From: a virus
Taxonomy: Duplodnaviria; Heunggongvirae; Uroviricota; Caudoviricetes
Virus record (IMG/VR): IMGVR_UViG_2651869691_000005
DNA length: 26,439 nt
Direction: 5' to 3' (one strand)
In this document: positions 1 to 26,439 of the stretch, one piece after another
How positions within the stretch are numbered: the stretch's first letter is position 1
Layout: the number at the start of each line of letters is the position of its first letter
Notes under the pieces: generated by a model
Seen by the model: the letters and a program-made list of their open reading frames with translations, nothing else
What the model was told of the DNA's origin: nothing
Databases searched by the model: none
Made by a program: the position numbers and the translations under genes

Positions 1-739
1 CCACTTTTTCGGCAAACATCCGGCGCGCCGCATCAATGCGCTGCTGCATGTCCTGGCGAACCTCTGCCGGTAAGGCTTCAAACTGATTGCCATCCACCTT
101 GTGCGCCCCTGAGTAAATCAGCGTGATATCCACACCGGCCTGCGCCAGATGACCGGCATAGCTGACATGGCTCATCATCACGCCAATGGAGCCGATACGG
201 GATGTCTGGGTAACCAGCCGTCGGGAGCAGGCCGACGCCAGCAGCATGGCTGCAGAACAGGCCGTGTCATTGCACAGTGCCCAGACCGGCTTCTGCTGAC
301 GGAGGCGGTAAATCATGTCAGCGCAGTCAAACGCGCCGGCGGCCTGCCCGCCCGGACTGTCAATGTCCAGCAGTATGCCCCGCACCTGGCTATCTGCCAT
401 TGCCTGCTGAAGACAGGCGACAATGCCGTCATAGCCAGTCATTCCGGAAAATGGCCGCATCCCCCCCAGCCGGTGCACCAGCGTGCCGGTCACCGGCAGT
501 ACCGCAATACCGTTCACCACCCGGTAAACACGGGCCGGTCGTTTACCTCCGGCCATGTACTCGTCCGTTTCAGCCAGCATTCCGGGAGCATCAAACTGTA
601 CCTGCTGTTGTGGTACCGAAAGACTTGATGCCCCCATCTCGCGCCCGAGCGCGCAAAAGAAAACCCGCGCATAGGCGGGCTCCAGAAGCAGCGGTTCATT
701 GAATGCTGCGGCAATAATGTGTGAAAGATTACGTCTCAC
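1..739 (-). CDS. C: Prohead protease/scaffold (lambda C-like, S49 peptidase), partial; C-terminus lies beyond the window start
   Basis: Manual minus-strand translation from GTG at 737-739 gives VRRNLSHIIAAAFNEPLLLEPAYARVFFCAL... and later ...SRIGSIGVMMSH..., matching lambda gpC as recalled. Frame stays open to position 1. Not in the ORF track, which appears to omit edge-truncated ORFs. Confidence 0.8.
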   Translation of the reverse strand, partial: MRRNLSHIIAAAFNEPLLLEPAYARVFFCALGREMGASSLSVPQQQVQFDAPGMLAETDEYMAGGKRPARVYRVVNGIAVLPVTGTLVHRLGGMRPFSGMTGYDGIVACLQQAMADSQVRGILLDIDSPGGQAAGAFDCADMIYRLRQQKPVWALCNDTACSAAMLLASACSRRLVTQTSRIGSIGVMMSHVSYAGHLAQAGVDITLIYSGAHKVDGNQFEALPAEVRQDMQQRIDAARRMFAEKV

Positions 740-2321
740 GGGGTGTTGTCTCCTCTTCCGGCCTGCGACTCTCCGCTATCTGCTGCTCATACGCCTGCGC
801 TATCCACACCGGACGTGAGAGTCCGGCTTTTTGTCGCTCAGCAGATTCCCTGACCTGCTGGCGGAAAATGTCCTGATAATCCTCGCCCATCAGCGCCAGC
901 TCTTTCTCATACGTGCTCAGTCCGGCCTCAATGCGCATCACTGATTCCTGAACCTCCTTGAGCCCGTCAATGGCCATTCTTCCGGCTCCAATCCACTCAG
1001 CCCGTGACCAGGCTGATCGCGCCTGATAAAAATCAAAACGCGCCCGTGGCGGACGAATAATCCCCCGAAGAAGTGCCTCTTCCAGCCAGCAGGAAAACAT
1101 CTGCGTGGCCAGCCGGGACGCAATAAATTTTCGTCGTCCCATAAAATAGCGCCACGACTCATTGGCGGAGGCGCGGGCACTTGAATAACTGACCTTCGAG
1201 TAATCCCGGGACAACTGTTCGTAGGAAACGCCAAGACCGGCGGCGATATACCGCAGCAGCGCCTGTTCAAGCGCCGAAAATCCATTGTCTGAATCCTGCG
1301 CGGTCTGAAGTTTCAGATCATCACCGGGGAAAAGGTGCGGAATTTTGACACCACCCAGCGTCACGCTATTCGTGTCATACCAGGTGGAGAACTTATCCAG
1401 AATATTAATAAGCGGATTATCCTTCTGCCCCTGCGGCGCACCGGCGATATATTCAAAGGCCTTTTCGGTATCAAGGTCACTTTCAATCGTCGCTGCATAC
1501 ATCGCCTTCACTATGGCCGACTGAAGCTGTGTTGCCTGCAGGGAATCGAGCATCTTCAGCCGTTCCATTACGCTGTAAAACTGATTGGCCCCACGGGTCT
1601 GCCCGTCCTCCACCGGCTCGAAAATATGCAGCATGGCCGGACGCCCGGTGGGAAGTTCACGCGGGATCCGTTCCCATCGTCCACTCCCGGAGAACGGAAA
1701 ATCATCCTCACAGATATGGTACGCAACGGCACGACCATATCGATCGACCTCCACACCGGCCCGCAGAAAACGGTTCCCCATACCGTGTCCTGGCGTGTCC
1801 ACCCGTTTCGGACTCACGGCTTTAAAACGCGTACGAAACAGTTGCGTGCTCTCCGTATCCCAGACCGGCTGCACAAAGATTTCGCCGTTAAACGCATGAA
1901 CGCCCACACCTTCACGGATAAATTCCGTAAACGTGCGTTTCCCTTCCACGTCGATCTCGCCAGACATCCCTTCGGCGTATTCCGACCAGGCCGCCTCCAC
2001 CTCATCGACAAAACTTTTTGCTGCAGTCTCCCGCATCCCCAGCCAGCGCCAGTTCGGACGGTAGCTGATCAGAAACATATGCCCGACAATATGATCCTTA
2101 TGCAGGGCCACCGCATTGGCCGCTATCCCGTTATTGCGCACCAGATCATCTGCACGGGCATTGCCCAGACGCAACGCGGGCAACAGGGCCGCATCGGCAC
2201 TCTGCGCCGGTGGCAACCACTCCGCCATTTGCCCGCCAAATCCTGCACCGCCCCCGTTGTAGCTGAGGCTCTCCCGAAGCGGAACACCGTTCACATCAAT
2301 CAGGACAGGCGTTCGTTTCAT
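729..2321 (-). CDS. B: Portal protein (lambda B-like)
   Basis: 530-aa ORF beginning MKRTPVLIDVNGVPLRESLSYNGGGAGFGGQMAEW, near-identical to the lambda gpB N-terminus as recalled. Sits between W and C as in lambda. Confidence 0.9.
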   Translation of the reverse strand: MKRTPVLIDVNGVPLRESLSYNGGGAGFGGQMAEWLPPAQSADAALLPALRLGNARADDLVRNNGIAANAVALHKDHIVGHMFLISYRPNWRWLGMRETAAKSFVDEVEAAWSEYAEGMSGEIDVEGKRTFTEFIREGVGVHAFNGEIFVQPVWDTESTQLFRTRFKAVSPKRVDTPGHGMGNRFLRAGVEVDRYGRAVAYHICEDDFPFSGSGRWERIPRELPTGRPAMLHIFEPVEDGQTRGANQFYSVMERLKMLDSLQATQLQSAIVKAMYAATIESDLDTEKAFEYIAGAPQGQKDNPLINILDKFSTWYDTNSVTLGGVKIPHLFPGDDLKLQTAQDSDNGFSALEQALLRYIAAGLGVSYEQLSRDYSKVSYSSARASANESWRYFMGRRKFIASRLATQMFSCWLEEALLRGIIRPPRARFDFYQARSAWSRAEWIGAGRMAIDGLKEVQESVMRIEAGLSTYEKELALMGEDYQDIFRQQVRESAERQKAGLSRPVWIAQAYEQQIAESRRPEEETTPRET

Positions 2322-2524
2322 AACCTCACTCCCAGCGGACGACGGCGACGTCGGGTTGTCCCCAGTACCGACTCCGCATCATTGATCGCCCGGTTAAGCT
2401 CATCCAGAGAAGCCGCCGTATATTCAATTCTGCGACCATCTTTCTGGACAGACACCACCCGTTTACCGGTTAATAAATCAAGGCGCGCCTGACGCAGCGC
2501 CTGCAGTTCAGCGACTGTAACCAT
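2318..2524 (-). CDS. W: Head-tail joining protein W
   Basis: 68-aa ORF containing TGKRVVSVQKDGRRIEYTAASL, resembling lambda gpW (68 aa). Overlaps the terminase stop and portal start as in lambda. Confidence 0.85.
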   Translation of the reverse strand: MVTVAELQALRQARLDLLTGKRVVSVQKDGRRIEYTAASLDELNRAINDAESVLGTTRRRRRPLGVRL

Positions 2525-4436
2525 TCACTCCTCCGGACAGCTTCGCTGCCAGTTCTTTCAGGGTTGGCCGGGTCGTCTCTTCTTCCCGGGATTTTGCCAG
2601 TACAGCCAGATCAAGCTGCCAGCGTTGCACGGACACACGTAATGCCGCGTAGGCATACACCAGGCAGTCCAGCGCTTCGTTACGCCGCTTTTTGTTATCC
2701 CACAGCAGACGCATCTTTCCTTTTTCCCACTTCTCCACAAGCTCTTCCGCGACCAGTTGCTGCGCCTCTGTCTGCGAAAAAATCTCCGGATCATCAGGAA
2801 AACGGATGGCATACGACGTGGCTTCATCCGCAGGAGTGGGATCGGCTTTCATACGGGCATAGAGAATTTCTTTTGCGGTGTCCGTCCCCACTTCACACAG
2901 ATACACGCCCCGCTGATTGCGGGTTTTCGGCATGGTGATCACCGGCTTGCCATAGACAGATGCGCCTTTTACCGGCAGCACCCGGAAAACACCGTGTTTT
3001 TTTGACCTCTGATAGACAATTTCACCATCGATCCCCCCGGTGTCCCAGCAGACACGGGAAATGGTCATTTCGGTTCCGTCTGCATGGCAGTATTTTTTGT
3101 TGATCGCCGCATCCACACGTAACAGCGTCTCTTCCTCATCGGGACGGCCCATAATGATGATTTTATCCACCAGAAAAGCTTCCTCTCCCGGTGCCCATCC
3201 CCAGACATACATCTCAAAACGGTTTCGCTGCGAGTCAATGCCCGCCGTCAGATAAACCACCCGGGCAGGTACCGCCGCCGTGTAATGCACGACCTTATCC
3301 ATCAGTACCTGGTGATCGAGTTTTTCGCCCACGGCTTCTTCCCAGGTCTCGCCCAGCGTGGTGTTCACAAAGGTTTTCAGGCCGTTGGGATCTTTCAGTG
3401 CATCCAGCCAGTCATAGACTATCTGTACCCAGGTGGTAAACGGACTGTACGCCGTCCAGATATGGAACGTGATGGAGCGCGGCGGCGGAATTTCATCACC
3501 CCGGGCGCTGAAAAACGTCAGACCGTCACGGGTCCACATGCCCGTGTTTTCACAGATCCACCGCCCGTTGCTCTGGTCCAGTTCAGACTGATGGATCACG
3601 CAGCCATGATGTTCACAGAGGTAGAAAACACTTTCGGGGCTGTCCTTCTCCCATTTAAGCCCAAAAGGCGTGGACTCATCGCCAAATTTCAGATACTGCG
3701 CCTCCCCACAGTGCGGGCAGGGCACATAAAAACGCATAAAATGCGCCGACTCGTTAGCGGCTTTTTCGATCTGGCAGGTGCCTTTGATTTTAGGCGTCGA
3801 GCCGCGAATGGATTTTGGCCACACCGACCCCTCAATACGCTTATCCCCCAGCAGGGTTGGCGAGCCCTCTTTTTCGACATCCGGCTCGAACGAGGAAAGT
3901 TCGTCATAGCAGACCACGTCCACGGATTTTTCACGGTAGTTTTTGGCGGCAGCGCCGCCCAGGCACCAGAAACCGACGCCCGATGAAAAGCGTTTCAGCG
4001 TGAGGGTATTATCACGATGTTTACGCCCAAACCACGGTGCAAGATCGAGTAAAACCGGCACATCCCTGATCGTGGGTTCCACATGAGATTTCATAAAATC
4101 TTCAGCAGCAGAATCCGTGGGCTGGAAAAGAAGGCTGTTGCGTGATTTATGCTCAATAAAATAAGCCTCCACTCCCAGCAACATCTTTGTATAACCAACA
4201 CGGGCAGATTTAATCAGATTAACAGTGCGGATCCGGTCATTCCCCATGCTGTTCATGATGGCAACCTGAAACGGCAGTGTTTCCCACCGCCCCGGGGTGT
4301 AAGATGACTCTTTCGGAAGGTAATAATGTCGATCTGCCCACTGAACTGTCGTCAGAGGGACAGGAATTTTTAGCGCAAGGAGGCCGGTTGCTATCGCTCC
4401 TGCAGAATTAGCCGCCCTCAGTTCGTCTGAAATCAT
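2508..4436 (-). CDS. A: Terminase large subunit (lambda A-like)
   Basis: Long ORF with [45 protein letters not shown] and [13 protein letters not shown] blocks matching lambda gpA as recalled. Start placed at ATG 4434-4436, which has the best SD (AGGTGG, 5 nt upstream) and a lambda-like Nu1/A overlap; in-frame alternatives at 4454 and 4478. Confidence 0.88.
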
Positions 4437-4956
4437 CAATCCACCTGCGCACATTCTCACCGGCTTCAGAAGCCACATCGGATGCTTTCGCGATTTCAGT
4501 TTTCACAGCATCAAGATGTGCGGGTGATATATCAGGGTATTTACGCTGCAGTGTCTGAGGGACACGGACAAGGCTCCCTGATATATTCTGTGCCACTCGC
4601 TGAAAGATGTAGGTAAATAACTCCGTCTCGAGGACAAGGCCTTCCTCACGAGCATTTTTCAGCTCCTGTGCATCGGCCTGTGCCTTCGTCAGTCGGTAAC
4701 GTTCGTAATCAATGGTGCCGGGCTGAAGGTCTGATTCGCTGGCAGCCCTCAAATCCTCGATCTCTTTACGGAGTTTTTCGTTTTCAATATCAGCTTCCCT
4801 CTGCGCATACCACTGAATGGCAGCAGTTGTATCAAAAACTGATTCAGTCCCTTTCCCTCCACCAGAAACTAGTGGTAACCCCTGACTCTGCCAGGCGGTG
4901 ATGGTCCTGACATCAACGCCAAAAATATCGGCCAGTTTTTTCTTATTGACGTTCAT
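4408..4956 (-). CDS. Nu1: Terminase small subunit (lambda Nu1-like)
   Basis: 182-aa [39 protein letters not shown]...[49 protein letters not shown], closely matching lambda Nu1 as recalled. Immediately downstream of cos. Confidence 0.9.
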
Positions 4957-4978
4957 ACACTCCCCCGGGAACCAGAAA

Positions 4979-5085
4979 GGATCTGAAAATGGCGTTTTCT
5001 AACAAAAACAGCCTTTGTCAGATCCTTTTATATTTTTAAAATTCTATTGATAATCAAACAGTTAAAAAAAGAAGAACGGATCTGA
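4979..5085. repeat. cosB-like repeats: three copies of GGATCTGA (4979-4986 and 5078-5085 direct, 5018-5025 inverted) between Nu1 start and cosN
   Basis: Exact 8-mer seen three times with A/T-rich flanks. The position corresponds to the lambda cosB R-elements bound by the small terminase subunit; that role is inferred. Confidence 0.5.
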
Positions 5086-5124
5086 TTTTTCCCTAAAAAT
5101 TTTCATAAATAGCGAAAACCCGCG

Positions 5125-5136
5125 AGGTCGCCGCCC
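5125..5136 (-). other. cosN cohesive-end site (12-nt GGGCGGCGACCT read on the minus strand)
   Basis: Reverse complement of 5091-5170 reads ...TTTCCGGCGATCCGGCAGGCTAC|GGGGCGGCGACCTCGCGGGTTTTCGCTATTTATGAAAATTTT, almost base for base the lambda right-end/left-end cos junction as recalled. A lambda right-end-like stretch continues at 5280-5335 (cosQ region). Confidence 0.85.
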
Positions 5137-5647
5137 CGTAGCCTGCCGGATCGCCGGAAAGGACCCAATAAAATGATAATAATTATCATTTATATAAATA
5201 CCATCACACATCCCACGTACACCATAAAACCACGACAAATAATCAATTTTGTCCAAGTCATGCATTAATTGATCTGTGTCAACTTAACGTAAAGACATCT
5301 TAAGACAATACAAATCAGCAGCACTGAACACGGAAAAACACAATGTCATCAAAAAATAAAGCTTCCCAAACCAGATGATTAATCAAATCCATATTGCCCT
5401 TGAACGTAAGGGATCGGGTAATTTTTCGGCATGGGTTATTGAAGCCTGCAGGAGAAGGCTGGCAACAGATGCAAAGCACCTGCGCCCGGCCAGCATGAAA
5501 AATAACGAGAAATGAACGTTCGGTTACAGGAACCGGTAGCTACTGTCTTCTAACAATATTTCATCTTCATATCCGGCGAAACAAGACTTTACCCTGCAGG
5601 GATGTACTGAATAGCAACAGAGTGATAATTAACTTCTGATAAAATAA

Positions 5648-5974
5648 TCAGGGTGCTGAAGGACTAAAGATAAATGTTTTCTTCACGCCTTTACGCGGCT
5701 TGTCCTTCTCAAATCGCCATTTTGCCATCGCCTTTACAACCTGCTCATCAAACAGATGGTGCGGCTCTGAACGGATAAACTCAATTCGGGTGACAGTACC
5801 ATCAGCACCAATATCAAACTTCACATCAACCCGTCCCTTTATATAATTTGCCGCGGCATAGGCCGGATATTGTGGTAATGCCTTAACCAACTGTCGAGGC
5901 ATATCTGTTTTATGTTGCGTACAGCCCATAACCAAAGAAGACAACAAAATAATTAACGGAAGATTTCTTTTCAT
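5648..5974 (-). CDS. Small lipoprotein with TonB C-terminal-like domain (moron between lysis genes and cos)
   Basis: From ATG 5972-5974: MKRNLPLIILLSSLVMGC... (signal peptide with lipobox-like Cys), then YPAYAAANYIKGRVDVKFDIGADGTVTRIEFIRSEPHHLFDEQVVKAMAKWRF, which fits the TonB_C pattern. Not lambda Bor. Confidence 0.55.
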   Translation of the reverse strand: MKRNLPLIILLSSLVMGCTQHKTDMPRQLVKALPQYPAYAAANYIKGRVDVKFDIGADGTVTRIEFIRSEPHHLFDEQVVKAMAKWRFEKDKPRKGVKKTFIFSPSAP

Positions 5975-6649
5975 TTTTATTCCCGGCATAGATAAGAATA
6001 AGTCTTATTCTAACAATGCAGCCCTGTCGGTCATCAATCCTCTGCTTAATGGCAATGACAATTATCCGACTTAAATCACAAATCAGACACATGACATAAC
6101 AGAGCTTGCGAGGTAACACATCGTCCGGTTTCTTCCACCATCGCACCGGACCAGCGACCATGAGGGGACAACGCCGCGCTCCGTTAACACGGTAAACCCC
6201 GGTGTGTATCGTTTTTGATTATCCCCGCACACTCGCGCAGAGGAGTCTCCCTCTCGGGCTGTGGTCTCTGTTGATGCGGGAATACGGCGACGATACAGTG
6301 CATAGTTATGTCAGGCTAAAATGCCTTTATCAAATCTGGGTAACGCAATCTGCCATTGTTGGCTCCGGTTGTGGTGATGATGTCAAGCAAGCCCATCTTG
6401 ACTATCTCAACTAGTCGATTCATGACATATGTCACATTTATACCAACCAGATCATTGCGTTGAGTTTACAACTCAATAATTCTTGGTTGGACGTCAAGTT
6501 TTGACGGTATTCGGGTGGCAGTTGATAGCAATCTTGGAACCGTCCACCTAATAGCTGCTTGTGTGGCGTTTAAATTGTGGAGTGCTCGCAACAGAACTTT
6601 TCTTTCTTGTTTGCGAGCGATGTTTAGCAACTTTTAAGAGAGTTAAGTC

Positions 6650-6880
6650 ATGGAGTTTTTGAAAGAGCATCATTTGCCTTCAATAATTTTTGGAATTTTT
6701 TCCGCCATTTTTTGGATTATTTCATGTTTTGCATCTTCCAAAGAACACCCACCAAAAACGGAACAAGGCAGTTTCTCATCACTGGGTTGTTTTAAAGCCA
6801 TTGAAATACAAAGTAAATGGAATAAACGGGCTGCTTTTTGCGCAGCGTTAGCTGTTCTTGCTCAAGTATTTAGCTTTTAG
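6650..6880 (+). CDS. Hypothetical small membrane protein (76 aa)
   Basis: ORF with a hydrophobic segment (LPSIIFGIFSAIFWIISCFA), opposite in orientation to the late genes, followed by an intrinsic terminator. Upstream region is rich in palindromes. Confidence 0.4.
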   Translation: MEFLKEHHLPSIIFGIFSAIFWIISCFASSKEHPPKTEQGSFSSLGCFKAIEIQSKWNKRAAFCAALAVLAQVFSF

Positions 6881-6897
6881 TTTCAAAAGTGTAAATC

Positions 6898-6931
6898 AGA
6901 ACCACTCGTATAGCGGGTGGTTCTCTGTTTT
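6898..6931 (+). terminator. Rho-independent terminator downstream of the 6650-6880 gene
   Basis: AGAACCAC...GTGGTTCT stem followed by a T-rich tract (CTGTTTTATT). Confidence 0.55.
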
Positions 6932-6996
6932 ATTCGTGTTGCGACTAAAACTAACTAAAATCACGCATATGAAAGATAATGGGAAAATTATCGCTA

Positions 6997-7434
6997 TCAT
7001 CGAAGGCATTGCGTCCTAATGTACTCCTGCAAGTAGTTAACCTGCGCGGTTATCCTGTCGATTCCACTTCGGAGACGGTAATAATTGAGTTCAGCATCTG
7101 CTGTAAGTCCTGGGGTTTCTCCATTGCCCATGCCGCTGGCTCCGGTCGTTGACTTTGCACAGGTGGCGGCGACTTGCAGGCGCTTACGCCCAGCAGAAAC
7201 ATCAGCACGGAGACTTTCGATAGTCGCATTAGCATCAGCAAGCTCCTTTGTGTATCTGGCGTCAAGTTCTGCTACATCACGTTGCCGCTTCTGCATATCA
7301 GCGATGATGGATGTGGCTTTATCGCGCTGCTCTTTGTAGGCGATGGCGTTATCACGGTAATGATTAACAGCCCATGAAAGGCAGACGATGAGGCAGATGA
7401 CCAGAACGTAGATAATCGCGGTTACTCTGCTCAT
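6997..7434 (-). CDS. Rz: Spanin, inner-membrane subunit (Rz)
   Basis: [39 protein letters not shown]... closely matches the lambda Rz N-terminus as recalled. Start ATG 7432-7434 overlaps the endolysin stop. Confidence 0.85.
7050..7235 (-). CDS. Rz1: Spanin, outer-membrane lipoprotein subunit (Rz1), embedded in Rz in the +1 frame
   Basis: Embedded ORF; from ATG 7233-7235 it reads [33 protein letters not shown]..., a lipobox followed by a proline-rich segment, the classic Rz1 arrangement. Confidence 0.75.
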
Positions 7435-7928
7435 TGTTGCCCCCACAAACAGACTTCACGCTCAATCTCACGGCGAGTCATCAGCCCTTTCCATTGCTTA
7501 CCGCCAGCGTATGTCCAGCGCCGTAGCTGATCACATGCGCCTTTGATATCGCCCTGGTTTATTTTGCGAAGAAGCGTCGATGTTCTGAAATTGCCAGCGC
7601 CCACGTTGTAAACGAACGAGTAAAGAGCGCCGCGCGTTGTTTCCGGTATATCGACGTTGATGTACGGGTTTATTTGTCTGGCGACCGTGGCAAGGTCTTT
7701 ATTCAGGAGGGCTTTGCATTCTGCTTCGGTATACGTTTTACCGGGCATGATGTCTTTTCCGGTGTGTCCGTGACATACAGTCCATACGCCAACGATATCT
7801 TCGTATGGTATGTAGCTGACACCTTCCAGGCCATCGTCACCACTCGGACCAGTGATGAGCACAGACGCTATGGCAACAGCCCCACCACCAATAGCAGCAG
7901 CAACAGCCTTGCGTAATGACGGCGACAT
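7431..7928 (-). CDS. R: SAR endolysin (phage 21 R21-like lysozyme)
   Basis: 165-aa [62 protein letters not shown]..., near-identical to the P21 SAR endolysin as recalled. N-terminal Gly/Ala-rich signal-anchor-release domain. Confidence 0.9.
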
Positions 7929-8134
7929 TATTCACCTCTCGCAGCCTTACGCTTATCTTCTTTAATCTTGAAATAAAGGTTTGTCAGATACGTCAGCAGG
8001 CCAAACAGCAGACTCCCCAGCACACCTATTGCCACCCACTGGGACGGAGAGACTTTGTCCAGCAGCTGCAGTAACCAGTATCCCGTCCCCACCGCTGACG
8101 TGGTGTATGACACACCTGTTGTGATTTTTTCCAT
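7928..8134 (-). CDS. S: Pinholin (phage 21 S21-like)
   Basis: 68-aa [71 protein letters not shown], matching S21 pinholin as recalled. Its stop overlaps the R start (TAATG). Confidence 0.85.
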
Positions 8135-8390
8135 CTGATGTATGTCTCCGTCACCGCCGACAGAAAATGAAAGTAAAGAAAAACAAAAAAGCCGCCAGTG
8201 TCACCCACTGACGGCCAACGCCGGGAGCCGTGATTATGGCATTCAGGCTCTGCTAAAAATGCCAGATAACATTCCGGCCAACCCCTGATTCAGGTTATAA
8301 ATGACACAATATCTTGACAACATCCGTCACTGTCTGTCAGAAAATGTACTGCCAAGTATAAGTATCATGTGAAGTACATCTACCCGTTTT

Positions 8391-8427
8391 AGCCAGCGTC
8401 CTTCAGAGTGGGCGCTGGCTTTTTTTA
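8391..8427 (+). terminator. Plus-strand-oriented intrinsic terminator hairpin between nanS-p and S
   Basis: AGCCAGCG...CGCTGGCT stem followed by TTTTTTT on the plus strand. On the minus (late) strand the hairpin is not followed by a U-run, so late transcription is not expected to stop here. Confidence 0.45.
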
Positions 8428-10278
8428 TTATGCTGCCGGTGCATTTATCTCCAGCACCAGACTTTCTATCTCAACGCCATACGCTGCATTTTTGGTAATA
8501 TCCGTCAGCGTCAGCGCATTCAGCCCCAGTGTCAGACTGTCTTTTATGACCTGGAATGCCGGGCCAGCCACTCCATTCAGTTTCGGAGTAACCGTGGCAC
8601 TGCCGGCGGTGAACACCAGTTCCAGCGTCTGCCAGTCATTACTGTAATTCCCGAACTCGCCCAACTTTGTGTTTCCTGCTTTCTTGTGATGCATCAGATT
8701 CAGTTTGCCGTCTGTGGTCTGGGTGAAGAACGACATCAGGAACGGGTTACCAGTCCCGGTCATCGCCACGACGTCAGGTAACGCTACATCGGTATACAGA
8801 TAAATTCCCAGGCCGAACTGGTTGTTGGTCAGTGCGCCTGACAGTCGAAACTTACAGCTCAGTCTGCCACCCCGTGTCAGCAGGGAGACTGCGTCATCCA
8901 CCGGATGCATCAGGGACCAGGTTTTATTGCTCTGCTTGGCGATCTTAAATACACCACCCGACAACTGAATTCCGCCGTCCTTAATGGTCCAGCCCTGCGC
9001 AGCAGCCTCTCCGGCTGTCGGCAACAGGGAGATTGTGCGTACGGATGCATCTTCAGACGGCCCCGATGGCGTGTTGCCGCCGGGCGAGGGTTTGATTTCC
9101 GGTGCCTTACCACTGATGAAAGCTGAGGTGCGCCCGGCTGCGTTCAGAATAGCGGTTGCCATACGATCCGGAATAATGCTCCTGCGCGCCCATGAACTGA
9201 AATGTGTCGGGCGGTTTGATGATACCTGGTTTCCATTCGTTCTCGATGCCGCACCGTAATATCCTGATGCCGGAATATCCGGATCTTCTGCCGGTGCGTT
9301 AGTGGCGGTATTGACGCCGTTACCGTCTGTCATGAAGGGCACAAAATAAACGCCCTCACTCTCCCTGTTTTTATACCCGCCGTACACGGTGTCGTACTGG
9401 GTAGCGTATGTATTTTTCCAGTAATACGTCGTGTCACCACAAATCCACGGCACATTTACAGCACTGCCACCATGACACTGCGCGTTAAACACAGTGAGGT
9501 CAGCACGAAACTGCTTCAGCATGGCTGTAAACAGCGCAGGTTGCTGTGCGTAGGTGGCGGCGCTCATGTCAAACTCTCCCTGCATCCAGCACACCGCCAG
9601 CAACACATTTTTCGGGTTCTTCTGTAATGCAGCTTTAGTGCGCGCAATCAGGTCCTGATATAACGGTTTACCCACCCCCCAGCGCGCCGAATCCTGGCTG
9701 GCCCCCGCGTCCGCACTGAATGTCCCCTCCGCGCCCTGGGTGAATGCCGAACCACCACGACAGCATGGTACCAGCAGGATCCCCGCGTTATTCGGGATAT
9801 ACGGGAGCAGTTTTTTGGCAATATGTAAGCCCTGGCCGACACAGCCGTACTGCCCTTTGCTCAGGTCTGCCTTCGGATGATTCAGCGTACTCATATCCTG
9901 CACATCATGCAGACAGTGGTCAGCCGGGATGATGTCGTTATACGTACAACTCTCTCCACCCGGAGTTACCGTGCTGCGGCGCGCCAGCTGTTTAATGCGC
10001 GGATCCGGAGCATCGTAAGAATCCGGTAACGGAAGCCCTTCACCGTAGGCCATGCCGTTGGACTGTCCGGCAAGCACAACCACGTAGAACCAGTCCGGCT
10101 CAGTTGCACCACTGACGACCACATCACCTTCTGCTGCAATCGCCTGCATCAGGGTATAAGGGGTTATGGCCACCGGACTACCAAACGGCTGCCAGCCCTC
10201 TTTCAGTTTATGTGTCAGCTTTTCCGCAAGATCTGACGGCGACGCCGCCCTGACAACATCATAGTGTTTAAATGCCAT
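8428..10278 (-). CDS. nanS-p: Prophage sialate O-acetylesterase (NanS-p-like; N-terminal DUF1737-like segment plus SGNH/SASA esterase domain)
   Basis: Large ORF; N-terminus MAFKHYDVVRAASPSDLAEKL... and a GQSN esterase motif (VVVLAGQSNGMAYGEG). Sits immediately upstream of S, as the nanS-p genes do in EHEC Stx prophages. Start chosen at ATG 10276-10278 for its better SD. Confidence 0.8.
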   Translation of the reverse strand: MAFKHYDVVRAASPSDLAEKLTHKLKEGWQPFGSPVAITPYTLMQAIAAEGDVVVSGATEPDWFYVVVLAGQSNGMAYGEGLPLPDSYDAPDPRIKQLARRSTVTPGGESCTYNDIIPADHCLHDVQDMSTLNHPKADLSKGQYGCVGQGLHIAKKLLPYIPNNAGILLVPCCRGGSAFTQGAEGTFSADAGASQDSARWGVGKPLYQDLIARTKAALQKNPKNVLLAVCWMQGEFDMSAATYAQQPALFTAMLKQFRADLTVFNAQCHGGSAVNVPWICGDTTYYWKNTYATQYDTVYGGYKNRESEGVYFVPFMTDGNGVNTATNAPAEDPDIPASGYYGAASRTNGNQVSSNRPTHFSSWARRSIIPDRMATAILNAAGRTSAFISGKAPEIKPSPGGNTPSGPSEDASVRTISLLPTAGEAAAQGWTIKDGGIQLSGGVFKIAKQSNKTWSLMHPVDDAVSLLTRGGRLSCKFRLSGALTNNQFGLGIYLYTDVALPDVVAMTGTGNPFLMSFFTQTTDGKLNLMHHKKAGNTKLGEFGNYSNDWQTLELVFTAGSATVTPKLNGVAGPAFQVIKDSLTLGLNALTLTDITKNAAYGVEIESLVLEINAPAA

Positions 10279-10538
10279 GGTTCTTTCCACCATCTGAAAA
10301 ATAATTCTTTAAAATACCTGACATGTAATACAGAAAAAACACAAAACCATACCTTAAATAAAAACCTCATCATCAAGCAGATATGCATGGATAAACTACA
10401 AGACGAGATATAAACCACCCTGCATTTAAATAAACAATAAACAACATCAGAAAAATAATTCTGCTCTATGGTTTACAATCAAAAATATCATTTATACTTT
10501 TCAGAACATCACCAGCAAGGCATAAACAAGGAAACTAA

Positions 10539-10874
10539 ATGAAGTGGATTGTGATTGATACAGTTATCCAGCCATCATGCGGAATATCTTTTTCAGTCAT
10601 ATGGAGTAAAATAAAATTAATAATCTGGTATCAATCGGATGCTTTCTTACCTCCTGAAAGTATATTTACACTGACTCACACAGGTATCATGCTCAATAAC
10701 AAAGTGCTACCTGTAACCATTTACAACGTAGTACCATTCAATAAAACATTCTGGAATTTAATCAAAAACAGCCAGGAATGCCCTACAAATACAGATAACG
10801 TATTGAATGAATGCTTTAATAACCGTTGCACTCTGCAAATATGTCCTTATGGGCTAAAACAACAAAATCCATAA
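10539..10874 (+). CDS. Hypothetical protein (111 aa) in AT-rich cargo segment
   Basis: ORF with a good SD (AAGGAAACTAAATG); Cys-containing C-terminus. No family recognised. Antisense to the late operon. Confidence 0.35.
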
Positions 10875-11306
10875 GGAGTTTACTCACATCTGACAAAATC
10901 AATATAAACAGCCCCTCCGGAGAGGGGCTGGAGAGTGGCGCTATGTGCCATTGCATGGTGCCGGGTGCCTCCCGGTGAATTCAGTACCAGCACCTGAATC
11001 CGCGATTATCCCATATACCTACTCGCTGATTGCCCCTCCGCACAGGGGGATTCACCATGCCAGTTTCTTTTAACAAACTCCCCGCAAACCAGACAACAGT
11101 CAACCGCCTGAATTGTGAAGTATTTAAAAATTTCTCCGGCTAACAGTCTGGCGTTTTCTTTTTCAGCAACGGGAAAGCAACAACCACCACACCCGCCACC
11201 AGTACACAGTCAGCCAGCACTGACATTATCCGGCTGCTGCAATGCCATTCACAAAAACAGTAAGCAATCACTTTTTACCGTAACAGGTGATAATCCAGAT
11301 ATGTAT

Positions 11307-11633
11307 CTACCCCAGATGAGTAATCCGAAGTTCATCCATACCACAGGTCCTGGCTATTCTGTTGTACTCCTGAACAAGAGCAAATAATTCTGAATTAGCA
11401 ACCATGAACTCATCGCAAACCCTCTGTATAGCATCACTATTCAGAATAATAACGTCTCTTCCCAAAAGACGATCAGGAGTACAGAACAAAACTGTCAAAC
11501 GGCTGAAGGCCTTTGCTCGTGCTGCATTGACTATATCAATACGCTGCCTAAGGATGAAACACCCCGACGCCTCATCAATATTCACTCTACCCACACCATA
11601 TGAATGATAAATATTTAATACTGAAAAAACCAT
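11307..11633 (-). CDS. Hypothetical protein (~108 aa from first ATG) in AT-rich cargo segment
   Basis: Minus-strand ORF directly downstream of the tRNA cluster, at the position stxA occupies in Stx phages. Hydrophobic N-terminus; weak RBS; no family recognised. Confidence 0.3.
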   Translation of the reverse strand: MVFSVLNIYHSYGVGRVNIDEASGCFILRQRIDIVNAARAKAFSRLTVLFCTPDRLLGRDVIILNSDAIQRVCDEFMVANSELFALVQEYNRIARTCGMDELRITHLG

Positions 11634-11770
11634 TAGACCGTATAACAAACACTCAATCAATACTTAACAGAACTTTTATTTTTGACAAACATATAATATT
11701 TTCAACAATATCCTGAGCCAGGTATATTCCAGTATAAGGCTCTGCCGGAAGAAATCTGGAAGAATGAATA

Positions 11771-11847
11771 TGGCGCGTTGTACTGGATTCGAACCAGTGA
11801 CCGATTGCTTAGAAGGCAATTGCTCTGTCCGGCTGAGCTAACAACGC
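11771..11847 (-). tRNA. tRNA-Arg (anticodon UCU)
   Basis: Reverse complement GCGTTGTTAGCTCAGCCGGACAGAGCAATTGCCTTCTAAGCAATCGGTCACTGGTTCGAATCCAGTACAACGCGCCA folds as a canonical cloverleaf with a TCT anticodon, TTCGAAT T-loop and encoded CCA. Confidence 0.8.
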
Positions 11848-11860
11848 ATAATGCAGATAA

Positions 11861-11937
11861 TGGATTGCCATCGGGGACCCGGGCCCCACACAGCCAGTTT
11901 CGAAAGCTGACGCTCTCTGCCGATGAGCTAATGGCGG
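11861..11937 (-). tRNA. tRNA-like element, possibly a degenerate tRNA (candidate anticodon UCG)
   Basis: Lies between two clear tRNAs with a D-arm-like GCTC...GAGC, but the acceptor stem has two terminal mismatches and the T-loop is CCCGGGT rather than TTCRANY. Confidence 0.35.
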
Positions 11938-11944
11938 TATGTGA

Positions 11945-12020
11945 TGGTGGCCCTTGCTGGATTTGAACCAGCGACCTGGCGATTATGAGTCGCTCGCTCT
12001 CACCACTGAGCTAAAGGGCC
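11945..12020 (-). tRNA. tRNA-Ile2 type (anticodon CAU, ileX/ileZ-like; elongator Met cannot be excluded from sequence alone)
   Basis: Reverse complement GGCCCTTTAGCTCAGTGGTGAGAGCGAGCGACTCATAATCGCCAGGTCGCTGGTTCAAATCCAGCAAGGGCCACCA; canonical cloverleaf, closely resembling E. coli ileX as recalled. Confidence 0.8.
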
Positions 12021-12069
12021 GGTAGCAGAATAATAATGGTGCGTAATTAATTCTGCAATCCCATCCGTT

Positions 12070-13119
12070 TCAAACGATTAAATCCTGAACTTCCCTGACT
12101 GTCTGTTCAAAACGTCCTGTCTCCAGCTCAACACCAATCGCACAACGCCCCAGTGCCATCGCCGCTTTTACCGTTGAACCTGAACCCATAAAAAAATCTG
12201 CAACCAGGTCTCCCGGACGACTGCTCGCGTTGATTATCTGCTGCAGCATTTCTGCCGGTTTTTCGCACGGATGTTTCCCTGGATAGTACTGCACCGGTTT
12301 ATGCGTCCAGACATCGGTGTACGGAACCTGCGCCGTCACACCGAAATACCGCCGCAAATTTTTATATTCACTCAGCAGTTCCGTATACTGCCGGTTCAGC
12401 TCACTGTATGTGCTGACCAGCTGGTGGTGTGGCTTTTCCAGTTCCCCGCGCTGATGTTTTTCTGCCGCAACACGCGCAAACAACGCCTGCAATTTGTTGT
12501 AATTACCCTCGTTCGGTAACTGCCACTGACTGGTACCAAACCAGTGCGAAGCCATGTTTTTCTTTCCGGTGGCTTCCGCTATCTGTTTTGACGTTATTCC
12601 CAGTGATTTACGCGCATCACGAAAGTAAGAAATCAGCGGGGCCATGACGTGCTGTTTTAGCTCGCGCCCCTGTGCCACATAGCCATCATCTTTCGGGCGA
12701 TACGGTCCCTGATAATGTTCTGCAAACAGAATGCGCTCTGTTGCCGGAAAATACGCCCGCAGACTTTCCTTATTGCACCCGTTCCAGCGTCCGGACGGCT
12801 TCGCCCAGATAATGTGGTTCAGCACATTAAAGCGCTCACGCATCATGATTTCGGTGTCAGATGCCAGGCGATGACCACAGAACAGGTAAAGACTTCCGGC
12901 AGGCTTCAGTACCCGCCAGAACTGCGCCAGACACTGGTCCAGCCATTTCAGGTAATCATCGTCGCCCTCCCACTGGTTATCCCAGCCCTCGGGCTTCACT
13001 TTAAAGTATGGCGGGTCTGTGACTATCAGATCGACAGAGTTTTCCGGTAAGGTCTGGATAAATTCCAGGCAATCAGCGTTGATTAACTCACAACTGGATA
13101 TTTTTACAGTATTAATCAT
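12070..13119 (-). CDS. Orphan DNA methyltransferase (beta-class amino-MTase, probably N6-adenine)
   Basis: 349-aa ORF with motif IV DPPY near the N-terminus (LIVTDPPYF) and motif I FxGxG near the C-terminus (DFFMGSGST). No restriction endonuclease ORF is adjacent. Confidence 0.85.
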   Translation of the reverse strand: MINTVKISSCELINADCLEFIQTLPENSVDLIVTDPPYFKVKPEGWDNQWEGDDDYLKWLDQCLAQFWRVLKPAGSLYLFCGHRLASDTEIMMRERFNVLNHIIWAKPSGRWNGCNKESLRAYFPATERILFAEHYQGPYRPKDDGYVAQGRELKQHVMAPLISYFRDARKSLGITSKQIAEATGKKNMASHWFGTSQWQLPNEGNYNKLQALFARVAAEKHQRGELEKPHHQLVSTYSELNRQYTELLSEYKNLRRYFGVTAQVPYTDVWTHKPVQYYPGKHPCEKPAEMLQQIINASSRPGDLVADFFMGSGSTVKAAMALGRCAIGVELETGRFEQTVREVQDLIV

Positions 13120-13269
13120 AGATCAATAAGCACTTCTCTGATAGGCTCATACCGCTTTTGCGCAAAGCAGATGGGCCTGAGGTTTGCTTGTGACCCCAAC
13201 GCATGAGCAGATGGCTGGCAGGTGCCGCTAACACCCACCAGCCGCCCATTACCACAAATTAAAAAGCCT

Positions 13270-13467
13270 TCACTGCGGAAGGCGTCTGTAACAACCGAAC
13301 TGATAATCTGCCAGACCCGCCATAACAAGCTGAGTCAGTATTAACTGGCAGCGTTCGCGTGAAAGGTAAGTATTCTGCGCAATTTCCCCGACGGTCGCCG
13401 GTTCGGTGACGCTTAATTCATTAAACACCACTCTGGCGGTTTCGGTCATATCCTGCTGTTTTAGCAT
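13270..13467 (-). CDS. Hypothetical small winged-helix-like protein (65 aa)
   Basis: Internal ATG at 13465-13467 chosen within track ORF 13270..13590; MLKQQDMTETARVVFNELSVTEPATVGEIAQNTYLSRERCQLILTQLVMAGLADYQ looks like an HTH. Lies just downstream of the terminator after Q. Confidence 0.35.
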   Translation of the reverse strand: MLKQQDMTETARVVFNELSVTEPATVGEIAQNTYLSRERCQLILTQLVMAGLADYQFGCYRRLPQ

Positions 13468-13589
13468 GCTTTTTTCCCTTTTCCGGTTAACGTGACATAC
13501 CAATACCTCTTGTCGAAAAAGCCAGCAAGCTGAAAGACCAGTATTCACAACTACCAGCGCGTTTAATGTTCTGTGCCGTTTTTCAGACA

Positions 13590-13616
13590 TAAAAAAACCC
13601 GCATAAAGCGGGTTCT
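13590..13616 (-). terminator. Intrinsic terminator downstream of Q (candidate tR')
   Basis: Minus strand reads AACCCGCTTTATGCGGGTTTTTTTAT: a 7-bp GC-rich stem, 5-nt loop and U-run, about 80 nt after the Q-like stop. Confidence 0.65.
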
Positions 13617-13698
13617 TTCAGGTGTCCATGTCTGCTATTCGCCTCGCGGTATAGCTTTGCGAAGCGTAGCTGGATTGAAACAGTTTATGCGTAAAAAA

Positions 13699-14241
13699 TC
13701 AAGACATTTTTTGAGCAAACGATTCTCGCATAGGGATGTATAGCGCATATTCAGCAACAGCCAACCAATTAGCAATTCGCTTTTCGCATGTACTAAAACA
13801 CCATTCCGGGTGCACCTCATTCAACAATTCAGCCATTTTGCGTTTACTCATCCCCCGCCCTTCGTACCTTTGCCGCAGGATATCAATCAATCCAGGATAA
13901 CGTGCAAGCGCTTTACTTATCACCCCATCAATGCGTAACGCCTCTGCATCAGTACAGTGAGACAACCAGCTCTTCTGTCTGCCAGCGATCATCTCTCGCA
14001 AGAATGCTTCCAGCTCTGGTTTATCAATCCCTGACTCCCTGATTCTACGCAGGGCTTCATTGATTGCGGTTTTTGTCAGTTTTTTGGATGCCAGCAACTG
14101 ATTGAACATATTTCCTGGTTTGCCACCACCTATATACGACCAACGCCCCCACATCCGTAATTTCCCCTGGATCCAGACGGCTTCCAGCGTTTTTAGACGT
14201 AAATGCTCGCCGCTTTTGCCTGTAATTTCCGGGTATATCAT
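13699..14241 (-). CDS. Putative late antiterminator (Q-like)
   Basis: Assigned mainly by position: directly downstream of rusA and upstream of a strong terminator and the late genes. I do not recognise the sequence with certainty. Start ambiguous (ATG 14239-14241 or GTG 14251-14253). Confidence 0.5.
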   Translation of the reverse strand: MIYPEITGKSGEHLRLKTLEAVWIQGKLRMWGRWSYIGGGKPGNMFNQLLASKKLTKTAINEALRRIRESGIDKPELEAFLREMIAGRQKSWLSHCTDAEALRIDGVISKALARYPGLIDILRQRYEGRGMSKRKMAELLNEVHPEWCFSTCEKRIANWLAVAEYALYIPMRESFAQKMS

Positions 14242-14249
14242 ATTTACGA

Positions 14250-14615
14250 TCACTCACTCTCAATTTTGTAAATCTTCACGCCCAGCCGTCCCCCAGGAAC
14301 GCGCTGACCGCGCACAATATTGATTTCATCAAACTGCTCGTCGTCTATGAGAAGTCCGGCATGCGTCAGCGCATCCAGTGGTGCTTTCAGGATATTGTCC
14401 AGGTCACGACGACGTTTATCCGGTGGCTCTGCAATAATCTTTATCGCCAGCCTTCCGGACAGGTTTAATTTCAGCCGCTGCTGGCGAACAATAAGCGCCA
14501 CATCACGGCGATAACGCTCACCGGCTTTTGATACAAAATATGTGCTGCCACGACGTCGCCAGTAAGTGTTCACCGTTGGCGGGTAAGGCAAAACAAATTC
14601 TATGCGTTCAGTCAT
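14250..14615 (-). CDS. rusA: Holliday junction resolvase RusA
   Basis: 121-aa ORF MTERIEFVLPYPPTVNTYWRRRG...PDKRRRDLDNILKAPLDAL...; RusA-like length, catalytic DLDN region and nin-region position. Confidence 0.85.
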   Translation of the reverse strand: MTERIEFVLPYPPTVNTYWRRRGSTYFVSKAGERYRRDVALIVRQQRLKLNLSGRLAIKIIAEPPDKRRRDLDNILKAPLDALTHAGLLIDDEQFDEINIVRGQRVPGGRLGVKIYKIESE

Positions 14616-15743
14616 TCATGCTTTCCACTTCAGGACACCCGAATTTCTCGCGTGCATTAAAAAACGAATCAGCAACAACAGCTGGCTGCCGTGTTTTTCT
14701 TCAAAATCTTTTACCCCGGCGTGTAGTTCGCTATGGCATTTACGGCACAGCGGAATAACAAACAAATCATCAGCCTTTGTTCCCATCCCTCCCAGTCCAT
14801 GACCAATGATGTGATGCGGATCATCTGCCTGATTACCACACGTCATGCATTTCTGCGTTTTTACCCAACGCGTGTATACAGGCATCTCTTCCCGTCGTGG
14901 TTTCTGGCGCTGGAGATACTGAGCCGGTGACTCCGGATCAACGGCAATGCTTACCACCGTCTTTTCCTGTGGCGGGTTTTGCTGGTGGGCGTGAGGCAGT
15001 AGCGCAATATTTTTTGTGCGCTGCTTCAGCATGCTGGTGGCGGTCTGCTCTCCCGGCACGATGTCGCTCTCGCGGTATACTGAGCGAATTTTTTCCGCGC
15101 GTAATCCCAGTGAACGACGTAACACCGTCTCCGGTAGTGCGTCCGCTACGTTATTTATGGTTGCCCACCAGGATAATTCAGCCAGCGATAATTCCCGCTC
15201 CTGCGTGCCATTCATTGCGTGGCGGATGACATCAATCATCCATGCTGACAGGTTTTGGTGAGCAAGCTGCCCGAGTGATTCGGAAGTCTGGTTACGCAGC
15301 TGGTTGTCGCAGTGCCAGCACAACACCATCGCGCCGGTACCGTAACAATGTATGACGGTTTCACTGTGATGGTAGTCACCATGAGGCCACTGGCAGGATT
15401 TAATGTGGCGTAACAGCCAGTCAGACAATGCACCAGCACCACCAGCAGCACGAATCACCCGCTCATCGCTGAAAAATGGCAGTAATGATTTATCCTCCGC
15501 CAGCGGCTGGCGAACAGCAGGAACGACTCCGGACGGCAGACCGCGCATGCTTTTCGGTTCCGGCTCCACCAGAACTCGAGGGTTATGAAATACCTGCATG
15601 GATTCACGGCCCGGTTTTAGCACCACCAGCCCAAGTTCCGGTACCGGAACAGGTCGAAGTAATACCCGCACGTTACCTCCAGATGCGTTGCTGGAATGTG
15701 CGGGACGGACGCGGTGGGCGTTCGGAATAAGGGAGCCTGACAT
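14616..15743 (-). CDS. DUF968-family prophage protein with C-terminal HNH-like zinc-binding motif
   Basis: C-terminus CMTCGNQADDPHHIIGHGLGGMGTKADDLFVIPLCRKCHSELH (two Cys pairs plus HH). Same position as ydfU-type genes in Qin-like prophages as recalled. Start uncertain; internal ATG at 15597-15599 is an alternative. Confidence 0.65.
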   Translation of the reverse strand: MSGSLIPNAHRVRPAHSSNASGGNVRVLLRPVPVPELGLVVLKPGRESMQVFHNPRVLVEPEPKSMRGLPSGVVPAVRQPLAEDKSLLPFFSDERVIRAAGGAGALSDWLLRHIKSCQWPHGDYHHSETVIHCYGTGAMVLCWHCDNQLRNQTSESLGQLAHQNLSAWMIDVIRHAMNGTQERELSLAELSWWATINNVADALPETVLRRSLGLRAEKIRSVYRESDIVPGEQTATSMLKQRTKNIALLPHAHQQNPPQEKTVVSIAVDPESPAQYLQRQKPRREEMPVYTRWVKTQKCMTCGNQADDPHHIIGHGLGGMGTKADDLFVIPLCRKCHSELHAGVKDFEEKHGSQLLLLIRFLMHARNSGVLKWKA

Positions 15744-16017
15744 AGATTATCCAGTGACGATAATCGAGGCTGAGGGCTTTCTTAATCTCGTATCCGCGTC
15801 TGCGGTAGTTATGAATTAGCCATTCGGCCTGTTCTTCAGTACATGGTGGGTGTTGGTACCAGTCGGTTTTAAATGCGTGTGAACGCCGCCCATGCCGGAT
15901 GGCAAGGTCGGTATCAGAATTGTGAAATTTGGTTTTGTGCACCATCTGTTTTCTCTGCTGGCGCAGCAGGTGTCAGGTGTTCAGGCTGACGTGCGAATTG
16001 TAAACCAGAATGCCAGG

Positions 16018-16045
16018 AAAAAACAAAACCCGCCGAAGCGGGTTA
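16018..16045 (-). terminator. Intrinsic terminator at the 3' end of the hok transcript
   Basis: Minus strand reads AACCCGCTTCGGCGGGTTTTGTTTTTTCC: stem-loop with GC-rich stem and U-run, about 70 nt downstream of the hok stop. Confidence 0.65.
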
Positions 16046-16112
16046 AGTGCGGGTGCGTTGAGGATGCCTGACTCATCAGAGGTGGCGAGGGATTTCTCCC
16101 TCGCCTGGTCTC

Positions 16113-16268
16113 TTACTCCTCAGGTTCGTAAGCTGTGAAGACAGCGACCTCCGTCTGGCCGGTTCGGATTCGTACCTCGCAGAGGTCTTTCCTCGTTACC
16201 AGTGCCGTCACTATGACGGTTAAACAGATGACGATCAGGGCGATTAACATCGCCTTTTGCTGCTTCAT
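16113..16268 (-). CDS. hok: Hok/Gef-family type I toxin (51 aa; HokD/RelF-like)
   Basis: Found by manual translation (below the ORF-track size cutoff): MKQQKAMLIALIVICLTVIVTALVTRKDLCEVRIRTGQTEVAVFTAYEPEE, matching Hok/Gef family sequence as recalled. SD AAGGAG 8 nt upstream. A 19-codon upstream ORF (from 16322-16324) ends in ATGA overlap with the hok start. Confidence 0.8.
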   Translation of the reverse strand: MKQQKAMLIALIVICLTVIVTALVTRKDLCEVRIRTGQTEVAVFTAYEPEE

Positions 16269-16526
16269 AGCCTGCTTCTCCTTGACCTTTCGGTCCGTAA
16301 GAGGCTAATCTCTATGTGTCGCATAGATATGGCCTCAGATTAATGTTAAGCGTCTTGCAGGACGCGTAATGTTAACTGGGGCTTTTCTCTATCTGCCTTT
16401 TGGTGTTCATGCCTGAGACAGATAGCCTCAAGCACCCGCAGTCATTCTACTTAACTAAGATTTCCCCGCAAACCGTTTTTGTCCGGCACAGTAAATATCC
16501 AACTAAACCAATGGCGTTCGCTGTAT

Positions 16527-16706
16527 TTACCGCCAGTATTCAATGCACATGACCGCCATGAACACCCCTAAAAAAAGGGCATTTATATGTCCAAACATTA
16601 ATATCAAAACATCAACTTTTTCCATATACCTTGCTGTGAAGATGATGGGCATACATGATGCGAACAACCAGAACGCAACAAACAAAAACTGCAATGCGTT
16701 TTTCAT
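16527..16706 (-). CDS. Hypothetical small membrane protein (59 aa, two predicted TM segments)
   Basis: Internal ATG 16704-16706 with strong SD (TAGGGGGAATAATG); MKNALQFLFVAFWLFASCMPIIFTARYMEKVDVLILMFGHINALFLGVFMAVMCIEYWR. Sits in an AT-rich segment directly upstream of the hok locus. Confidence 0.45.
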   Translation of the reverse strand: MKNALQFLFVAFWLFASCMPIIFTARYMEKVDVLILMFGHINALFLGVFMAVMCIEYWR

Positions 16707-17179
16707 TATTCCCCCTACAATCAATGTGCAATAACATTTAAACACACCTCAATTTAGCCGGACATATAAATATCTAAACCAGAAAAAATCACTTACATAG
16801 CGTTACAAACTCTTTAGTCTAAATATTCATCGCAAAACATTCCCCATACTTATCAGCCCGTTCTGCGCCAGGTAGCTCATTGCCTTATCTGGGAATCTGT
16901 AATCAGGTTTCCGGATGCTGGTGGATTTTCGCATTTTAGTTGTTCATAAAAGTGCACAGCTTTAACCAGTTCTTCTGATGTAACCGGGACTGGCGGGGCA
17001 GTGAATAAGGCCTGAATTTCATAGTTCGGCCTGTCGTTACAATCCTCTTTTTTCGGTACATATTTCCAGTCACCAGACCACTACTTCCCCTGAAAGTCCG
17101 TAACGCCTTTTTTTCACGTAGCGATATCGCCATGCCACTGTTTTTGCTTGCCCCGCCGTTTCATGCCCTTCCTGATAAT

Positions 17180-17365
17180 TAACCTCGCTCATTCATCGCC
17201 CCACTCATCACAATATGCTTCGACCGGAGTTTTTCCTGCTTCATAATCATCACGCCATGCTTCAGCATCAGCAGCACTGCCACCACGTAACTCTGCATAG
17301 TCCATTAACAGTTCATGCCATTCTTCAAAACCGACGTTGTATTTAGTTGAACCAAAATCAGCCAT
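17180..17365 (-). CDS. Hypothetical small acidic protein (61 aa)
   Basis: Manual translation from ATG 17363-17365 with strong SD (GAGGAAGAACAAAATG): MADFGSTKYNVGFEEWHELLMDYAELRGGSAADAEAWRDDYEAGKTPVEHIVMSGAMNERG. Not in the ORF track although it is above the apparent size cutoff; start overlaps the upstream gene stop. Confidence 0.4.
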
Positions 17366-17540
17366 TTTGTTCTTCCTCTTCGTCTTTTATTTCGTGATAT
17401 GAGTAATTGCAGTAGTTAAAGAAAATATCTTTTGCTTCGTCATGTATTTCATCAGGCGTCGCATCATCATCCACTTCGAATTCATCCTCGAAATCTCCAC
17501 CGGCTATTCCCGTTTCAATAATTATTTTAAACTTTCGCAT
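17358..17540 (-). CDS. Hypothetical highly acidic small protein (60 aa)
   Basis: ORF MRKFKIIIETGIAGGDFEDEFEVDDDATPDEIHDEAKDIFFNYCNYSYHEIKDEEEEQNG, preceded by the conserved SD-hairpin element. Confidence 0.45.
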   Translation of the reverse strand: MRKFKIIIETGIAGGDFEDEFEVDDDATPDEIHDEAKDIFFNYCNYSYHEIKDEEEEQNG

Positions 17541-17545
17541 TTAAC

Positions 17546-17570
17546 TACCGCCCTTTCGGGCGGCCTCCTG
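17546..17570 (-). promoter_or_regulatory. Hairpin-split ribosome-binding element, copy 1
   Basis: Minus strand reads TCAGGAGG-CCGCCC-GAAA-GGGCGG-TAGTTAA-ATG: an SD, then a 6-bp GC stem with GAAA loop, then the start codon of the 17358-17540 gene. Confidence 0.5.
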
Positions 17571-17596
17571 ATGTTCTGAGGGTGCAGAAATCCCTC

Positions 17597-17650
17597 CGGT
17601 TAAGGATTAAATTTTTAACAGAGCTAAATTTAATTATTCAGTTCTGGATT
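17597..17650. repeat. ~55-bp intergenic direct repeat, copy A
   Basis: CCGGTTAAGGATTAAATTTTTAACAGAGCTAAATTTAATTATTCAGTTCTGGATT aligns with copy B at 18861-18918 apart from small indels and substitutions. Confidence 0.5.
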
Positions 17651-17990
17651 TTGTCGCCCTGCGTATCCGCGCTTTCGCGTTACGCTCAATCTGAATTAGC
17701 TTTTCTATATTTTTTCGCCTTTCCCGCTCCTCCTGACGCAAGAGCCTTACATCATCTGCCAGTCTGGTTTCTCTTTTCGCCACAGAGAGCATCCAGTCAA
17801 ATGGTTCCACAACTGCACCGCAGATTTTACAGCGGACCTGACGCTCTTTTTCGTCAACCCGGACAGAGGCGTGATGACAATATGGTCTTTCCGATGGCTC
17901 ATAAAGAAAATTAACCTGATTACGAGGGTCATCCTCTTTTACCGGAAATAAAACGATATTGCTTAACTCATCCTCTGGTTTTATTTCCAT
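17634..17990 (-). CDS. Hypothetical zinc-ribbon-containing protein (118 aa from ATG 17990)
   Basis: Start ATG 17988-17990 with strong SD (AAGGAGAGGAGC). Contains PYCHH...CKICG; C-terminal basic coiled-coil-like segment. Confidence 0.5.
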   Translation of the reverse strand: MEIKPEDELSNIVLFPVKEDDPRNQVNFLYEPSERPYCHHASVRVDEKERQVRCKICGAVVEPFDWMLSVAKRETRLADDVRLLRQEERERRKNIEKLIQIERNAKARIRRATKSRTE

Positions 17991-18111
17991 GCTCCTCTCC
18001 TTTGATGCGAATGCCAGCGGTAATTGAAGCCTGATAGCTAATTTCACTCACAGTACCGCCTCCTGAAAATTTAATGAACAATTCAATACGTTCTTTGGTA
18101 ATAGTGGTCAT
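17968..18111 (-). CDS. Possible small ORF (47 aa)
   Basis: Manual translation from ATG 18109-18111 with SD AAGGAG 8 nt upstream: MTTITKERIELFIKFSGGGTVSEISYQASITAGIRIKGEEHGNKTRG. Overlaps the start of the downstream gene. Confidence 0.3.
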   Translation of the reverse strand: MTTITKERIELFIKFSGGGTVSEISYQASITAGIRIKGEEHGNKTRG

Positions 18112-18121
18112 GTGTTACTCC

Positions 18122-18385
18122 TTAACCCGCAGTGCTTTCAACTGATGAGGGGAACAAAATCTTTTCATCAAACCCTGCATTCATATCATGAACAGCAACA
18201 CACCAATCCATCGACGAACGATTATCAAGAGCCTCCATGATTTCATCCATGCGGCGTAGGTCATACAGGTAAATGCTTTTATCGCCAATGGTGTAAAAGC
18301 CAATTTTTTTCGGTGATGGACAGCGATCAAGAACTTCCTGTAATTCGTTCAACCATGCCCGTTCTTTTTTTGTCAAAGTTGCCAT
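18122..18385 (-). CDS. Hypothetical protein (87 aa)
   Basis: Internal ATG 18383-18385 with SD (TAAGGAAAACTGATATG), 1 nt after the upstream gene stop: MATLTKKERAWLNELQEVLDRCPSPKKIGFYTIGDK... Confidence 0.45.
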   Translation of the reverse strand: MATLTKKERAWLNELQEVLDRCPSPKKIGFYTIGDKSIYLYDLRRMDEIMEALDNRSSMDWCVAVHDMNAGFDEKILFPSSVESTAG

Positions 18386-18386
18386 A

Positions 18387-18605
18387 TCAGTTTTCCTTAT
18401 ACGGATTAATTTTATTGTGCAGTGTGTTGAATGACGCCCATACCACGTCGTTATACAATTCAGTAACTGGCTCAATTATTTTCCCGATTGCCCAGACAAA
18501 AATTAGAGGGGATATCGGTATCATCAATACGATAAACAGAATGAGAAACAAAAATTCTGTCGCCCTACTTTTTTGCGGATATTCTTTTCTGAATAATGTA
18601 GTCAT
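18387..18605 (-). CDS. Hypothetical small membrane protein (72 aa)
   Basis: ORF with one hydrophobic segment (FLFLILFIVLMIPISPLIFVWAIG); preceded by the second copy of the SD-hairpin element. Confidence 0.45.
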   Translation of the reverse strand: MTTLFRKEYPQKSRATEFLFLILFIVLMIPISPLIFVWAIGKIIEPVTELYNDVVWASFNTLHNKINPYKEN

Positions 18606-18609
18606 TTCT

Positions 18610-18635
18610 TACCGCCCTTTCGGGCGGCCTCCCGA
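18610..18635 (-). promoter_or_regulatory. Hairpin-split ribosome-binding element, copy 2
   Basis: Minus strand reads TCGGGAGG-CCGCCC-GAAA-GGGCGG-TAAGAA-ATG, the same core as copy 1, directly upstream of the 18387-18605 gene. Confidence 0.5.
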
Positions 18636-18637
18636 CA

Positions 18638-18850
18638 TTAATCGTTGTGGTAACTCATGGCTTCATTTGCAGCATCAACCGGATCAACCTCCCACCAGCA
18701 ATAATTTGGTGCGTTTCCTTCAGGTGTCCACGGTTCCAATTCATTTTTTGCCACATTCTCGTCGCCAGTAATTTTAAAAATCTGCTCAGAGAATTTTTTC
18801 ACCCACTCGTTATATTTTTCAGTGTTAATAATTTTCTGTGTATTTGACAT
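18638..18850 (-). CDS. Hypothetical protein (70 aa)
   Basis: ORF with strong SD (CTGGAGGTATATCTATG): MSNTQKIINTEKYNEWVKKFSEQIFKITGDENVAKNELEPWTPEGNAPNYCWWEVDPVDAANEAMSYHND. Confidence 0.45.
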   Translation of the reverse strand: MSNTQKIINTEKYNEWVKKFSEQIFKITGDENVAKNELEPWTPEGNAPNYCWWEVDPVDAANEAMSYHND

Positions 18851-18860
18851 AGATATACCT

Positions 18861-18918
18861 CCAGTTAAGGATTAAATTTTATTTACAGTGCTGAACTTAA
18901 TTATTCAGATTTGGATTA
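18861..18918. repeat. ~55-bp intergenic direct repeat, copy B
   Basis: CCAGTTAAGGATTAAATTTTATTTACAGTGCTGAACTTAATTATTCAGATTTGGATT; pairs with copy A at 17597-17650. Confidence 0.5.
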
Positions 18919-18955
18919 TGCTTTCTCTTCACGAAGTTCCGATTGTTAATTTGGC

Positions 18956-19378
18956 TCACAACAGCACCTTCTGAAAATTACCCTGATAGAAAGCCAGTAC
19001 ACGCTGCATAGCTTCGCTCTTCCGGCACTCGCTACAGATTATGTTTTGACGCCTGTCGTAGCGGCGTATTTCTCCGTCTGGTAATGGCCAGATAAGGTCA
19101 GGATCAACCACAGATGGTTTCTTCAGATTTGCCCTTGAGAGTTTTTTGCGGGCGTTTTGCCAGTCCTTACGCGCCTGTTCAGACGGGAATAACCCGTAAC
19201 CAGAGTTGTATACATCGCCACTGGCAACCAGCTCTCTGGCGAGAACACTCATCAGATATCTTGTCGCACCTGTCTTGGCTTCCAGTTGCCGTAACGTCTC
19301 GCGCCCACTCCGGCGTACTAGCTCAACAACCTGCCCTTTAATTTTTTCCCGCTCTTCTTGTGTAAATACTTTTGCCAT
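18956..19378 (-). CDS. Hypothetical protein (140 aa), possible HTH
   Basis: Start ATG 19376-19378 with SD GGAGG 6 nt upstream: MAKVFTQEEREKIKGQVVELVRRSGRETLRQLEAKTGATRYLMSVLARELVASGD... Confidence 0.5.
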   Translation of the reverse strand: MAKVFTQEEREKIKGQVVELVRRSGRETLRQLEAKTGATRYLMSVLARELVASGDVYNSGYGLFPSEQARKDWQNARKKLSRANLKKPSVVDPDLIWPLPDGEIRRYDRRQNIICSECRKSEAMQRVLAFYQGNFQKVLL

Positions 19379-19393
19379 AAGCGCCTCCGGCAA

Positions 19394-20164
19394 TCACTTT
19401 TCCGATACAACACGGCGGGAAGAATCAGTAATCTGTCGAACAATATCCCGGTGCTTGTTCAGCTCCCGCAGCGCGGCGCAGACTCGCTCCCACTTCTGAA
19501 CATCACTTTTCGCCCTGCGCAGCGCCAGGTTTGCCCTGCGCAGGGACGGAAAAATCAGCTCATCTGCTTGCGTTTCGGTAAACGATGGCAACGACTGCAC
19601 AATGTCCGCCACAGTTTCTGTTTTAATTTCTTCCTGTGTTGCGGCTTCCCGGCCTGGTAACGCAGCACCTGCTGGCTGAGGAAAGGCCTTACCATCACTT
19701 TCCGTTACCAGCGCGGCCTTCGGCTCTGCTGGTAAATTATCGCCCGGCATGCAGTAACGAAATTTACCGTTCTGATTAACGCGTGCCAGCCGCCCCGTTG
19801 CGGTTACCACCGCCAGCGTGGAAGCAACCTTGCGAGTACTGACACCGAACTTACCCGCCAGTTCCTCACACGTTTTAGCCCCATCCTGACCGATAAACTC
19901 AATCATCATGTCTGCGGTAACTTTTTGTTCGACCTCCCCGGTCAGCATATCCTGTGCTTCAGATTTTACTGGCCGCTCTTCGGTTACCCGGGATTCACCT
20001 TCGCCAGCCAGAAACCAGGTGTGACCAGTTTTATCAACGACGCCATTTCTTTTGAGTTCCCACAGCTCGTTGACAGCCTCTTCACGACTGATTCCAAGGC
20101 GAGCTGCCACCACATGTGAAGAGGCTTTTTTCAGTGCTTTCAGTGCGTCAGATACGGTTTCCAT
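19394..20164 (-). CDS. Hypothetical protein (256 aa) with two HTH-like segments
   Basis: ORF METVSDALKALKKASSHVVAARLGISREEAVNELWELKRNGVV... and a second HTH-like stretch (CEELAGKFGVSTRKVASTLAVVTATGRLARV). Located between the replication and nin-like genes. Confidence 0.55.
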   Translation of the reverse strand: METVSDALKALKKASSHVVAARLGISREEAVNELWELKRNGVVDKTGHTWFLAGEGESRVTEERPVKSEAQDMLTGEVEQKVTADMMIEFIGQDGAKTCEELAGKFGVSTRKVASTLAVVTATGRLARVNQNGKFRYCMPGDNLPAEPKAALVTESDGKAFPQPAGAALPGREAATQEEIKTETVADIVQSLPSFTETQADELIFPSLRRANLALRRAKSDVQKWERVCAALRELNKHRDIVRQITDSSRRVVSEK

Positions 20165-20185
20165 TAAAATTTCCTCCGGACAAAA

Positions 20186-20932
20186 TTACTTCACAACCCT
20201 CATATTGCTGACATTTGGACGCCAGCTATCCCAGTTAAACGTCACCCATCGACCACCGTTCATGGTCATGCGGTCCATAATCCTCTCACCAAGAAGCGTA
20301 CTCATTGCGGCATGATTCAGGTTTGTTAACATCCCGACACTGCACAGTGATGCTGTCCGGCGATCAATTATCTGGTGCAATACCACCTGCTCGTTTTTCG
20401 TCTCCCGCTGAACGCCTATTTCATCCAGGACCAGCAAATCAACCCCGCAAAGCTCCTGTAAAAATTTTTCCCCGGATTTGCCGTTGTCGTAGCTGTCATG
20501 CAACACGCTCATGACGTCAGACACGGTGACGATAATCACGCTGCGCCCCTTCACCATCAGCCGGTTGCCCATCGCCGCTGCAAGGTGATTTTTCCCGGTG
20601 CCGGTTTTACCGCTGAACACAAAATTCGTGCACCCGGTCATCAGTTCGTCAGCTATGGATTTGGCCTGGCTCAGCGCGTATTTTTGCCCGTCGTTCTGCA
20701 CCTGATAATTTGCAAACGAGCATTTGCTGTGCAGAGGCTGGATGCCCGAACGATTCAGGATTTTTTCCACCCGCAACTGGCGATTCTGGCGGTTAATCTC
20801 CTCGCTGCGTTTTCGTCCTTCAGCAAGTTGCCATTCCCGCCACTCCTCCACCGTCCGGTACGGTGGAACCGACCCCTGTGGTGCAAGTCTGCGAATACGT
20901 TCAAGAACCCCAACTGCCGCAATGTTTTTCAT
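20186..20932 (-). CDS. DnaC-like helicase loader (IstB-type AAA+ ATPase)
   Basis: 248-aa ORF with Walker A FSGKTGTGKNHLAAAMGNRL and Walker B LLVLDEIG; SD GGGGGTGA. Occupies the lambda P position after the O-like gene. Confidence 0.85.
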   Translation of the reverse strand: MKNIAAVGVLERIRRLAPQGSVPPYRTVEEWREWQLAEGRKRSEEINRQNRQLRVEKILNRSGIQPLHSKCSFANYQVQNDGQKYALSQAKSIADELMTGCTNFVFSGKTGTGKNHLAAAMGNRLMVKGRSVIIVTVSDVMSVLHDSYDNGKSGEKFLQELCGVDLLVLDEIGVQRETKNEQVVLHQIIDRRTASLCSVGMLTNLNHAAMSTLLGERIMDRMTMNGGRWVTFNWDSWRPNVSNMRVVK

Positions 20933-20938
20933 GACACG

Positions 20939-21901
20939 TCACCCCCTGAATCCCGGCGGTATTTCAGTGTCCGGTTCAGAAATGTGATTCACGCAACGCT
21001 GCGCAGGCGAACGCCCCAGGCGGATAACCAGTTCATCCCATTTTTCCCGGAGTTTTGCCGGACTCATGATGTTTTTTACCCAGAACGAATCCCGCTGGAG
21101 ACGCCCAAACATTTCACAAATTTGTCTGTGAGTTCTGCCATCCAGCATCCGCATTGTGCGAACGTCATTGGCCCATGCTGTCCAGTTGGGTTCTTTCGGT
21201 CTAGTGATCTCGCCATCATCGCTGGCCGCCTGCTCGTAAAGACTCACGATTCGTCCCCAGATCCACTGTGCGCACACCAAATCTTCCTGACTTCCCCACT
21301 GGCGTTTTTTCGCACTGAACACAACCGCGTCAGGGTGTCGGGTTAAAAAATCCTGTTCAGCCGTCTGCGGGTCCGGTTGCGAAGCGTCCGGACAAGAAGA
21401 TCTTTTATCTGACGGATCAGGTTTTAATACTGACGGATCGGGGTCAATCATCGCCCCCCTAATCGGCAGTTTTTTATCAACAGTTGATCCATCAAAATTT
21501 GACGGGTCAACCGTTGAGGGGTCAATATTTGACGGGTCAACTGTTAACGGGTCATTTTTTGCCGGGCTAATTTTTCTTTTCGGTTTATATGACTCACGCG
21601 CCGCCGCCGCAGCTGCTTCGAGTTTTTCCACATTAAGCCGATAGATATTGCTTACATTACGCCCACCGACCTTACGCTCTTCCTTCGTCAGCCAGCCCTC
21701 TTTCGCCAGTTCTGCAATAGCCGATTTCACTGTGGATTCACTTCTTGCACCGATCTGACGCCGGATAGTTTCAATGGCAGGCCATGACACGCCCTCGTCA
21801 TTGCTGTAGTCTGCAAGACGGGCCATAACCGCCACCCTGGATAAGATCATGCCGGTGAAGGCGCACCCTTCCCAGACAAGACCATGAAGCTTGCTGCTCA
21901 T
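20939..21901 (-). CDS. Replication initiator (lambda O-like) with internal iterons
   Basis: N-terminal winged-helix-like region (ILSRVAVMARLADYSNDEGVSWPAIETIRRQIGARSESTVKSAIAELAKEGWL) and a central repetitive DPSxV segment encoded by the iterons. Start ATG 21899-21901 (alternative GTG 21914-21916). Confidence 0.8.
   Translation of the reverse strand: MSSKLHGLVWEGCAFTGMILSRVAVMARLADYSNDEGVSWPAIETIRRQIGARSESTVKSAIAELAKEGWLTKEERKVGGRNVSNIYRLNVEKLEAAAAAARESYKPKRKISPAKNDPLTVDPSNIDPSTVDPSNFDGSTVDKKLPIRGAMIDPDPSVLKPDPSDKRSSCPDASQPDPQTAEQDFLTRHPDAVVFSAKKRQWGSQEDLVCAQWIWGRIVSLYEQAASDDGEITRPKEPNWTAWANDVRTMRMLDGRTHRQICEMFGRLQRDSFWVKNIMSPAKLREKWDELVIRLGRSPAQRCVNHISEPDTEIPPGFRG
21409..21571. repeat. Origin iterons (TTGACGGGTCAA-like), five copies at exact 15-bp spacing plus two upstream copies; adjacent AT-rich tract
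   Basis: Copies start at 21499, 21514, 21529, 21544 and 21559, with two more at 21409 and 21430. Each copy is a dyad-symmetric TTGAC-GG-GTCAA core. A/T-rich stretch at 21553-21595. Confidence 0.75.
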
Positions 21902-21923
21902 AAAACCCCCGAACACCGTGCTT

Positions 21924-22349
21924 TTAGTGCATCACCACAGCATTCCCTGCCGGGCCGCCGCGATTCATCTGGTCATACAAAACAACCGCTGACGCAACAA
22001 AATCATCGACATCCTTCACCAGCCGATCCCTCCGTTCGACGATCTCACGGTAATATTCAGAACTGTGGCTGCGCATACGGGCCACCAGCAAAGGCGGCAT
22101 CGCCTTTTCGATCGCCGGTAACAGAGCCTGCATTTTTTCAACAGCATCAGGGGTGTCTTTATCCAGCCAACGGAAAATTTTCTGGGTATTACGGGCCAGG
22201 GCTTCCGGATGGCTGTCGTCGTACAGTTCAGGGAACGTCATCCCCAGTTCGAAATAAGTCCGGGCTATTTCAGCTGCAGGAACTTTCTCACCATCAGGGT
22301 ATGCCCAGGCATTCATCGCCATGCGGATGTGCTCATGTTTGATTTTCAT
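21924..22349 (-). CDS. YdaT-like protein (cII-position regulator of Rac-type immunity regions)
   Basis: 141-aa ORF starting MKIKHEHI..., which I recall as the YdaT N-terminus; the size matches. Immediately downstream of the Cro-like gene. Confidence 0.65.
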   Translation of the reverse strand: MKIKHEHIRMAMNAWAYPDGEKVPAAEIARTYFELGMTFPELYDDSHPEALARNTQKIFRWLDKDTPDAVEKMQALLPAIEKAMPPLLVARMRSHSSEYYREIVERRDRLVKDVDDFVASAVVLYDQMNRGGPAGNAVVMH

Positions 22350-22656
22350 GAATCATTTGCCTCTTGATGCTTCGGGTATGATCGTTTTCGTCATTTGGTT
22401 GCTTCATCGACATATTCTGCGAATAACATGACGAGCGTCGTAAGTATGTCCAATCAACATCAGGACGAAGTTCTTCACACAGGACACCACCTTTTGTTGC
22501 TCGTTCAATCGCAGGACATCTCTCAGCAGGTAACTGACGTACACCTTTGATCCATTGATTTACGCTTGGAGGAGATACACCTAAAAGCCTAGCCATTGCT
22601 GATTGCCCACCGACAACAGCACAAGCTCGTTTGAATGAATAGTTATCTTTTTTCAT
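22333..22656 (-). CDS. Cro/YdaS-like HTH regulator
   Basis: From ATG 22654-22656: MKKDNYSFKRACAVVGGQSAMARLLGVSPPSVNQWIKGVRQLPAERCPAIERATKGGVLCEELRPDV, a Cro/YdaS-type HTH. Divergent from the repressor gene. Confidence 0.7.
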   Translation of the reverse strand: MKKDNYSFKRACAVVGGQSAMARLLGVSPPSVNQWIKGVRQLPAERCPAIERATKGGVLCEELRPDVDWTYLRRSSCYSQNMSMKQPNDENDHTRSIKRQMIHENQT

Positions 22657-22683
22657 CGAATGAACTCCAAAAAACACGCAACA

Positions 22684-22730
22684 ATATTAGGCTTAGCCTA
22701 ATGAAATTGTCAATAGGCTAAGCCTAATAC
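22684..22730. promoter_or_regulatory. OR-like operator/promoter region: two TAGGC-N3-GCCTA palindromes overlapping a minus-strand promoter (TTGACA-18-TAATAT)
   Basis: Palindromes at 22688-22700 (TAGGCTTAGCCTA) and 22714-22726 (TAGGCTAAGCCTA). On the minus strand, TTGACA (rc of 22708-22713) and TAATAT (rc of 22684-22689) are 18 nt apart and overlap them. Confidence 0.7.
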
Positions 22731-22780
22731 ATCGAGAGTAGGGATTGCCTAACGCGATGCGCATAGGAGACTATTAAGCA

Positions 22781-23257
22781 ATGCTTAGTGGTAAAGATTT
22801 AGGCCGAGCGATAGAGCAGGCCATTAACAAAAAAATTGCATCAGGAGCCGTCAAATCAAAGGCGGAAATCGCACGTCATTTCAAAGTCCAACCACCATCA
22901 ATCCATGACTGGATTAAGAAAGGTTCGATAAGTAAAGACAAACTTCCAGAACTATGGCGTTTCTTTTCTGATGTGGTTGGTCCAGAGCATTGGGGGCTTA
23001 ACGAATACCCCATACCAACCCCATCCACTTCAGATACAAAAAGTGAACTTTTAGACATAAACAGCCTTTATCAAGCCGCCTCTGATGAAAAAAGAGCAAT
23101 TGTGGCTTTCATCTTATCTGGAAATGCTACGGAGCCTAGTTGGGTTGATCATGACGTTCGCGCCTACATTGCCGCAATGGAAATGAAGGTAGCTAACTAT
23201 CTGAAAAATCAAGCATCAAAACGGAAAAGCCAGAACATCACCAAGACAGGAACTTAA
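22781..23257 (+). CDS. Prophage repressor (cI position; N-terminal HTH; no recognisable LexA/S24 autocleavage motifs)
   Basis: 158-aa ORF; N-terminal HTH (KSKAEIARHFKVQPPSIHDWIKKG). No Ala-Gly / Ser-Lys peptidase signature seen. Flanked by operator palindromes on both sides. Confidence 0.7.
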   Translation: MLSGKDLGRAIEQAINKKIASGAVKSKAEIARHFKVQPPSIHDWIKKGSISKDKLPELWRFFSDVVGPEHWGLNEYPIPTPSTSDTKSELLDINSLYQAASDEKRAIVAFILSGNATEPSWVDHDVRAYIAAMEMKVANYLKNQASKRKSQNITKTGT

Positions 23258-23352
23258 ACTTATATGGTCCGACGGGAAATTCCTAGTTCCCGTTAGTTAA
23301 CTCCTACTACCTCTTCCACAAACCATCACCTATTAGGTTGCGCCCAAATTAT

Positions 23353-23394
23353 TAGGCATAGCCTATTGACAAGTAATTAGGCATTTCCTATAGT
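23353..23394 (+). promoter_or_regulatory. OL-like operator/promoter: TAGGC-N3-GCCTA palindromes overlapping a plus-strand promoter (TTGACA-17-TATAGT)
   Basis: TAGGCATAGCCTA at 23353-23365 abuts TTGACA (23366-23371); a second, imperfect site TAGGCATTTCCTA (23378-23390) lies in the spacer; -10 TATAGT at 23389-23394. Reads into the early-left genes. Confidence 0.7.
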
Positions 23395-23575
23395 TTTCCC
23401 ATACCAACCCATCCCGTCCCACACAATACAGGGCAATACCTCGAGTTACCAGGCAGTGGTCACGGGTTAAGTAGCCAGCCCGAGGCGTAAGAACATGACG
23501 GCAGGGTTCAACTTTAATAACTATGCAGCAGGTTTTTGTTCCGCTACCCCGGCGTTAAGGGGAAATGAGGTCAGC

Positions 23576-23731
23576 ATGGATACTATCGATCTTGGCAACA
23601 GCGAATCTCTGGTATGTGGCGTGTTCCCCAACCAGTACGGTACGTTCACCGCAATGACGTATACCAAAAGCAAAACGTTTAAAACCGAATCTGGAGCGCG
23701 TCGCTGGCTGGAAAGAAATTCAGGTGGGTGA
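23576..23731 (+). CDS. Small early-left protein (51 aa; YdfA/YdaF-sized)
   Basis: ATG 23576 with SD GAGG 5 nt upstream: MDTIDLGNSESLVCGVFPNQYGTFTAMTYTKSKTFKTESGARRWLERNSGG. Size and position match the first gene of the Qin dicB operon as recalled. Confidence 0.45.
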   Translation: MDTIDLGNSESLVCGVFPNQYGTFTAMTYTKSKTFKTESGARRWLERNSGG

Positions 23732-23732
23732 T

Positions 23733-23861
23733 ATGGATTTCGACACAATCATGGAAAAGGCTTACGAAGAATACTTCGAAGGCCTTGCCGAAGGCGAAGA
23801 AGCTCACAGCTTCAACGAATTTAAACAGGTGCTTTCCAGTTCGGCAAAATCTAATGGCTGA
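23733..23861 (+). CDS. Small early-left protein (42 aa; YdfB/YdaG-sized)
   Basis: Manual translation from ATG 23733 (SD GGTGG): MDFDTIMEKAYEEYFEGLAEGEEAHSFNEFKQVLSSSAKSNG. Below the ORF-track size cutoff. Confidence 0.45.
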   Translation: MDFDTIMEKAYEEYFEGLAEGEEAHSFNEFKQVLSSSAKSNG

Positions 23862-23890
23862 TAAGCGAAACAGCACCGCGAGGAATCAGT

Positions 23891-24109
23891 ATGCAGAAAC
23901 GAGAACCCGTCATCATCGCGCCAGACTATACCAATGATGAACTTTATGAGTGGATGCACCAGAAAATTAATGCAGCGCAGGATCTGAAATGGGCTAATGA
24001 AGTCAGGGCTAAGCAGGCTGAAAATCTGTCCTCTCTGGAGCAGGATATCACCAATCTGGAAAAAGCAGCGGCATTAACCATTGCCAGAATGATTACATAC
24101 CCGCGTTAA
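23891..24109 (+). CDS. Small early-left protein (72 aa; YdfC-sized)
   Basis: ORF with SD GAGGAA 6 nt upstream: MQKREPVIIAPDYTNDELYEWMHQKINAAQDLKWANEVRAKQAENLSSLEQDITNLEKAAALTIARMITYPR. Confidence 0.5.
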   Translation: MQKREPVIIAPDYTNDELYEWMHQKINAAQDLKWANEVRAKQAENLSSLEQDITNLEKAAALTIARMITYPR

Positions 24110-24450
24110 TAGCTAACCAACGAAGCTAAGGTTGGTAATTAAGGAGTTCTCCACGGGTGAGGTGGAGTGCTTGCGCCGGACACGGGTGAGCATCCGGCAC
24201 TGACAGTTTACTGAAAGGATATTTCCCTGAAAAGTCAGACCATAACGCGAAAGCGCACGGCGAGGTAGCTGGTTCATAGATAGCCTGTCGTTAAATTTTC
24301 GTCGACCGTGCGCTTCCGGTTGTGGCAATCCGCGAAATGGCGCGGCGGTAAGTATGGCGGGGTTATTCCTTCCCCCGTTGAGGACACCGGGTTGTCAGGT
24401 TGACCATACGCTTAAGTGACAACCCCGCTGCAACGCCCTCTGTTATCAAT

Positions 24451-24508
24451 TTTCTGGTGACGTTTGGCGGTATCAGTTTTACTCCGTGACTGGTCTGCCG
24501 CCCTTTTT
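24451..24508 (+). ncRNA. dicF: DicF sRNA homologue
   Basis: TTTCTGGTGACGTTTGGCGGTATCAGTTTTACTCCGTGACTGGTCTGCCGCCCTTTTT matches the ~53-nt E. coli DicF sequence as I recall it, with one or two substitutions. Lies in a ~550-nt noncoding stretch of the early-left operon, as dicF does in Qin. Confidence 0.7.
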
Positions 24509-24682
24509 AAAGTGAGTTTTGTGATGCGGTGAATGCGGCTGAGCGCACGCGGAACAGTTAAAACCAAAAACAGTGTTATGGGTGGGCTCTCTGTATCCGG
24601 CGTTAATTGTTAACTGGTTAACGTCACCTGGAGGCACCAGGCACCGCATCAACAAAGTTCATTTGTAAAAATGGAGATAATT

Positions 24683-24904
24683 ATGATTGCTCATCACTTC
24701 GGAACTGATGAGATTCCTCGTCAGTGCGTGACTCCCGGTGATTATGTTATTCATAAAGGAAGAACATATATTGCTTCGGTAAACAACATTAAAAAACAAC
24801 GGCTCTATATTCGTGATTTTTCCACACAACACTGTATTAAGGAAACCATGATTAAAGTCTTCCTTGGTCGTGATGGTTTACCTGTAAAAGCAGAGTCATG
24901 GTGA
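24683..24904 (+). CDS. Small protein downstream of dicF (73 aa; at the DicB/KilR position, possible cell-division inhibitor)
   Basis: ATG 24683 with SD GGAG: [73 protein letters not shown]. Does not match DicB as I recall it; function inferred from position only. Confidence 0.4.
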
Positions 24905-25027
24905 GCAGTAATAAAATAACTGCCACAATACGACATTCAGCTTAATGAATACATCAGATTTGATTCTTATATGCCAGCAATGGCAGGGATTTGTTCATCC
25001 TTAAATCTGTCATGAGGTTAAAACAAA

Positions 25028-26347
25028 ATGAGTAAAGTCTTTATTTGCGCCGCCATTCCGGACGAACAGGCAATAAAGGAAGAAGGTGCAGTTGCTGTAG
25101 CCACTGCCATTGAAGCCGGTGACGAACGCCGCGCCCGTGCCAAATTTACCTGGCAATTCCTGGAGCAATATCCGGCTGCTCAGGACTGCGCTTATAAATT
25201 TCTTATCTGCGAGGATAAACCCGGCATGCCCCGCCCTGCTATCGACTCCTGGGATACCGAATATATGCAGGAAAACCGCTGGGATGAGGAATCCGCTTCC
25301 TTTATTCCGGTCGAACCAGAATCCGAACCGATGAACGTCAATTTTGACAAACTGTCCCTTGAAGTACAGAACGCTGTCATGGTTAAGTTCGACACATGTG
25401 AAAACATCACCGTTGATATGGTGATTAGCGCGCAGGAATTGTTGCAGGAAGACATGGCAACATTCGACGGACATATCGTTGAAGCGTTGATGAAAATGCC
25501 AGAAGTTAACGCCATGTATCCGGAGCTTAAGCTGCATGCCATCGGGTGGGTTAAGCATAAATGTAAGCCTGGTGCCAAATGGCCCGAAATTCAGGCAGAA
25601 ATGCGCATCTGGAAAAAACGTCGCGAAGGTGAACGCAAGGAAACCGGAAAATACACGTCTGTTGTTGATCTCGCCCGCGCCAGAGTCCACCGACAGCACA
25701 CTGAAAACTCAGCAGAAAAAATCCCCCCTGTCACTGCAGTCATTCGTCGCGAATATAAGCAGACATGGAAAACACTGGATGACGAACTGGCCTACGCTCT
25801 CTGGCCTGGTGATGTGGATGCCGGAAACATTGACGGCAGCATCCATCGCTGGGCAAAAAATGAAGTTATCGACAACGACCGCGAAGACTGGAAGCGTATC
25901 TCGGCATCGATGCGCAAACAGCCTGATGCCCTTCGCTACGACCGCCAGACTATTTTTGGCCTTGTCCGTGAACGTCCGATCGACATTCACAAAGACCCTG
26001 TGGCACTGAACAAATACATTACTGAATACCTGACTACAAAGGGCGTGTTTGAAGATGAAGGAACAAATCAGAGCGCAACTGATACTCTCTCGTCGCCAGT
26101 ACCAGAAACTGATGCAGTGGAAACGGCAATTCCGGACAACGAAAAAACCGAATGCAAAGTGGAAGTCGAACCATCTGTAGAGCGTGAGGGGCCGTTCTAC
26201 TTCCTCTTCACCGACAAGGATGGCGAAAAATACGGTCGCGCAAACAAACTTTCTGGTCTGGATAAGGCGCTGGCTGCCGGGGCTACTGAAATCACGAAAG
26301 AAGAATATTTCGCCCGCAAAAACAGTACATACTCAGGTTCACGGTAA
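25028..26347 (+). CDS. Hypothetical acidic early-left protein (439 aa), probably C-terminally truncated by IS1 insertion
   Basis: Long ORF with SD; its TAA stop (26345-26347) lies inside the IS1 terminal repeat GGTAATGCTGCC..., so the native 3' end is probably missing. No family recognised. Confidence 0.6.
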   Translation: MSKVFICAAIPDEQAIKEEGAVAVATAIEAGDERRARAKFTWQFLEQYPAAQDCAYKFLICEDKPGMPRPAIDSWDTEYMQENRWDEESASFIPVEPESEPMNVNFDKLSLEVQNAVMVKFDTCENITVDMVISAQELLQEDMATFDGHIVEALMKMPEVNAMYPELKLHAIGWVKHKCKPGAKWPEIQAEMRIWKKRREGERKETGKYTSVVDLARARVHRQHTENSAEKIPPVTAVIRREYKQTWKTLDDELAYALWPGDVDAGNIDGSIHRWAKNEVIDNDREDWKRISASMRKQPDALRYDRQTIFGLVRERPIDIHKDPVALNKYITEYLTTKGVFEDEGTNQSATDTLSSPVPETDAVETAIPDNEKTECKVEVEPSVEREGPFYFLFTDKDGEKYGRANKLSGLDKALAAGATEITKEEYFARKNSTYSGSR

Positions 26348-26439
26348 TGCTGCCAACTTACTGATTTAGTGTATGATGGTGATTTTAAGGTGCTTGCGTG
26401 GCTTCCATTTCCATCAGATGTCCTTCCTGCTCCGCTACT
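26343..26439 (+). mobile_element. IS1 insertion sequence, left end only (continues beyond window)
   Basis: GGTAATGCTGCCAACTTACTGATTTAGTGTATGATGGTG... matches the IS1 terminal inverted repeat and leader as recalled, with several substitutions relative to the K-12 copies. The insA frame follows. Confidence 0.8.
26396..26439 (+). CDS. insA: IS1 InsA, N-terminal fragment (window edge)
   Basis: GTG at 26396 followed by ASISIRCPSCSAT, matching the InsA N-terminus (zinc-finger CPSC) as recalled. Confidence 0.7.

Follow-up and report, generated by a model that had tools for sequence, protein, structure and literature searches.

Iron, vitamin B12, many colicins and microcins, several phages and siderophore–antibiotic conjugates all enter the cell through TonB-dependent transporters. 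Overexpressed periplasmic fragments of TonB inhibit transport by FecA and FhuA, according to the work of Howard et al. (2001, J Bacteriol 183:5885) as it is cited in PMC9841981, and inhibitors that block the TonB box have already been sought synthetically (PMC9841981). On the phage side, Llp of phage T5, a small periplasmic outer-membrane lipoprotein, acts from within the periplasm to jam FhuA (PMC9586334). Here we describe a phage gene whose product shares features with both. The window, that is, the whole 26,439-nucleotide stretch of Caudoviricetes DNA that was analysed (IMG/VR virus record IMGVR_UViG_2651869691_000005), belongs to a lambdoid prophage and encodes on its minus strand a lipoprotein of 108 aa with a TonB C-terminal domain. 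The best-supported explanation, to which we give a probability of roughly 0.4, is that this protein acts as an unenergised TonB mimic tethered to the outer membrane, a decoy that would block TonB-dependent uptake.

The coding sequence of the TonB_C lipoprotein spans positions 5648–5974 on the minus strand, with its stop codon at 5648–5650, and is supported by the list of open reading frames, PGAP, Pfam and dN/dS. Both the PGAP record (WP_000828067.1, 'TonB family protein') and the annotation of phage 21 start the gene at the ATG at 5974 or its equivalent. A Shine–Dalgarno-like GGGAA (5980–5984, minus strand) lies five bases (5975–5979) before this ATG, and the region is kept as (G/A)GGAAT(A/G)AAAATG in both alleles of the gene. 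The alternative in-frame ATG at 5989, which would extend the protein to 113 aa, has no Shine–Dalgarno sequence and is missing from the alleles of phage 21 and APEC, where a 13-bp gap removes it; this start was rejected.

The N-terminus reads MKRNLPLIILLSSLVMG followed by C18-T-Q-H and contains a basic n-region, a hydrophobic core and a lipobox. The signal peptide (residues 1–17) and Cys18 are encoded at 5921–5974 on the minus strand, the Cys codon being 5921–5923; the lipobox is L-V-M-G-C, and the +2 position is occupied by Thr, with Asp absent. The lipobox Cys is invariant in the homologue alignment (A2) down to 42% identity, the lipoboxes of the homologues being LMGC, ISAC, LLGC, LSAC and LVGC, and the relatives carry Ser, Thr, Ala or Val at +2. 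By the general sequence rule, the absence of Asp at +2 predicts sorting to the outer membrane. The protein is thus predicted to be delivered by the Lol system to the inner leaflet of the outer membrane, and with a tether at this site its domain would sit where TonB-dependent transporters open to the periplasm. The whole tether between the lipidated Cys and the start of the domain comprises eight residues (C-T-Q-H-K-T-D-M).

The remainder of the protein is a TonB C-terminal domain with β-α-β-β-α-β topology (residues 26–104, corresponding to residues 153–231 of E. coli TonB; 5663–5899, minus strand), as assigned by phmmer, AlphaFold and Foldseek. Pfam PF03544 (TonB_C) matches with E=2.7e-15 (57 bits against a cutoff of 24.6) and TIGR01352 with E=1.9e-15 (56.9 bits against 27.1), and a phmmer search of the PDB aligns the E. 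coli and Salmonella TonB C-terminal domains with E~1e-16 and no gaps. Identity to E. coli TonB is about 40% (38–44%), ungapped over TonB 153–233; by the alignment offset of 127, residues 26–106 correspond to TonB 153–233, and by the full-length-numbered chain 9ddo residues 24–104 correspond to TonB 151–231. In the AlphaFold model, pLDDT exceeds 90 over about residues 25–104, with strands at 28–30, 47–55, 61–70 and 94–103 and helices at 38–42 and 76–83. Foldseek against the PDB returns 1U07, 2GSK_B and 2GRX_C at an rmsd of 1.0 Å and a probability of 1.00, and when TonB is taken from its complexes with BtuB and FhuA the model likewise fits to 1.0 Å. The BFVD viral structure library contains no match to the model at E≤1e-3. 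The structural aromatics and glycine of TonB are kept at the same offset: Y163/P164 as Y36/P37, F180 as F53, G186 as G59, F202 as F75, W213 as W86 and F230 as F103, with F88 at TonB Y215. Thus, the mature part, Cys18–Pro108, is an eight-residue tether plus a complete TonB C-terminal domain. The earlier note had predicted, from sequence, a lipoprotein of about 108 aa with a TonB C-terminal-like fold, and had named structure prediction as the check for that fold. The open reading frame, signal peptide and lipobox bear out the lipoprotein, and the fold is confirmed far beyond chance by Pfam, TIGR01352 and phmmer and, at the structural level, by AlphaFold and Foldseek.

Comparison with TonB itself (P02929; 1U07, 2GSK, 2GRX) reveals that the fold, the YP motif and the core aromatics are shared, whereas the N-terminal transmembrane helix and the Pro-rich spacer of TonB are missing and are replaced by the lipoprotein signal (MKR…LVMG, then Cys) and the short tether. 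Consistent with this, the NCBIfam TonB equivalog models score only 50–74 bits against cutoffs of 265–448, and only profile positions of about 150–240 are matched. The protein is therefore not a full-length TonB energy transducer, and because it has neither the membrane helix nor the spacer it cannot be energised by ExbB–ExbD. In this regard it resembles the engineered, dominant-negative fragments of Howard et al., as these are described in the citing article, which likewise place the C-terminal region of TonB in the periplasm without the energy-coupling part. It differs from those fragments in being natural, phage-borne, lipid-anchored and diverged, and it is known here from sequence and a structural model.

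The earlier note proposed that such a module could interfere with TonB-dependent receptors, which is still a hypothesis, though a mechanistically reasonable one. The features above suggest how a decoy would work. Placed by the Lol system on the inner leaflet of the outer membrane at the transporter mouths, the lipoprotein would present a TonB-box-pairing surface without the parts that couple to ExbB–ExbD, and would thus be an unpowered mimic. It may occupy the TonB boxes of FhuA, FepA, Cir and BtuB in competition with host TonB, and possibly also the TonB boxes of incoming colicins. We infer outer-membrane localisation and TonB-box binding of this kind, by which TonB-dependent uptake would be lowered or blocked, including that of TonB-dependent phages, colicins, microcins and nutrients, and from which the carrier may gain a biological benefit. 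The TonB box is bound mainly through backbone β-augmentation (PMC6699858), and binding by the phage protein is plausible despite its sequence divergence. At the same offset, Leu and Tyr stand at the places of TonB Q160 and R166. Most of the lipoprotein family has this Tyr as well, and the phage protein may accordingly have a partner other than that of TonB. A further argument against a decoy is that constitutive blockade of TonB would starve the lysogen of iron and B12. If the decoy is real, differences between strains in sensitivity to colicins, phages and sideromycins would be explained in part, superinfection exclusion would gain a new mechanistic class, and inhibitors that block the TonB box would have a natural template. 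If it is not, what remains is a family of prophage cargo genes that is very common and whose fold is confidently known.

The gene is widespread and conserved. Matches occur in 1616 of 5426 complete E. coli genomes (~30%), including EPEC, STEC, APEC and ExPEC, and fall into two alleles. Between the two prophage alleles dS is about 1.5, and dN/dS against the phage 21 allele is 0.13, indicating that the lipoprotein is under purifying selection. The differences between the alleles cluster at residues 31–38, which correspond to TonB 158–165 beside the TonB-box site, and at residues 91–100, which form the turn before the last strand and its start. One may picture a natural, outer-membrane-tethered mimic of an energy transducer that caps TonB boxes competitively, gives the prophages that carry it broad protection against TonB-dependent phages, colicins and microcins, and differs between alleles in transporter specificity. 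We regard this fuller picture as rather doubtful; if true, it would define a class of exclusion or defence that operates by mimicry of a host coupling protein and not by receptor masking. A search with the PADLOC defence models gave no match.

Older records name the protein 'Partial tonB-like membrane protein encoded within prophage CP-933N' or 'TonB fragment', and such names would suit a host tonB that was captured and survives only as an inert remnant. This origin is strongly disfavoured, and we consider it very improbable. The identity to E. coli TonB is only about 40%, a lipoprotein signal peptide has been acquired, and the AlphaFold model is confidently folded; moreover, the low dN/dS at this dS, together with gene coverage of at least 80% in 1612 of the 1616 matching genomes, led us to reject a decayed tonB fragment.

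The databases already use the name 'TonB family protein' for the lipoprotein, and its relatives outside E. coli point to another possible role. Homologues with 38–52% identity, the closest outside E. coli, are encoded on the chromosomes of Raoultella, Klebsiella, Serratia and Erwinia, outside prophages, and are nearer to the phage protein than TonB is. Our comparison with chromosomal TonB_C lipoproteins of Klebsiella, Raoultella, Serratia, Erwinia, Rahnella and Sodalis shows the same arrangement of signal, lipobox and TonB_C domain in proteins of about 110–130 aa at 35–52% identity, with the common motifs YPxYA and SEPxHLFD…KWRFE and with the annotation 'TonB family protein' throughout. They differ from the phage protein in lying outside prophages, and some have a signal-peptidase-I site and no lipobox (Serratia P0131 and P0183–185). 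Since these homologues are chromosomal, the family may have a housekeeping role that is not inhibitory. The phage protein could then be a periplasmic lipoprotein of housekeeping or lysogenic conversion that does not compete for TonB boxes and acts as the chromosomal relatives do, or in virulence or serum resistance like Bor/Iss. The recurrence of Tyr at the TonB R166 position and the adjacency of the gene to iss/bor in APEC and in phage 21 agree with such a role. By comparison, its location on the late strand, unlike bor, and the weakness of its promoter-like match speak against this alternative, and the fold and the free edge strand are still those of a TonB-box-binding domain. On balance we judge it unlikely. 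Full-text searches of the literature for a functional study of the prophage TonB-like lipoprotein found none, and the main texts of candidate transcriptome papers do not mention TonB.

The genomic surroundings of the gene are also conserved. The TonB_C lipoprotein gene shares the strand of the late genes. It follows a full lysis cassette of S21 holin, lysozyme (R), Rz (PF03245) and the embedded Rz1 (PF06085), and lies about 510 bp before an exact cosN sequence (GGGCGGCGACCT; 5125–5136, minus strand), which is followed by Nu1 and A. The location between lysis genes and cos given by the earlier note is thus correct, whereas its equation of this place with the site at which lambda carries bor does not hold. 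Phage 21 and a prophage of APEC IMT5155 contain both bor/iss and the TonB_C lipoprotein gene, so the latter is not a substitute for bor, and replacement of bor was ruled out. In addition, bor is on the opposite strand, and a conserved element of 184 nt stands between the two genes. The protein does share with lambda Bor/Iss the nature of a prophage outer-membrane lipoprotein, as predicted here, and a gene between Rz and cos, whereas fold and family are unrelated.

In E. coli phages the gene is found directly downstream of the lysis cassette and on the same strand irrespective of whether the packaging genes are of the lambda type or of the HNH/TerS/TerL type, and a Klebsiella phage homologue of 41% identity occupies the same position. 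This constancy across packaging modules, together with the assignment of all three phage alleles to PHROG 1267 in the category 'lysis', would suit a late, lysis-associated accessory that acts on the envelope, for instance through binding of its TonB_C fold to peptidoglycan or outer-membrane proteins, and either aids lysis and release or prevents adsorption of progeny to debris. We consider such an accessory improbable. The holin, lysozyme, Rz and Rz1 already make the cassette complete, and the protein is a globular TonB fold without a C-terminal membrane segment. Furthermore, the slot between the lysis and packaging genes also houses unrelated cargo (bor/iss, KilA-N, Rha and a DUF1398 gene), so the position may mark only an insertion hot spot, and the PHROG label is unreliable because RefSeq attaches a label of the same style to an unrelated ORF of 81 aa over the non-coding 184-nt element. 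The PHROG 1267 match itself (E=2.9e-42) carries the label 'Rz-like spanin', and the N-terminal lipobox and the proximity to Rz could be taken to indicate an o-spanin or a unimolecular spanin. We rejected this identity, which is almost certainly wrong: Rz and Rz1 are both present upstream, a reading of the sequence gives no C-terminal transmembrane segment, and the mature protein is globular, with a TonB fold, and not short and Pro-rich as an o-spanin is.

The same surroundings bear on a comparison with superinfection exclusion lipoproteins. Llp of T5 and Cor of phages phi80, N15 and HK022 are, like the TonB_C lipoprotein, small phage-encoded lipoproteins that face the periplasm and could disable a TonB-dependent transporter from inside. 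Expression of llp is early, and cor is located close to tail genes and accompanies the use of FhuA. The TonB_C lipoprotein gene, by comparison, follows the lysis genes within the late operon, occurs independently of the virion module and lacks a convincing promoter of its own. The Pfam scan, which yielded only TonB_C and TonB_2, detected no homology to Cor or Llp. The analogy with Cor and Llp proposed in the earlier note is weaker, because the gene is unlinked to a tail module and lies in the late operon. The missing linkage to a tail or receptor module also weighs against the decoy, and it fits a generic effect and not the masking of the phage's own receptor.

The timing of expression is another point against the decoy. 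The TonB_C lipoprotein gene is transcribed at least within the Q-dependent late operon. A promoter scan identified a weak σ70-like site (ATGACC-16-TAGAAT with TG before the –10; 6007–6034, minus strand) as a possible promoter of its own, of the kind that a moron (an autonomous transcription unit inside a phage operon) would have, which is unproven; its TGTTAGAAT / TGTCAGAAT motif is kept in both alleles, and the number of promoter-like sites in the region, 7 against 6.4 in shuffles, is not above that of the shuffles. A search for a terminator after the gene found none. As a late-strand gene without its own terminator and with a promoter match at chance level, it may yield its protein only shortly before lysis, when exclusion would be of little use.

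Several features upstream of the gene were considered in addition. The conserved 184-nt element, which is RNA-like and covarying, lies at 6121–6304 just upstream of the TonB_C lipoprotein gene and is absent from Rfam, a scan of 4900–7100 giving no match at E≤1. A conserved small upstream ORF, annotated in phage 21 as CPT_21_72, was rejected, as neither its frame nor its length is kept in the allele of the window. Control by Fur was likewise rejected, the GATAAT-containing stretch upstream being a poor match to the Fur box by eye. A good Fur-like palindrome does occur at some loci in other phages, where it lies just upstream of the gene for the terminase small subunit, beside cos-like sequence and away from the TonB_C lipoprotein gene.

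The TonB_C gene is located at positions 5648–5974 of the window, as the earlier note had placed it, and lies on the minus strand, encoding a 108-aa product in the ORF list. Several independent lines of evidence show the mature part of this lipoprotein to be a TonB C-terminal domain. The protein matches the Pfam TonB_C model (E=2.7e-15; score 57 bits, cutoff 24.6) and TIGR01352 (E=1.9e-15), and phmmer against PDB sequences aligned residues 24–104 to the TonB C-terminal domains of E. coli and Salmonella in one ungapped alignment (E~1e-16). The AlphaFold2 model, computed from a family alignment of 19 sequences, has a mean pLDDT of 86, with values above 90 over about residues 25–104 and low values confined to the signal peptide and the tether, and adopts a beta-alpha-beta-beta-alpha-beta topology. 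The top Foldseek matches of this model in the PDB are all TonB C-terminal domains, 1U07 followed by 2GSK_B and 2GRX_C (TonB from the BtuB and FhuA complexes, respectively), each with an rmsd of 1.0 Å over 76–83 columns. The TonB C-terminal fold, which had been proposed from the sequence pattern with structure prediction as its check, is thereby confirmed, and the protein is certainly a bona fide member of the TonB_C domain family. In our alignment, whose register is set by the YP motif (phage residue n corresponds to TonB n+127), Y163, P164, F180, G186, F202, W213 and F230 of E. coli TonB are retained as Y36, P37, F53, G59, F75, W86 and F103, respectively, and Y215 corresponds to F88. Q160 and R166 are replaced by Leu33 and Tyr39, respectively, the Tyr at the R166-equivalent position being common to most of the lipoprotein family.

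The start at 5974 is preceded by a (G/A)GGAAT(A/G)AAA-ATG motif that is kept in every version of the locus, and is also chosen by PGAP (WP_000828067.1) and by the curated annotation of phage 21 (CPT_21_73). A further in-frame ATG upstream, at 5989, would lengthen the protein by five residues; this start is ruled out because it lacks a ribosome-binding site and because the ATG is missing from the phage 21 and APEC loci owing to a 13-bp gap. The N-terminus reads MKRNLPLIILLSSLVMG followed by C18-TQH, in which a basic n-region precedes a hydrophobic core and a lipobox. The lipobox Cys is invariant among homologues down to 42% identity, and more distant relatives carry the lipoboxes LMGC, ISAC, LLGC, LSAC, LVGC and LAAC. 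Residue +2 after the Cys is Thr in the phage lipoprotein and Ser, Thr, Ala or Val in its relatives. Lipoproteins without Asp at +2 are sorted by Lol to the outer membrane, and by this rule the TonB_C lipoprotein is predicted to undergo Lol-dependent sorting to the outer membrane.

Whereas TonB has an N-terminal membrane anchor and a Pro-rich spacer, the phage lipoprotein lacks both, with just eight residues between Cys18 and the TonB C-terminal domain, and it scores only 50–74 bits against the TonB equivalog models, whose cutoffs are 265–448. It is not a TonB, nor is it Bor, Cor, Llp or a spanin. The label 'Rz-like spanin' is attached to PHROG 1267, which takes in the TonB_C lipoprotein family, and recurs in the RefSeq Stx2-phage record on VT2phi_272 (81 aa, positions 1988–2233 of that locus, L107), an unrelated ORF drawn over a conserved non-coding element of 184 nt found upstream of the TonB_C gene. 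The label has probably spread to both from the annotation of the Rz genes nearby, and a spanin function for the lipoprotein is scarcely conceivable. Other names already given to the gene are 'TonB family protein', 'TonB C-terminal domain protein' and 'partial tonB-like… CP-933N'; its existence and its similarity to TonB are on record in the databases and are not new. A full-text literature search found no functional study of the lipoprotein, and what would be new, if true, is its function as a natural, lipid-anchored, phage-borne TonB mimic.

The gene was matched in 1616 of 5426 complete E. coli genomes, with at least 80% of its length covered in 1612 of them, and is annotated as 'TonB family protein' throughout among the matches listed. 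E. coli prophages carry two alleles, the window-type (at least 95% match) in about 414 genomes and the phage 21-type (roughly 72% nucleotide identity) in about 1200. A protein identical to that of the window is present on 569 contigs. In the phage collection, the gene is present in phage 21, ev017, Perceval, several PhiR phages, JLK-2012, Lys8385Vzw and Stx1a phages, and a Klebsiella phage carries a copy with 41% identity. In every context examined, the gene comes after the lysis cassette and lies on the late strand. The downstream packaging module varies between lambda-type Nu1/A and an HNH endonuclease accompanied by the small and large terminase subunits, which indicates that the gene moves together with the end of the lysis region and not with any virion or tail module.

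The two E. coli alleles are separated by a dS of about 1.5 with a dN/dS of 0.13, and the lipoprotein is under purifying selection. These values rule out a decaying tonB fragment, and an inert remnant of tonB is accordingly a very improbable reading. The differences between the alleles are unevenly spread. Five of the eight residues 31–38 differ (window 5861–5884; TonB 158–165, the segment beside the TonB-box site), and a second cluster covers residues 91–100 (window 5675–5704), a turn and the start of the last strand, so that both variable segments correspond to parts of TonB adjoining the TonB box; residues 39–47, 51–64 and 79–90 are identical in both alleles. This clustering may mark a divergence in partner specificity or just weaker constraint.

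The lipoprotein has the transporter-engaging part of TonB and nothing able to energise it. When TonB is complexed with FhuA or BtuB, this domain rests on the barrel rim that faces the periplasm (PMC6699858), and overexpression of a periplasmic TonB domain was reported to inhibit FecA and FhuA transport (Howard et al. 2001, as cited in PMC9841981). The T5 lipoprotein Llp, which jams a TonB-dependent transporter by acting from the periplasm, is a phage precedent (PMC9586334). On the strength of this geometry, inhibition and precedent, we rank first the reading that the lipoprotein is a decoy, an unpowered TonB mimic occupying the TonB boxes of transporters, and give it a probability of about 0.4. 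The eight-residue tether would hold the domain against the inner face of the outer membrane, a geometry suited to TonB boxes, and the folded, diverged domain with its free edge strand could bind those that are exposed. Such a decoy may exclude TonB-dependent phages, protect from TonB-dependent colicins or microcins, or shut import late in infection. The gene is common, and the decoy hypothesis is cheap to test. Against a decoy stand the cost in iron and B12 for the lysogen, the lack of linkage between the gene and any receptor-binding module, and the replacement of Q160 and R166 by family-specific residues. The late-operon position of the gene also speaks against it; that the protein is instead a lysis- or late-stage envelope accessory appears improbable.

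A further point against a decoy is the existence of chromosomal relatives, whose role is unlikely to be pure inhibition. Distant relatives (35–52% identity, roughly 110–130 aa), consisting of a signal peptide or lipobox plus TonB_C, occur in Klebsiella, Raoultella, Serratia, Erwinia, Rahnella and Sodalis, and those at 38–52% identity (L004–L012, in genomes of Raoultella, Klebsiella, Erwinia and Serratia), built like the phage protein from a lipobox plus TonB_C, are encoded on the chromosome away from any phage genes in the genomes sampled. As judged from ORF translations, the Raoultella and Klebsiella relatives adjoin lacZ/lacI-like genes, and the Serratia relative lies among min-, dsbB-, nhaB- and fadR-like genes; certain Serratia relatives have a signal-peptidase-I site in place of the lipobox. 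A conversion or housekeeping function that the phage protein would share with this chromosomal family, without any connection to TonB boxes, is possible, if doubtful.

The window is a lambdoid prophage, 99.9% identical over 4900–7500 to a prophage of EPEC E2348/69, with all late genes on the minus strand. The Q-like antiterminator (13699–14253), DNA methylase (12070–13119), tRNA-Met and tRNA-Arg (11771–12020), SASA/DUF1737 esterase (8428–10293), S21-type holin (7928–8134), lysozyme (7431–7928) and Rz (6997–7446) with the embedded Rz1 (7050–7235) are followed by about 1 kb of mixed cargo (about 5975–6996), the TonB_C gene, cosN (5125–5136, exact match GGGCGGCGACCT), Nu1 (4408–4956) and A (2508–4478), the last being a long ORF after Nu1 named from its position alone. 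The order of Rz/Rz1, TonB_C gene and cosN agrees with the earlier description of the gene as lying between the lysis genes and cos. By contrast, the comparison with bor does not hold, since phage 21 has bor (opposite strand) and then the TonB_C gene (late strand), and APEC IMT5155 has iss and then the TonB_C gene. A 46-aa DUF3950 ORF (5375–5515, phrog_949), on the plus strand opposite to the late genes, separates the TonB_C gene from cos, and a YlcI/YnfO-family or DUF3950 gene occupies the same slot in most related prophages, with or without the TonB_C gene. Besides bor and the lipoprotein, phage 21 (L099, OL657228 21967–25416) has sitABCD, recorded as an iron-magnesium ABC transporter. Sit is an inner-membrane, TonB-independent Fe/Mn importer, and it is conceivable that this iron route offsets a TonB decoy in phage 21.

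The tRNA genes lie downstream of the Q-like and methylase genes and upstream of the esterase (window 10294–12020). Stx phages carry stx in a layout of this kind; no ORF of Stx A-subunit size is present in 10294–12020 among ORFs of at least 90 aa, and the window is therefore an stx-less relative of Stx-phage late regions.

Judging from its position, the TonB_C gene would be part of the Q-dependent late transcript. A bidirectional, terminator-like hairpin with a 12-bp stem (6898–6924) lies between Rz and the gene, and no terminator was found after the gene. The sole promoter-like site directly upstream, ATGACC-16-TAGAAT with a TG extension (6034–6007), has a -10 region kept as TGTTAGAAT or TGTCAGAAT in both alleles; promoter-like sites in the region are no more numerous than in shuffled sequence. 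A plus-strand ORF of 76 aa (6650–6880), with two hydrophobic segments by eye and followed by the hairpin, matched only phrog_14357 and nothing in Pfam or PADLOC. It fills the slot held by bor or iss in phage 21 and the APEC prophages, and so looks like a moron.

The TonB_C gene is placed between the 184-nt element (6121–6304, minus strand) and the DUF3950 ORF with cos. This element is better conserved between the contexts of the two alleles than the coding sequence, and has sharp boundaries with flanks that vary between phages. It was matched in 4140 of 5426 E. coli genomes, at up to 11 places per genome and at 691 places on plasmids, without annotation in nearly all of the matches listed; phage records with a match number 398. 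The element immediately precedes, in some phages, a cos-like sequence and a Nu1-like small terminase gene, or the terminase genes. No ORF is kept across it, and Rfam 15 gave no match at E≤1. RNAalifold on 22 non-redundant copies predicted 43 pairs in eight helices, with standard pairs in 97.9% of cells as compared with 33–60% when partners were slid. Six pairs are changed on both sides, against 1.8 in shuffles, and none of 500 shuffles reached six; the stem of the variable central hairpin is kept, by eye, as CCGCG/CGCGG, CUGUG/CGCAG and UCUCAU/AUGGGA. This covariation supports an eight-helix RNA. G·U cells number 85 on the late-gene strand and 4 on the other, and 97.9% and 89.2% of cells are paired, respectively, pointing to an RNA on the late strand.

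What the first reader, a model, noticed from the sequence alone, without database searches (positions are those of the whole stretch)
6420..6931. Palindrome-rich control region driving a small membrane-protein moron opposite to the late operon
Upstream of the plus-strand 76-aa membrane-protein gene (6650-6880) there is an unusual density of dyad symmetries: a perfect 12-bp palindrome TGACATATGTCA (6423-6434), nested inverted repeats CCAACCA...TGGTTGG enclosing TTGAGTT-TAC-AACTCAA (6444-6493), and GCTCGCAA...TTGCGAGC (about 6585-6618). The gene has its own terminator (6898-6931). An independently regulated small membrane protein at this position resembles lysogenic-conversion morons; the palindromes may be operator sites for a host or phage regulator.
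Basis: seen in the sequence. Interest (0 to 1): 0.45.

Follow-up and report, generated by a model that had tools for sequence, protein, structure and literature searches.

The report
Moron driven from a dead terminase-gene stub
The "palindrome-rich control region" is the decayed front end of a foreign small-terminase gene; it very probably carries the same weak promoter and long leader as the phage P22 pid locus and so drives a small membrane-protein gene, which makes this an ordinary prophage add-on gene with an unusually traceable origin.

Summary
The features exist where stated, but most of the palindromes are not a control device. Window 6337-6623 (minus strand) is a pseudogenised 5' stub of a Terminase_2-family small-terminase gene (terS): the start codon is lost and there is an in-frame stop and frameshifts. 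The same stub, 84% identical, is the stretch between orf80 and pid in phage P22, where the pid promoter and transcription start have been mapped by experiment. By homology the window has a -35 TTGCGT (6455-6460), a -10 AATTCT (6478-6483), a start near 6490, a 160-nt leader with a conserved hairpin (6583-6619), the 76-aa gene (6650-6880) and an intrinsic terminator (6898-6934). In Citrobacter sedlakii the homologous gene sits 26 bp upstream of, and divergent from, an intact terS. Across about 70 diverged enterobacterial terS genes this slot holds 39 unrelated cargo families. The promoter lies inside terS codons. The 12-bp palindrome and the nested repeats are absent or imperfect in P22 and in intact terS genes, and their number is near chance. 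The third dyad is a conserved RNA hairpin, not an operator. The 76-aa protein is a two-helix membrane protein (phrog_14357) under purifying selection; its function is unknown. Verdict: the moron call is right and the operator idea is largely unsupported. One lead remains, a CRP-like site at -61.5.

The parts
6337..6623 (-). Decayed 5' fragment (about codons 1-98) of a Terminase_2-family small-terminase gene. The start codon is lost (ATG to ACA, 6621-6623). There is an in-frame TAA at 6466-6468 and there are frameshifts. The residual 54-aa ORF 6466-6630 is its longest open piece.
   Evidence: tblastn of intact TerS proteins gives E = 3e-21 to 7e-16, with the stop and frame changes visible. Alignment with intact terS genes of C. 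sedlakii, E. coli GN25 and phiES15. 196 E. coli genomes match this stretch at 60-80%, and the rows listed annotate it as 'terminase small subunit'.
6349..6610 (+). Block 84% identical to P22 40757-41021 (the stretch between the orf80 start and pid, which holds the Ppid promoter and most of the 5'UTR). 6349-6356 is the reverse complement of ATGGCAGA, the first 8 nt of an orf80-type gene that is otherwise deleted here.
   Evidence: L185 shows the same relic with orf80 intact
6455..6460 (+). -35-like hexamer TTGCGT (P22: TTGCTT), 17 nt upstream of the -10.
   Evidence: Position-for-position homology to P22 Ppid. TTGCGY with a 17-nt spacer occurs in 58 of 72 intact terS representatives.
6478..6483 (+). 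-10 hexamer AATTCT, homologous to the P22 Ppid Pribnow box AATCCT, where the up-mutations C-183A and C-182A map.
   Evidence: PMC8835761. The P22 coordinates were reproduced on L002. In intact terS genes the hexamer is the reverse complement of codons Arg50-Ile51.
6490..6649 (+). Predicted transcription start (G at 6490, 7 nt after the -10) and a 160-nt 5' untranslated leader. The leader is antisense to the first ~45 codons of the dead terS.
   Evidence: Homology to the dRNA-seq-mapped TSS of pid (P22 nt 40880, a 174-nt leader). This is inferred, not measured, for this window.
6583..6619 (+). Leader hairpin (arms GCTCGCAA 6584-6591 and TTGCGAGC 6611-6618), -14.7 kcal/mol.
   Evidence: It forms in the MFE and centroid folds. 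The same hairpin spans codons 1-16 of intact terS genes. Synonymous sites in its arms are frozen, and it is more stable in the cargo-sense RNA (-19.5 against -13.0 kcal/mol). It is retained in P22 (-18.0) and C. sedlakii (-22.1).
6636..6642 (+). Weak Shine-Dalgarno-like AAGAGAG, 7 nt before the ATG. The variant L008 has AAGGAGAG.
6650..6880 (+). Gene for a 76-aa helical-hairpin membrane protein of family phrog_14357.
   Evidence: (dN/dS 0.18)
6898..6934 (+). Intrinsic terminator of the cargo transcript. It has no T-run when read on the late-operon strand.
6421..6436 (.). CATGACATATGTCACA. It contains the 12-bp palindrome and matches the CRP core TGTGA-N6-TCACA with 2 mismatches. It is centred at -61.5 from the predicted start.
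   Evidence: Hits of this quality occur at chance frequency in the window (15 found, 12.3 expected), so it is a lead only.
6443..6490 (.). Nested inverted repeats. The outer arms flank the promoter from about -47 to +1. The inner repeat (6460-6476) fills the promoter spacer and contains the relic's stop codon.
5975..6354 (-). Backbone DNA to the left of the module: the last ~44 nt of an rha-type gene plus the rha-TonB intergenic region of Stx-type lambdoid phages (92-94% identity).

Best explanation
The region is a transplanted moron cassette whose control region is a dead gene fragment.

Native arrangement. In a large clade of enterobacterial pac-type phages, the small-terminase gene (terS, Pfam Terminase_2) has a divergently transcribed accessory gene 12-33 nt upstream of its start codon.

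Promoter. The weak sigma-70 promoter for that accessory gene lies inside terS, about 130 nt into the coding sequence. Its -10, NATYCT, is the reverse complement of codons Arg50-Ile51. Its -35, TTGCGY, overlaps codons Gln57-Asn59. The accessory mRNA therefore starts with a leader of about 160 nt that is antisense to the terS 5' end and includes a conserved hairpin.

Transplanted copy. Here, as in the P22 pid locus, this promoter-leader piece has been carried into a phage that uses a different terminase (lambda-type Nu1/A with a cos site at 5123-5136). No longer needed as a gene, it has decayed into a pseudogene stub (6337-6623).

Predicted transcript. RNA polymerase starts near 6490 at a low, largely constitutive rate. 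It transcribes the leader, whose hairpin at 6583-6619 probably acts in RNA processing or stability. It then transcribes the 76-aa gene (6650-6880), which has a weak ribosome-binding site, and stops at the intrinsic terminator (6898-6934). The terminator hairpin probably also stabilises the mRNA, as shown for pid. Expression should scale with prophage or episome copy number, and the cassette can be read in lysogens because the opposing late operon is off.

Product. The product is a two-helix inner-membrane protein. Its most likely role, by analogy only, is that of a prophage accessory function at the membrane, such as superinfection exclusion.

Palindromes. The 12-bp palindrome and the nested repeats are by-products of sequence decay and are not required.

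Shown and inferred. Shown here: the terS origin, the homology to the mapped P22 promoter, the native arrangement, the variable slot, purifying selection on the cargo gene, and the terminator. Inferred: promoter activity and the start site in this prophage, the role of the hairpin, and the function of the protein.
For: terS origin. tblastn of intact TerS proteins against the window gives E = 3e-21, with a stop and frameshifts. Alignments agree. 196 complete E. coli genomes carry an intact homologue; 11 carry the relic.

P22 homology. 84% identity over 262 nt, exactly the orf80-pid stretch. The published -10, TSS and 174-nt leader were reproduced on the P22 sequence and transferred without indels to 6478-6483 and 6490. 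pid in BTP1 lysogens reaches TPM 81-1110.

Native arrangement. The 74%-identical homologue in C. sedlakii lies 26 bp from an intact Terminase_2 terS. Window 6363-6881 is collinear with it.

Variable slot. 55 of 69 diverged terS representatives have a divergent ORF of at least 55 aa starting within 40 nt. There are 39 unrelated cargo clusters among 90 loci. A third cargo follows the same relic in L185/L192.

Promoter written in codons. Arg50 uses the rare AGR codons in 55 of 72 representatives, against 0-12 of 72 at five other conserved Arg positions. TTGCGY with a 17-nt spacer occurs in 58 of 72.

Cargo is a real gene. dN/dS is 0.18. There is a family of about 20 clusters, 15 of 20 matching phrog_14357. 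The AlphaFold2 model has pLDDT 92 and is a helical hairpin.

Other. Terminator z = -3.6. Low G+C.
Against: No transcript data exist for this prophage. The core hexamers match consensus at only 3 of 6 positions each, and the consensus scan missed them.

In P22, a promoter fragment starting at -70 was inactive while one starting at -176 was active, so something upstream of -70 is needed. The window shares P22 sequence only down to about -141.

The ribosome-binding site is weak.

The AGR-codon signal and its association with divergent ORFs (odds ratio 4, Fisher p = 0.04) are not corrected for shared ancestry.

The leader as a whole is no more structured than shuffles (z = -0.5), and the hairpin is weak in the L185 variant.

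Only 6 of 55 native cargo genes showed a strict terminator-like site within 150 nt, so a promoter-gene-terminator layout is not general in the native slot.
Confidence: 0.68

Rival explanations
1. Some of the palindromes are true regulator-binding sites. The 12-bp palindrome would be part of a CRP (cAMP receptor protein) site that activates the weak promoter from the class I position. The repeat across the spacer would bind a repressor.
For: CATGACATATGTCACA (6421-6436) matches TGTGA-N6-TCACA with 2 mismatches. It matches the 22-bp CRP consensus at 14 of 22 positions. It is centred exactly at -61.5 from the homology-inferred start in both the window and P22.

The relics have a perfect TCACA half-site where intact terS genes have TCGCA or TTGCA.

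BTP1 pid rises 14-fold from early exponential to early stationary phase in LB.

The core promoter is too weak to work well unaided, and P22 needs DNA upstream of -70.

The inner palindrome fills the promoter spacer. The inverted-repeat load is in the top 4% of windows.
Against: Matches of this quality are at chance frequency in the window (15 found, 12.3 expected), and the position was noticed after the fact.

The P22 fragment that begins at -70 still contains the 16-bp core yet is inactive.

The flanking late genes also rise with growth phase in BTP1, so prophage induction or copy number can explain part of the pid profile.

The inner and outer repeats are absent from P22, where the promoter works without phage factors. 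The cassette encodes no regulator.
Confidence: 0.17
2. The whole stretch is inert debris: a dead terS stub followed by a chance or decaying ORF that is not expressed.
For: The relic is clearly a pseudogene. The ribosome-binding site is weak. One E. coli copy (L008) carries three single-base indels in the ORF. The locus is rare, in 11 of 5426 complete E. coli genomes. No function is known.
Against: dN/dS is 0.18 against the C. sedlakii homologue. There is a conserved protein family with invariant W22, Q54, A61 and A62. The fold prediction is confident. The ORF is intact and nearly identical in 11 genomes and 10 viral contigs. The homologous promoter is active in P22 and BTP1. The L008 indels sit in homopolymer runs and may be assembly errors.
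Confidence: 0.08
3. The main product is the leader RNA. It is antisense to the 5' end of Terminase_2-type terS mRNAs and would interfere with superinfecting phages that use that terminase. In the native phages it would damp their own terS.
For: The leader is antisense to terS codons 1-45, including the start region. The hairpin region is the most conserved part of intact terS genes. There is a precedent for a prophage antisense RNA giving exclusion: STnc6030 of BTP1 (PMC7067206). 196 E. coli genomes carry potential target phages.
Against: Identity to intact terS genes is only 68-76%, which is poor for extended pairing. The relic is decaying rather than tracking targets. The cargo ORF is under selection in its own right. 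There is no experimental support.
Confidence: 0.05

Closest known systems
Phage P22 / BTP1 pid moron locus (Cenens 2013, PMC3573128; Wolput 2022, PMC8835761)
   Same: The upstream 262 nt are homologous (84%). They carry the mapped weak promoter, the transcription start and most of the unusually long leader, including its hairpin. Both loci are transcribed against the late operon, between the lysis genes and the packaging genes. Both end in a Rho-independent terminator. Both stubs retain the first nucleotides of orf80 on the far side.
   Different: The cargo is unrelated: an 86-aa soluble Pid in P22 and a 76-aa membrane protein here. The terminator is not homologous. The host phage is lambda-like with a cos site, not P22-like. 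The -10 is AATTCT rather than AATCCT. The nested palindromes are specific to this haplotype. Neither pid paper contains the word 'terminase'.
Native terS-divergent accessory-gene slot of Terminase_2 phages (C. sedlakii prophage L007, E. coli GN25 prophage, Cronobacter phage phiES15)
   Same: Same gene family next to the same terS 5' sequence (L007). Same hexamers at the same codons and the same hairpin.
   Different: There terS is intact and functional, and the intergenic gap is only 12-33 nt. Here terS is a dead stub and the phage packages DNA with a different terminase.
Lambda bor and other late-region morons (lambda lom, HK97 gp15)
   Same: A small envelope-associated protein gene embedded in the late region, with its own promoter. 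Like bor, it lies between Rz and cos on the opposite strand. These genes are expressed from the prophage.
   Different: There is no sequence or fold relationship. The protein is not a lipoprotein: Cys26 fits a lipobox-like IISC, but the cysteine is not conserved in the family. The function has not been tested.

Membership tests
Moron (extra gene in a phage operon with its own transcription signals) | Present between genes that are adjacent, or differently filled, in related phages | tested here: met
   Related lambdoid phages carry rha or KilA-N genes between Rz and the TonB-like gene. The backbone homology stops at 6354 and resumes at about 7004.
Moron (extra gene in a phage operon with its own transcription signals) | Own promoter | tested here: inconclusive
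   Met by homology to the mapped P22 Ppid. The hexamers are weak, the consensus scan missed them, and there are no transcript data for this prophage.
Moron (extra gene in a phage operon with its own transcription signals) | Own terminator | tested here: met
   Stem at 6898-6924 plus a T-run; z = -3.6.
Moron (extra gene in a phage operon with its own transcription signals) | Base composition unlike the flanks | tested here: met
   G+C is 0.36-0.42 across 6300-6999, against 0.50-0.58 on both sides.
Moron (extra gene in a phage operon with its own transcription signals) | Expressed from the repressed prophage | not testable with these tools
   There is only indirect support: pid behind the homologous promoter reaches TPM above 100 in BTP1 lysogens, but is barely expressed in P22 lysogens.
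P22 pid locus | Ppid promoter and long 5'UTR | tested here: met
   84% identity. The -35, -10 and TSS are in register. The leader is 160 nt, against 174 nt in P22.
P22 pid locus | Encodes Pid | tested here: not met
   The cargo protein is unrelated to Pid, and homology ends about 40 nt before the ATG.
Terminase_2 small-terminase gene (PF03592) | Sequence homology to the N-terminal domain | tested here: met
   tblastn E = 3e-21. The motifs LNATQAAIR and NDLVGIN are recognisable. The L007 homologue carries PF03592.
Terminase_2 small-terminase gene (PF03592) | Intact reading frame of about 170-190 codons | tested here: not met
   No start codon, a TAA at 6466-6468, frameshifts, and truncation after about codon 98.
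CRP class I activated promoter | CRP site centred near -61.5 | tested here: inconclusive
   A 2-mismatch core is centred at -61.5 in the window and in P22, but such cores occur at chance frequency in the window.
CRP class I activated promoter | Dependence on CRP-cAMP | not testable with these tools
   This needs crp or cya mutants, or binding assays.
phrog_14357 small membrane proteins | Match to the family profile and shared two-helix architecture | tested here: met
   E = 1.3e-6 for the window protein. 15 of 20 relatives match, the best at 1.9e-32. Conserved W22, Q54, N58, A61 and A62. The AlphaFold2 model is a helical hairpin.
Known anti-phage defence proteins (PADLOC) | Match to a defence-system profile | tested here: not met
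   No hit at E <= 0.1. There is also no Pfam hit above threshold and no NCBIfam hit at E <= 0.1.

The most novel reading that the evidence does not exclude
In a widespread clade of enterobacterial pac-type phages, the promoter for a hypervariable accessory-gene slot is encoded inside the small-terminase gene. It is held there by rare AGR codons at Arg50. Every cargo mRNA then begins with a conserved, structured leader antisense to the terS translation start. This would couple accessory-gene expression to terminase control. It would also make the terS 5' end both a portable promoter module and the recombination anchor for cargo swapping. The P22 pid locus and this locus would be transplanted, fossilised copies, which would explain pid's 'exceptionally long 5'UTR'. 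The relic leader might retain anti-terS activity against other phages.
Probability: 0.3. Interest if true: 0.6.

Novelty: new member of a known kind. Interest (0 to 1): 0.38.

Why it matters
For this locus, the result replaces a speculative operator model with a concrete and testable transcript map: promoter hexamers, start site, leader hairpin and terminator. It also links an unstudied EPEC prophage gene to the only experimentally dissected relative, P22 pid.

More generally, it gives an evolutionary explanation for the odd architecture of the pid locus, with its weak eroded promoter far upstream and its 174-nt leader. These are leftovers of a small-terminase gene that natively hosts the promoter of a divergent accessory-gene slot.

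That slot held 39 unrelated cargo families among 90 loci. It is a ready-made place to look for new prophage accessory or defence genes, and an example of a promoter maintained inside a coding sequence. The 76-aa protein family itself remains functionally blank.

Tried and rejected
RNA families. Rfam searches found nothing in 4500-9000 at E <= 1 and nothing for the region at gathering thresholds over the whole window.

Promoter scan. The sigma-70 consensus scan reported no + strand site between 6349 and 6650. The only nearby hit, at 6659-6687, lies inside the ORF and was disregarded.

Function of the 76-aa protein. Pfam gave nothing above threshold, and PADLOC and NCBIfam gave no hit. Foldseek against viral models gave no match below E = 0.6. 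Gene neighbourhoods of two distant family members gave no shared functional partner: one lay in a prophage late region and one among chromosomal metabolic genes.

Lipoprotein idea. The IISC motif at residues 23-26 resembles a lipobox, but the cysteine is not conserved, so this was rejected.

Global leader structure. The leader is not more stable than shuffles. Only the local hairpin stands out.

Terminators in the native slot. Only 6 of 55 native cargo genes had a strict terminator-like site downstream, fewer than on the opposite strand (15 of 55). No claim is made that native cargos are full promoter-gene-terminator cassettes.

-10 hexamer and divergent ORFs. The association is weak and uncorrected for ancestry, so it is treated as supporting colour only.

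Pac-site idea. The stub might act as a pac site, but the phage packages from a lambda-type cos site with Nu1/A-type terminase genes, so this was not pursued.

Literature. Two full-text searches did not turn up a report of a terS-embedded promoter or of the terS origin of the pid leader. The one candidate paper opened did not mention it, and neither pid paper contains the word 'terminase'. The library is incomplete, so this does not prove absence.
Full report
**Context.** The window is a lambda-like prophage read with its late operon on the minus strand. In order along that strand it carries:
- holin, 7928-8134;
- lysozyme, 7431-7928;
- Rz, 6997-7446;
- the finding region;
- a TonB_C-domain gene, 5648-5989;
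- a cos site, CGAGGTCGCCGCCC, at 5123-5136;
- Nu1-type and A-type terminase genes and the portal gene.

An identical 701-nt stretch occurs in 11 of 5426 complete E. coli genomes, including EPEC E2348/69. There the 76-aa ORF is annotated as hypothetical and nothing is annotated upstream of it.

**1. Observation.** The terminator is convincing: -20.5 kcal/mol, z = -3.6. The density of dyads is less so. The window has four perfect 12-nt palindromes, against 6.9 +/- 2.7 in dinucleotide shuffles. The inverted-repeat load of 6420-6620 is matched or exceeded by 4% of equally long windows of the same sequence. No consensus sigma-70 promoter was reported upstream of the ORF.

**2. What the upstream region is.**

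*Match to P22.* Megablast against phage genomes matched only window 6349-6610, at 84%. The matching stretch in P22 and BTP1 lies between the start of orf80 and the pid gene.

*Match to intact terS genes.* A more sensitive search matched the same block at 68-76%. The matches fall at the 5' end of genes annotated 'terminase small subunit' in Cronobacter phage phiES15 and in E. coli prophages.

*Pseudogene status.* tblastn with those proteins aligns window 6576-6337 (minus strand) to TerS residues 17-98, with E values down to 3e-21. The alignment contains an in-frame TAA and a frame-scrambled segment. Residues 1-16 are recognisable in another frame, and the start codon is mutated.

The 'control region' is therefore a pseudogenised stub of a Terminase_2-family terS. 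It is foreign to this cos-packaging phage.

**3. Native arrangement.** Word-indexed searching found only two other clusters of the 76-aa protein.
- The C. sedlakii homologue (74% identity) lies 26 bp upstream of, and divergent from, an intact Terminase_2 terS. It sits in a prophage ordered Q, holin, lysozyme, Rz, ANT-domain gene, cargo gene, terS, a 520-aa gene with no Pfam hit, portal. Window 6363-6881 is collinear with that locus at 74%.
- The other cluster (L008) is the same E. coli locus with three single-base indels.

*Survey.* I collected 160 terS loci from genomes and viral contigs. Among representatives below 95% nucleotide identity, 55 of 69 have a divergent ORF of at least 55 aa starting within 40 nt of terS. 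The 90 such cargos fall into 39 unrelated clusters. They include lipoprotein-like, multi-pass membrane and larger soluble proteins, and one distant relative (33% identity) of the 76-aa protein. The position directly upstream of this terS is therefore a hypervariable accessory-gene slot.

**4. Promoter.** Wolput et al. (PMC8835761) mapped the P22 pid promoter. They reported:
- an eroded -10, AATCCT, at -186 to -181 from the pid ATG;
- two up-mutations inside that hexamer;
- a dRNA-seq start 174 nt upstream of the ATG (P22 nt 40880);
- basal activity on a plasmid without phage factors;
- a leader region needed for a second, shorter RNA species;
- a terminator needed for transcript stability.

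I reproduced these coordinates on the P22 sequence. There are no indels between P22 and the window across the promoter. The window equivalents are therefore a -35 TTGCGT at 6455-6460, a 17-nt spacer, a -10 AATTCT at 6478-6483 and a start at G6490. This gives a 160-nt leader.

The same hexamers sit at the same codons in intact terS genes. The -10 is the reverse complement of Arg50-Ile51, and it has its final T only if Arg50 is AGA or AGG. Arg50 is AGR in 55 of 72 representatives. The five other conserved arginines are AGR in 0, 4, 4, 2 and 12 of 72. TTGCGY with a 17-nt spacer occurs in 58 of 72.

This fits a promoter maintained inside the coding sequence. The test is not corrected for phylogeny, and the link with presence of a divergent ORF is weak (odds ratio 4, p = 0.04).

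**5. The palindromes, one by one** (alignments).

*TGACATATGTCA (6423-6434).* It encodes V-T-Y-V-M of the dead TerS. It reads TGACATGTGTCA in P22 and is unrecognisable in intact genes.

*CCAACCA / TGGTTGG.* The right arm is TGGCTGG in P22 and worse elsewhere.

*TTGAGTT-TAC-AACTCAA.* It fills the promoter spacer and is built around the relic's TAA stop. The P22 equivalent is TTAAGTT-TAC-AGAACAA. These three dyads are specific to this haplotype. The same haplotype also occurs with a third, different cargo and an intact orf80 in two viral contigs.

*GCTCGCAA-N19-TTGCGAGC.* This dyad is different. It corresponds to a hairpin spanning terS codons 1-16 that is conserved in 29 distinct intact sequences.
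- Synonymous sites in the arm codons are almost invariant, while the loop codons vary.
- The hairpin is more stable in the cargo-sense RNA (-19.5 kcal/mol) than in the terS-sense RNA (-13.0), because of G-U pairs.
- It persists in the P22 relic (-18.0) and in the window (-14.7, an 8-bp perfect stem with two double changes relative to intact genes). It is weak in L185.
- In P22 it lies at leader positions ~95-135, and the right arm falls in the 110-162 segment whose removal abolishes the shorter pid RNA.

I infer that it is an RNA processing or stability element of the leader, not a DNA operator.

**6. A residual regulator lead.** The 16-mer CATGACATATGTCACA (6421-6436) matches the CRP core with two mismatches. 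It is centred at -61.5 from the inferred start in both the window and P22. The relics have a perfect TCACA half-site where intact genes do not.

Two further facts bear on it. BTP1 pid rises from TPM 81 to 1110 between early exponential and early stationary phase. P22 needs DNA upstream of -70 for promoter activity.

Against it, such matches occur at chance frequency in the window (15 found, 12.3 expected). The inactive P22 fragment still contains the core. Neighbouring late genes also rise with growth phase. I rate this at about 0.17.

**7. Mosaic history.**
- Identity to P22 is about 93% over 6360-6478.
- It falls to the level seen with intact terS genes by 6537-6621.
- Beyond 6622 only C. 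sedlakii matches.
- To the left, 5975-6354 is lambdoid backbone: the last 44 nt of an rha-type gene and the rha-TonB spacer, at 92-94% to Stx-type phages.
- 6349-6356 keeps the first 8 nt of orf80, as in P22.
- To the right, homology to Rz resumes at about 7004.

The simplest reading is that an already truncated terS stub of the P22 type exchanged its cargo by recombination within the conserved terS 5' end. The cassette then landed in the variable Rz-cos slot of a lambda-like phage, the position of bor in lambda.

**8. The cargo.** The ORF is under purifying selection (dN/dS 0.18 against C. sedlakii). An exhaustive profile search of 1.84 billion representatives found about 20 clusters of 75-99 aa proteins. 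They share an N-terminal hydrophobic helix and a Q-x-K-W-N-x-R-A-A motif leading into a second helix. Fifteen of the 20 match phrog_14357, whose function is unknown. AlphaFold2 gives a confident helical hairpin, with pLDDT 92 and helices at 2-26 and 44-75. There is no informative fold match and no Pfam, PADLOC or NCBIfam assignment. Relatives occur both in prophage late regions and in chromosomal islets. A membrane-level accessory role such as superinfection exclusion is the likeliest guess by analogy, and it is no more than a guess.

**9. Comparison and novelty.** The locus meets the structural criteria of a moron. It is a sibling of the P22 pid locus with a different cargo, hence 'new member of a known kind'. 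What may be new is the explanation of the shared control region as a fossil terS 5' end that natively houses the promoter of a hypervariable divergent slot. The two pid papers do not mention terminase. My searches found no report of it, but the library is incomplete.

**10. Verdict.** The moron interpretation is right. The operator interpretation is largely wrong: one dyad is an RNA hairpin and the others are haplotype-specific decay products, with a CRP-like site as an open lead. Interest is moderate (0.38). The locus is an ordinary kind of element with an instructive origin, and the broader terS-embedded-promoter idea deserves an experimental test.

Noticed in passing
L185 6912-7975 and L192 9050-10113 (viral contigs): The same relic haplotype (94% identity, all palindromes present) is followed by a third, unrelated cargo segment of about 740 nt and is preceded by an intact orf80 homologue. 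The stub therefore occurs with at least three different cargos.
   Followed up: partly
terS loci L011-L170, region immediately upstream of terS: A hypervariable divergent slot holds 39 unrelated cargo clusters among 90 loci. They include lipoprotein-like, multi-pass membrane and 150-220-aa soluble proteins that may be worth screening for defence functions.
   Followed up: partly
L008 4001-4225 (E. coli GCA_900448305.1): This copy of the 76-aa gene has three single-base indels in homopolymer runs, which give a scrambled middle and C-terminus (protein P0003). It is either a decaying allele or an assembly error. Its ribosome-binding site (AAGGAGAG) is better than the window's.
   Followed up: no
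window 5123-5136: A lambda-type cohesive-end sequence (reverse complement of GGGCGGCGACCTCG) lies about 170 nt upstream of the Nu1-like gene. It confirms cos packaging and makes the Terminase_2 stub foreign to this phage.
   Followed up: partly
window 5375-5515 (+): A second small gene runs against the late operon: a 46-aa DUF3950 protein (Pfam E = 8e-19) between cos and the TonB_C gene. It may be another moron-like insert.
   Followed up: no
window 5648-5989 (-): This 113-aa protein has a TonB C-terminal domain (Pfam E = 3e-15), but its PHROG family (phrog_1267, E = 3e-42) is labelled 'Rz-like spanin'. The two labels conflict, so one of them is probably wrong.
   Followed up: no
window 11771-11847 and 11945-12020 (-): The prophage carries tRNA-Arg(TCT), which reads the rare AGA codon, and a tRNA-Met.
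   Followed up: no
window 10900-11089 (-), 16266-16437 (-), 24452-24503 (+): Rfam matches above the gathering scores: STnc100 sRNA (132 bits), sok antitoxin RNA of a hok/sok-type module (107 bits) and DicF antisense sRNA (74 bits).
   Followed up: no
window 15636-15649 and 5188-5199: The longest perfect palindromes in the window lie elsewhere: 14 nt at 15636 and 12 nt at 5188, the latter in the AT-rich stretch next to cos.
   Followed up: no
window 7006-7165 versus P22 (L002 2309-2468): The 3' part of the Rz gene is 94% identical to P22 gene 15. This is a second P22-like patch next to the cassette in an otherwise lambda-like late region.
   Followed up: no

What the first reader, a model, noticed from the sequence alone, without database searches (positions are those of the whole stretch)
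10294..11770. AT-rich cargo segment of uncharacterised genes at the stx-equivalent position
The late region has the Stx-phage layout (Q, terminator, tRNA cluster, cargo, nanS-p, S-R-Rz), but the slot where stxAB would sit holds ~1.5 kb of strongly AT-rich DNA instead. It carries convergent ORFs with no family I can recognise: 10539-10874 on the plus strand (111 aa, good SD) and 11307-11633 on the minus strand (~108 aa, hydrophobic N-terminus). Between them lies a run of strong stem-loops (for example CAGCCCCTC-CGGA-GAGGGGCTG at 10909-10931). The compositional break and the position at a known virulence-cargo hotspot make this the best candidate for an undescribed moron, such as a toxin, defence or anti-defence function, or a structured RNA.
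Basis: partly seen in the sequence, partly recalled or inferred. Interest (0 to 1): 0.75.

Follow-up and report, generated by a model that had tools for sequence, protein, structure and literature searches.

The report
Known iraL and STnc100 prophage cargo
The AT-rich stretch is real prophage cargo at the Shiga-toxin position, but it is mostly a described cluster, with one small conserved gene of unknown function that genome annotation misses.

Summary
Window 10294-11770 is AT-rich (38.9% GC against 49%), and it lies between the tRNA cluster and nanS-p in a late operon that runs on the minus strand. The "undescribed" reading does not hold.

- **Plus-strand ORF (10539-10874):** this is IraL, the RssB anti-adaptor that stabilises RpoS. 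It is 110/111 identical to the characterised CFT073 protein. The published 5'-RACE transcript start sequence matches exactly at 10506.
- **Stem-loops:** these are an STnc100-family small RNA (10900-11089, minus strand, Rfam 132 bits). The noted hairpin is its terminator. In Stx2 phages the same RNA follows stx2B.
- **11140-11271 (minus):** a DUF3927/TciB-like 43-aa membrane peptide.
- **Minus-strand ORF:** It belongs to phrog_2873, of unknown function, and folds as a helix/beta-hairpin/helix coiled coil. PGAP never calls it.

Bona fide Stx2a and Stx2c phages carry stx2AB followed by STnc100, an iraM-family gene and nanS-p. The true stx-equivalent slot is therefore only about 11104-11770.

The 10200-12100 stretch containing the interval is 99.7% identical to EPEC E2348/69 prophage PP5. 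It is at least 80% covered in 863 of 5,426 complete E. coli genomes. Interest is low; the only open question is the 92-aa protein.

The parts
10294..10469 (.). AT-rich (about 29% GC) intergenic DNA between the divergent starts of nanS-p (minus) and iraL (plus). It holds a PhoP-box-like TGTTTATTGTTTATTTA at 10427-10443, which is not statistically significant.
10470..10498 (+). iraL sigma-70 promoter: -35 region GGTTTACA at 10470-10477 and -10 TATACT at 10493-10498.
   Evidence: Read, positioned relative to the published 5'-RACE start (PMC4045071).
10506..10538 (+). iraL 5' UTR. The transcription start is at 10506 and the Shine-Dalgarno AAGGAA at 10527-10532.
   Evidence: The 30-nt published 5'-RACE sequence matches exactly at 10506-10535.
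10539..10874 (+). iraL, an RssB anti-adaptor (111 aa), transcribed against the phage late operon.
   Evidence: NCBIfam NF007393 at 161.9 bits against a cut-off of 121. PDB 8twd IraM at E = 9e-32. 110/111 identical to CFT073 IraL, WP_000871291.1.
10900..11089 (-). STnc100-family small RNA (homologue of EcOnc27/sRNA103). Its 3' end is the intrinsic terminator hairpin at 10909-10930 plus a U-run.
   Evidence: Rfam RF02076 at 132.4 bits against a gathering score of 47, over the full model 1-206. Terminator scan. 9 of 33 pairs show compensatory changes across 12 copies. The qPCR primers of PMC12370729 match when read by eye.
11140..11271 (-). DUF3927/TciB-like 43-aa single-pass membrane peptide.
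   Evidence: Pfam PF13064 at 90.2 bits against a cut-off of 25. 98% identical to the CFT073 CDS annotated as DUF3927. The homologue is named tciB in phage JLK-2012.
11307..11585 (-). ORF92: a 92-aa cytoplasmic coiled-coil protein with a GTG start, in family phrog_2873 (function unknown). PGAP does not annotate it.
   Evidence: phrog_2873 at E = 1e-56. Homologues found. dN/dS about 0.27 in three lineage pairs. Start codon inferred. AlphaFold2 pLDDT 92.
11586..11770 (-). AT-rich (31% GC) leader between tRNA-Arg and ORF92. It has weak promoter-like hexamers at 11705-11678. About 75 nt of it is conserved with the L004 variant but shows no coding signature.
11771..12020 (-). Upstream boundary: tRNA-Arg(tct) 11771-11847, a degenerate tRNA at 11864-11937, and tRNA-Ile2(cat) 11945-12020.
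8428..10293 (-). Downstream boundary: nanS-p-type SASA esterase (DUF1737 + SASA + DUF6645).

Best explanation
The interval is a mosaic of four small, already catalogued cassettes in the Q-to-lysis region of a non-Stx lambdoid prophage. The prophage is of the type found at potB in UPEC CFT073 and as PP5 in EPEC E2348/69.

**1. iraL (shown by near-identity to a characterised gene).** It is read from its own sigma-70 promoter, against the late operon, so it is expressed in the lysogen. IraL binds the N-terminal domain of the adaptor RssB. This blocks delivery of sigma-S to ClpXP, so RpoS is stabilised already in log phase.

**2. STnc100-family small RNA (shown for homologues, inferred here).** It lies on the late strand and ends in an intrinsic terminator. 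In lysogens this terminator closes off transcription from the upstream cassette. The RNA is Hfq-bound in EHEC homologues.

**3. A TciB-like 43-aa membrane peptide.**

**4. ORF92.** This is a conserved 92-aa antiparallel coiled-coil protein of unknown function, and it occupies the place that stx2AB occupies in Stx2 phages. I infer that it acts by protein-protein binding in the cytoplasm.

Cassettes are exchanged between prophages at the conserved tRNA, STnc100 and esterase junctions.
For: **Identity with published loci.** Window 10200-12100 is 99.7% identical to E2348/69 and at least 80% covered in 863 of 5,426 genomes. It is colinear with CFT073 at 96.5%.

**IraL.** Supported. The published TSS sequence matches exactly. 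Function is from PMC4045071. RIL-seq chimeras between the PP5 copy's mRNA and Spot 42 show that it is transcribed.

**STnc100.** Supported. It lies 75 nt after stx2B in VT2-Sakai, next to convergent AsxR. Hfq binding, a Northern blot and 11 copies in EDL933 are reported in PMC4104026, PMC5331693 and PMC12711010.

**Slot mapping.** Stx2_EH1846 and an O157 Stx2c prophage have tRNAs, stx2AB, STnc100, an iraM-family gene and the esterase in that order.

**ORF92.** Supported. It sits in the same slot in 19 IMG/VR prophages and in a Citrobacter prophage, ahead of tciA/tciB.
Against: - No expression data exist for this exact copy of STnc100 or for ORF92. No chimera mapping to the PP5 STnc100 region was found in the stored, truncated RIL-seq tables.
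- The terminator hairpin has no U-run on the plus strand, so how iraL transcription ends is not explained.
- The window protein differs from CFT073 IraL by one residue (N110 instead of S110).
- ORF92's Shine-Dalgarno sequence is weak and its start is GTG.
- Fold searches give only generic coiled-coil or prefoldin-beta-like matches.
Confidence: 0.85

Rival explanations
1. The interval encodes an undescribed toxin, defence or anti-defence function that replaces Shiga toxin.
For: The segment is AT-rich cargo at a virulence hotspot. ORF92 has no assigned function.
Against: - Three of the four elements belong to known families, none of which is a defence or toxin family.
- ORF92 family members give no meaningful PADLOC hit. 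Only 2 of 13 matched, weakly, to HEC-06 at E = 9e-4. There is no Pfam hit.
- ORF92 is a 10-kDa coiled coil with no enzymatic fold.
- No signal peptide remains once the start codon is corrected.
Confidence: 0.05
2. ORF92 is a small lysogen-expressed regulator or adaptor. For example, it could modulate AraC-type virulence regulators or another host factor. This would make the stx slot here a regulatory moron.
For: - In STEC prophages a 59%-identical homologue starts 22 bp after a YdeO/GadX-like AraC gene.
- More distant homologues lie beside a PapB/K88-type fimbrial operon on plasmids, and directly after a bfpH-like gene of a type IV pilus operon.
- It is under purifying selection.
- The coiled-coil fold suits protein binding.
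Against: - The AraC neighbour is present in only 1 of the 19 P0018-type IMG/VR loci (L021), besides STEC L004/L005.
- There is no similarity to PerB or PerC, nor to any Pfam regulator family.
- The gene sits on the late strand, so it could equally be a lytic-cycle protein.
- There are no expression data.
Confidence: 0.15
3. The minus-strand ORF is a chance open frame in non-coding leader DNA, which is why PGAP does not call it.
For: - It is not annotated in E2348/69, CFT073, STEC1585 or mEp460.
- It has a GTG start and a weak Shine-Dalgarno sequence.
- Its taxonomic range is narrow.
Against: - The frame is kept open at 33-64% amino-acid identity in at least four lineages, including Citrobacter.
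- Third-position differences are in excess, and dN/dS is 0.26-0.29 in every pair that is neither saturated nor near-identical. Over the longer 116-codon ORF, the off-frame controls gave 0.83-1.2.
- The AlphaFold2 model from only 13 sequences is confident (pLDDT 92).
- It is a PHROG family.
Confidence: 0.07
4. The interval is conserved phage backbone rather than cargo.
For: - STnc100 is present in 284 phage records, always just before the esterase or lysis genes.
- The whole arrangement recurs in 863 genomes.
Against: Related prophages fill the same tRNA-to-esterase gap in different ways:
- stx2AB (L006)
- stx2AB plus an iraM-family gene (L007, L017)
- tciA-tciB (L040)
- tciA, an AraC-like gene, an ORF92 homologue and four STnc100 copies (L005)
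- ORF92 and tciB without iraL (L001)

There is also a compositional break.
Confidence: 0.1

Closest known systems
IraL of UPEC CFT073 (Hryckowian et al. 2014, mBio; PMC4045071)
   Same: It is 110/111 amino acids identical. It has the same promoter and mapped transcription start sequence. It has the same neighbours: tRNAs, ORF92, DUF3927, STnc100 and iraL.
   Different: There is one substitution (N110 against S110). In this window the downstream esterase is full length, whereas CFT073 keeps only a DUF1737 stub.
IraM of E. coli K-12 (PDB 8twd; next to e14)
   Same: It is in the same family (NF007393) and is an RssB anti-adaptor.
   Different: Only 67/111 residues are identical, and the promoter and context differ. 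According to PMC4045071, IraM binds both RssB domains and is stress-induced, whereas IraL binds the N-terminal domain and acts in log phase.
STnc100 / EcOnc27 / sRNA103 downstream of stx2B in Stx2 phages (Rfam RF02076)
   Same: It has the same covariance model, the same near-invariant core and the same position at the end of the moron cassette, before nanS-p.
   Different: Identity to the Sp5 copy is about 70% outside the core. In this window the convergent partner is iraL, not the anti-sRNA AsxR/AgvB. No AsxR or AgvB hit was found at E <= 1.
PasD1/PasD2 small RNAs of EPEC (Pearl Mizrahi 2021; Zhu, Shabalina and Storz 2026 preprint)
   Same: They are reported to share ancestry and structure with STnc100 and to occupy the same kind of prophage position.
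   Different: The PasD probe has no match in the window, even with 3 mismatches allowed. This copy is therefore of the STnc100 type.
tciA-tciB cassette of phi80-like and JLK-2012 phages (TerB-like protein plus DUF3927)
   Same: A DUF3927 peptide lies in the same slot and is followed by STnc100.
   Different: The window has no TerB-like tciA gene, and ORF92 precedes tciB instead.
stx2AB moron of Stx2 phages
   Same: It shares the same left boundary (tRNA-Arg) and the same right boundary (STnc100).
   Different: The window has no toxin genes. Its slot holds about 670 bp (ORF92 plus tciB) instead of 1.2 kb.

Membership tests
IraM/IraL/RssC anti-adaptor family | Curated family HMM scored above its cut-off | tested here: met
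   NF007393 scored 161.9 bits against a cut-off of 121. PDB 8twd matched at E = 9e-32.
IraL subtype (CFT073) | At least 95% identity to CFT073 iraL, as that paper defines iraL matches | tested here: met
   110/111 amino acids are identical. The locus is 96.5% identical at the nucleotide level.
IraL subtype (CFT073) | Own sigma-70 promoter with the mapped 5' end ACATCACCAGCAAGGCATAAACAAGGAAAC | tested here: met
   The sequence matches exactly at 10506-10535. TATACT is the -10 element, read.
IraL subtype (CFT073) | Binds the RssB N-terminal domain and stabilises sigma-S in log phase | not testable with these tools
   This is known only from PMC4045071, for the protein that differs by one residue.
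STnc100 small RNA (RF02076) | Covariance-model score above gathering, over the full length | tested here: met
   The score is 132.4 bits against 47, over model positions 1-206 of 206.
STnc100 small RNA (RF02076) | Secondary structure kept by compensatory changes | tested here: met
   9 of 33 pairs show changes on both sides across 12 copies. One hairpin pair switches AU to GC in 5 sequences.
STnc100 small RNA (RF02076) | Rho-independent terminator at the 3' end | tested here: met
   There is a 9-bp GC-rich stem at 10930-10909 followed by TTTATATTGATTTT.
STnc100 small RNA (RF02076) | Expressed and Hfq-bound | not testable with these tools
   This is shown for homologues (PMC4104026, PMC5331693). 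No entry mapping to the PP5 STnc100 region was found in the stored RIL-seq tables.
DUF3927 / TciB | Pfam PF13064 above gathering, and a single hydrophobic helix | tested here: met
   The score is 90.2 bits against 25. The hydrophobic stretch SVLADCVLVAGVVVVAFPLL is visible in the translation.
phrog_2873 (function unknown) | Profile match over the whole protein | tested here: met
   E = 1.1e-56, with protein residues 1-91 aligned to profile positions 18-108.
Stx-converting phage cargo | stxA/stxB genes between the tRNAs and STnc100 | tested here: not met
   A tblastn panel with stx2A gave no hit in the CFT073 locus (L018), which is colinear with this window. The window itself holds only ORF92 and tciB in this slot.
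Anti-sRNAs AgvB/AsxR | A 51-60 nt RNA convergent with the STnc100-type small RNA | tested here: not met
   There is no RF02702 or RF02703 hit at E <= 1 in 8000-14500. AsxR was found in the VT2-Sakai control.
Anti-phage defence systems (PADLOC) | A match of ORF92 family members to a defence protein model | tested here: not met
   The window protein gave 0 hits. Two distant members gave a weak HEC-06 hit at E = 9e-4.
PerB / PerC regulators | Profile similarity of ORF92 to the small proteins that follow the AraC-like PerA | tested here: not met
   hhalign probability was 1.5% for PerB and 0.2% for PerC.

The most novel reading that the evidence does not exclude
ORF92 (11307-11585, phrog_2873) may be an overlooked small coiled-coil protein that prophages carry in the exact Shiga-toxin slot. 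It also travels with AraC-type regulators and pilus/fimbrial operons. It could be a new lysogenic-conversion factor that acts by binding a host or virulence regulator, in the way that IraL next door binds RssB.

Separately, the near-invariant multi-stem core of STnc100 could reflect a protein-binding or cis-acting role on the late transcript, rather than ordinary seed pairing.
Probability: 0.12. Interest if true: 0.5.

Novelty: already known. Interest (0 to 1): 0.18.

Why it matters
As it stands the finding matters little. It re-identifies the iraL locus and an STnc100 copy, which are present in roughly a sixth to a quarter of complete E. coli genomes.

Two modest points are useful:

- **Slot boundaries.** Comparison with Stx2a and Stx2c phages places the toxin slot between tRNA-Arg and STnc100. 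It also shows that STnc100 recurs as a cassette-end module, which helps in reading other prophage late regions.
- **A missed gene.** A 92-aa gene under purifying selection is missed by RefSeq annotation in at least E2348/69, CFT073 and STEC1585. It is a cheap target for tagging and deletion in well-studied strains.

Tried and rejected
**ORF92 family and fold searches**
- Pfam, NCBIfam and PADLOC gave nothing for ORF92.
- A PDB profile search gave only a chance hit at E = 0.9.
- The afdb50 library was unavailable.
- Relationship to PerB or PerC was rejected.

**Other checks that came back negative**
- The PasD probe is absent from the window.
- A PhoP-box-like motif lies upstream of iraL, but 40% of shuffles give at least one such match. 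I did not treat it as evidence.
- The sigma-70 promoter scan found 6 sites against 5.1 expected, so it gives no independent support for promoters of ORF92 or STnc100.

**Searches that failed or found nothing**
- The search for related loci with alignments A3 and A4 failed because there was no sufficiently conserved stretch.
- P0029 gave no viral loci.
- P0012 has no contig on record.
- The preprint 10.64898/2026.08.12.744399 is not held.
- The supplement of the IraL paper is not held.

**Start codon.** I first took the long 117-aa ORF at face value. I then corrected the start using homologue boundaries and codon-position counts.

Full report
**1. What is in the sequence**

The phage late region runs on the minus strand. 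In order it holds:
- a Q-like gene (13699-14253; DUF1133 plus a weak Phage_antitermQ match)
- a DNA methylase (12070-13119)
- tRNA-Ile2(cat) at 11945-12020 and tRNA-Arg(tct) at 11771-11847
- the interval in question
- a nanS-p-type SASA esterase (8428-10293)
- holin, endolysin and Rz

The interval 10294-11770 has 38.9% GC against 49.0% for the whole window. That is the second lowest of 2,497 sliding windows of the same size. The AT-richness is uneven:

| Segment | GC |
|---|---|
| upstream of the plus-strand ORF | 29% |
| plus-strand ORF | 34% |
| just after the tRNA | 31% |
| middle segment with the stem-loops | 55% |

It has nine pairs and a loop of four, and only on the minus strand is it followed by a T-run.

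**2. The plus-strand ORF is IraL**

- ORF 10539-10874 scores 161.9 bits on NCBIfam NF007393, "anti-adapter protein IraM" (cut-off 121).
- It matches the solved IraM chain 8twd at E = 9e-32.
- PGAP annotates the same gene in EPEC E2348/69 PP5 and in the potB-island prophage of UPEC CFT073 as WP_000871291.1.
- The window protein differs from that sequence at one residue out of 111. It is only 67/111 identical to K-12-type IraM.
- The CFT073 gene is iraL. Hryckowian et al. [quoted passage not shown]
- Their 5'-RACE sequence for the iraL mRNA end occurs exactly once in the window, at 10506-10535. That places a TATACT -10 element at 10493-10498 and an AAGGAA Shine-Dalgarno sequence at 10527-10532.
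- RIL-seq data for E2348/69 contain chimeras between the PP5 copy's mRNA (E2348C_1245) and Spot 42, so that copy is transcribed.
- iraL with its promoter is present at 80% coverage or more in 1,433 of 5,426 complete E. coli genomes.

**3. The stem-loops are an STnc100-family small RNA**

- Rfam RF02076 matches 10900-11089 on the minus strand over the whole model, at 132.4 bits against a gathering score of 47. The quoted hairpin is its terminator.
- On thermodynamics alone the fold is unremarkable (z = -1.5).
- An alignment of 12 copies from related prophages keeps 33 pairs, 9 of them with compensatory changes. It shows an almost invariant core.
- The qPCR primers used for "STnc_100" in STEC (PMC12370729) both occur in this element. 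I read that by eye.
- In VT2-Sakai the family member starts 75 nt after stx2B and abuts the convergent anti-sRNA AsxR. Tree et al. call it EcOnc27, an Hfq-bound RNA at the "moron" site (PMC4104026).
- EDL933 has 11 copies, one of them verified by Northern blot (PMC5331693). Variants downstream of stx2 are reported as HUS-predictive (PMC12711010).
- A 2026 preprint relates STnc100 to the EPEC small RNAs PasD1 and PasD2. The PasD probe is absent from this window, so this copy is of the STnc100 type.
- No AgvB or AsxR homologue is present. iraL takes the convergent position instead.

**4. The other late-strand genes**

ORF 11140-11271 is a DUF3927 peptide (Pfam 90 bits). It is annotated as such in CFT073 and named tciB in phage JLK-2012, where it follows a TerB-like tciA gene.

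Several results place its real start later:
- Searches of 1.8 billion and 5.8 billion proteins found only about 30 relatives, from E. coli, Shigella and Citrobacter. They are mostly 91-95 aa long and align from residue 26 of the long ORF.
- Between the window and a 59%-identical variant, the first 25 codons differ evenly across codon positions (11/9/12). The remaining 92 codons show the coding pattern (24/24/43).
- The gene is therefore 11307-11585, with a GTG start, and encodes 92 aa.

Other properties of this gene, here called ORF92:
- dN/dS is 0.26-0.29 in every pair that is neither saturated nor near-identical, across three lineages. On the longer 116-codon ORF, the off-frame controls gave 0.83-1.2.
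- It belongs to phrog_2873, of unknown function (E = 1e-56).
- It has no Pfam, NCBIfam or PADLOC assignment.
- AlphaFold2 gives a confident model (pLDDT 92): helix 3-35, a beta-hairpin at 39-46, and helix 50-81.
- Fold searches return only generic antiparallel coiled coils, with prefoldin beta as the top but non-significant Foldseek hit.
- It is not related to PerB or PerC.
- PGAP does not call it in E2348/69, CFT073 or STEC1585.

**5. Where the stx slot really is**

Several related prophages fill the tRNA-to-esterase interval differently:

| Prophage | Content of the interval |
|---|---|
| Stx2a phage Stx2_EH1846; an O157 Stx2c prophage | tRNAs, stx2A, stx2B, STnc100, iraM-family gene (convergent), esterase |
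| VT2-Sakai | the same, without the iraM-family gene |
| JLK-2012 | tciA-tciB before STnc100 |
| mEp460 | ORF92-tciB, no iraL |
| STEC1585 | tciA, STnc100, a YdeO-like AraC gene, an ORF92 homologue, then three tandem STnc100 copies |
| 19 IMG/VR prophages; a Citrobacter prophage | ORF92 homologue, tciA, tciB between the methylase or Q gene and the holin |

Pairwise mapping shows that homology to the Stx phages stops at the tRNA-Arg end (about 11763) and resumes at about 11118. STnc100 and iraL are therefore not stx replacements. The slot equivalent to stx2AB is about 11104-11770, holding ORF92 and tciB. The interval as a whole is variable cargo assembled from a small set of recurring cassettes, and STnc100 recurs at cassette ends.

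**6. How it most likely works**

*Shown, by near-identity to a characterised gene.* iraL is expressed from its own promoter in the lysogen. Its product sequesters RssB, which raises sigma-S in growing cells.

*Shown for homologues, inferred for this copy.* The late-strand RNA is an Hfq-associated small RNA, and its terminator closes the upstream cassette in the repressed prophage.

*Inferred only.*
- ORF92 is a cytoplasmic protein-binding coiled coil.
- Its scattered association with an AraC-type gene, a fimbrial operon and a type IV pilus operon hints at a regulatory partner. However, the association is not consistent.
- How iraL transcription terminates is not explained, since the hairpin lacks a U-run in that direction.

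**7. Verdict**

Its reading as an undescribed moron is not.
- The 10200-12100 stretch containing the interval is 99.7% identical to a published EPEC prophage. It is colinear with the CFT073 iraL locus, and is at least 80% covered in 863 of 5,426 complete genomes.
- Its two most conspicuous features are IraL and STnc100, both already described.
- The residual novelty is a small conserved gene of unknown function that automatic annotation skips.
- Novelty: already known. Interest: about 0.18.

Noticed in passing
window about 8349-8426 (+): The EPEC small RNA PasC lies just after the esterase stop codon and converges on it. Its published Northern probe matches 8374-8398 (-) exactly. The coordinates were mapped from NC_011601 1290909-1290832.
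   Followed up: partly
window 11864-11937 (-): A third, degenerate tRNA lies between the two called tRNAs. It scores 22.2 bits on the Rfam tRNA model, below the threshold of 29. ARAGORN and PGAP skip it, but the older E2348/69 annotation lists three tRNAs here.
   Followed up: no
window 13592-13665 (-): There is a weak isrK-like match (21.6 bits against a gathering score of 50) directly downstream of the Q-like gene. That is where a PR'-tR' short transcript would lie.
   Followed up: no
L005 (STEC1585 prophage) 4575-4787 and 6547-7256; L002 4165-4358 and 4634-4822: Single late regions carry several STnc100 copies. STEC1585 has four, three of them head to tail. This suggests that STnc100 is a reusable cassette-end module and a recombination site.
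   Followed up: partly
alignment A5 of STnc100 copies (window 10900-11089): Two core segments, GCAUGGUGAAUCCCCCUGUGCGGAGGGGC and UCACCGGGAGGCACCCGGCACCAUGC, are nearly invariant, while the flanks are about 70% identical. This is a stronger constraint than is usual for a seed-pairing small RNA.
   Followed up: no
window 10427-10443 (-): A PhoP-box-like TGTTTATTGTTTATTTA lies about 65 nt upstream of the iraL transcription start. It is the only such site in the window, but 40% of shuffles give at least one.
   Followed up: partly
L011-L013 (E. coli plasmid contigs) 4347-5276: A 34%-identical ORF92 homologue lies about 580 nt after a tRNA gene, next to a PapB/K88-type fimbrial operon on Rep3 plasmids. 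It looks like a transplanted phage fragment.
   Followed up: no
L003 7031-7156 and L018 43269-43394 (equivalent to window about 10945-11070, +): PGAP annotates a partial pseudo 'hypothetical protein' on the strand opposite STnc100 in E2348/69 and CFT073. It is probably a spurious call over the small RNA.
   Followed up: no
window 13270-13590 (-): A 106-aa ORF lies between the Q-like gene and the methylase, with only a sub-threshold TrmB-type HTH match (E = 0.008). PGAP annotates a shorter 65-aa hypothetical protein there in E2348/69.
   Followed up: no

Follow-up and report, generated by a model that had tools for sequence, protein, structure and literature searches.

A conserved structured leader RNA, probably a translational control element, ahead of an M.EcoGII-family methyltransferase gene in the late operon of a lambdoid Escherichia coli prophage

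Close to the promoter end of the late operon in a stx-negative lambdoid prophage of E. coli, the gene of an M.EcoGII-family adenine methyltransferase is preceded by a leader which, on comparative sequence grounds, is a cis-acting RNA under strong selection and probably a translational control element limiting a toxic enzyme. The region belongs to a stretch of 26,439 nucleotides (IMG/VR record IMGVR_UViG_2651869691_000005; Caudoviricetes), the whole of which is referred to as the window. To the account taken as a whole, i.e., a late-operon enzyme of the M.EcoGII family with a leader gating its translation, we give a probability of about 0.7. The gene order as such is already known, being annotated in SfV, phiP27, cdtI and many Stx phages. 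The leader RNA appears to be the new part of the finding; a literature search of incomplete coverage returned no description of it, and an earlier description elsewhere is possible.

Respective to strand, which the first-pass annotation of this DNA did not mention, Q, the terminator T1, the small open reading frame (ORF), the leader, the methyltransferase gene and the tRNAs are all carried by the minus strand (Table 1). Of 5426 complete E. coli genomes, 3422 match part or all of the segment running from Q to the tRNAs, so that the locus pattern is not a matter of chance, and phage 1720a-02 exhibits 88.8% DNA identity to the window. In SfV, cdtI and mEp460, the order is Q, terminator, small ORF, methyltransferase and lysis genes, while in phiP27 it is Q, small ORF, methyltransferase, tRNAs and stx; a tRNA cluster 3' of the methyltransferase gene is an arrangement common to phiP27 and the Stx2 phages.

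Table 1. Features of the region from Q to the tRNA cluster, in window coordinates.
Feature	Position	Strand	Remarks
Q	13699-14253	minus	late-gene antiterminator, DUF1133 / Phage_antitermQ type
Candidate PR'-type late promoter	13674-13702	minus	TTGATT, 17 nt spacer, TTCAAT; overlaps Q stop codon; found by reading
Terminator T1	13590-13616	minus	intrinsic, strong, tR'-like
65-aa winged-helix ORF	13270-13467	minus	phrog_331; 'TrmB family' in RefSeq
Hairpin T2	13256-13283	minus	GCCUUCCGCAGUGAAGGC then UUUUUAAUUU; stop codon of small ORF in loop
Structured leader RNA	13117-13259	minus	3' end is the methyltransferase AUG
Helix P0	13248-13244 with 13176-13172	minus	
Helix P1	13243-13213	minus	
Helix P3	13211-13206 with 13188-13183	minus	
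Helix P4	13169-13164 with 13158-13153	minus	
Predicted alternative fold	13249-13244 with 13208-13203; 13195-13185 with 13132-13121; GGCC.CA (~13177-13171) with UG.AGCC (~13150-13144)	minus	
Beta-class N6-adenine methyltransferase, M.EcoGII family, 349 aa	12070-13119	minus	predicted non-sequence-specific
ileZ-like tRNA (CAT)	11945-12020	minus	ARAGORN; Rfam tRNA 72.5 bits
Degenerate tRNA	11864-11937	minus	ARAGORN; Rfam tRNA 22.2 bits
argO-like tRNA (TCT)	11771-11847	minus	ARAGORN; Rfam tRNA 70.1 bits

The Q protein matches the Pfam families DUF1133 (E=6e-103) and Phage_antitermQ (E=2e-6) as well as phrog_753, 'anti-termination protein Q-like' (E=8e-78), and its phage homologues, ~80% identical, are annotated as Q. 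T1 reads AACCCGC-UUUAU-GCGGGUU followed by U7 (in DNA, AACCCGC-TTTAT-GCGGGTT followed by T7) and constitutes both the strongest inverted repeat within 13100-13700 (repeat I1, 13587-13623) and the dominant hairpin of the Q-proximal region (minimum free energy fold of 13575-13705, minus strand, z = -4.5); it escaped a simple terminator scan, its stem running on into the U-run. A terminator is annotated at the matching position in SfV, and the homology to the Stx-phage module stops at ~13602, inside the T1 hairpin, which points to a mosaic joint there. The sequence overlapping the Q stop codon is possibly a PR'-type promoter: it matches the consensus weakly, under the threshold of the promoter scan, and its site together with the ~75 nt to T1 fits the PR'/tR' short-transcript arrangement of Stx phages (PMC7547250). 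On the minus strand from 13700 to 13119, i.e., between Q and the methyltransferase, the scan returned no sigma-70-like promoter, and 3' of the module the same strand carries genes for an esterase, holin, lysozyme, spanin and terminase (RefSeq annotation). As such, the region exhibits the lambdoid late-operon organisation, namely Q, then an intrinsic terminator, then late genes downstream on the same strand.

The position of the methyltransferase gene 3' of Q and a terminator, already proposed in the first-pass annotation, is thus found as described, all elements having the same orientation. Expression from the late, antiterminated transcript, also proposed there, is the best reading, because the gene lies 3' of Q and T1 in the same orientation and no promoter was found in between. 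The silence of M.EcoGI and M.EcoGII in lysogens (PMC5778455) is consistent with late expression. T2, at the end of the small ORF, was detected by the terminator scan; by eye, most of 58 leader-bearing loci display a GC-rich hairpin of variable sequence and a U-rich run directly 5' of the leader, while an automatic hairpin-plus-U-run test was positive in 19 of the 58, the U-run being weak in many. This hairpin with its U-run had been overlooked on first reading, and so had the conserved leader. An isrK-like short transcript by Q (21.6-bit Rfam match) was considered and rejected, as the region alone gives a dozen equally weak matches to unrelated sRNAs, driven by the terminator.

The methyltransferase matches PF01555 (N6_N4_Mtase, E=2e-44), and its DPPY motif (residues 35-38) is N-terminal to FMGSG (residues 310-314), i.e., the order of the beta class to which it had been assigned from the start. 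Its description as an orphan with no adjacent endonuclease is also correct for the window, as the RefSeq locus spanning it, 100% identical, has 46 annotated features and no endonuclease among them. The earlier statement that the target specificity cannot be read from the sequence has to be revised. Aligned end to end, the protein is identical to published M.EcoGII, which has the same length, at 316 of 350 positions (~90%) and to the reconstructed ancestor SUPREM/Anc284 at 247 of 350 (71%), figures that may be off by a few residues as both reference sequences were read by OCR (from a supplementary table for M.EcoGII); the hand-corrected M.EcoGII sequence has no exact database match, which indicates further errors in the OCR text. 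M.EcoGII and SUPREM are experimentally established non-sequence-specific adenine methyltransferases (PMC5778455, PMC11551740), and the window enzyme lies, by sequence, in the clade bracketed by M.EcoGII and non-specific reconstructed ancestors, from which we infer that it is itself a non-specific adenine methyltransferase. A PDB sequence search with the methyltransferase returned only generic beta-class relatives (RsrI, CcrM, MboIIA, etc.), matching the catalytic core and not the recognition domain, and is uninformative as to specificity.

With M.EcoGII and M.EcoGI of E. coli O104:H4 C227-11 (Murray et al. 2018, PMC5778455), the window enzyme further shares a size of 349 aa, the DPPY-TRD-FxGxG order, a prophage location and the lack of a cognate endonuclease; it differs from M.EcoGII by ~34 substitutions, 14 of them among the 77 residues of the recognition domain. 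The family was described as prophage-borne and toxic when expressed, with phage 1720a-02 named as a close relative (PMC5778455). M.EcoGII is active without other proteins, and enzymes of its family also methylate RNA (PMC5778455, PMC11551740). For homologues from O111 STEC (~93% amino acid similarity to M.EcoGI/GII), the published listing gives 'nonspecific' and inactive in culture (PMC6602927).

From the small ORF to the start codon of the methyltransferase, the leader extends over ~140 nt and is conserved to the level of codon positions 1 and 2 of the methyltransferase gene, with an identity of 85% vs 53% at the third codon positions of that adjacent gene. In the leader alignments (A2, A4, and A6), pairing is kept in 95.5% of the cells. 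Of the 28 pairs, spread over four helices, 18 exhibit compensatory changes vs 3-6 in slid controls, and none of 500 shuffles reaches the observed values. A covariance model built for the leader (R1) matches all 58 leader-bearing loci searched (43-167 bits). The reverse strand scores at most 17 bits vs 122-167 bits for the sense strand, which, together with the presence of G-U pairs, argues for an RNA on the sense strand of the methyltransferase. The highly conserved unpaired nucleotides comprise UGUGgAAAU, CAUG..GGUCACA, ACCaAG, and GAGCCUAuCA. A covariance search of 13100-13300 against Rfam 15 retrieved no family, riboswitches included, apart from three chance-level matches (E>4). As coding sequence, the leader was considered and excluded because of 1-nt indels in the alignment, the ORFs in differing frames across loci being spurious. 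Three further pairings were not retained as covarying helices, namely (i) a pseudoknot between the 5' UGUG and CACA of the P3 loop (PK1), which stays speculative, being compensated in locus L005 only and broken in others, (ii) GGUCA with UGAUC before the AUG (PK2) as a covarying helix, where changes are one-sided, this pairing being kept within the alternative fold, and (iii) GCUCA/UGAGC and AUCA/UGAU, with no compensation where either side varies.

Of 5426 complete E. coli genomes, 2709 contain the leader. Its motif is carried by 119 viral contigs, and in 117 of them the methyltransferase starts 74-75 nt 3' of the first base of the motif. When metagenomes were scanned by pattern for divergent leaders, 120 loci came back, of which 100 were screened; three were genuine, the others screened being chance 14-mer matches, and all three have the leader followed by the methyltransferase gene.

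At the window methyltransferase start, there is no usable Shine-Dalgarno sequence, and the covariation-backed fold, a three-way junction (P0/P1/P3) followed by the hairpin P4, would leave the start region free. A second, mutually exclusive fold, predicted by modelling, would bury it, since the 17 nt directly 5' of the AUG would then be paired with the loop and the 3' strand of P3. This sequestering fold is thermodynamically favoured for the single sequence (-61.4 vs -33.8 kcal/mol for the covarying fold) and scores -89.8 vs -86.2 in RNAalifold. Helices specific to it are 92% paired vs 23-38% in slid controls, while compensation, observed in 6 of 23 pairs, is not above that of the slid controls, and the complementarity may simply follow from the sequence being conserved; a G-to-A change at column 16 of locus L092 is compatible with both folds. 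Since the 3' tail of the leader is variable, some divergent versions exhibiting a Shine-Dalgarno-like AAGGG, sequestration of the start region may not be universal.

The following sequence of events is proposed. Transcription would begin just past Q and halt at T1 unless the RNA polymerase is Q-modified, a step assumed because the PR'/tR' mechanism is established in lambda and Stx phages. The antiterminated RNA would pass T1, the winged-helix gene and T2 before entering the leader. By homology, the enzyme would methylate adenine in any context and thereby protect progeny DNA against many restriction systems of the host; as it would be harmful to the growing host, it would have to be silent in the lysogen. 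The leader would set or gate its translation, with translation limited to nascent transcripts (kinetic trap) or to RNAs in which some factor stabilises the junction. The winged-helix protein would be a frequent yet dispensable companion, possibly that factor. In all this, the identities of the genes, the synteny and the conservation and covariation of the RNA are observed, whereas late expression, non-specific activity and translational control are inferred. A bolder reading, which we rate somewhat below even odds, is that the leader belongs to a hitherto undescribed class of cis-regulatory RNA that serves promiscuous M.EcoGII-type methyltransferases only. The leader is found in roughly half the complete E. 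coli genomes, reaches genera as distant as Aeromonas and has no Rfam family; under this reading it would be bistable, with a three-way junction either stabilised by a ligand, phage or host factor or transient on nascent RNA, and would license a short burst of a lethal enzyme.

Among other explanations, the best placed, though unlikely, is that the leader is a riboswitch whose junction binds a small molecule, SAM or SAH being the obvious candidates, the ligand selecting the fold. In agreement with this, several helices meet in a junction with unpaired nucleotides that are highly conserved, the two folds exclude each other, the start codon lies immediately at the 3' end of the leader, and the latter occurs across loci without a fixed protein partner; on the other hand, no Rfam riboswitch class is similar at E<=10, it is not obvious why a late phage gene should sense a metabolite, truncated versions in Xenorhabdus and Photorhabdus lack P0/P3/P4, and no ligand can be inferred from the sequence. 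Should a ligand or a protein prove to be bound by the leader, the latter would constitute a new regulatory RNA class.

Regarding the small ORF, the longest reading (13270-13590) gives 106 aa, but the start that is conserved, namely the ATG at 13467, gives 65 aa and has a ribosome binding site, AAGGGA, 8 nt upstream; the 65-aa form is the one annotated by RefSeq in the identical locus, and its start methionine is aligned across genera. The protein has 334 homologues in Enterobacterales, with dN/dS of 0.03-0.45 (vs 57 orthologues). An AF2 model (pLDDT 89.6) exhibits the topology H1-H2-H3-beta-hairpin, i.e., a three-helix winged helix, for which the best Foldseek matches are the winged helices of MarR/OhrR, IclR, O-methyltransferase N-terminal domains and SelB; the best Pfam matches are TrmB (below threshold, E=0.003), MarR, and DprA_WH. 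The ORF is a real gene under selection, encoding, according to the model, a TrmB/MarR-type winged-helix fold. It is absent from 22 of 58 loci with methyltransferase and leader, while a truncated leader stands beside it in Xenorhabdus and Photorhabdus, so that no fixed partnership between the two is evident.

That the winged-helix protein would be a partner subunit redirecting or restricting the methyltransferase, e.g., to RNA or to particular sites, is a little less probable than a riboswitch. Precedent exists in Stx2a phages, where the MT-A70 enzyme M.EcoPA8orf6770P requires PNB-2, a small winged-helix protein likewise encoded upstream with a terminator in between, for its 16S rRNA target (PMC10810198); that enzyme, however, belongs to an unrelated family at another phage position, whereas M.EcoGII is fully active alone. 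The RNA methylation by M.EcoGII-family enzymes, the tight synteny in E. coli phages and the RNA-binding winged helix of SelB among the structural neighbours are in favour of a partner, against which stand the absence of the gene from the 22 loci and the terminator-like hairpin plus ~150-nt leader separating the two genes, without translational coupling.

C-proteins such as C.PvuII and C.AhdI are of the Xre type in fold, recognise palindromic C-boxes and set the timing of an endonuclease. The first-pass annotation had viewed the 65-aa ORF between terminator and methyltransferase as HTH-like and possibly a controller of this type; the ORF is indeed real and in place, but the controller part does not hold. 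That it would be a C-protein-like transcriptional controller, binding 5' of an orphan site-specific methyltransferase and timing its expression, is improbable, more so than a partner subunit. The likeness comes down to a small DNA-binding-type protein encoded directly upstream of the modification gene (seen at 57 loci of a diverse set of 81, and on 101 of 108 viral contigs), whereas AF2 model and Pfam show a winged helix instead of the five-helix Xre-type HTH, no inverted repeat resembling a palindromic C-box occurs 5' of the ORF in 13468-13586 (T1 and the RNA helix P1 being the only ones in 13100-13700), the window is devoid of an endonuclease to be timed, the enzyme family is non-specific and the gene is missing from more than a third of the leader-bearing loci.

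Still less probable is that the module would be a decaying remnant in a cryptic prophage, with an inactive methyltransferase and surroundings devoid of current function. M.EcoGII was indeed described on a 'cryptic prophage' and as unexpressed (PMC5778455), and 933W-type Stx2a phages keep only the last 33 codons of the methyltransferase gene. In the window, however, no catalytic motif is missing from the intact ORF, the exact protein is encoded on 321 contigs and belongs to a cluster of 3716 members, dN/dS of the small ORF is well below 1, the leader is under purifying selection, and inducible, sequenced phages (SfV, phiP27, cdtI, mEp460, and Stx2 phages) carry the module. Least probable of all is a DNA-level element, be it an operator, a promoter or a joint of recombination that mosaic exchange has preserved, as could be suggested by the location of the 140 nt between two exchangeable modules and by P1 being a near-perfect DNA palindrome, since compensation extends to four separate helices including the long-range P0, the G-U pairs that are tolerated would not match if read on the opposite strand or as duplex symmetry, the covariance model is strand-asymmetric, the register to the AUG is fixed and no promoter consensus was found in the leader.

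Returning to the leader as a probable translational control element, published work on M.EcoGII was not found, as far as searched, to describe either the upstream ORF or the leader, and the suggestion made there for harmlessness in the lysogen is that the gene is simply not transcribed (PMC5778455). If regulatory, the leader would add a post-transcriptional layer; it could explain the reported difficulty in expressing the enzyme and could serve as a marker for the module in genome annotation. The matter bears on M.EcoGII as a widely used reagent in chromatin-accessibility and RNA-methylation methods, and on its relatives in thousands of pathogenic E. coli genomes, adjoining the Shiga-toxin slot. 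In the MS2 maturation gene and hok mRNA, the start region is buried by long-range pairing at equilibrium and can be translated only from a transient or alternative fold; neither has sequence or structural homology to the leader, for which such kinetic behaviour is hypothetical.

The closest functional parallel to a regulatory leader would be com-mom of phage Mu, a late, broad-spectrum, anti-restriction DNA modification that is toxic if mis-expressed and whose translation is controlled by a small upstream gene and by folding of the mRNA where the modification gene begins. The Hia5 and M.HaeV genes occupy the mom position. Hia5 and M.HaeV (hin1523), from Mu-like prophages (Drozdz et al. 2012, cited in PMC5778455), resemble the window enzyme in prophage origin and, as predicted for the latter, near-non-specific m6A activity but are of the alpha class, with opposite motif order, unrelated sequence and another phage type. 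The window resembles com-mom in a probably late, predicted broad modification and a small upstream gene; it differs in that Mom is not a methyltransferase and that the window ORF encodes a winged helix, not a Com zinc ribbon, 150 nt upstream and without overlap. Com-type occlusion of the start would correspond to the predicted 13132-13121/13195-13185 pairing, thermodynamically favoured and of weak covariation. With filters off, the leader covariance model gave no match in the Mu com-mom region. In the Aeromonas phage PCAh2 (L006), the leader (43 bits) runs directly up to the start codon of a true Com-family zinc-ribbon gene (PF10122, 34.5 bits), which overlaps the methyltransferase start and of which L006 is the only carrier, strengthening the parallel with com-mom.

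Every feature of the finding lies on the minus strand of the window: a Q-type antiterminator gene, the terminator that follows it (T1), a 65-aa ORF (the small ORF) and a methyltransferase gene (see table). The same strand also has a second hairpin with a U-run (T2) and a structured leader. As the first-pass annotation had read from the sequence, the methyltransferase is of the beta class, with DPPY (residues 35–38) before FMGSG (residues 310–314), and lies downstream of the terminator following Q, with the 65-aa ORF in between. An identical locus (100%) is found in RefSeq in Escherichia coli O111:H2 strain 12A, the annotation of which marks the window as a lambdoid prophage. From the immunity region outward, the strand carries replication genes, DUF968, RusA, Q, the methyltransferase module and tRNAs, then sialate esterase, holin, lysozyme, spanin, terminase and portal genes. 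Neither stx genes nor a restriction endonuclease are found in this annotated locus, which spans the window, in agreement with the claim that no endonuclease adjoins the methyltransferase. On the opposite strand, iraM is a moron-like insertion in the slot holding stx in Stx phages. The STnc100 match has the tRNA/iraM region on one side and the esterase-lysis cassette on the other; within the mosaic late operon it could be a second late-leader or terminator element.

Coordinates of features in the window
Feature	Position	Strand	Description
Q-type antiterminator gene	13699–14253	-	DUF1133/Phage_antitermQ, phrog_753
Hairpin between Q stop and T1	~13666–13630	-	second stable hairpin (region 13575–13705)
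T1	13616–13590	-	strong hairpin + U7 run; region z = -4.5
Small ORF	13270–13467	-	65 aa; conserved form from ATG at 13467, preceded by AAGGGA
T2	13283–13256	-	GC-rich hairpin of variable sequence, then U-rich run
Leader	13259–13117	-	~140 nt, ending at methyltransferase AUG
Methyltransferase ORF	12070–13119	-	349 aa; N6_N4_Mtase domain, E=2e-44 (ORF list, Pfam scan)
Three tRNAs		-	3' of methyltransferase; ileZ-like, degenerate, argO-like
Degenerate third tRNA	11864–11937	-	between ileZ-like and argO-like, probably a decayed argN; Rfam 22 bits, sub-threshold; missed by ARAGORN
STnc100 sRNA (Rfam)	10900–11089	-	strong match, 132 bits (gathering score 47); ends in hairpin terminator 10930–10909
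iraM	10539–10874	+	anti-adapter, RssB inhibitor

The view that the target specificity could not be read from the sequence does not hold. The enzyme and M.EcoGII are equally long and identical at 316 of 350 positions, the reference being an OCR reading, with a few errors, of Supplementary Table S1 of PMC11551740; 14 of the 77 residues of the recognition domain differ. It is also 71% identical to SUPREM/Anc284, a reconstructed ancestor retaining non-site-specific activity, and is thus predicted by homology to be a non-specific adenine methyltransferase. M.EcoGII, which is active without any other protein, and its sister M.EcoGI are prophage-encoded, methylate adenine in any sequence context, are silent in the lysogen and deleterious on expression, and were proposed to serve in overcoming host restriction (PMC5778455). 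Homologues from O111 STEC, with ~93% amino-acid similarity to M.EcoGI/GII, were catalogued as “nonspecific” and silent in culture (PMC6602927). An orphan methyltransferase module of the M.EcoGII family heading a lambdoid late operon is already known, and it is the apparently undescribed, conserved and covarying leader that lifts the interest of the region from low to moderate.

The methyltransferase served as query to collect loci, one for each species. Where the small ORF is lacking, spurious ORFs occur just 5' of the enzyme and encode similar peptides in different frames, which suggested conservation at the nucleotide level. Alignment of the 170 nt 5' of the start codon in 53 loci revealed a block of ~140 nt ending at the AUG, with many invariant positions, for which 1-nt indels exclude a coding explanation. 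Its mean identity to a reference sequence is 85%, compared with 84% at codon positions 1+2 and 53% at third positions in the most conserved part of the enzyme. No family of Rfam 15 matches the leader, including in a search of this region alone at E<=10, and the literature available for searching gave no description of it. Of the 119 viral contigs with a 20-nt core pattern of the leader, 117 have the methyltransferase start 74–75 nt after the first base of the motif; the remaining two are truncated at the contig end. The same arrangement is found in three genuine metagenome matches, and 2709 of the 5426 complete E. coli genomes carry the leader, in up to eight copies. We believe it to be an undescribed RNA element, highly conserved, covarying and dedicated to the M.EcoGII-type enzyme family. 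By eye, T2 directly adjoins the leader in most loci; such a hairpin and U-run are flagged automatically in 19 of 58 loci, and the U-run is often weak. In Xenorhabdus and Photorhabdus (L133–L166), a shortened leader comprising the 5' GUGAAAUGG flank and helix P1, without P0, P3 and P4, lies ~125 nt before the methyltransferase, always together with the winged-helix gene; there the covariance model scores marginally (E about 0.03–0.09).

Compensatory changes affect all four helices of the leader, namely P0 (UGGGC/GCCCA), which closes a three-way junction, P1, a long hairpin entirely re-written in divergent loci, P3, one pair of which is C-G in 29, A-U in 10, U-A in 9 and U-G in 6 sequences, and P4, which is GCUUU/AAAGC in some sequences and GCUG/CAGC in others. 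The covariance model derived from the four helices matches all 58 leader-bearing loci searched (43–167 bits), on the methyltransferase strand only. In the model-based alignment, which is fitted to the covariance model and so flatters these figures, 95.5% of cells are paired, both-sided changes affect 18 of 28 pairs (3–6 in slid controls) and none of 500 shuffles reaches the observed values. The MAFFT alignment agrees: 93% are paired, and 14 pairs are compensated (4–8 in slid controls). In the helices specific to the junction fold, 8 of the 11 pairs are compensated. We regard the junction fold as established.

The minimum-energy structure of the window leader, computed on the single sequence, differs from this covarying fold. 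It lengthens P1 by AUGGGC/GCUCAU, pairs GGUCAcAAGCA (13195–13185) with UGCUUauUGAUC (13132–13121), directly 5' of the AUG, and pairs GGCC.CA with UG.AGCC, each of these helices excluding P0 or P3. The alternative fold reaches -61.4 kcal/mol vs -33.8 for the covarying fold, and RNAalifold scores on the alignment are -89.8 and -86.2, respectively. Its specific helices are 92% paired across sequences (23–38% when slid), but 6 of 23 pairs are compensated, no more often than in controls, because the segments involved hardly vary. In a natural variant (L092), a G-to-A change in UGGGC has its compensation in P0; the same change gives a better pair in the alternative fold. We regard this sequestering fold as a plausible hypothesis.

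In the window, the methyltransferase lacks a usable Shine-Dalgarno, and the leader runs right up to its start codon; the simplest hypothesis is control of translation initiation by the leader. The start region would be hidden in the equilibrium fold and exposed in the junction fold, which would arise first during transcription because the 3' tail is synthesised after all strands of the junction. Each transcript would then give a short burst of translation, or expression would hinge on something that stabilises the junction; candidates are the winged-helix protein, the methyltransferase itself and a ligand. In Aeromonas phage PCAh2 (L006), the leader (1302–1437, 43 bits) ends at the AUG of an ORF (1435–1623) encoding a Mu Com-family zinc ribbon (PF10122 above threshold; PHROG “translational regulator”), which overlaps the start of an M.EcoGII-family methyltransferase (1574–2629), followed by lysis genes. 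In phage Mu, com likewise overlaps mom; the Mu com-mom region shows no similarity to the leader. The PCAh2 arrangement lends independent support to post-transcriptional control of this enzyme family. As for transcription, we infer that it is late and Q-dependent from the gene order, the lack of promoter-like sites on the methyltransferase strand between Q and the gene in a promoter scan and the PR'/tR' mechanism established in Stx phages (PMC7547250); the PR' candidate is a weak match. The stretch between the Q stop and T1 has, besides its hairpin, a -10-like TATACC ~16–21 nt after the putative start, resembling promoter-proximal pause regions of Q-dependent promoters. Two terminators requiring Q, together with the leader, would make three silencing layers for a gene dangerous to the lysogen.

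The small ORF is a genuine gene, with 334 homologues across Enterobacterales and a dN/dS of 0.03–0.45 against 57 orthologues, at saturated synonymous sites. It is assigned to PHROG 331 (“unknown function”). Among loci from different species, 57 of 81 have it ahead of the methyltransferase, as do 101 of 108 viral contigs; it is missing from 22 of the 58 loci retaining leader and enzyme. The AlphaFold model (pLDDT 89.6) displays three helices and a beta-hairpin, i.e., a winged helix; the closest solved structures, all with marginal E-values, are MarR/OhrR, IclR, O-methyltransferase N-terminal and SelB RNA-binding winged helices. The suggestion of a controller-type regulator (C-protein) is not supported, given this different fold, the lack of a palindrome upstream of the ORF and the lack of an endonuclease in the window. 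Possible roles are regulator, RNA-binding activator or accessory subunit, the last having a precedent in PNB-2 with a Stx-phage methyltransferase unrelated to the present enzyme (PMC10810198). In two loci without this gene (L096 and L104), the region upstream of the leader contains a 79-aa Cys-rich ORF, ~200–450 nt before the methyltransferase start (locus coordinates 2558–2797); it has four CxxC pairs and matches nothing in Pfam significantly.

Matches to part or all of the 2.6-kb segment from Q to the tRNAs occur in 3422 of the 5426 complete E. coli genomes, and also in 297 phage records, most of them from Stx-converting phages. The SfV annotation lists Q, terminator, small ORF and methyltransferase in that order, with both terminators marked; phiP27 has the same order, with tRNAs and stx2e next, and so do cdtI and mEp460, where the lysis genes come directly afterwards. 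Similarity to the Stx-phage versions stops at ~13602, within T1, where the module joins different Q genes. In phiP27 (L002), a 409-aa gene of the GIY-YIG nuclease family (5929–7158) sits between the Q-like gene and the winged-helix ORF. In 933W-type Stx2a phages (e.g., CP111102.1 EDL933-Stx, KP682373.1, AP012532.1; hits H78–H94), only the last ~33 methyltransferase codons are left (residues 316–348), the scar of a deletion that spanned the winged-helix gene, T2, the leader and the bulk of the methyltransferase and moved Q/PR' nearer to the tRNAs and stx2.

What the first reader, a model, noticed from the sequence alone, without database searches (positions are those of the whole stretch)
16018..16520. 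Stand-alone hok-type type I toxin locus in the nin-like region, with a candidate antisense (Sok-like) promoter
A 51-aa Hok/Gef-family toxin gene (16113-16268), too short for the ORF track, sits between the DUF968 gene and a small membrane-protein gene. It has the features of an autonomous hok module: a 19-codon upstream ORF ending in ATGA overlap with the hok start (mok-like coupling), a ~170-nt leader with a candidate promoter (TTGCGG-16-TAGAAT on the minus strand, ~16444-16471), a 3' stem-loop (16087-16108) and an intrinsic terminator (16018-16045). On the opposite strand, inside the hok 5' region, there is a candidate promoter TTGACC-18-TAATCT (16283-16312) that could drive an antisense RNA across the leader. 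No relBE genes are present, unlike the relBE-hokD arrangement I recall in Qin.
Basis: partly seen in the sequence, partly recalled or inferred. Interest (0 to 1): 0.6.

Follow-up and report, generated by a model that had tools for sequence, protein, structure and literature searches.

The report
Complete hok/sok toxin-antitoxin module in prophage
This is an intact copy of the well-known hok/mok/sok RNA-controlled toxin-antitoxin cassette, located in the early (nin-like) region of a lambda-like E. coli prophage; it is real but ordinary, because about half of complete E. coli genomes carry it and a roughly 90% identical phage copy (hokW-sokW) has already been tested experimentally.

Summary
A 51-aa Hok/Gef toxin gene (16113-16268, minus strand) lies inside a roughly 420-nt transcription unit that carries every canonical hok/sok element:
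- a 5' tac box that pairs with a 3' fbi box;
- an anti-SD (ucb);
- a mok reading frame with its own GAGG Shine-Dalgarno sequence;
- a 3' protective hairpin and an intrinsic terminator;
- a convergent Sok promoter, RNA and terminator on the plus strand.

Rfam RF01794 matches the leader at 106.7 bits and Pfam HOK_GEF matches the protein at 1e-23. A 36-sequence alignment shows compensatory base changes that support the fold.

The Hok coding sequence is identical to K-12 hokD. K-12 keeps homology only from about 14-17 nt upstream of the ATG, so K-12 relBE-hokD is the truncated form and the window holds the complete one.

[quoted passage not shown] At least 80% of the 611-nt query is found in 2541 of 5426 complete E. 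coli genomes. Phage records annotate it as MokW or mok/hok, often at this same nin-region position.

The 19-codon upstream ORF with the ATGA overlap is a minority allele. Most relatives have mok in frame with hok.

Verdict: interpretation supported, already known, low interest.

The parts
16444..16471 (-). hok promoter: -35 TTGCGG (16471-16466), 16-nt spacer, -10 TAGAAT (16449-16444)
   Evidence: Read from the sequence. The -10 box (TAGAAT/TATAAT/TACAAT) keeps a fixed distance from the conserved 5' end GGGTGC in loci whose upstream flanks are unrelated. The whole promoter is conserved in the hokW locus. It does not pass the simple consensus scan because the -35 matches only 3 of 6.
16019..16437 (-). 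Full-length hok (mok-hok) mRNA, about 419 nt
   Evidence: The 5' end is set by the start of the Rfam RF01794 match and by conservation. The 3' end is set by the intrinsic terminator. MFE is -173 kcal/mol with z = -7.9 and a closed 5'-3' conformation. Covariation: 88.7% of cells are paired against 40-47% in slid controls.
16426..16437 (-). tac box (5' GGGUGCUUGAGG)
   Evidence: It pairs with fbi in the full-length fold and with the ucb AAGCCCC in the 3'-truncated fold. Compensatory changes are seen: U-A to C-G in 11 sequences and G-C to A-U in 5.
16376..16384 (-). ucb / anti-SD (AAGCCCCAG)
   Evidence: In the full-length fold it pairs with the mok SD region. In the truncated fold it is captured by tac. 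AAAGCCCC is invariant or nearly so in the alignment. This matches the R1 model described in PMC9841398.
16333..16336 (-). mok Shine-Dalgarno sequence GAGG
   Evidence: GAGG is invariant in 36 of 36 aligned loci and lies 7-10 nt upstream of the conserved ATG.
16265..16324 (-). mok-like leader ORF: 19 codons (MRHIEISLLRTERSRRSRL) plus a TGA that overlaps the hok ATG
   Evidence: The start codon is conserved in 35 of 36 relatives, and in none of them does the ORF stop before the hok start. R1 mutagenesis shows that only the 19 mok codons upstream of hok are needed (PMC9841398).
16278..16283 (-). hok Shine-Dalgarno sequence (AAGGAG)
   Evidence: Read from the sequence and nearly invariant in the alignment. 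This is the part that K-12 hokD also retains.
16113..16268 (-). hok toxin CDS, 51 aa, coding sequence identical to K-12 hokD
   Evidence: RefSeq lists it as WP_000813254.1, 'type I toxin-antitoxin system toxin HokD'.
16127..16130 (-). UACG motif at the Tyr47 codon, a TadA A-to-I editing site (Tyr to Cys)
   Evidence: TACGAA is invariant in 36 of 36 loci. K-12 hokD mRNA, which has the same CDS, is reported to be 6% edited (PMC12214031).
16084..16105 (-). 3' hairpin GGCGAGGGA-GAAA-UCCCUCGCC, expected to be the last stem-loop of the processed mRNA
   Evidence: Helix 16 is 97.3% paired, and 3 of its pairs change on both sides. In R1 the equivalent hairpin protects the processed mRNA from 3'-5' exonucleases (PMC9841398).
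16051..16063 (-). fbi box (CCUCAACGCACCC), complementary to tac
   Evidence: Duplex energy is -21.5 kcal/mol. The box lies 58-70 nt after the hok stop in nearly all relatives that keep it. Compensatory changes are seen. K-12 hokD retains it as well.
16018..16044 (-). Intrinsic terminator of hok mRNA (AACCCGC-TTCG-GCGGGTT followed by a T-run)
   Evidence: Found by the terminator scan.
16282..16311 (+). Sok promoter: -35 TTGACC (16282-16287), 18-nt spacer, -10 TAATCT (16306-16311)
   Evidence: It is conserved across 36 loci as TTGACC/TTGCCT ... GTAAGAGGC ... TAATCT/TAACCT. It sits at the position homologous to the sokW promoter, whose mutation unleashed HokW toxicity (PMC8621323). It does not pass the simple consensus scan because the -10 matches only 3 of 6.
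16316..16389 (+). Predicted Sok antisense RNA of about 70 nt: a single-stranded 5' tail over the mok ATG, a long hairpin, then a U-rich tail
   Evidence: The fold gives -32.2 kcal/mol with z = -5.9. The hairpin (helix 4 on the sense strand) has 6 covarying pairs. The length fits the 71-nt complementarity reported for sokW (PMC8621323). The ends are inferred, not mapped.

Best explanation
This is a complete hok/mok/sok type I toxin-antitoxin cassette of the hokD/hokW lineage. It is carried as a roughly 450-bp self-contained module in the nin-like region of a lambdoid E. coli prophage and points the same way as the pR early operon.

**Shown here at sequence level**
1. The hok promoter makes a roughly 419-nt mRNA. 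Its 5' tac box pairs with the 3' fbi box, and in that closed form the mok Shine-Dalgarno sequence is held by the upstream anti-SD (ucb).
2. When the fbi box is removed in silico, the 5' end re-pairs with ucb. The mok SD/AUG region then folds into the hairpin that Sok targets.
3. A convergent promoter inside the leader would make a Sok RNA of about 70 nt. This RNA is complementary to the mok SD and start codon.

**Inferred from R1 hok/sok and Sp5 hokW-sokW**
1. The stable mRNA is slowly trimmed at its 3' end into the translatable form.
2. Abundant but short-lived Sok pairs with that form, blocks mok translation and triggers RNase III cleavage.
3. When Sok supply stops, ribosomes translate the 19-codon mok frame, open the hok ribosome-binding site, terminate at the UGA inside AUGA and restart at the hok AUG.
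4. Hok inserts into the inner membrane, collapses the membrane potential, and kills or lyses the cell.

**Likely biological role**
In a prophage the payoff is most likely retention of the prophage, an earlier or stronger lysis on induction as shown for hokW-sokW, or both.
For: - Protein family: Pfam HOK_GEF 1.2e-23 and PHROG 251 'MokW-like host killing' 2.8e-33.
- RNA family: Rfam RF01794 scores 106.7 bits over 16266-16437, full model length. The validated hokW locus (113.5 bits) and an author-annotated mok/hok locus (111.1 bits) match the same model in the same orientation.
- Full-length fold: closed by tac/fbi, z = -7.9. The truncated fold switches to tac/ucb, as in the R1 model summarised in PMC9841398.
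- Covariation on 36 loci from Escherichia, Kluyvera, Photorhabdus, Pantoea and others: 33 pairs change on both sides against 9-17 in slid controls, and 0 of 500 shuffles reach the observed score. In the tac/fbi helix, U-A changes to C-G.
- Sok: the promoter is conserved and the predicted RNA folds as a tail plus a terminator hairpin, z = -5.9.
- mok: the ATG and GAGG are conserved, and the ORF always reaches the hok start. R1 mutagenesis shows that only translation up to the hok start is needed (PMC9841398).
- Relatives: about 90% nucleotide identity to the hokW locus across the transcript, and that locus is experimentally a type I TA system (PMC8621323).
- The module boundaries coincide with the homology boundaries across unrelated flanks.
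Against: - Nothing was measured for this sequence. Sok transcription, mRNA processing, toxicity and rescue are all inferred.
- Neither promoter passes a plain sigma-70 consensus scan.
- The mok frame differs from the validated hokW allele. Relative to hokW the window has a 2-nt gap and a 1-nt insertion, which give a short ORF instead of an in-frame Mok-Hok. Coupling efficiency could therefore differ.
- Chromosomal hokA, hokB and hokC loci were reported not to mediate post-segregational killing, as cited in bioRxiv 10.1101/2025.08.07.668861. An intact structure does not guarantee activity.
Confidence: 0.85

Rival explanations
1. The module's main role is in lysis rather than addiction. hok points the same way as the pR delayed-early operon. 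On induction, antiterminated early transcription would run through the locus against the Sok promoter and shut off Sok supply by promoter occlusion or collision. Hok would then be released ahead of holin and endolysin and increase phage release.
For: - In Sp5, sokW RNA disappears after mitomycin C treatment while hokW mRNA stays. HokW appears about 1 h before endolysin in a RecA-dependent way, and deleting the locus halves phage release. The authors left the cause of Sok loss open (PMC8621323).
- hok has the same orientation as the neighbouring early genes in the window, in K-12 Qin, in mEp460, a Rac-type phage and PPompW, and in Stx2 phage I.
- In 80 IMG/VR contigs, the two ORFs downstream of hok are on the same strand in 63 of about 70 scorable cases (a crude ORF-based count on non-independent samples).
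Against: - The interference mechanism is my inference and has not been tested.
- Co-orientation is the default for genes in this region, so it is weak evidence.
- This role does not exclude addiction or phage exclusion.
- Whether the window's prophage can be induced is unknown.
Confidence: 0.35
2. The locus looks intact but is functionally silent or decaying, as reported for several chromosomal hok loci. The frameshifted short mok could be a first step in that decay.
For: - Chromosomal hokA, hokB and hokC loci did not give post-segregational killing, as cited in bioRxiv 10.1101/2025.08.07.668861.
- The window's mok allele is a minority form: 3 of 36 loci and 11 of 77 full-leader viral contigs.
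- One close relative has an IS679 element just upstream of the locus.
Against: - Every RNA element is conserved and shows compensatory changes, which indicates ongoing selection.
- The short ORF keeps exactly the 19 codons that R1 mutagenesis found necessary and sufficient for coupling (PMC9841398).
- The same short form arose independently in the hokC lineage (L014, L016).
- The Hok CDS is intact and identical to the K-12 hokD CDS.
Confidence: 0.15
3. It is a truncated remnant of a relBE-hokD (relBEF) operon, as found in K-12 Qin.
For: The Hok coding sequence is identical to K-12 hokD, and the neighbourhood is Qin-like: a DUF968 (ydfU-like) gene downstream, with DicF and dicB in the same window.
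Against: - The window has the full 169-nt leader that matches Rfam sok.
- K-12 lacks that leader and has relE there instead. Homology starts only about 14-17 nt upstream of the ATG, and K-12 gives no Rfam sok hit.
- No relB or relE ORF is present in the window.
Confidence: 0.01

Closest known systems
hokW-sokW of Sakai prophage 5 and 933W-type Stx2 phages (Takada et al. 2021, PMC8621323)
   Same: - About 90% nucleotide identity across the transcript, with Hok 47 of 51 residues identical.
- The hok promoter is the same, and tac, ucb, the Sok hairpin, fbi and the Sok promoter all sit at the same positions.
- Both lie in a lambdoid prophage and point the same way as an early operon.
- Both match the same Rfam model.
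   Different: - Genome position: nin-like region of the pR operon here, against the distal part of the left arm next to an attachment-site feature in Stx2 phage I.
- mok: the window has a 19-codon ORF that ends at AUGA, whereas hokW has a 70-aa in-frame Mok-Hok.
- Sok promoter: TTGACC-18-TAATCT here, TTGCCT-17-TAACCT there.
- The hokW locus in Stx2 phage I lacks the window's terminator sequence downstream of fbi.
hokD (relF) in the relBE-hokD operon of K-12 cryptic prophage Qin
   Same: - The Hok coding sequence, hok SD, 3' hairpin, fbi and terminator are identical or nearly identical.
- The prophage backbone is of the same type, with a DUF968/ydfU gene downstream and dicF-dicB nearby.
   Different: - K-12 lacks the hok promoter, tac, ucb, mok and the Sok gene. 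relBE occupies that place and hokD is the third gene of the operon.
- The gene immediately downstream is rem in K-12 and an unrelated 90-aa PHROG 1212 gene here.
hok/mok/sok (parB) of plasmid R1, the paradigm system
   Same: - The architecture and the predicted conformational switch are the same: tac/fbi in the full-length form and tac/ucb in the truncated form (PMC9841398).
- Also shared are a GAGG mok SD, 19 mok codons upstream of hok, a Sok RNA antisense to the mok start region, and a 3' protective hairpin.
   Different: - It sits on a prophage rather than a plasmid.
- Hok is only distantly similar to R1 Hok (HokW is 44% identical to R1 Hok according to PMC8621323).
- R1 mok is 70 codons long, out of frame and overlaps hok, whereas here mok stops at the hok start.
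hokC/mokC/sokC (gef) chromosomal locus
   Same: It aligns over the whole mRNA at roughly 76% identity, with the same elements and the same tac/fbi register.
   Different: - It has a fixed chromosomal position rather than a prophage one.
- The Sok hairpin is 18 nt shorter.
- mokC is usually in frame with hokC.

Membership tests
[quoted passage not shown] | Hok/Gef-family toxin ORF of about 50 aa with an N-terminal membrane helix and a conserved C-terminal part | tested here: met
   Pfam PF01848 matches at 82.9 bits against a cut-off of 22, covering model positions 1-42 of 42. PHROG 251 matches at 2.8e-33.
[quoted passage not shown] | Conserved structured leader of hok mRNA from the transcript start to the hok AUG | tested here: met
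   Rfam RF01794 scores 106.7 bits against a gathering score of 59, covering model positions 1-157 of 157 at 16437-16266.
[quoted passage not shown] | Long-range 5' tac / 3' fbi pairing that closes the full-length mRNA | tested here: met
   The pairing is present in the MFE fold. It is 12 bp with a duplex energy of -21.5 kcal/mol and keeps a conserved position. Three of its pairs show compensatory changes.
[quoted passage not shown] | Alternative tac/ucb pairing after 3' trimming, which frees the mok SD from the anti-SD | tested here: met
   This was tested in silico only. The fold of 16437-16066 pairs GGG.GCUU with AAGC.CCC and re-forms the mok SD/AUG hairpin.
[quoted passage not shown] | mok leader ORF with its own SD, translated at least up to the hok start region | tested here: met
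   The ORF is 19 codons with a GAGG SD, and its stop overlaps the hok ATG. The frame differs from R1 and hokW, but it keeps the portion shown to be required (PMC9841398).
[quoted passage not shown] | Cis-encoded antisense Sok RNA with its promoter inside the leader, covering the mok start region and ending in an intrinsic terminator | tested here: inconclusive
   At sequence level the feature is met: the promoter is conserved at the homologous position and the predicted RNA folds well. Transcription itself cannot be shown with these tools.
[quoted passage not shown] | Hok is toxic and Sok neutralises it, dependent on RNase III | not testable with these tools
   This has been shown for hokW-sokW (PMC8621323). 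The bioRxiv survey 10.1101/2025.08.07.668861 lists HokD among the studied Hok homologues, and its passage on overexpression of their coding sequences was cut off in the text retrieved here. My recollection, not checked here, is that relF/hokD is toxic when overexpressed.
relBE-hokD (relBEF) operon of Qin | relB and relE immediately upstream, with hokD lacking its own leader, mok and sok | tested here: not met
   No relBE ORFs are present and the full leader is present. The breakpoint of homology with K-12 lies at about window position 16282-16285.
hokW-sokW allele of Sp5 | In-frame 70-aa MokW-HokW reading frame and location in the distal left arm of a 933W-type phage | tested here: not met
   The window has a net -1 frame change in mok and lies in the nin-like region of the pR operon. 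It is a close homologue of that allele, not the same allele or position.

The most novel reading that the evidence does not exclude
Two linked readings are not excluded.

(a) The 19-codon mok that ends in AUGA may be a distinct, recurrent coupling mode based on termination and re-initiation. It would yield only authentic 51-aa Hok, whereas the common in-frame allele could also yield a 70-aa Mok-Hok. It arose independently in the hokD/W and hokC lineages.

(b) hok is co-oriented with the antiterminated early operon. Prophage induction could therefore silence the convergent Sok promoter by transcriptional interference, which would make Hok an induction-triggered lysis accessory. That would explain the unexplained RecA-dependent loss of sokW RNA.
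Probability: 0.25. Interest if true: 0.4.

Novelty: already known. Interest (0 to 1): 0.13.

Why it matters
It matters little as a discovery. hok/sok is a textbook system, this allele is widespread, and a close homologue has been characterised.

- **Annotation.** RefSeq calls only the 51-aa CDS "hokD". It annotates neither mok nor Sok, and it places a probably spurious 59-aa ORF antisense over the hok 3' UTR.
- **Evolution.** The window shows what the K-12 relBE-hokD locus looked like before relBE replaced the leader.
- **Open questions.** The frame variability of mok and the orientation of the locus relative to early phage transcription are modest, testable leads on how prophage hok loci are triggered.

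Tried and rejected
- **Consensus promoter scan.** It found neither reader-proposed promoter. The -35 of the hok promoter and the -10 of the Sok promoter each match only 3 of 6. Promoter support therefore rests on homology, not on the scan.
- **Is the 90-aa gene downstream of hok the Rem of Qin?** No similarity was found. It belongs to PHROG 1212, of unknown function.
- **The upstream small hydrophobic ORF (16527-16745).** It has no Pfam or PHROG match, RefSeq does not annotate it, and I did not pursue it.
- **Truncated relBEF remnant.** Rejected on the evidence.
- **R1-type long out-of-frame mok in the window.** Absent. That frame has a TAG just after the conserved ATG position and no start codon after it.
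- **First regex for fbi.** It missed the Photorhabdus and Pantoea loci because their fbi is GCGCCC. I replaced it with a duplex search.
- **Alignment A3.** The hokW row (L056) was given coordinates shifted by 6 nt, so it has 6 extra 5' bases and lacks the last 5 nt. This costs one cell in 4 pairs of helix 1 and does not change the result.
- **Label error in the script.** Frame-0 ORFs ending at +150 were mislabelled 'out-of-frame'. The corrected counts are 25 in frame, 7 of R1 type, 3 short and 1 without an ATG.

Full report
**1. The observation**

- The 51-aa ORF at 16113-16268 (MKQQKAMLIALIVICLTVIVTALVTRKDLCEVRIRTGQTEVAVFTAYEPEE) matches Pfam HOK_GEF at E = 1.2e-23 over the full model. It also matches PHROG 251 'MokW-like host killing' at 2.8e-33.
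- Upstream, an ATG at 16324 opens a 19-codon frame. Its TGA (16267-16265) overlaps the hok ATG (16268-16266) as CTATGA.
- The terminator stem at 16027-16044 with its T-run was found by the scan.
- A 90-aa gene (15673-15945) separates hok from the DUF968 gene, so the two are not immediate neighbours.
- Neither promoter passes the plain sigma-70 scan. Their support comes from homology, described below.

**2. What it is**

Rfam RF01794 ('sok') matches 16437-16266 at 106.7 bits against a gathering score of 59, over the whole model.
- The match is on the hok strand. It starts at GGGUGCUUGAGG and ends at the hok AUG.
- The Rfam model therefore represents the hok mRNA leader. The real Sok RNA is the reverse complement of part of it.

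The predicted full-length transcript (16437-16019, 419 nt) folds with z = -7.9.
- Its 5' GGGUGCUUGAGG pairs with CCUCAACGCACCC at 16063-16051. This is the tac/fbi closure of the R1 paradigm.
- In the same fold, the ucb segment GCCCCAG pairs with the mok SD region.

When the fbi box and terminator are removed in silico (16437-16066), the 5' end pairs with AAGCCCC (ucb) instead. GAGGC...GCCUC then closes a hairpin that contains the mok AUG. This is the switch from full-length to truncated mRNA described for R1 in PMC9841398.

The plus-strand RNA predicted from 16316 has a single-stranded 5' tail over the mok start, a long hairpin and a U-rich tail, with z = -5.9.

**3. Comparative support**

A scan of one genome per species returned 53 loci. 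Full-length leader homologues occur in Escherichia, Shigella, Kluyvera, Pseudocitrobacter, Photorhabdus, Pantoea and Erwinia.
- Homology typically begins around the -10 box or the transcript start and ends at fbi or the terminator, while the flanks are unrelated. The transcription unit is therefore the mobile module.
- The tac/fbi duplex is found ending 58-70 nt after the hok stop in nearly all of them. It shows compensatory changes: GGGUGC/GCACCC against GGGCGC/GCGCCC, and GAGG/CCUC against GAGA/UCUC.

I projected the window's own MFE structure onto a 36-sequence alignment.
- 88.7% of cells are paired, against 40-47% when partners are slid by 1-3 columns.
- 33 pairs change on both sides, against 9-17 in the slid controls.
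- 0 of 500 shuffles reach the observed covariation score.

On the opposite strand, the Sok promoter is conserved as CTCCTTGACC or CTCCTTGCCT, then GTAAGAGGC, then TAATCT or TAACCT.

**4. mok**

The ATG and its GAGG SD are conserved in 35 of 36 loci, and the ORF never stops before the hok start. The frame varies (counts corrected for a label error).
- 25 loci have mok in frame with hok, giving a 68-70-aa Mok-Hok as annotated for MokC and MokW.
- 7 loci have the R1-type out-of-frame overlapping mok.
- 3 loci, including the window, have the 19-codon ORF that ends in ATGA.

Among 80 IMG/VR contigs that encode an identical Hok, 66 are in frame, 11 have the short form and 3 lack the leader.

Relative to hokW, the window has a 2-nt gap after ATGC and a 1-nt insertion in the GGUC stem.

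R1 mutagenesis showed that only translation of the 19 mok codons upstream of hok is required, and that stops beyond the hok start are harmless (PMC9841398). The short allele is therefore expected to work, by termination and re-initiation at AUGA. That last step is my inference.

**5. Relation to K-12 and to known phage loci**

The hok coding sequence is identical to K-12 hokD.
- Homology with K-12 starts only about 14-17 nt upstream of the ATG and runs through fbi and the terminator. relE lies upstream of that point in K-12.
- The K-12 region gives no Rfam sok hit.
- The window is therefore the complete form and Qin's relBE-hokD is the truncated one.

Across the transcript the window is about 90% identical to the hok locus of Stx2 phage I, a 933W/Sp5-type phage. 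I take that locus to be hokW-sokW, because its 51-aa Hok matches the length given in the paper and its sequence matches the paper's hokW primers. That locus was shown experimentally to be a type I TA system (PMC8621323):
- HokW is toxic.
- Mutating the sokW promoter unmasks the toxicity, and sokW supplied in trans partially rescues growth.
- Neutralisation depends partly on RNase III and Hfq.
- sokW disappears on mitomycin C induction, and HokW then appears in a RecA-dependent way.
- Phage release is halved without the locus.

**6. How common it is and where it sits**

- At least 80% of the 611-nt query is present in 2541 of 5426 complete E. coli genomes, where it is annotated 'hokD'. Two genomes carry it at 100% identity.
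- The window as a whole is 99.4% identical over 92% of its length to prophages in E. coli O111:H2 12A and FDAARGOS_1059.
- Gene order on the minus strand is: cro, ydaT, an O-like gene, a P-like gene, DUF1627, DUF977, several small genes, hok, the 90-aa PHROG 1212 gene, DUF968, rusA, DUF1133 (a Q-like family), a methyltransferase, tRNAs, lysis genes and terminase.
- The same nin-region placement without relBE occurs in mEp460, in a Rac-type phage whose authors annotated both mok and hok, and in PPompW.
- Enrichment of hok in prophages has been published (bioRxiv 10.1101/2025.08.07.668861).

**7. Mechanism and role**

- Shown here at sequence level: all the RNA elements, the two alternative folds, and their conservation.
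- Inferred from R1 and hokW: slow 3' trimming, Sok pairing followed by RNase III cleavage, mok-dependent hok translation, and membrane killing.
- The role in this prophage is open. It could be addiction, help with lysis, phage exclusion, or a combination.
- hok is co-oriented with the early operon in all six contexts I inspected. I therefore suggest that antiterminated sense transcription could silence the convergent Sok promoter on induction. This is untested.

**8. Verdict**

The feature is a member of a textbook family, present at 100% identity in public genomes and characterised experimentally in a close homologue. Novelty: already known. Interest: low.

Noticed in passing
window 16266-16437 (-): The Rfam RF01794 'sok antitoxin' model matches the hok-sense strand, from the transcript start to the hok AUG. 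This holds here and in two other loci. An annotation taken from it would place 'sok' on the wrong strand and make it about 170 nt long instead of about 70 nt.
   Followed up: partly
window 16127-16130 (-): The Tyr47 codon of hok is followed by G, giving UACG, the TadA A-to-I editing motif. TACGAA is invariant in all 36 aligned loci. K-12 hokD mRNA, which has the same CDS, is reported to be 6% edited to Cys (PMC12214031).
   Followed up: partly
window 15892-16071 (+): RefSeq annotates a 59-aa 'hypothetical protein' (WP_001112732.1) here. It runs antisense across the hok terminator, the fbi box and part of the next gene. It is probably a spurious call.
   Followed up: no
window 16527-16745 (-): This is a small hydrophobic ORF of 72 aa from a GTG start. 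A 59-aa version starting at ATG 16706, preceded by AGGGGG, is more likely. It lies just upstream of the hok promoter, has no Pfam or PHROG match, and is not annotated in RefSeq.
   Followed up: partly
L001 3320-5908 (NZ_CP066032.1): In FDAARGOS_1059, an otherwise near-identical prophage has an IS679 (IS66-family) element whose last gene ends about 170 nt upstream of the hok promoter. The literature reports IS elements next to chromosomal hok loci (PMC12214031).
   Followed up: no
window 10900-11089 (-): There is a full-length Rfam match to sRNA STnc100 (132.4 bits). It lies in the late-region leader between the phage tRNA genes and the large esterase gene.
   Followed up: no
window 11774-11847 and 11948-12020 (-): Two phage-borne tRNA genes lie downstream of the DNA methyltransferase gene. 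They are annotated tRNA-Arg and tRNA-Ile in the matching genome.
   Followed up: no
window 24452-24503 (+): DicF sRNA is present (74.2 bits). In the matching genome ydfC lies upstream and dicB downstream, so the immunity-side region is Qin/Dic-like.
   Followed up: no
L028 759-1155 and 1321-1717: An Enterobacteriaceae isolate (MGYG-HGUT-00110) carries two tandem full-length hok loci about 560 nt apart. Each is about 78% identical to the window's locus.
   Followed up: no
L017, L022; hit H31 (PP818812.1): Near-identical hok loci appear on very short contigs labelled Acinetobacter idrijaensis (275 nt) and Xanthomonas pisi (431 nt). One also appears in an 'Actinobacillus phage' record at 94.6% identity. 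These look like E. coli-derived contamination or mislabelling rather than true host range.
   Followed up: no
window 14616-15743 (-): The mechanical ORF for the DUF968 / HNH-like gene is 375 aa. RefSeq starts it 24 codons later, at 351 aa, and the PHROG 96 match also begins at residue 25. With the later start it does not overlap the 90-aa gene upstream.
   Followed up: partly

What the first reader, a model, noticed from the sequence alone, without database searches (positions are those of the whole stretch)
17180..17540. Overlapping pair of highly acidic small proteins: possible DNA-mimic or anti-defence candidates
Two adjacent, translationally coupled ORFs of 60-61 aa are extremely rich in Asp/Glu (for example DFEDEFEVDDDATPDEIHDEAKD and a KDEEEEQ tail). 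Small acidic early proteins in phages are often DNA mimics or host-takeover factors such as anti-restriction proteins. This is speculation from composition and location only. The second ORF (17180-17365) is absent from the ORF track although it has an ATG start and a strong SD.
Basis: inference. Interest (0 to 1): 0.45.

Follow-up and report, generated by a model that had tools for sequence, protein, structure and literature searches.

The report
Two small acidic prophage accessory genes
Two tiny, very acidic genes that overlap head-to-tail in an E. coli lambda-like prophage are real, conserved and mobile among phages and plasmids, but nothing links them to any characterised protein, so the DNA-mimic or anti-defence idea is still an untested guess.

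Summary
On the minus strand lie orfA (17358-17540, 60 aa, net charge -15) and orfB (17189-17365, 58 aa not 61, net -12). They overlap by 8 nt (ATGGCTGA).

Both are genuine genes. dN/dS is about 0.1, RefSeq annotates both, and each exact sequence occurs on at least 1000 contigs. orfB was missing from the ORF track probably because it falls below a 60-aa cutoff.

The window is a Qin/Rac-type lambdoid prophage. The pair sits in the rightward operon between the replication genes and hokD/RusA/Q, not in an immediate-early region.

orfA belongs to Pfam DUF7167. Its model is a beta-hairpin plus helix with an acidic tail. Relatives occur in phages of Gram-negative and Gram-positive hosts. orfB belongs to PHROG 519 and has no Pfam family. 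Its model is an acidic three-helix bundle. Relatives occur in Ackermannviridae, T5-like and P2-like phages and in over 400 IncI2 plasmids.

Away from E. coli prophages the two genes never co-occur, so the pair is not an obligate unit.

Neither protein matches a solved DNA mimic, a listed anti-defence protein or a defence component by sequence or fold. The acidic residues are conserved by position, which fits an acidic protein-binding inhibitor. The target is unknown. This is an ordinary but reasonable experimental candidate.

The parts
17358..17540 (-). orfA: a 60-aa acidic protein of Pfam family DUF7167 (PF23768) and PHROG 1997. The model shows a beta-hairpin (residues 2-8 and 17-23), a helix (29-43) and a low-confidence acidic C-terminal tail.
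   Evidence: ORF. Pfam 55.1 bits against a cutoff of 24.4. PHROG 1997 at E=9e-31. AF2 model with pLDDT 88. dN/dS about 0.09. The start codon is supported by family alignment A5, in which homologues begin at MRKF/MRRF/MKTL.
17189..17365 (-). orfB: a 58-aa acidic protein with no Pfam family. It matches the C-terminal part of PHROG 519. The model is a three-helix bundle (helices 13-27, 34-42, 47-55) with an aromatic core (F13, W16, W37, Y41, Y51, W55).
   Evidence: ORF. PHROG 519 at E=5.5e-22, profile positions 76-137 of 143. No Pfam family for it or for 28 relatives. AF2 model with pLDDT 87. Family alignment. dN/dS about 0.10 against the IncI2 copy.
17358..17365 (-). The 8-nt overlap ATGGCTGA, in which the orfB start lies inside the end of orfA. 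This is a translational-coupling junction.
   Evidence: Sequence. The same junction is present in 79 of 80 IMG/VR prophage loci. It is also present in IncI2 plasmids, where the upstream gene is a DUF1187 gene instead of orfA.
17541..17570 (-). Translation-initiation region of orfA. AGGAGG lies at 17564-17569. A 7-bp GC-rich hairpin with a GAAA loop (17547-17564) separates it from the ATG. This region is also the left boundary of the mobile cassette.
   Evidence: Sequence. RNA fold. Homology with the Stx2a phage ArgO145 begins exactly at TCAGGAGG; one C-to-T change in the Rac-442/2 copy keeps the pairing as G.U. The scan did not call it a terminator because there is no T-run.
17189..17192 (-). 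ATGA overlap between the orfB stop codon and the start codon of the downstream gene. In this window that gene is a decayed Ea22/DUF551-like gene (16827-17192, frameshifted).
   Evidence: Alignment. PGAP marks a pseudogene at the equivalent place in NZ_CP023142. The intact counterpart in ArgO145 is gp13, an ead/Ea22-like protein.

Best explanation
The finding is a small mobile cassette, made of a Shine-Dalgarno site plus hairpin, orfA and orfB. It sits in the accessory part of the rightward (pR, nin-like) operon of a Qin/Rac-type lambdoid prophage of E. coli.

Shown: orfA (DUF7167) and orfB (PHROG 519 family) are two unrelated genes that evolve independently under purifying selection. Each encodes a single mini-domain of 55-60 residues. 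The negative charge of each is conserved in amount and in position.

Inferred: each protein acts on its own as a stoichiometric binder. It uses its acidic surface to occupy a basic, nucleic-acid-binding surface of a bacterial protein, either a defence nuclease or another DNA/RNA-binding host factor. That would make it a counter-defence or host-takeover inhibitor of the functional kind typified by Ocr, T7 gp5.9, T7 Gp2 and TifA. Neither protein is homologous to any of these, and the target is unknown.

The overlap of the two genes gives coupled expression in E. coli prophages. It does not indicate a two-subunit machine.
For: Real genes:
- dN/dS is about 0.1.
- PGAP annotates both.
- Each exact sequence is on at least 1000 contigs.

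Conserved charge:
- Net charge is -10 to -18 in 39 DUF7167 members at 30-80% identity, and -4 to -15 in 29 orfB relatives.
- Eleven positions in orfA and seven in orfB are acidic in at least 70% of members. The other conserved positions are hydrophobic or aromatic and are probably core residues.

Confident compact models: pLDDT 88 and 87.

Accessory-gene behaviour of DUF7167:
- It lies in pL operons next to Arf-ERF-SSB-Dam and Xis-Int.
- It lies next to ERF-YqaJ-SSB.
- It lies upstream of an exonuclease in Guernseyvirinae.
- It occurs in Enterococcus Herelleviridae.
- It lies inside a Ter gene cluster of large phages.
- It occurs as a lone opposite-strand moron among tail genes.

Accessory-gene behaviour of orfB relatives:
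- They occur in Ackermannviridae, T5-like, KP34-like and Morganella phages.
- They follow gene A in P2-like prophages.
- They lie next to SocA_Panacea genes.
- They follow Ead/Ea22 genes in Enterobacter prophages.
- They are 88% identical in more than 400 IncI2 conjugative plasmids.

Mobility of the cassette: in the Stx2a phage ArgO145 the same cassette lies in the early-left exo-xis/Ea22 region.

Precedent: TifA is a small acidic enterococcal phage protein that binds and inhibits type IV restriction enzymes although it does not resemble B-DNA (PMC10680825).
Against: There is no direct functional evidence of any kind.
- No similarity to any solved DNA mimic or other solved structure. Single-sequence and profile searches of the PDB gave nothing below E=0.016, and that best hit is a designed repeat protein.
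- Acidity also fits other roles. Examples are partners of SSB or recombinases, or regulators.
- The NADAR-orfB fusion in phage EP_H11 argues, if anything, for an adaptor or recruitment role rather than DNA mimicry. It is rare: 4 of 646 records.
- In IncI2 plasmids orfB is about 15 kb from mobC and beyond repA, so it is not obviously in the leading region where plasmid anti-defence genes cluster.
- Some prophage copies carry nonsense mutations, so the genes are dispensable for a resident prophage.
Confidence: 0.35

Rival explanations
1. The proteins are accessory factors of phage DNA replication or recombination. They would bind a phage or host DNA-metabolism protein (SSB, annealase, exonuclease, replication initiator) and modulate or recruit it, rather than inhibit a defence system.
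For: DUF7167 recurs next to ERF, YqaJ and SSB genes. It also lies next to an exonuclease and a gp2.5-like SSB in Guernseyvirinae. In this window it lies in the nin-like region, which also carries RusA. orfB relatives directly follow P2 gene A. One is fused to a NADAR DNA-repair-type domain. The acidic C-terminal tail of orfA resembles, in character only, the acidic tails of SSB proteins (my knowledge, untested).
Against: The association is not consistent. DUF7167 also sits in Ter clusters, among tail genes and near integrases. orfB sits after capsid genes in Ackermannviridae and in an IncI2 plasmid operon with SPFH/NfeD genes. Early operons hold recombination genes and morons side by side, so adjacency is weak evidence. 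One exonuclease label in Enterococcus phage MDA2 may be an annotation error: in a related metagenomic contig the gene at that position is a DUF3850/ASCH protein.
Confidence: 0.2
2. The genes benefit the lysogen. They would be prophage-expressed morons that alter host physiology, lysogeny decisions or exclusion of other phages. In this reading they work alongside the neighbouring Ea22-like, hok/sok and DicB-type functions rather than during lytic growth.
For: The pair is extremely common in resident and cryptic E. coli prophages, in 2533 of 5426 genomes. orfB repeatedly neighbours Ead/Ea22-like genes. One DUF7167 is a lone opposite-strand moron among tail genes, a typical layout for lysogen-expressed morons. 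In P2-like prophages orfB lies between gene A and the portal gene. That is the region known as a hotspot for defence genes (Rousset et al. 2022, PMC9122126, title and abstract only).
Against: In the window there is no separate promoter or terminator for the pair. It lies inside the long lytic rightward transcript. Both families also occur in strictly virulent phages, including Ackermannviridae, T5-like phages, Herelleviridae and Guernseyvirinae, where a lysogen benefit is meaningless. There is no PADLOC match.
Confidence: 0.12
3. orfA and orfB are the two subunits of one heteromeric complex, or a toxin-antitoxin-like pair. On this reading the overlap reflects a need for matched dosage.
For: The 8-nt overlap is kept in 79 of 80 loci. 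The pair moves as a unit between the nin-like region in this window and the exo-xis region of ArgO145.
Against: The 80 loci are near-identical E. coli prophage segments and are not independent observations. In 17 diverged DUF7167 loci and 16 diverged orfB loci the other gene is never within 4 kb. In IncI2 plasmids orfB is coupled through the same junction to an unrelated DUF1187 gene. Both proteins are strongly acidic, which makes a tight complex between them electrostatically unfavourable (inference).
Confidence: 0.06
4. The ORFs are chance or decaying reading frames with no function.
For: Some copies carry stop codons or lack the ATG. Rac-442/2 orfA has M1I and C44stop. PhiR42_1 has orfA K37stop and orfB W37stop.
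Against: dN/dS is about 0.1 with a third-position bias. Both families reach down to 30-40% identity in unrelated phages. The structure models are confident. Pfam and PHROG families exist.
Confidence: 0.02

Closest known systems
Pfam DUF7167 (PF23768) / PHROG 1997
   Same: orfA is a full-length member, at 55.1 bits against a cutoff of 24.4. It shares the conserved MRKFKVxIET...FEVxDDAT.EEI..EAKD.F.N.CNY motif.
   Different: Nothing distinguishes it from the family. The family itself has no known function and no paper in the searched library mentions it.
PHROG 519 (unnamed family). It was flagged as a machine-predicted anti-CRISPR in Kuttervirus phages (PMC9409062).
   Same: orfB matches at E=5.5e-22. 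It shares the motif F.EW...L...A..GGSA.D..AWR.DYDAGKTP..AW.DEWG with proteins of Det7, Menlow, EP_H11, phiKDA1 and Mecenats66.
   Different: orfB covers only profile positions 76-137 of 143. The anti-CRISPR label came from the predictors AcrHub/PaCRISPR and was never tested. No Pfam family covers these proteins. A depositor's DUF5419 label on the Morganella phage homologue is not reproduced by a Pfam scan.
DNA-mimic inhibitors: T7 Ocr, ArdA, lambda Gam, T7 gp5.9, T4 Arn, phi29 p56, Ugi
   Same: All are small, very acidic phage or plasmid proteins. The charge density of the pair (-0.25 and -0.21 per residue) is in the range I recall for these proteins (my knowledge). They share the accessory-gene status and the occurrence in both phages and conjugative plasmids.
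TifA (Orf65 of Enterococcus phage phi47), an inhibitor of type IV restriction enzymes
   Same: It is a small acidic phage protein that binds and inactivates defence nucleases directly without resembling B-DNA (PMC10680825). This is the closest functional analogy for what is proposed here.
   Different: TifA is described as two globular domains, one of them SH3-like, with 21% acidic residues. orfA and orfB are single mini-domains with different folds. phi47 is not among the 38 phage records that hold an orfA relative. Homology was not tested directly.
T7 Gp2, inhibitor of host RNA polymerase
   Same: It is a 64-aa acidic protein with a similar order of secondary-structure elements. There is a locally similar stretch: KKFWATVES...SFEVPIYAETLDEA in Gp2 against RKFKIIIET...EFEVDDDATPDEI in orfA.

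Membership tests
Pfam DUF7167 (PF23768), for orfA | Whole-protein HMM score at or above the curated gathering cutoff of 24.4 bits | tested here: met
   55.1 bits, E=7.9e-15, residues 2-53 on profile positions 1-60 of 60.
PHROG 519, for orfB | Significant match to the family HMM | tested here: met
   E=5.5e-22, 79.7 bits, covering only profile positions 76-137 of 143.
DNA-mimic anti-restriction/anti-nuclease proteins (Ocr, ArdA, Gam, gp5.9, Arn, p56, Ugi) | Sequence or profile homology to a characterised member | tested here: not met
   phmmer and family-profile hmmsearch against all PDB chain sequences found no such hit at E up to 10. The held supplements of the EVADES catalogue contain no occurrence.
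DNA-mimic anti-restriction/anti-nuclease proteins | Fold similarity to a solved mimic | tested here: not met
DNA-mimic anti-restriction/anti-nuclease proteins | High, conserved density of acidic residues | tested here: met
   33% and 28% D/E, with net charges of -15 and -12. The charge is conserved across both families and at defined positions. Surface exposure was inferred from the secondary structure, not measured.
DNA-mimic anti-restriction/anti-nuclease proteins | Carboxylates arranged like the phosphates of B-DNA, usually on a dimer | not testable with these tools
DNA-mimic anti-restriction/anti-nuclease proteins | Binds and inhibits a DNA-binding enzyme | not testable with these tools
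   This needs experiments.
T7 Gp2-like RNA polymerase inhibitors, for orfA | Profile similarity to the Gp2 family | tested here: not met
   hhalign of alignment A5 against 23 Gp2 sequences gave probability 0.6% over 21 aligned columns. Against T7 Gp2 alone the probability was 0.09%.
Ribbon-helix-helix antitoxin/repressor fold, for orfB | N-terminal beta-strand with alternating hydrophobic residues followed by two helices, and significant similarity to RHH proteins | tested here: not met
Known anti-phage defence system components (PADLOC-DB 2.0) | Match to any PADLOC model | tested here: not met
   No hit at E up to 1 for orfA, orfB or three upstream neighbours.
Obligate two-gene system (orfA plus orfB) | Co-occurrence of the two genes across diverged relatives | tested here: not met
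   The partner is within 4 kb in 0 of 17 diverged DUF7167 loci and 0 of 16 diverged orfB loci. Co-occurrence is 80 of 80 only among near-identical E. coli prophage loci.

The most novel reading that the evidence does not exclude
One or both families could be a new class of broad-host anti-defence inhibitor. The orfB three-helix family is shared by therapy-relevant Ackermannviridae, by T5-like, P2-like and lambdoid phages and by IncI2 (mcr-1-type) conjugative plasmids. DUF7167 is shared by phages of Gram-negative and Gram-positive hosts. Such an inhibitor would be a minimal acidic domain of about 55 residues that blocks a widespread nucleic-acid-targeting immune system. That would explain why it travels between viruses and plasmids.
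Probability: 0.2. Interest if true: 0.6.

Novelty: new member of a known kind. Interest (0 to 1): 0.3.

Why it matters
If either protein proves to be a counter-defence factor, it would add a very small and very widespread inhibitor family. orfB is in about half of complete E. coli genomes, in Kuttervirus and Taipeivirus phages considered for therapy, and in more than 400 IncI2 plasmids, the plasmid type that includes mcr-1 carriers. It could then be relevant to phage host range and to plasmid establishment. As it stands, the result is mainly a clean-up. The genes are real, already catalogued as DUF7167 and PHROG 519, independent of each other and of unknown function. They are reasonable but not exceptional candidates for an anti-defence screen.

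Tried and rejected
1. Sequence homology to solved proteins. Single sequences and family profiles were searched against all PDB chains. Nothing was significant.

3. PADLOC and NCBIfam gave nothing.

4. RHH/antitoxin reading of orfB. This was prompted by a weak hit to ORF56 (E=0.31). It was rejected on the model and on the N-terminal sequence pattern.

5. T7 Gp2 homology for orfA. This was prompted by a local resemblance recalled from memory and then verified in sequence. It was rejected by hhalign, which gave a probability of at most 0.6%.

6. DUF5419 label on the Morganella phage homologue. A Pfam scan does not reproduce it.

7. NADAR-orfB fusion as a Rosetta-stone clue. The fusion is real but rare, at 4 of 646 records, so it carries little weight.

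8. Plasmid leading-region location for the IncI2 copy. This is not supported: the gene is about 15 kb from mobC and beyond repA.

9. Three-gene unit with the upstream Zn-ribbon ORF. The ORF is upstream in 78 of 80 loci, but only among near-identical loci. It is absent from all diverged loci.

10. Literature. There are no papers for DUF7167, DUF5419 or the three WP accessions. The sequences do not occur in the held supplements of two accessory-gene screens or of EVADES.

11. The long multi-repeat proteins among the representative hits (P0167, P0174, P0182) match only helix 1 and are unrelated repeat proteins.

Full report
**What is there.**
The finding lies on the minus strand.
- orfA is 17358..17540 (ATG start, 60 aa). 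orfB is 17189..17365 (ATG start, 58 aa).
The quoted peptides are correct.
- orfA has 33% Asp+Glu and a net charge of -15. orfB has 28% and -12. Both have pI about 4.05.
- They are the two most acidic of the 97 ATG-ORFs of at least 50 aa in the window. The next highest has 19% D/E.
- The orfB ATG sits inside the last codons of orfA (ATGGCTGA, an 8-nt overlap). A GAGGA Shine-Dalgarno lies 9 nt upstream.
- The orfB stop in turn overlaps the ATG of the next gene (ATGA).

**Are they genes?**
Yes.
- Against diverged copies, dN/dS is about 0.09 for orfA (Rac-442/2 and PhiR42_1 copies) and about 0.10 for orfB (IncI2 plasmid copy). Differences pile up at third codon positions.
- RefSeq annotates both in an identical stretch of E. 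coli CFSAN061770: WP_001224662.1 (DUF7167 family protein) and WP_000753057.1 (hypothetical protein).
- The 541-bp region occurs in 2533 of 5426 complete E. coli genomes.
- Each exact protein is on at least 1000 contigs and is named only 'hypothetical', 'prophage protein' or 'DUF7167'.
- A few prophage copies are decaying, with nonsense mutations in Rac-442/2 and PhiR42_1.

**Where they are.**
The window is a Qin/Rac-type lambdoid prophage.
- It carries portal, terminase and Nu1 genes, a lysis cassette, a SASA esterase, two tRNAs, a DNA methylase and a Q-like DUF1133 gene.
- It also carries RusA, DUF968 and hokD/sok, then the small-ORF cluster that holds the pair.
- Beyond that cluster come DUF977, DUF1627, a DnaC-like gene, an O-like gene, YdaT, Cro, the repressor, DicF and dicB.
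- The pair therefore lies in the delayed-early rightward operon between the replication genes and Q, a nin-like accessory region. It is not in an immediate-early position.
- No promoter-like or terminator-like site sets the pair apart.
- In the Stx2a phage ArgO145 the same cassette lies instead in the early-left exo-xis/Ea22 region.
- Homology between the two contexts begins exactly at the AGGAGG-hairpin element upstream of orfA. The unit that moves is therefore SD-hairpin-orfA-orfB.

**orfA.**
- It is a full-length member of Pfam DUF7167 (55.1 bits against a cutoff of 24.4) and of PHROG 1997.
- Relatives at 30-70% identity occur in several phage groups:
  - Klebsiella Guernseyvirinae and lambdoid phages;
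  - Enterococcus Herelleviridae;
  - the Pseudomonas phage PsgM04F;
  - the E. coli phages phiWec188 and phiWec190;
  - Yersinia and Citrobacter prophages.
- Foldseek against BFVD extends the fold to uncharacterised proteins of phAPEC8, Lactococcus phage 949 and Streptomyces phage Paedore.
- The AF2 model built on 39 homologues (pLDDT 88) has a beta-hairpin (2-8, 17-23), a helix (29-43) and a low-confidence acidic tail.
- Conserved positions are of two kinds:
  - hydrophobic, probably core: F4, I6, I8, F21, V23, I32, A36, F40, C44, Y46, Y48;
  - acidic: E9, E22, D24-26, D30-31, D38, plus the tail.

**orfB.**
- No Pfam family covers it or 28 of its relatives. It matches the C-terminal part of PHROG 519.
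- An exhaustive HMMER search of 1.84 billion representative proteins found only 62 clusters. Almost all are stand-alone proteins of 48-80 aa.
- The consensus is F.EW...L...A..GGSA.D..AWR.DYDAGKTP..AW.DEWG, with W37 and Y41 invariant.
- Stand-alone relatives occur in phages and prophages:
  - Ackermannviridae, as Det7 gp16 and Menlow gp173;
  - the KP34-like phage phiKDA1 and Morganella phage Mecenats66;
  - P2-like prophages, directly after gene A;
  - metagenomic phages, next to SocA_Panacea genes;
  - Enterobacter prophages, directly after Ead/Ea22 genes.
- At 88% identity a copy occurs in more than 400 IncI2 conjugative plasmids. There it is coupled through the same ATGGCTGA junction to a DUF1187 gene, in an operon that begins with a CaiF/GrlA-family regulator and continues into SPFH and NfeD genes.
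- In the T5-like phage EP_H11 the domain is fused to the C-terminus of a NADAR domain. That fusion is rare: 4 of 646 records.

**Is it a pair?**
Only locally.
- Among 80 IMG/VR loci with an identical orfA, all 80 have orfB downstream and 79 keep the overlap. A Zn-ribbon ORF lies upstream in 78. These loci are near-identical E. coli prophage segments, so they are not independent.
- In 17 diverged DUF7167 loci and 16 diverged orfB loci, neither the partner nor the Zn-ribbon gene is ever within 4 kb.
- The two proteins are therefore independent modules that happen to be coupled in E. coli lambdoid prophages.

**What do they do?**
No test here gives a function.
- Profile searches of all PDB sequences found nothing relevant for either family. 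The PDB includes Ocr, ArdA, Gam, gp5.9, Arn, p56, Ugi, Gp2 and many anti-CRISPRs (my knowledge of its contents).
- PADLOC and NCBIfam are silent.
- No paper mentions DUF7167 or the accessions.
- The sequences do not occur in the held supplements of two accessory-gene screens or of the EVADES anti-defence catalogue.
- PHROG 519 was once listed as a machine-predicted anti-CRISPR in Kuttervirus genomes. That was never tested (PMC9409062).
- Two leads of my own failed. A ribbon-helix-helix reading of orfB rested on E=0.31 and the model disagrees. A T7 Gp2 relationship for orfA has an hhalign probability of at most 0.6%.

**Best explanation and its limits.**
What the data do show is purifying selection, compact folds, negative charge conserved at defined positions, and the wandering distribution typical of phage and plasmid accessory genes. 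From this I infer, at about 35% confidence, that each protein is a stoichiometric binder. Its acidic surface would occupy a basic nucleic-acid-binding surface of a bacterial protein, giving counter-defence or host takeover. Ocr, gp5.9, Gp2 and TifA are the functional models for this. TifA shows that such inhibitors need not look like B-DNA (PMC10680825).

The main rival, at about 20%, is an accessory role in phage replication or recombination. It is suggested by the recurrent ERF, YqaJ, SSB and exonuclease neighbours of DUF7167, and by the gene-A and NADAR associations of orfB. Lysogen-benefit and heterodimer readings are less likely. The chance-ORF reading is refuted.

**Verdict.**
The genes belong to already catalogued families of unknown function. 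This is a reasonable but unexceptional candidate for an anti-defence screen.

Noticed in passing
window 17541-17570 (minus strand): The AGGAGG upstream of orfA is 23 nt from the ATG. A 7-bp GC hairpin with a GAAA loop (17547-17564) lies between them, and folding it would bring the spacing to about 6 nt. This looks like a hairpin-bridged split ribosome-binding site of the kind described for T4 genes 38 and 25 (my knowledge). It is conserved and marks the exact left end of the cassette shared with phage ArgO145. One C-to-T change in the Rac-442/2 copy keeps the pairing.
   Followed up: partly
window 17634-18047 (minus strand; PGAP start at 17990): An ORF of 118 aa (137 aa from an upstream GTG) with a Zn-ribbon and a basic coiled-coil C-terminus (PHROG 1621, unknown function). 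It lies upstream of the pair in 78 of 80 near-identical prophage loci but is absent from all diverged loci of either family. The exact sequence is very common in E. coli.
   Followed up: partly
window 16827-17192 (minus strand): A frameshifted remnant of an Ea22/DUF551-like gene. Its ATG overlaps the orfB stop (ATGA). The intact counterpart in ArgO145 is gp13, an ead/Ea22-like protein.
   Followed up: partly
L003 2006-2662 (Escherichia phage EP_H11, T5-like): A 218-aa protein that joins a NADAR domain (residues 16-160) to an orfB-like domain at its C-terminus. NADAR enzymes reverse DarT ADP-ribosylation of DNA. Only 4 of 646 phage records with a relative of this protein cover 80% or more of it, meaning both domains.
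   Followed up: partly
L008 7793-8177 (IncI2 plasmid pMCR-1, NZ_CP030766.1): An 88%-identical orfB in more than 400 IncI2 plasmids. It is coupled to a DUF1187 gene through the same ATGGCTGA junction. The operon runs from a CaiF/GrlA-family regulator through DUF1187, orfB, SPFH and NfeD towards type IV secretion genes.
   Followed up: partly
window 16113-16437 (minus strand): A hokD/sok type I toxin-antitoxin locus: Hok at 16113-16268 and sok RNA at 16266-16437. A terminator-like hairpin lies at 16027-16044.
   Followed up: no
window 10900-11089, 11771-12020, 24452-24503: The sRNA STnc100 (minus strand), tRNA-Arg(tct) and tRNA-Met(cat) (minus strand), and DicF RNA (plus strand). These are usual lambdoid-prophage cargo.
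   Followed up: no
L113 3297-5176 (JGI metagenome contig): A distant orfB relative (36% identity) lies directly upstream of two SocA_Panacea-domain genes. Panacea is an antitoxin-type domain, so this may be a phage counter-defence cluster.
   Followed up: no
L106 4001-4168 (Logan contig): A DUF7167 gene stands alone on the opposite strand among tail genes (Dit-like, tail terminator). This is a classical moron layout.
   Followed up: no

What the first reader, a model, noticed from the sequence alone, without database searches (positions are those of the whole stretch)
17546..18635. Two small genes share a conserved hairpin-split ribosome-binding element
Upstream of two different small ORFs (starts at 17540 and 18605) the minus strand carries the same 22-nt core GGAGG-CCGCCC-GAAA-GGGCGG. 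An SD is followed by a 6-bp GC stem with a GNRA tetraloop and then the start codon 6-7 nt after the stem. Linearly the SD is ~23 nt from the AUG, too far for normal initiation; folding would bring it to about 7 nt, as described for some T4 genes. Conservation of the exact element in front of unrelated ORFs suggests a shared regulatory device such as structure-dependent translation, an RNase site or a protein-binding site.
Basis: seen in the sequence. Interest (0 to 1): 0.55.

Follow-up and report, generated by a model that had tools for sequence, protein, structure and literature searches.

The report
Portable hairpin-split ribosome-binding linker in prophages
Two small prophage genes are each preceded by the same "ribosome-binding site, tight hairpin, start codon" block. 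It is a widespread, apparently undescribed intergenic linker of E. coli lambdoid prophages that sits exactly where gene modules are swapped, and it probably lets whichever gene lands behind it be translated.

Summary
GGAGGCCGCCCGAAAGGGCGG occurs exactly twice on the minus strand (18632-18612 and 17568-17548), with none expected by chance. Start codons lie 6 and 7 nt after the stem.

The window is a Qin/Rac-type lambdoid prophage. The element lies in the early-right operon ahead of a DUF4014 gene and a DUF7167 gene.

It is not private to these two genes:
- The leader plus element occurs in 2613 of 5426 complete E. coli genomes.
- It precedes at least six unrelated gene families.
- It follows about ten different upstream genes.
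- Homology between phages switches partner exactly at the element.

So the exact identity reflects a shared mobile linker, not co-regulation.

On the RNA side:
- The 7-bp GNRA hairpin (-14 kcal/mol) forms with probability about 1 in 54 contexts.
- Variants are mostly C-to-U changes in the 5' arm that keep pairing; the 3' arm is almost invariant.
- No other Shine-Dalgarno (SD) sequence lies in the 6-9 nt spacers.
- DUF4014 homologues in other phages use the same start codon with an ordinary SD.

This fits a T4 gene 38-type split ribosome-binding site, but it is untested. Covariation statistics are not significant, and one downstream family (Q-like) carries its own SD.

Verdict: a new member of known kinds, of moderate interest.

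The parts
18629..18632 (-). Copy 1: Shine-Dalgarno core GGAG. The fifth G (18628) is the first base of the stem.
   Evidence: GGAGG:anti-SD duplex -8.7 kcal/mol; GGAG -5.2.
18611..18628 (-). Copy 1: hairpin GCCGCCC-GAAA-GGGCGGU (7 bp including a closing G.U pair, GNRA tetraloop).
   Evidence: -14.4 kcal/mol. Pairing probability about 1 in all contexts.
18387..18605 (-). DUF4014 gene (72 aa). ATG at 18605-18603, 6 nt after the 6-bp stem. No SD-like sequence in the spacer TAAGAA.
   Evidence: Homologues in 933W, ES18, HK225, epsilon15 and D6 start at the same codon behind an ordinary SD.
18638..18850 (-). 70-aa ORF whose stop (18640-18638) lies 5 nt before copy 1. This is the 'type B' upstream context.
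18851..18910 (-). Truncated copy of the conserved leader ahead of the 70-aa ORF. Its GGAGG (18862-18858) is an ordinary SD 7 nt from the ATG at 18850.
17565..17568 (-). Copy 2: Shine-Dalgarno core GGAG.
17547..17564 (-). Copy 2: hairpin GCCGCCC-GAAA-GGGCGGU.
17358..17540 (-). DUF7167 gene (60 aa). ATG at 17540-17538, 7 nt after the 6-bp stem. No SD-like sequence in the spacer TAGTTAA.
17541..17633 (-). 'Type A' conserved non-coding leader that ends in copy 2. It contains hp1 (17641-17624, overlapping the upstream stop codon), an A/T-rich stretch, an orphan GGAGGG held in hp2 (17596-17578), and then SD plus hairpin.
   Evidence: The 70-nt leader plus element is in 2613 of 5426 E. coli genomes.
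17569..18610 (-). The roughly 1.06-kb four-gene cassette bounded by the two direct copies. The same spacing (1063-1064 bp) recurs in four other loci. In ArgO145 the partners on either side of the element are exchanged.

Best explanation
The element is a portable intergenic linker of Rac/Qin-type lambdoid prophages, and it acts at two levels.

Shown: on the DNA, the conserved block of 21-27 bp (TCR-GGAGGCCGCCCGAAAGGGCGG-TA) is the point at which upstream and downstream gene modules have been re-assorted. The same element joins about ten upstream genes to at least six unrelated downstream gene families, and homology between phages switches partner exactly at it. This is what homologous recombination at a short conserved boundary sequence would produce. 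These prophages carry RecT/Red-type recombinases.

Inferred: on the early-operon mRNA, GCCGCCC-GAAA-GGGCGGU folds into a very stable hairpin wedged between a GGAG Shine-Dalgarno and the start codon. The 30S subunit pairs with GGAG while the hairpin loops out. That shortens the SD-AUG distance from 22-23 nt to about 5-9 nt, as in the split ribosome-binding sites of T4 genes 38 and 25.

Because the hairpin folds the same way whatever follows it, the block would give a ready-made, context-insulated ribosome-binding site to any ORF recombined in behind it.
For: Recombination junction:
- Two upstream contexts are each joined to several downstream families. Leader type A: DUF7167 67, DUF4014 24, Ea22-like 29, Q-like 10, a 43-aa family 5, a 66-aa family 1. 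Type B (70-aa ORF): DUF4014 25, DUF7167 2, Ea22-like 6.
- Window against ArgO145: upstream identity 95-100% with one copy, downstream identity 82-100% with the other copy, and 15-45% otherwise. The partners are swapped reciprocally at the element.

Translation role:
- A start codon with an ORF of at least 25 aa follows within 4-13 nt in 169 of 186 copies.
- The spacer is 6-9 nt in the families that have no SD of their own, and 11 nt only in the Q-like family, which does have one.
- The spacers contain no GGAG, GAGG or AGGA.
- DUF4014 homologues elsewhere use the same start codon with an ordinary SD 5-8 nt upstream. So an SD function has to be supplied here.
- The hairpin pairs with probability 0.93-1.00 in 54 contexts, and GGAG is about 50% unpaired.

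Sense-strand RNA constraint (samples anchored outside the hairpin):
- 5' arm 6.4% variable, almost all C-to-U or G5-to-A changes that keep pairing. 3' arm 0.8%. GGAG 0 of 76.
- Type B sample: 112 of 124 copies exact, no change in the 3' arm.
- Loop variants GGCA and GAGA remain GNRA. One G-C pair became A-U.

Precedent: T4 gene 38 (22 nt reduced to 5) and gene 25 (27 reduced to 11), confirmed by mutagenesis and probing (PMC3014915).
Against: - No expression data exist for these genes.
- The covariation test is not significant. Paired cells are 95.1% against a shuffled mean of 95.1%, with only one compensatory pair.
- The sequences are closely related and redundant, so the asymmetry between the arms could partly reflect strand-biased C-to-T mutation.
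- The hairpin is no better conserved than the neighbouring 20 nt.
- The Q-like family has its own GGAG 7 nt before the ATG, downstream of the hairpin.
- In one context no forward gene follows at all.
- 8 of 124 type-B copies have an altered SD core (GGAUG or GGGGG).
- The A/U-rich spacers could support SD-independent initiation.
- In the consensus fold, part of GGAG can pair with an upstream UCC.
Confidence: 0.5

Rival explanations
1. The block is only a recombination linker or scar. It is conserved because it is repeatedly copied by exchange. The hairpin has no role in initiation, or at most protects the upstream message from 3' exonucleases. The downstream genes would then be translated weakly through their A/U-rich spacers or by re-initiation after the upstream ORF.
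For: - The breakpoints coincide with the element.
- Its conservation equals that of the flanking leader.
- The Q-like family brings its own SD, and the element also occurs next to a reverse-oriented insert with no forward gene.
- Covariation is not significant.
Against: - Five of six downstream families have no SD of their own, and their spacers fall in the narrow 6-9 nt range.
- The same DUF4014 start codon has an ordinary SD in other phages.
- GGAG is invariant in 76 of 76 leader-anchored copies.
- Arm variation is asymmetric in the direction expected for a sense-strand RNA stem.
- Loop changes keep GNRA.
Confidence: 0.27
2. The hairpin is a negative element. It holds the SD too far from the AUG and sequesters the SD-like 3' arm (GGGCGGU). 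Small accessory or toxic proteins would then be made at a low level, or only when the stem is melted, for example by a ribosome reading through from upstream.
For: - If free, the 3' arm GGGCGGU would pair with the anti-SD (-5.9 kcal/mol) at an ideal 5-6 nt spacing, but it is locked in a -14 kcal/mol stem.
- In type B the upstream stop codon is only 5 nt from GGAGG.
- The downstream genes are small accessory genes of unknown function.
Against: - In type A a 93-nt untranslated leader precedes the element, so no upstream ribosome can melt the stem.
- A strong GGAG placed immediately 5' of the stem is unexplained by pure repression.
- The precedent with the same dimensions (T4 gene 38) is an activator.
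Confidence: 0.12
3. The GNRA hairpin is a recognition site for a protein or a nuclease. Candidates are a boxB-like site for an antiterminator or translational repressor, a processing site, or the target of a site-specific recombinase or homing enzyme that moves the cassettes.
For: - A GC stem with a GNRA loop resembles lambda boxB in outline (my own knowledge).
- The 3' arm and loop are nearly invariant.
- HNH endonuclease genes lie nearby in ArgO145 and HK225.
- Direct copies bound a 1.06-kb cassette.
Against: - No gene is consistently linked to the element across its many contexts.
- It lies mid-operon, in one or two copies, not promoter-proximal as nut sites are.
- Seven base pairs is too short for RNase III (established knowledge).
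- No Rfam family matches.
- Junctions occur on both sides of the element, as expected for homologous exchange rather than cleavage at a fixed site.
Confidence: 0.08

Closest known systems
Split (structure-bridged) translation initiation regions of phage T4 genes 38 and 25
   Same: An SD lies too far upstream of the AUG (22 and 27 nt in T4; 22-23 nt here). A stable intervening hairpin reduces the distance to 5-11 nt (PMC3014915). The hairpin here (18 nt) is about the size of the T4 gene 38 one.
   Different: - The sequences are unrelated and the phage group differs (temperate lambdoid prophages).
- Here one and the same cassette serves at least six different genes and moves between contexts, whereas the T4 cases are gene-specific.
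- Function is demonstrated for T4 and only inferred here.
PeSL (promoter-early stem-loop) regulatory cassettes of T4-type phages RB49 and phi1
   Same: Both are repeated intergenic cassettes that begin at the upstream stop codon in an A/T-rich stretch, contain a G/C-rich stem-loop, and end in the SD and start codon of a small accessory gene. Recombination between copies shuffles, deletes and replaces gene modules (PMC2839356).
   Different: - PeSLs carry a strong sigma-70 promoter, and their stem-loop terminates transcription.
- No promoter-like or terminator-like site is found here, and no U-tract follows the stem.
- The element lies inside a long early operon.
- In PeSLs the stem-loop is not placed between the SD and the AUG.
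Short conserved boundary (linker) sequences proposed for modular exchange in lambdoid phages (the concept, with its two sources, is cited in PMC3029335; Susskind-Botstein and Clark et al. 2001 on HK620 are my recollection of those sources)
   Same: The phage group and the idea are the same: short homologous sequences at gene boundaries serve as crossover points between otherwise unrelated modules.
   Different: - I could not read the original paper.
- At BLAST sensitivity this element was found in about 21 of 50,697 phage records. HK620, P22, lambda and 933W were not among them.
- It is therefore probably a different sequence from the published ones.
- It also has a specific RNA anatomy.

Membership tests
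Split / structure-bridged SD initiation region (T4 gene 38/25 type) | An SD complementary to the 16S 3' end lies more than about 13 nt upstream of the start codon. | tested here: met
   GGAG(G) lies 22-23 nt from the ATG. Duplex energy -8.7 kcal/mol for GGAGG and -5.2 for GGAG.
Split / structure-bridged SD initiation region (T4 gene 38/25 type) | The intervening sequence forms a stable local hairpin that brings the SD to about 5-11 nt from the AUG. | tested here: met
   7-bp GNRA hairpin, -14.4 kcal/mol, pairing probability about 1 in 54 contexts. Residual spacer 6-9 nt.
Split / structure-bridged SD initiation region (T4 gene 38/25 type) | No ordinary SD lies at normal spacing. | tested here: met
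   Met for both window genes and for five of six downstream families. Not met for the Q-like family, which has GGAG 7 nt before its ATG.
Split / structure-bridged SD initiation region (T4 gene 38/25 type) | The structure is conserved in evolution, with pair-preserving changes. | tested here: inconclusive
   31 one-sided pair-preserving cells, 1 compensatory and 12 broken. The shuffle control is not significant. The asymmetry between the 5' and 3' arms is suggestive.
Split / structure-bridged SD initiation region (T4 gene 38/25 type) | Stem-disrupting mutations lower translation, and compensatory ones restore it. | not testable with these tools
   Needs reporter fusions, toeprinting or structure probing.
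Boundary / linker sequence for modular exchange | A short conserved sequence lies between non-homologous modules, in many combinations. | tested here: met
   About 10-12 upstream families and at least 6 downstream families. All four combinations of A/B with DUF4014/DUF7167 occur.
Boundary / linker sequence for modular exchange | Homology breakpoints between genomes coincide with the sequence. | tested here: met
   Window against ArgO145: identity switches at the 21-mer on both sides.
Boundary / linker sequence for modular exchange | Recombination at the sequence is observed directly. | not testable with these tools
   Needs phage crosses or PCR for deletions and circles.
PeSL-type regulatory cassette | A sigma-70 promoter lies within the cassette. 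| tested here: not met
   No promoter-like site in or near either copy or the leader.
PeSL-type regulatory cassette | The stem-loop acts as a transcription terminator. | tested here: not met
   No terminator-like call at either copy. The stem is followed by UAAGAAAUG or UAGUUAAAUG, not a U-run. Activity itself was not tested.
Intrinsic terminator | A G+C-rich hairpin is followed by a U-tract. | tested here: not met
   The same holds for the opposite strand.
Any curated RNA family (Rfam 15) | A match to a covariance model. | tested here: not met
   No relevant hit in 16500-19500 at E <= 5 or in the whole window at gathering score.
lambda-type nut site (boxA/boxB) | A promoter-proximal boxA plus a 5-bp stem with a GNRA-like pentaloop, together with an N protein. 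| not tested
   Anatomy only: a tetraloop, a mid-operon position, one or two copies, no conserved boxA in the leader alignment, and no N homologue annotated. No dedicated test was run.

The most novel reading that the evidence does not exclude
The leader plus hairpin is a dedicated 'plug-and-play' cassette adaptor of E. coli lambdoid prophages. It would be a standardised, context-insulated ribosome-binding site that is also a preferred crossover site for phage RecT/Red-type recombinases, perhaps through excised circles as with PeSLs. Prophages would then capture, swap and immediately express accessory genes through one conserved signal, functionally analogous to integron attC plus Pc but working by homologous exchange.
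Probability: 0.15. Interest if true: 0.7.

Novelty: new member of a known kind. Interest (0 to 1): 0.45.

Why it matters
If the hairpin really bridges the SD to the AUG, this would be the first widespread, multi-gene example of a split ribosome-binding site. The known cases are single T4 genes. It would also be a natural "standard part" that makes translation independent of the downstream coding sequence.

Whether or not that holds, the element gives a concrete, sequence-defined crossover point for the mosaicism of lambdoid prophages. It is present in about half of complete E. coli genomes. That makes the old boundary-sequence hypothesis directly testable. It also bears on gene-start annotation for many small prophage ORFs.

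Tried and rejected
- Chance repeat: rejected (0 expected).
- Intrinsic terminator or promoter: the scan is negative at both copies and in the leader.
- Known RNA family: none.
- The sequence in the literature: no paper holds the 16-18-mers in either orientation. Searches on DUF4014, DUF7167 and L0067 gave nothing relevant.
- Other genera via a protein-anchored scan of species genomes: only two loci, E. coli and Shigella.
- K-12 as a test bed: Rac, Qin and DLP12 lack the element.
- Formal covariation support for the hairpin and for leader hairpins hp1 and hp2: not significant. I first read one hp2 variant (L060) as compensatory; the pair count shows it is U.U, and I withdraw that reading.
- A hidden peptide ORF across the leader or element: no usable start codon in any frame that runs through the hairpin, and indels occur in the leader. 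Rejected.
- Other, independent SD-hairpin-ATG designs in the 182 loci: none stood out.
- The exact 21-mer in a P2-like contig (L039): it lies inside the terminase small-subunit coding sequence and is not a ribosome-binding site.
- Pas sRNAs of EPEC prophages: they map to the late region, not here.

Full report
**1. The observation**

On the minus strand the 21-mer GGAGGCCGCCCGAAAGGGCGG occurs at 18632-18612 and 17568-17548. There is no further copy with up to three mismatches, and none in 100 dinucleotide shuffles. Identity runs on to ...GGTA.

The ATG of a 72-aa ORF (18605) follows 6 nt after the 6-bp stem. The ATG of a 60-aa ORF (17540) follows 7 nt after it. An in-frame TAA precedes each ATG.

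ViennaRNA folds GCCGCCC-GAAA-GGGCGGU as a 7-bp stem, with the last G of GGAGG pairing with the U. The hairpin alone has -14.4 kcal/mol.

**2. Where it is**

The window is 99.4% identical to a prophage of E. coli O111:H2 strain 12A. It is a Qin/Rac-type lambdoid prophage: dicB, ydfC, DicF, hokD/sok, RusA, a Q-like gene, lysis genes and head genes.

Both copies lie in the early-right operon, between the replication genes and hokD/RusA/Q. This corresponds to the nin region. Copy 1 sits 5 nt after the stop of a 70-aa ORF and precedes a DUF4014 gene. Copy 2 ends a 93-nt non-coding leader and precedes a DUF7167 gene.

The other genes of this stretch have ordinary SDs 6-8 nt from their starts, or directly abutting it at 17990.

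**3. It is a widespread, mobile linker**

The nearest upstream ORFs fall into about ten to twelve families and the downstream ORFs into at least six:
- DUF7167
- DUF4014
- a heterogeneous Ea22-like group
- a Q-family antiterminator
- a 43-aa family
- a 66-aa family

These occur in some 25 combinations.

There are two upstream contexts:
- Type B: the 70-aa ORF.
- Type A: a leader of about 95 nt that starts at the upstream stop codon. It has a weak A/T hairpin, an A/T-rich stretch, an orphan GGAGGG held in a second hairpin, and then SD plus hairpin.

Both contexts are found joined to DUF4014, DUF7167 and Ea22-like genes.

The comparison of the window with phage ArgO145 is the cleanest case. Each window copy shares its upstream flank (95-100%) with one ArgO145 copy and its downstream flank (82-100%) with the other. 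Identity falls to 15-45% on the wrong side. The junction is the element itself.

The 70-nt leader plus element is present in 2613 of 5426 complete E. coli genomes, at up to seven places per genome. Among 50,697 phage records it appears in only about 20. These are induced Rac-like phages, mEp460 and ArgO145-type Stx2a phages. Lambda, P22, HK620 and 933W do not have it. K-12's Rac, Qin and DLP12 lack it too. That may be why it has escaped notice. No paper in the library contains the sequence.

**4. Is the hairpin an RNA element?**

I took samples anchored outside the hairpin so that they are unbiased for it.

| Sample | Exact copies | GGAG | 5' arm | Loop | 3' arm | Adjacent 20 nt |
|---|---|---|---|---|---|---|
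| 76 leader-anchored copies | 46 | 0% variable | 6.4% | 2.6% | 0.8% | 4.7% |
| 124 type-B-anchored copies | 112 | 8 copies changed | 3 copies changed | 1 copy changed | none changed | not measured |

In the first sample the 5'-arm changes sit at G5 (to A, giving A-U), C9 (to U) and C11 (to U). All three keep pairing. In the second sample the GGAG changes are GGAUG (6 copies) and GGGGG (2 copies).

Loop variants GGCA and GAGA are still GNRA. One G-C pair became A-U, with A.C intermediates also present.

Tolerating C-to-U in one arm but not G-to-A in the other is what a sense-strand RNA stem predicts.

The caveats matter. The sequences are close relatives. The formal shuffle control shows no excess pairing or covariation. 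The hairpin is not better conserved than its flank. I therefore call the structural constraint suggestive, not proven.

All common variants remain at -9 to -14 kcal/mol. The hairpin forms with probability 0.93-1.00 in 54 different sequence contexts.

**5. Does it serve translation?**

Points for:
- 169 of 186 copies are followed within 4-13 nt by a start codon opening an ORF of at least 25 aa on the same strand.
- In families without an SD of their own the spacer is 6-9 nt. This is the normal SD-AUG window once the hairpin is looped out.
- These spacers contain no GGAG, GAGG or AGGA.
- The only other SD-like sequence, the 3' arm GGGCGGU, is locked in the stem.
- DUF4014 homologues in 933W, ES18, HK225, epsilon15 and D6 start at the same codon behind an ordinary SD, with no hairpin. 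The start assignment is therefore sound, and an SD function must be supplied in the hairpin contexts.
- The dimensions match T4 gene 38 (22 nt reduced to 5). For that gene and for gene 25, mutagenesis and probing showed that the structure enhances initiation (PMC3014915).

Points against:
- The Q-like family has its own GGAG 7 nt before the ATG, after the hairpin.
- In one context the element abuts a reverse-oriented A/T-rich insert with no forward gene.
- A few copies have damaged SD cores.
- A/U-rich spacers might allow SD-independent initiation.
- There are no expression data.

**6. Best explanation and rivals**

The recombination-junction property is shown. I give about 0.9 that the element marks real mosaic breakpoints. 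Whether that is a selected function or a by-product of conservation is open.

The split-SD role is an inference, which I put at roughly even odds. Taken together, I give 0.5 to the "portable split ribosome-binding linker". The rivals are:
- linker only, with a neutral or message-stabilising hairpin (0.27)
- a negative, attenuating hairpin (0.12)
- a protein or nuclease recognition site (0.08)

**7. Comparison with what is known**

In mechanism it works like the T4 gene 38/25 split initiation regions.

In genome dynamics it works like the PeSL cassettes of RB49/phi1 (PMC2839356) and like the boundary sequences proposed for lambdoid phages (PMC3029335).

It is not a PeSL, because it has neither promoter nor terminator. 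It matches no Rfam family. I rate it a new member of known kinds. The new aspect is that a single split-SD block serves many genes and coincides with the crossover point.

**8. Limits**

- All collection scans were capped at 120 loci.
- The loci are redundant E. coli prophages.
- The counts of upstream families rest on a crude ORF rule.
- Clark et al. 2001 could not be read.

Noticed in passing
window 17541-17641 (-); also L-series loci, alignment A3: A conserved non-coding leader of about 95 nt runs from the upstream stop codon to the element. It contains an 'orphan' GGAGGG that pairs with CCCUC (hp2) and has no start codon after it. An alternative AAUCC/GGAUU pairing also exists. In the consensus fold, UCC pairs with GGA of the functional SD. 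Its role is unknown, and covariation is not significant.
   Followed up: partly
window 18851-18910 (-): A truncated copy of the same leader precedes the 70-aa ORF. There its GGAGG is an ordinary SD 7 nt from the ATG. This suggests that the full leader arose by loss or replacement of an ORF between two SDs.
   Followed up: partly
L039:11452-11487; L187:336-365; L188:305-332: P2-like phages carry the same hairpin GCCGCCC-GNRA-GGGCGGC inside the 5' coding region of the terminase small-subunit gene (codons A-A-R-K/Q-G-G). The loops are GAAA, GGCA and GACA and the stems are unchanged, although overall identity is only 73-75%. L039 matches the lambdoid block at about 33 of 36 nt. This could be the source of the lambdoid element, or a functional structure in its own right.
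   Followed up: partly
six type-B-anchored copies (locus ids not recorded): In the variant GGGATGCCGCCC..., the G-to-T change destroys the SD core and creates an ATG. That ATG is in frame with the downstream start (ATG CCG CCC GAA AGG GCG GTA ATA AAA ATG) with no stop between, so the hairpin would become coding in those copies.
   Followed up: no
L075:12034-12350; L152; L177: Directly after GGGCGG lies an A/T-rich segment with no forward ORF, probably a reverse-oriented moron. Two of the three representative copies inspected (L152, L177) have the loop changed to AAAA.
   Followed up: partly
window 10900-11089 (-), 16266-16437 (-), 24452-24503 (+), 11774-11847 (-) and 11948-12020 (-): Rfam gathering-score hits: STnc100 sRNA, the sok antitoxin RNA next to hokD, DicF, and two tRNAs. 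All are ordinary features of this prophage type.
   Followed up: no
PP818812.1 (hits H13, H42, H116): 'Actinobacillus phage vB_Apl-pPE4' carries a leader and element 97-100% identical to the E. coli prophage sequence. The host assignment of that record looks doubtful, or the transfer is very recent.
   Followed up: no
window 18313-18771 (+): A 152-aa GTG ORF lies antisense to the 70-aa and DUF4014 genes and spans copy 1. It is not annotated in RefSeq and is probably spurious.
   Followed up: no
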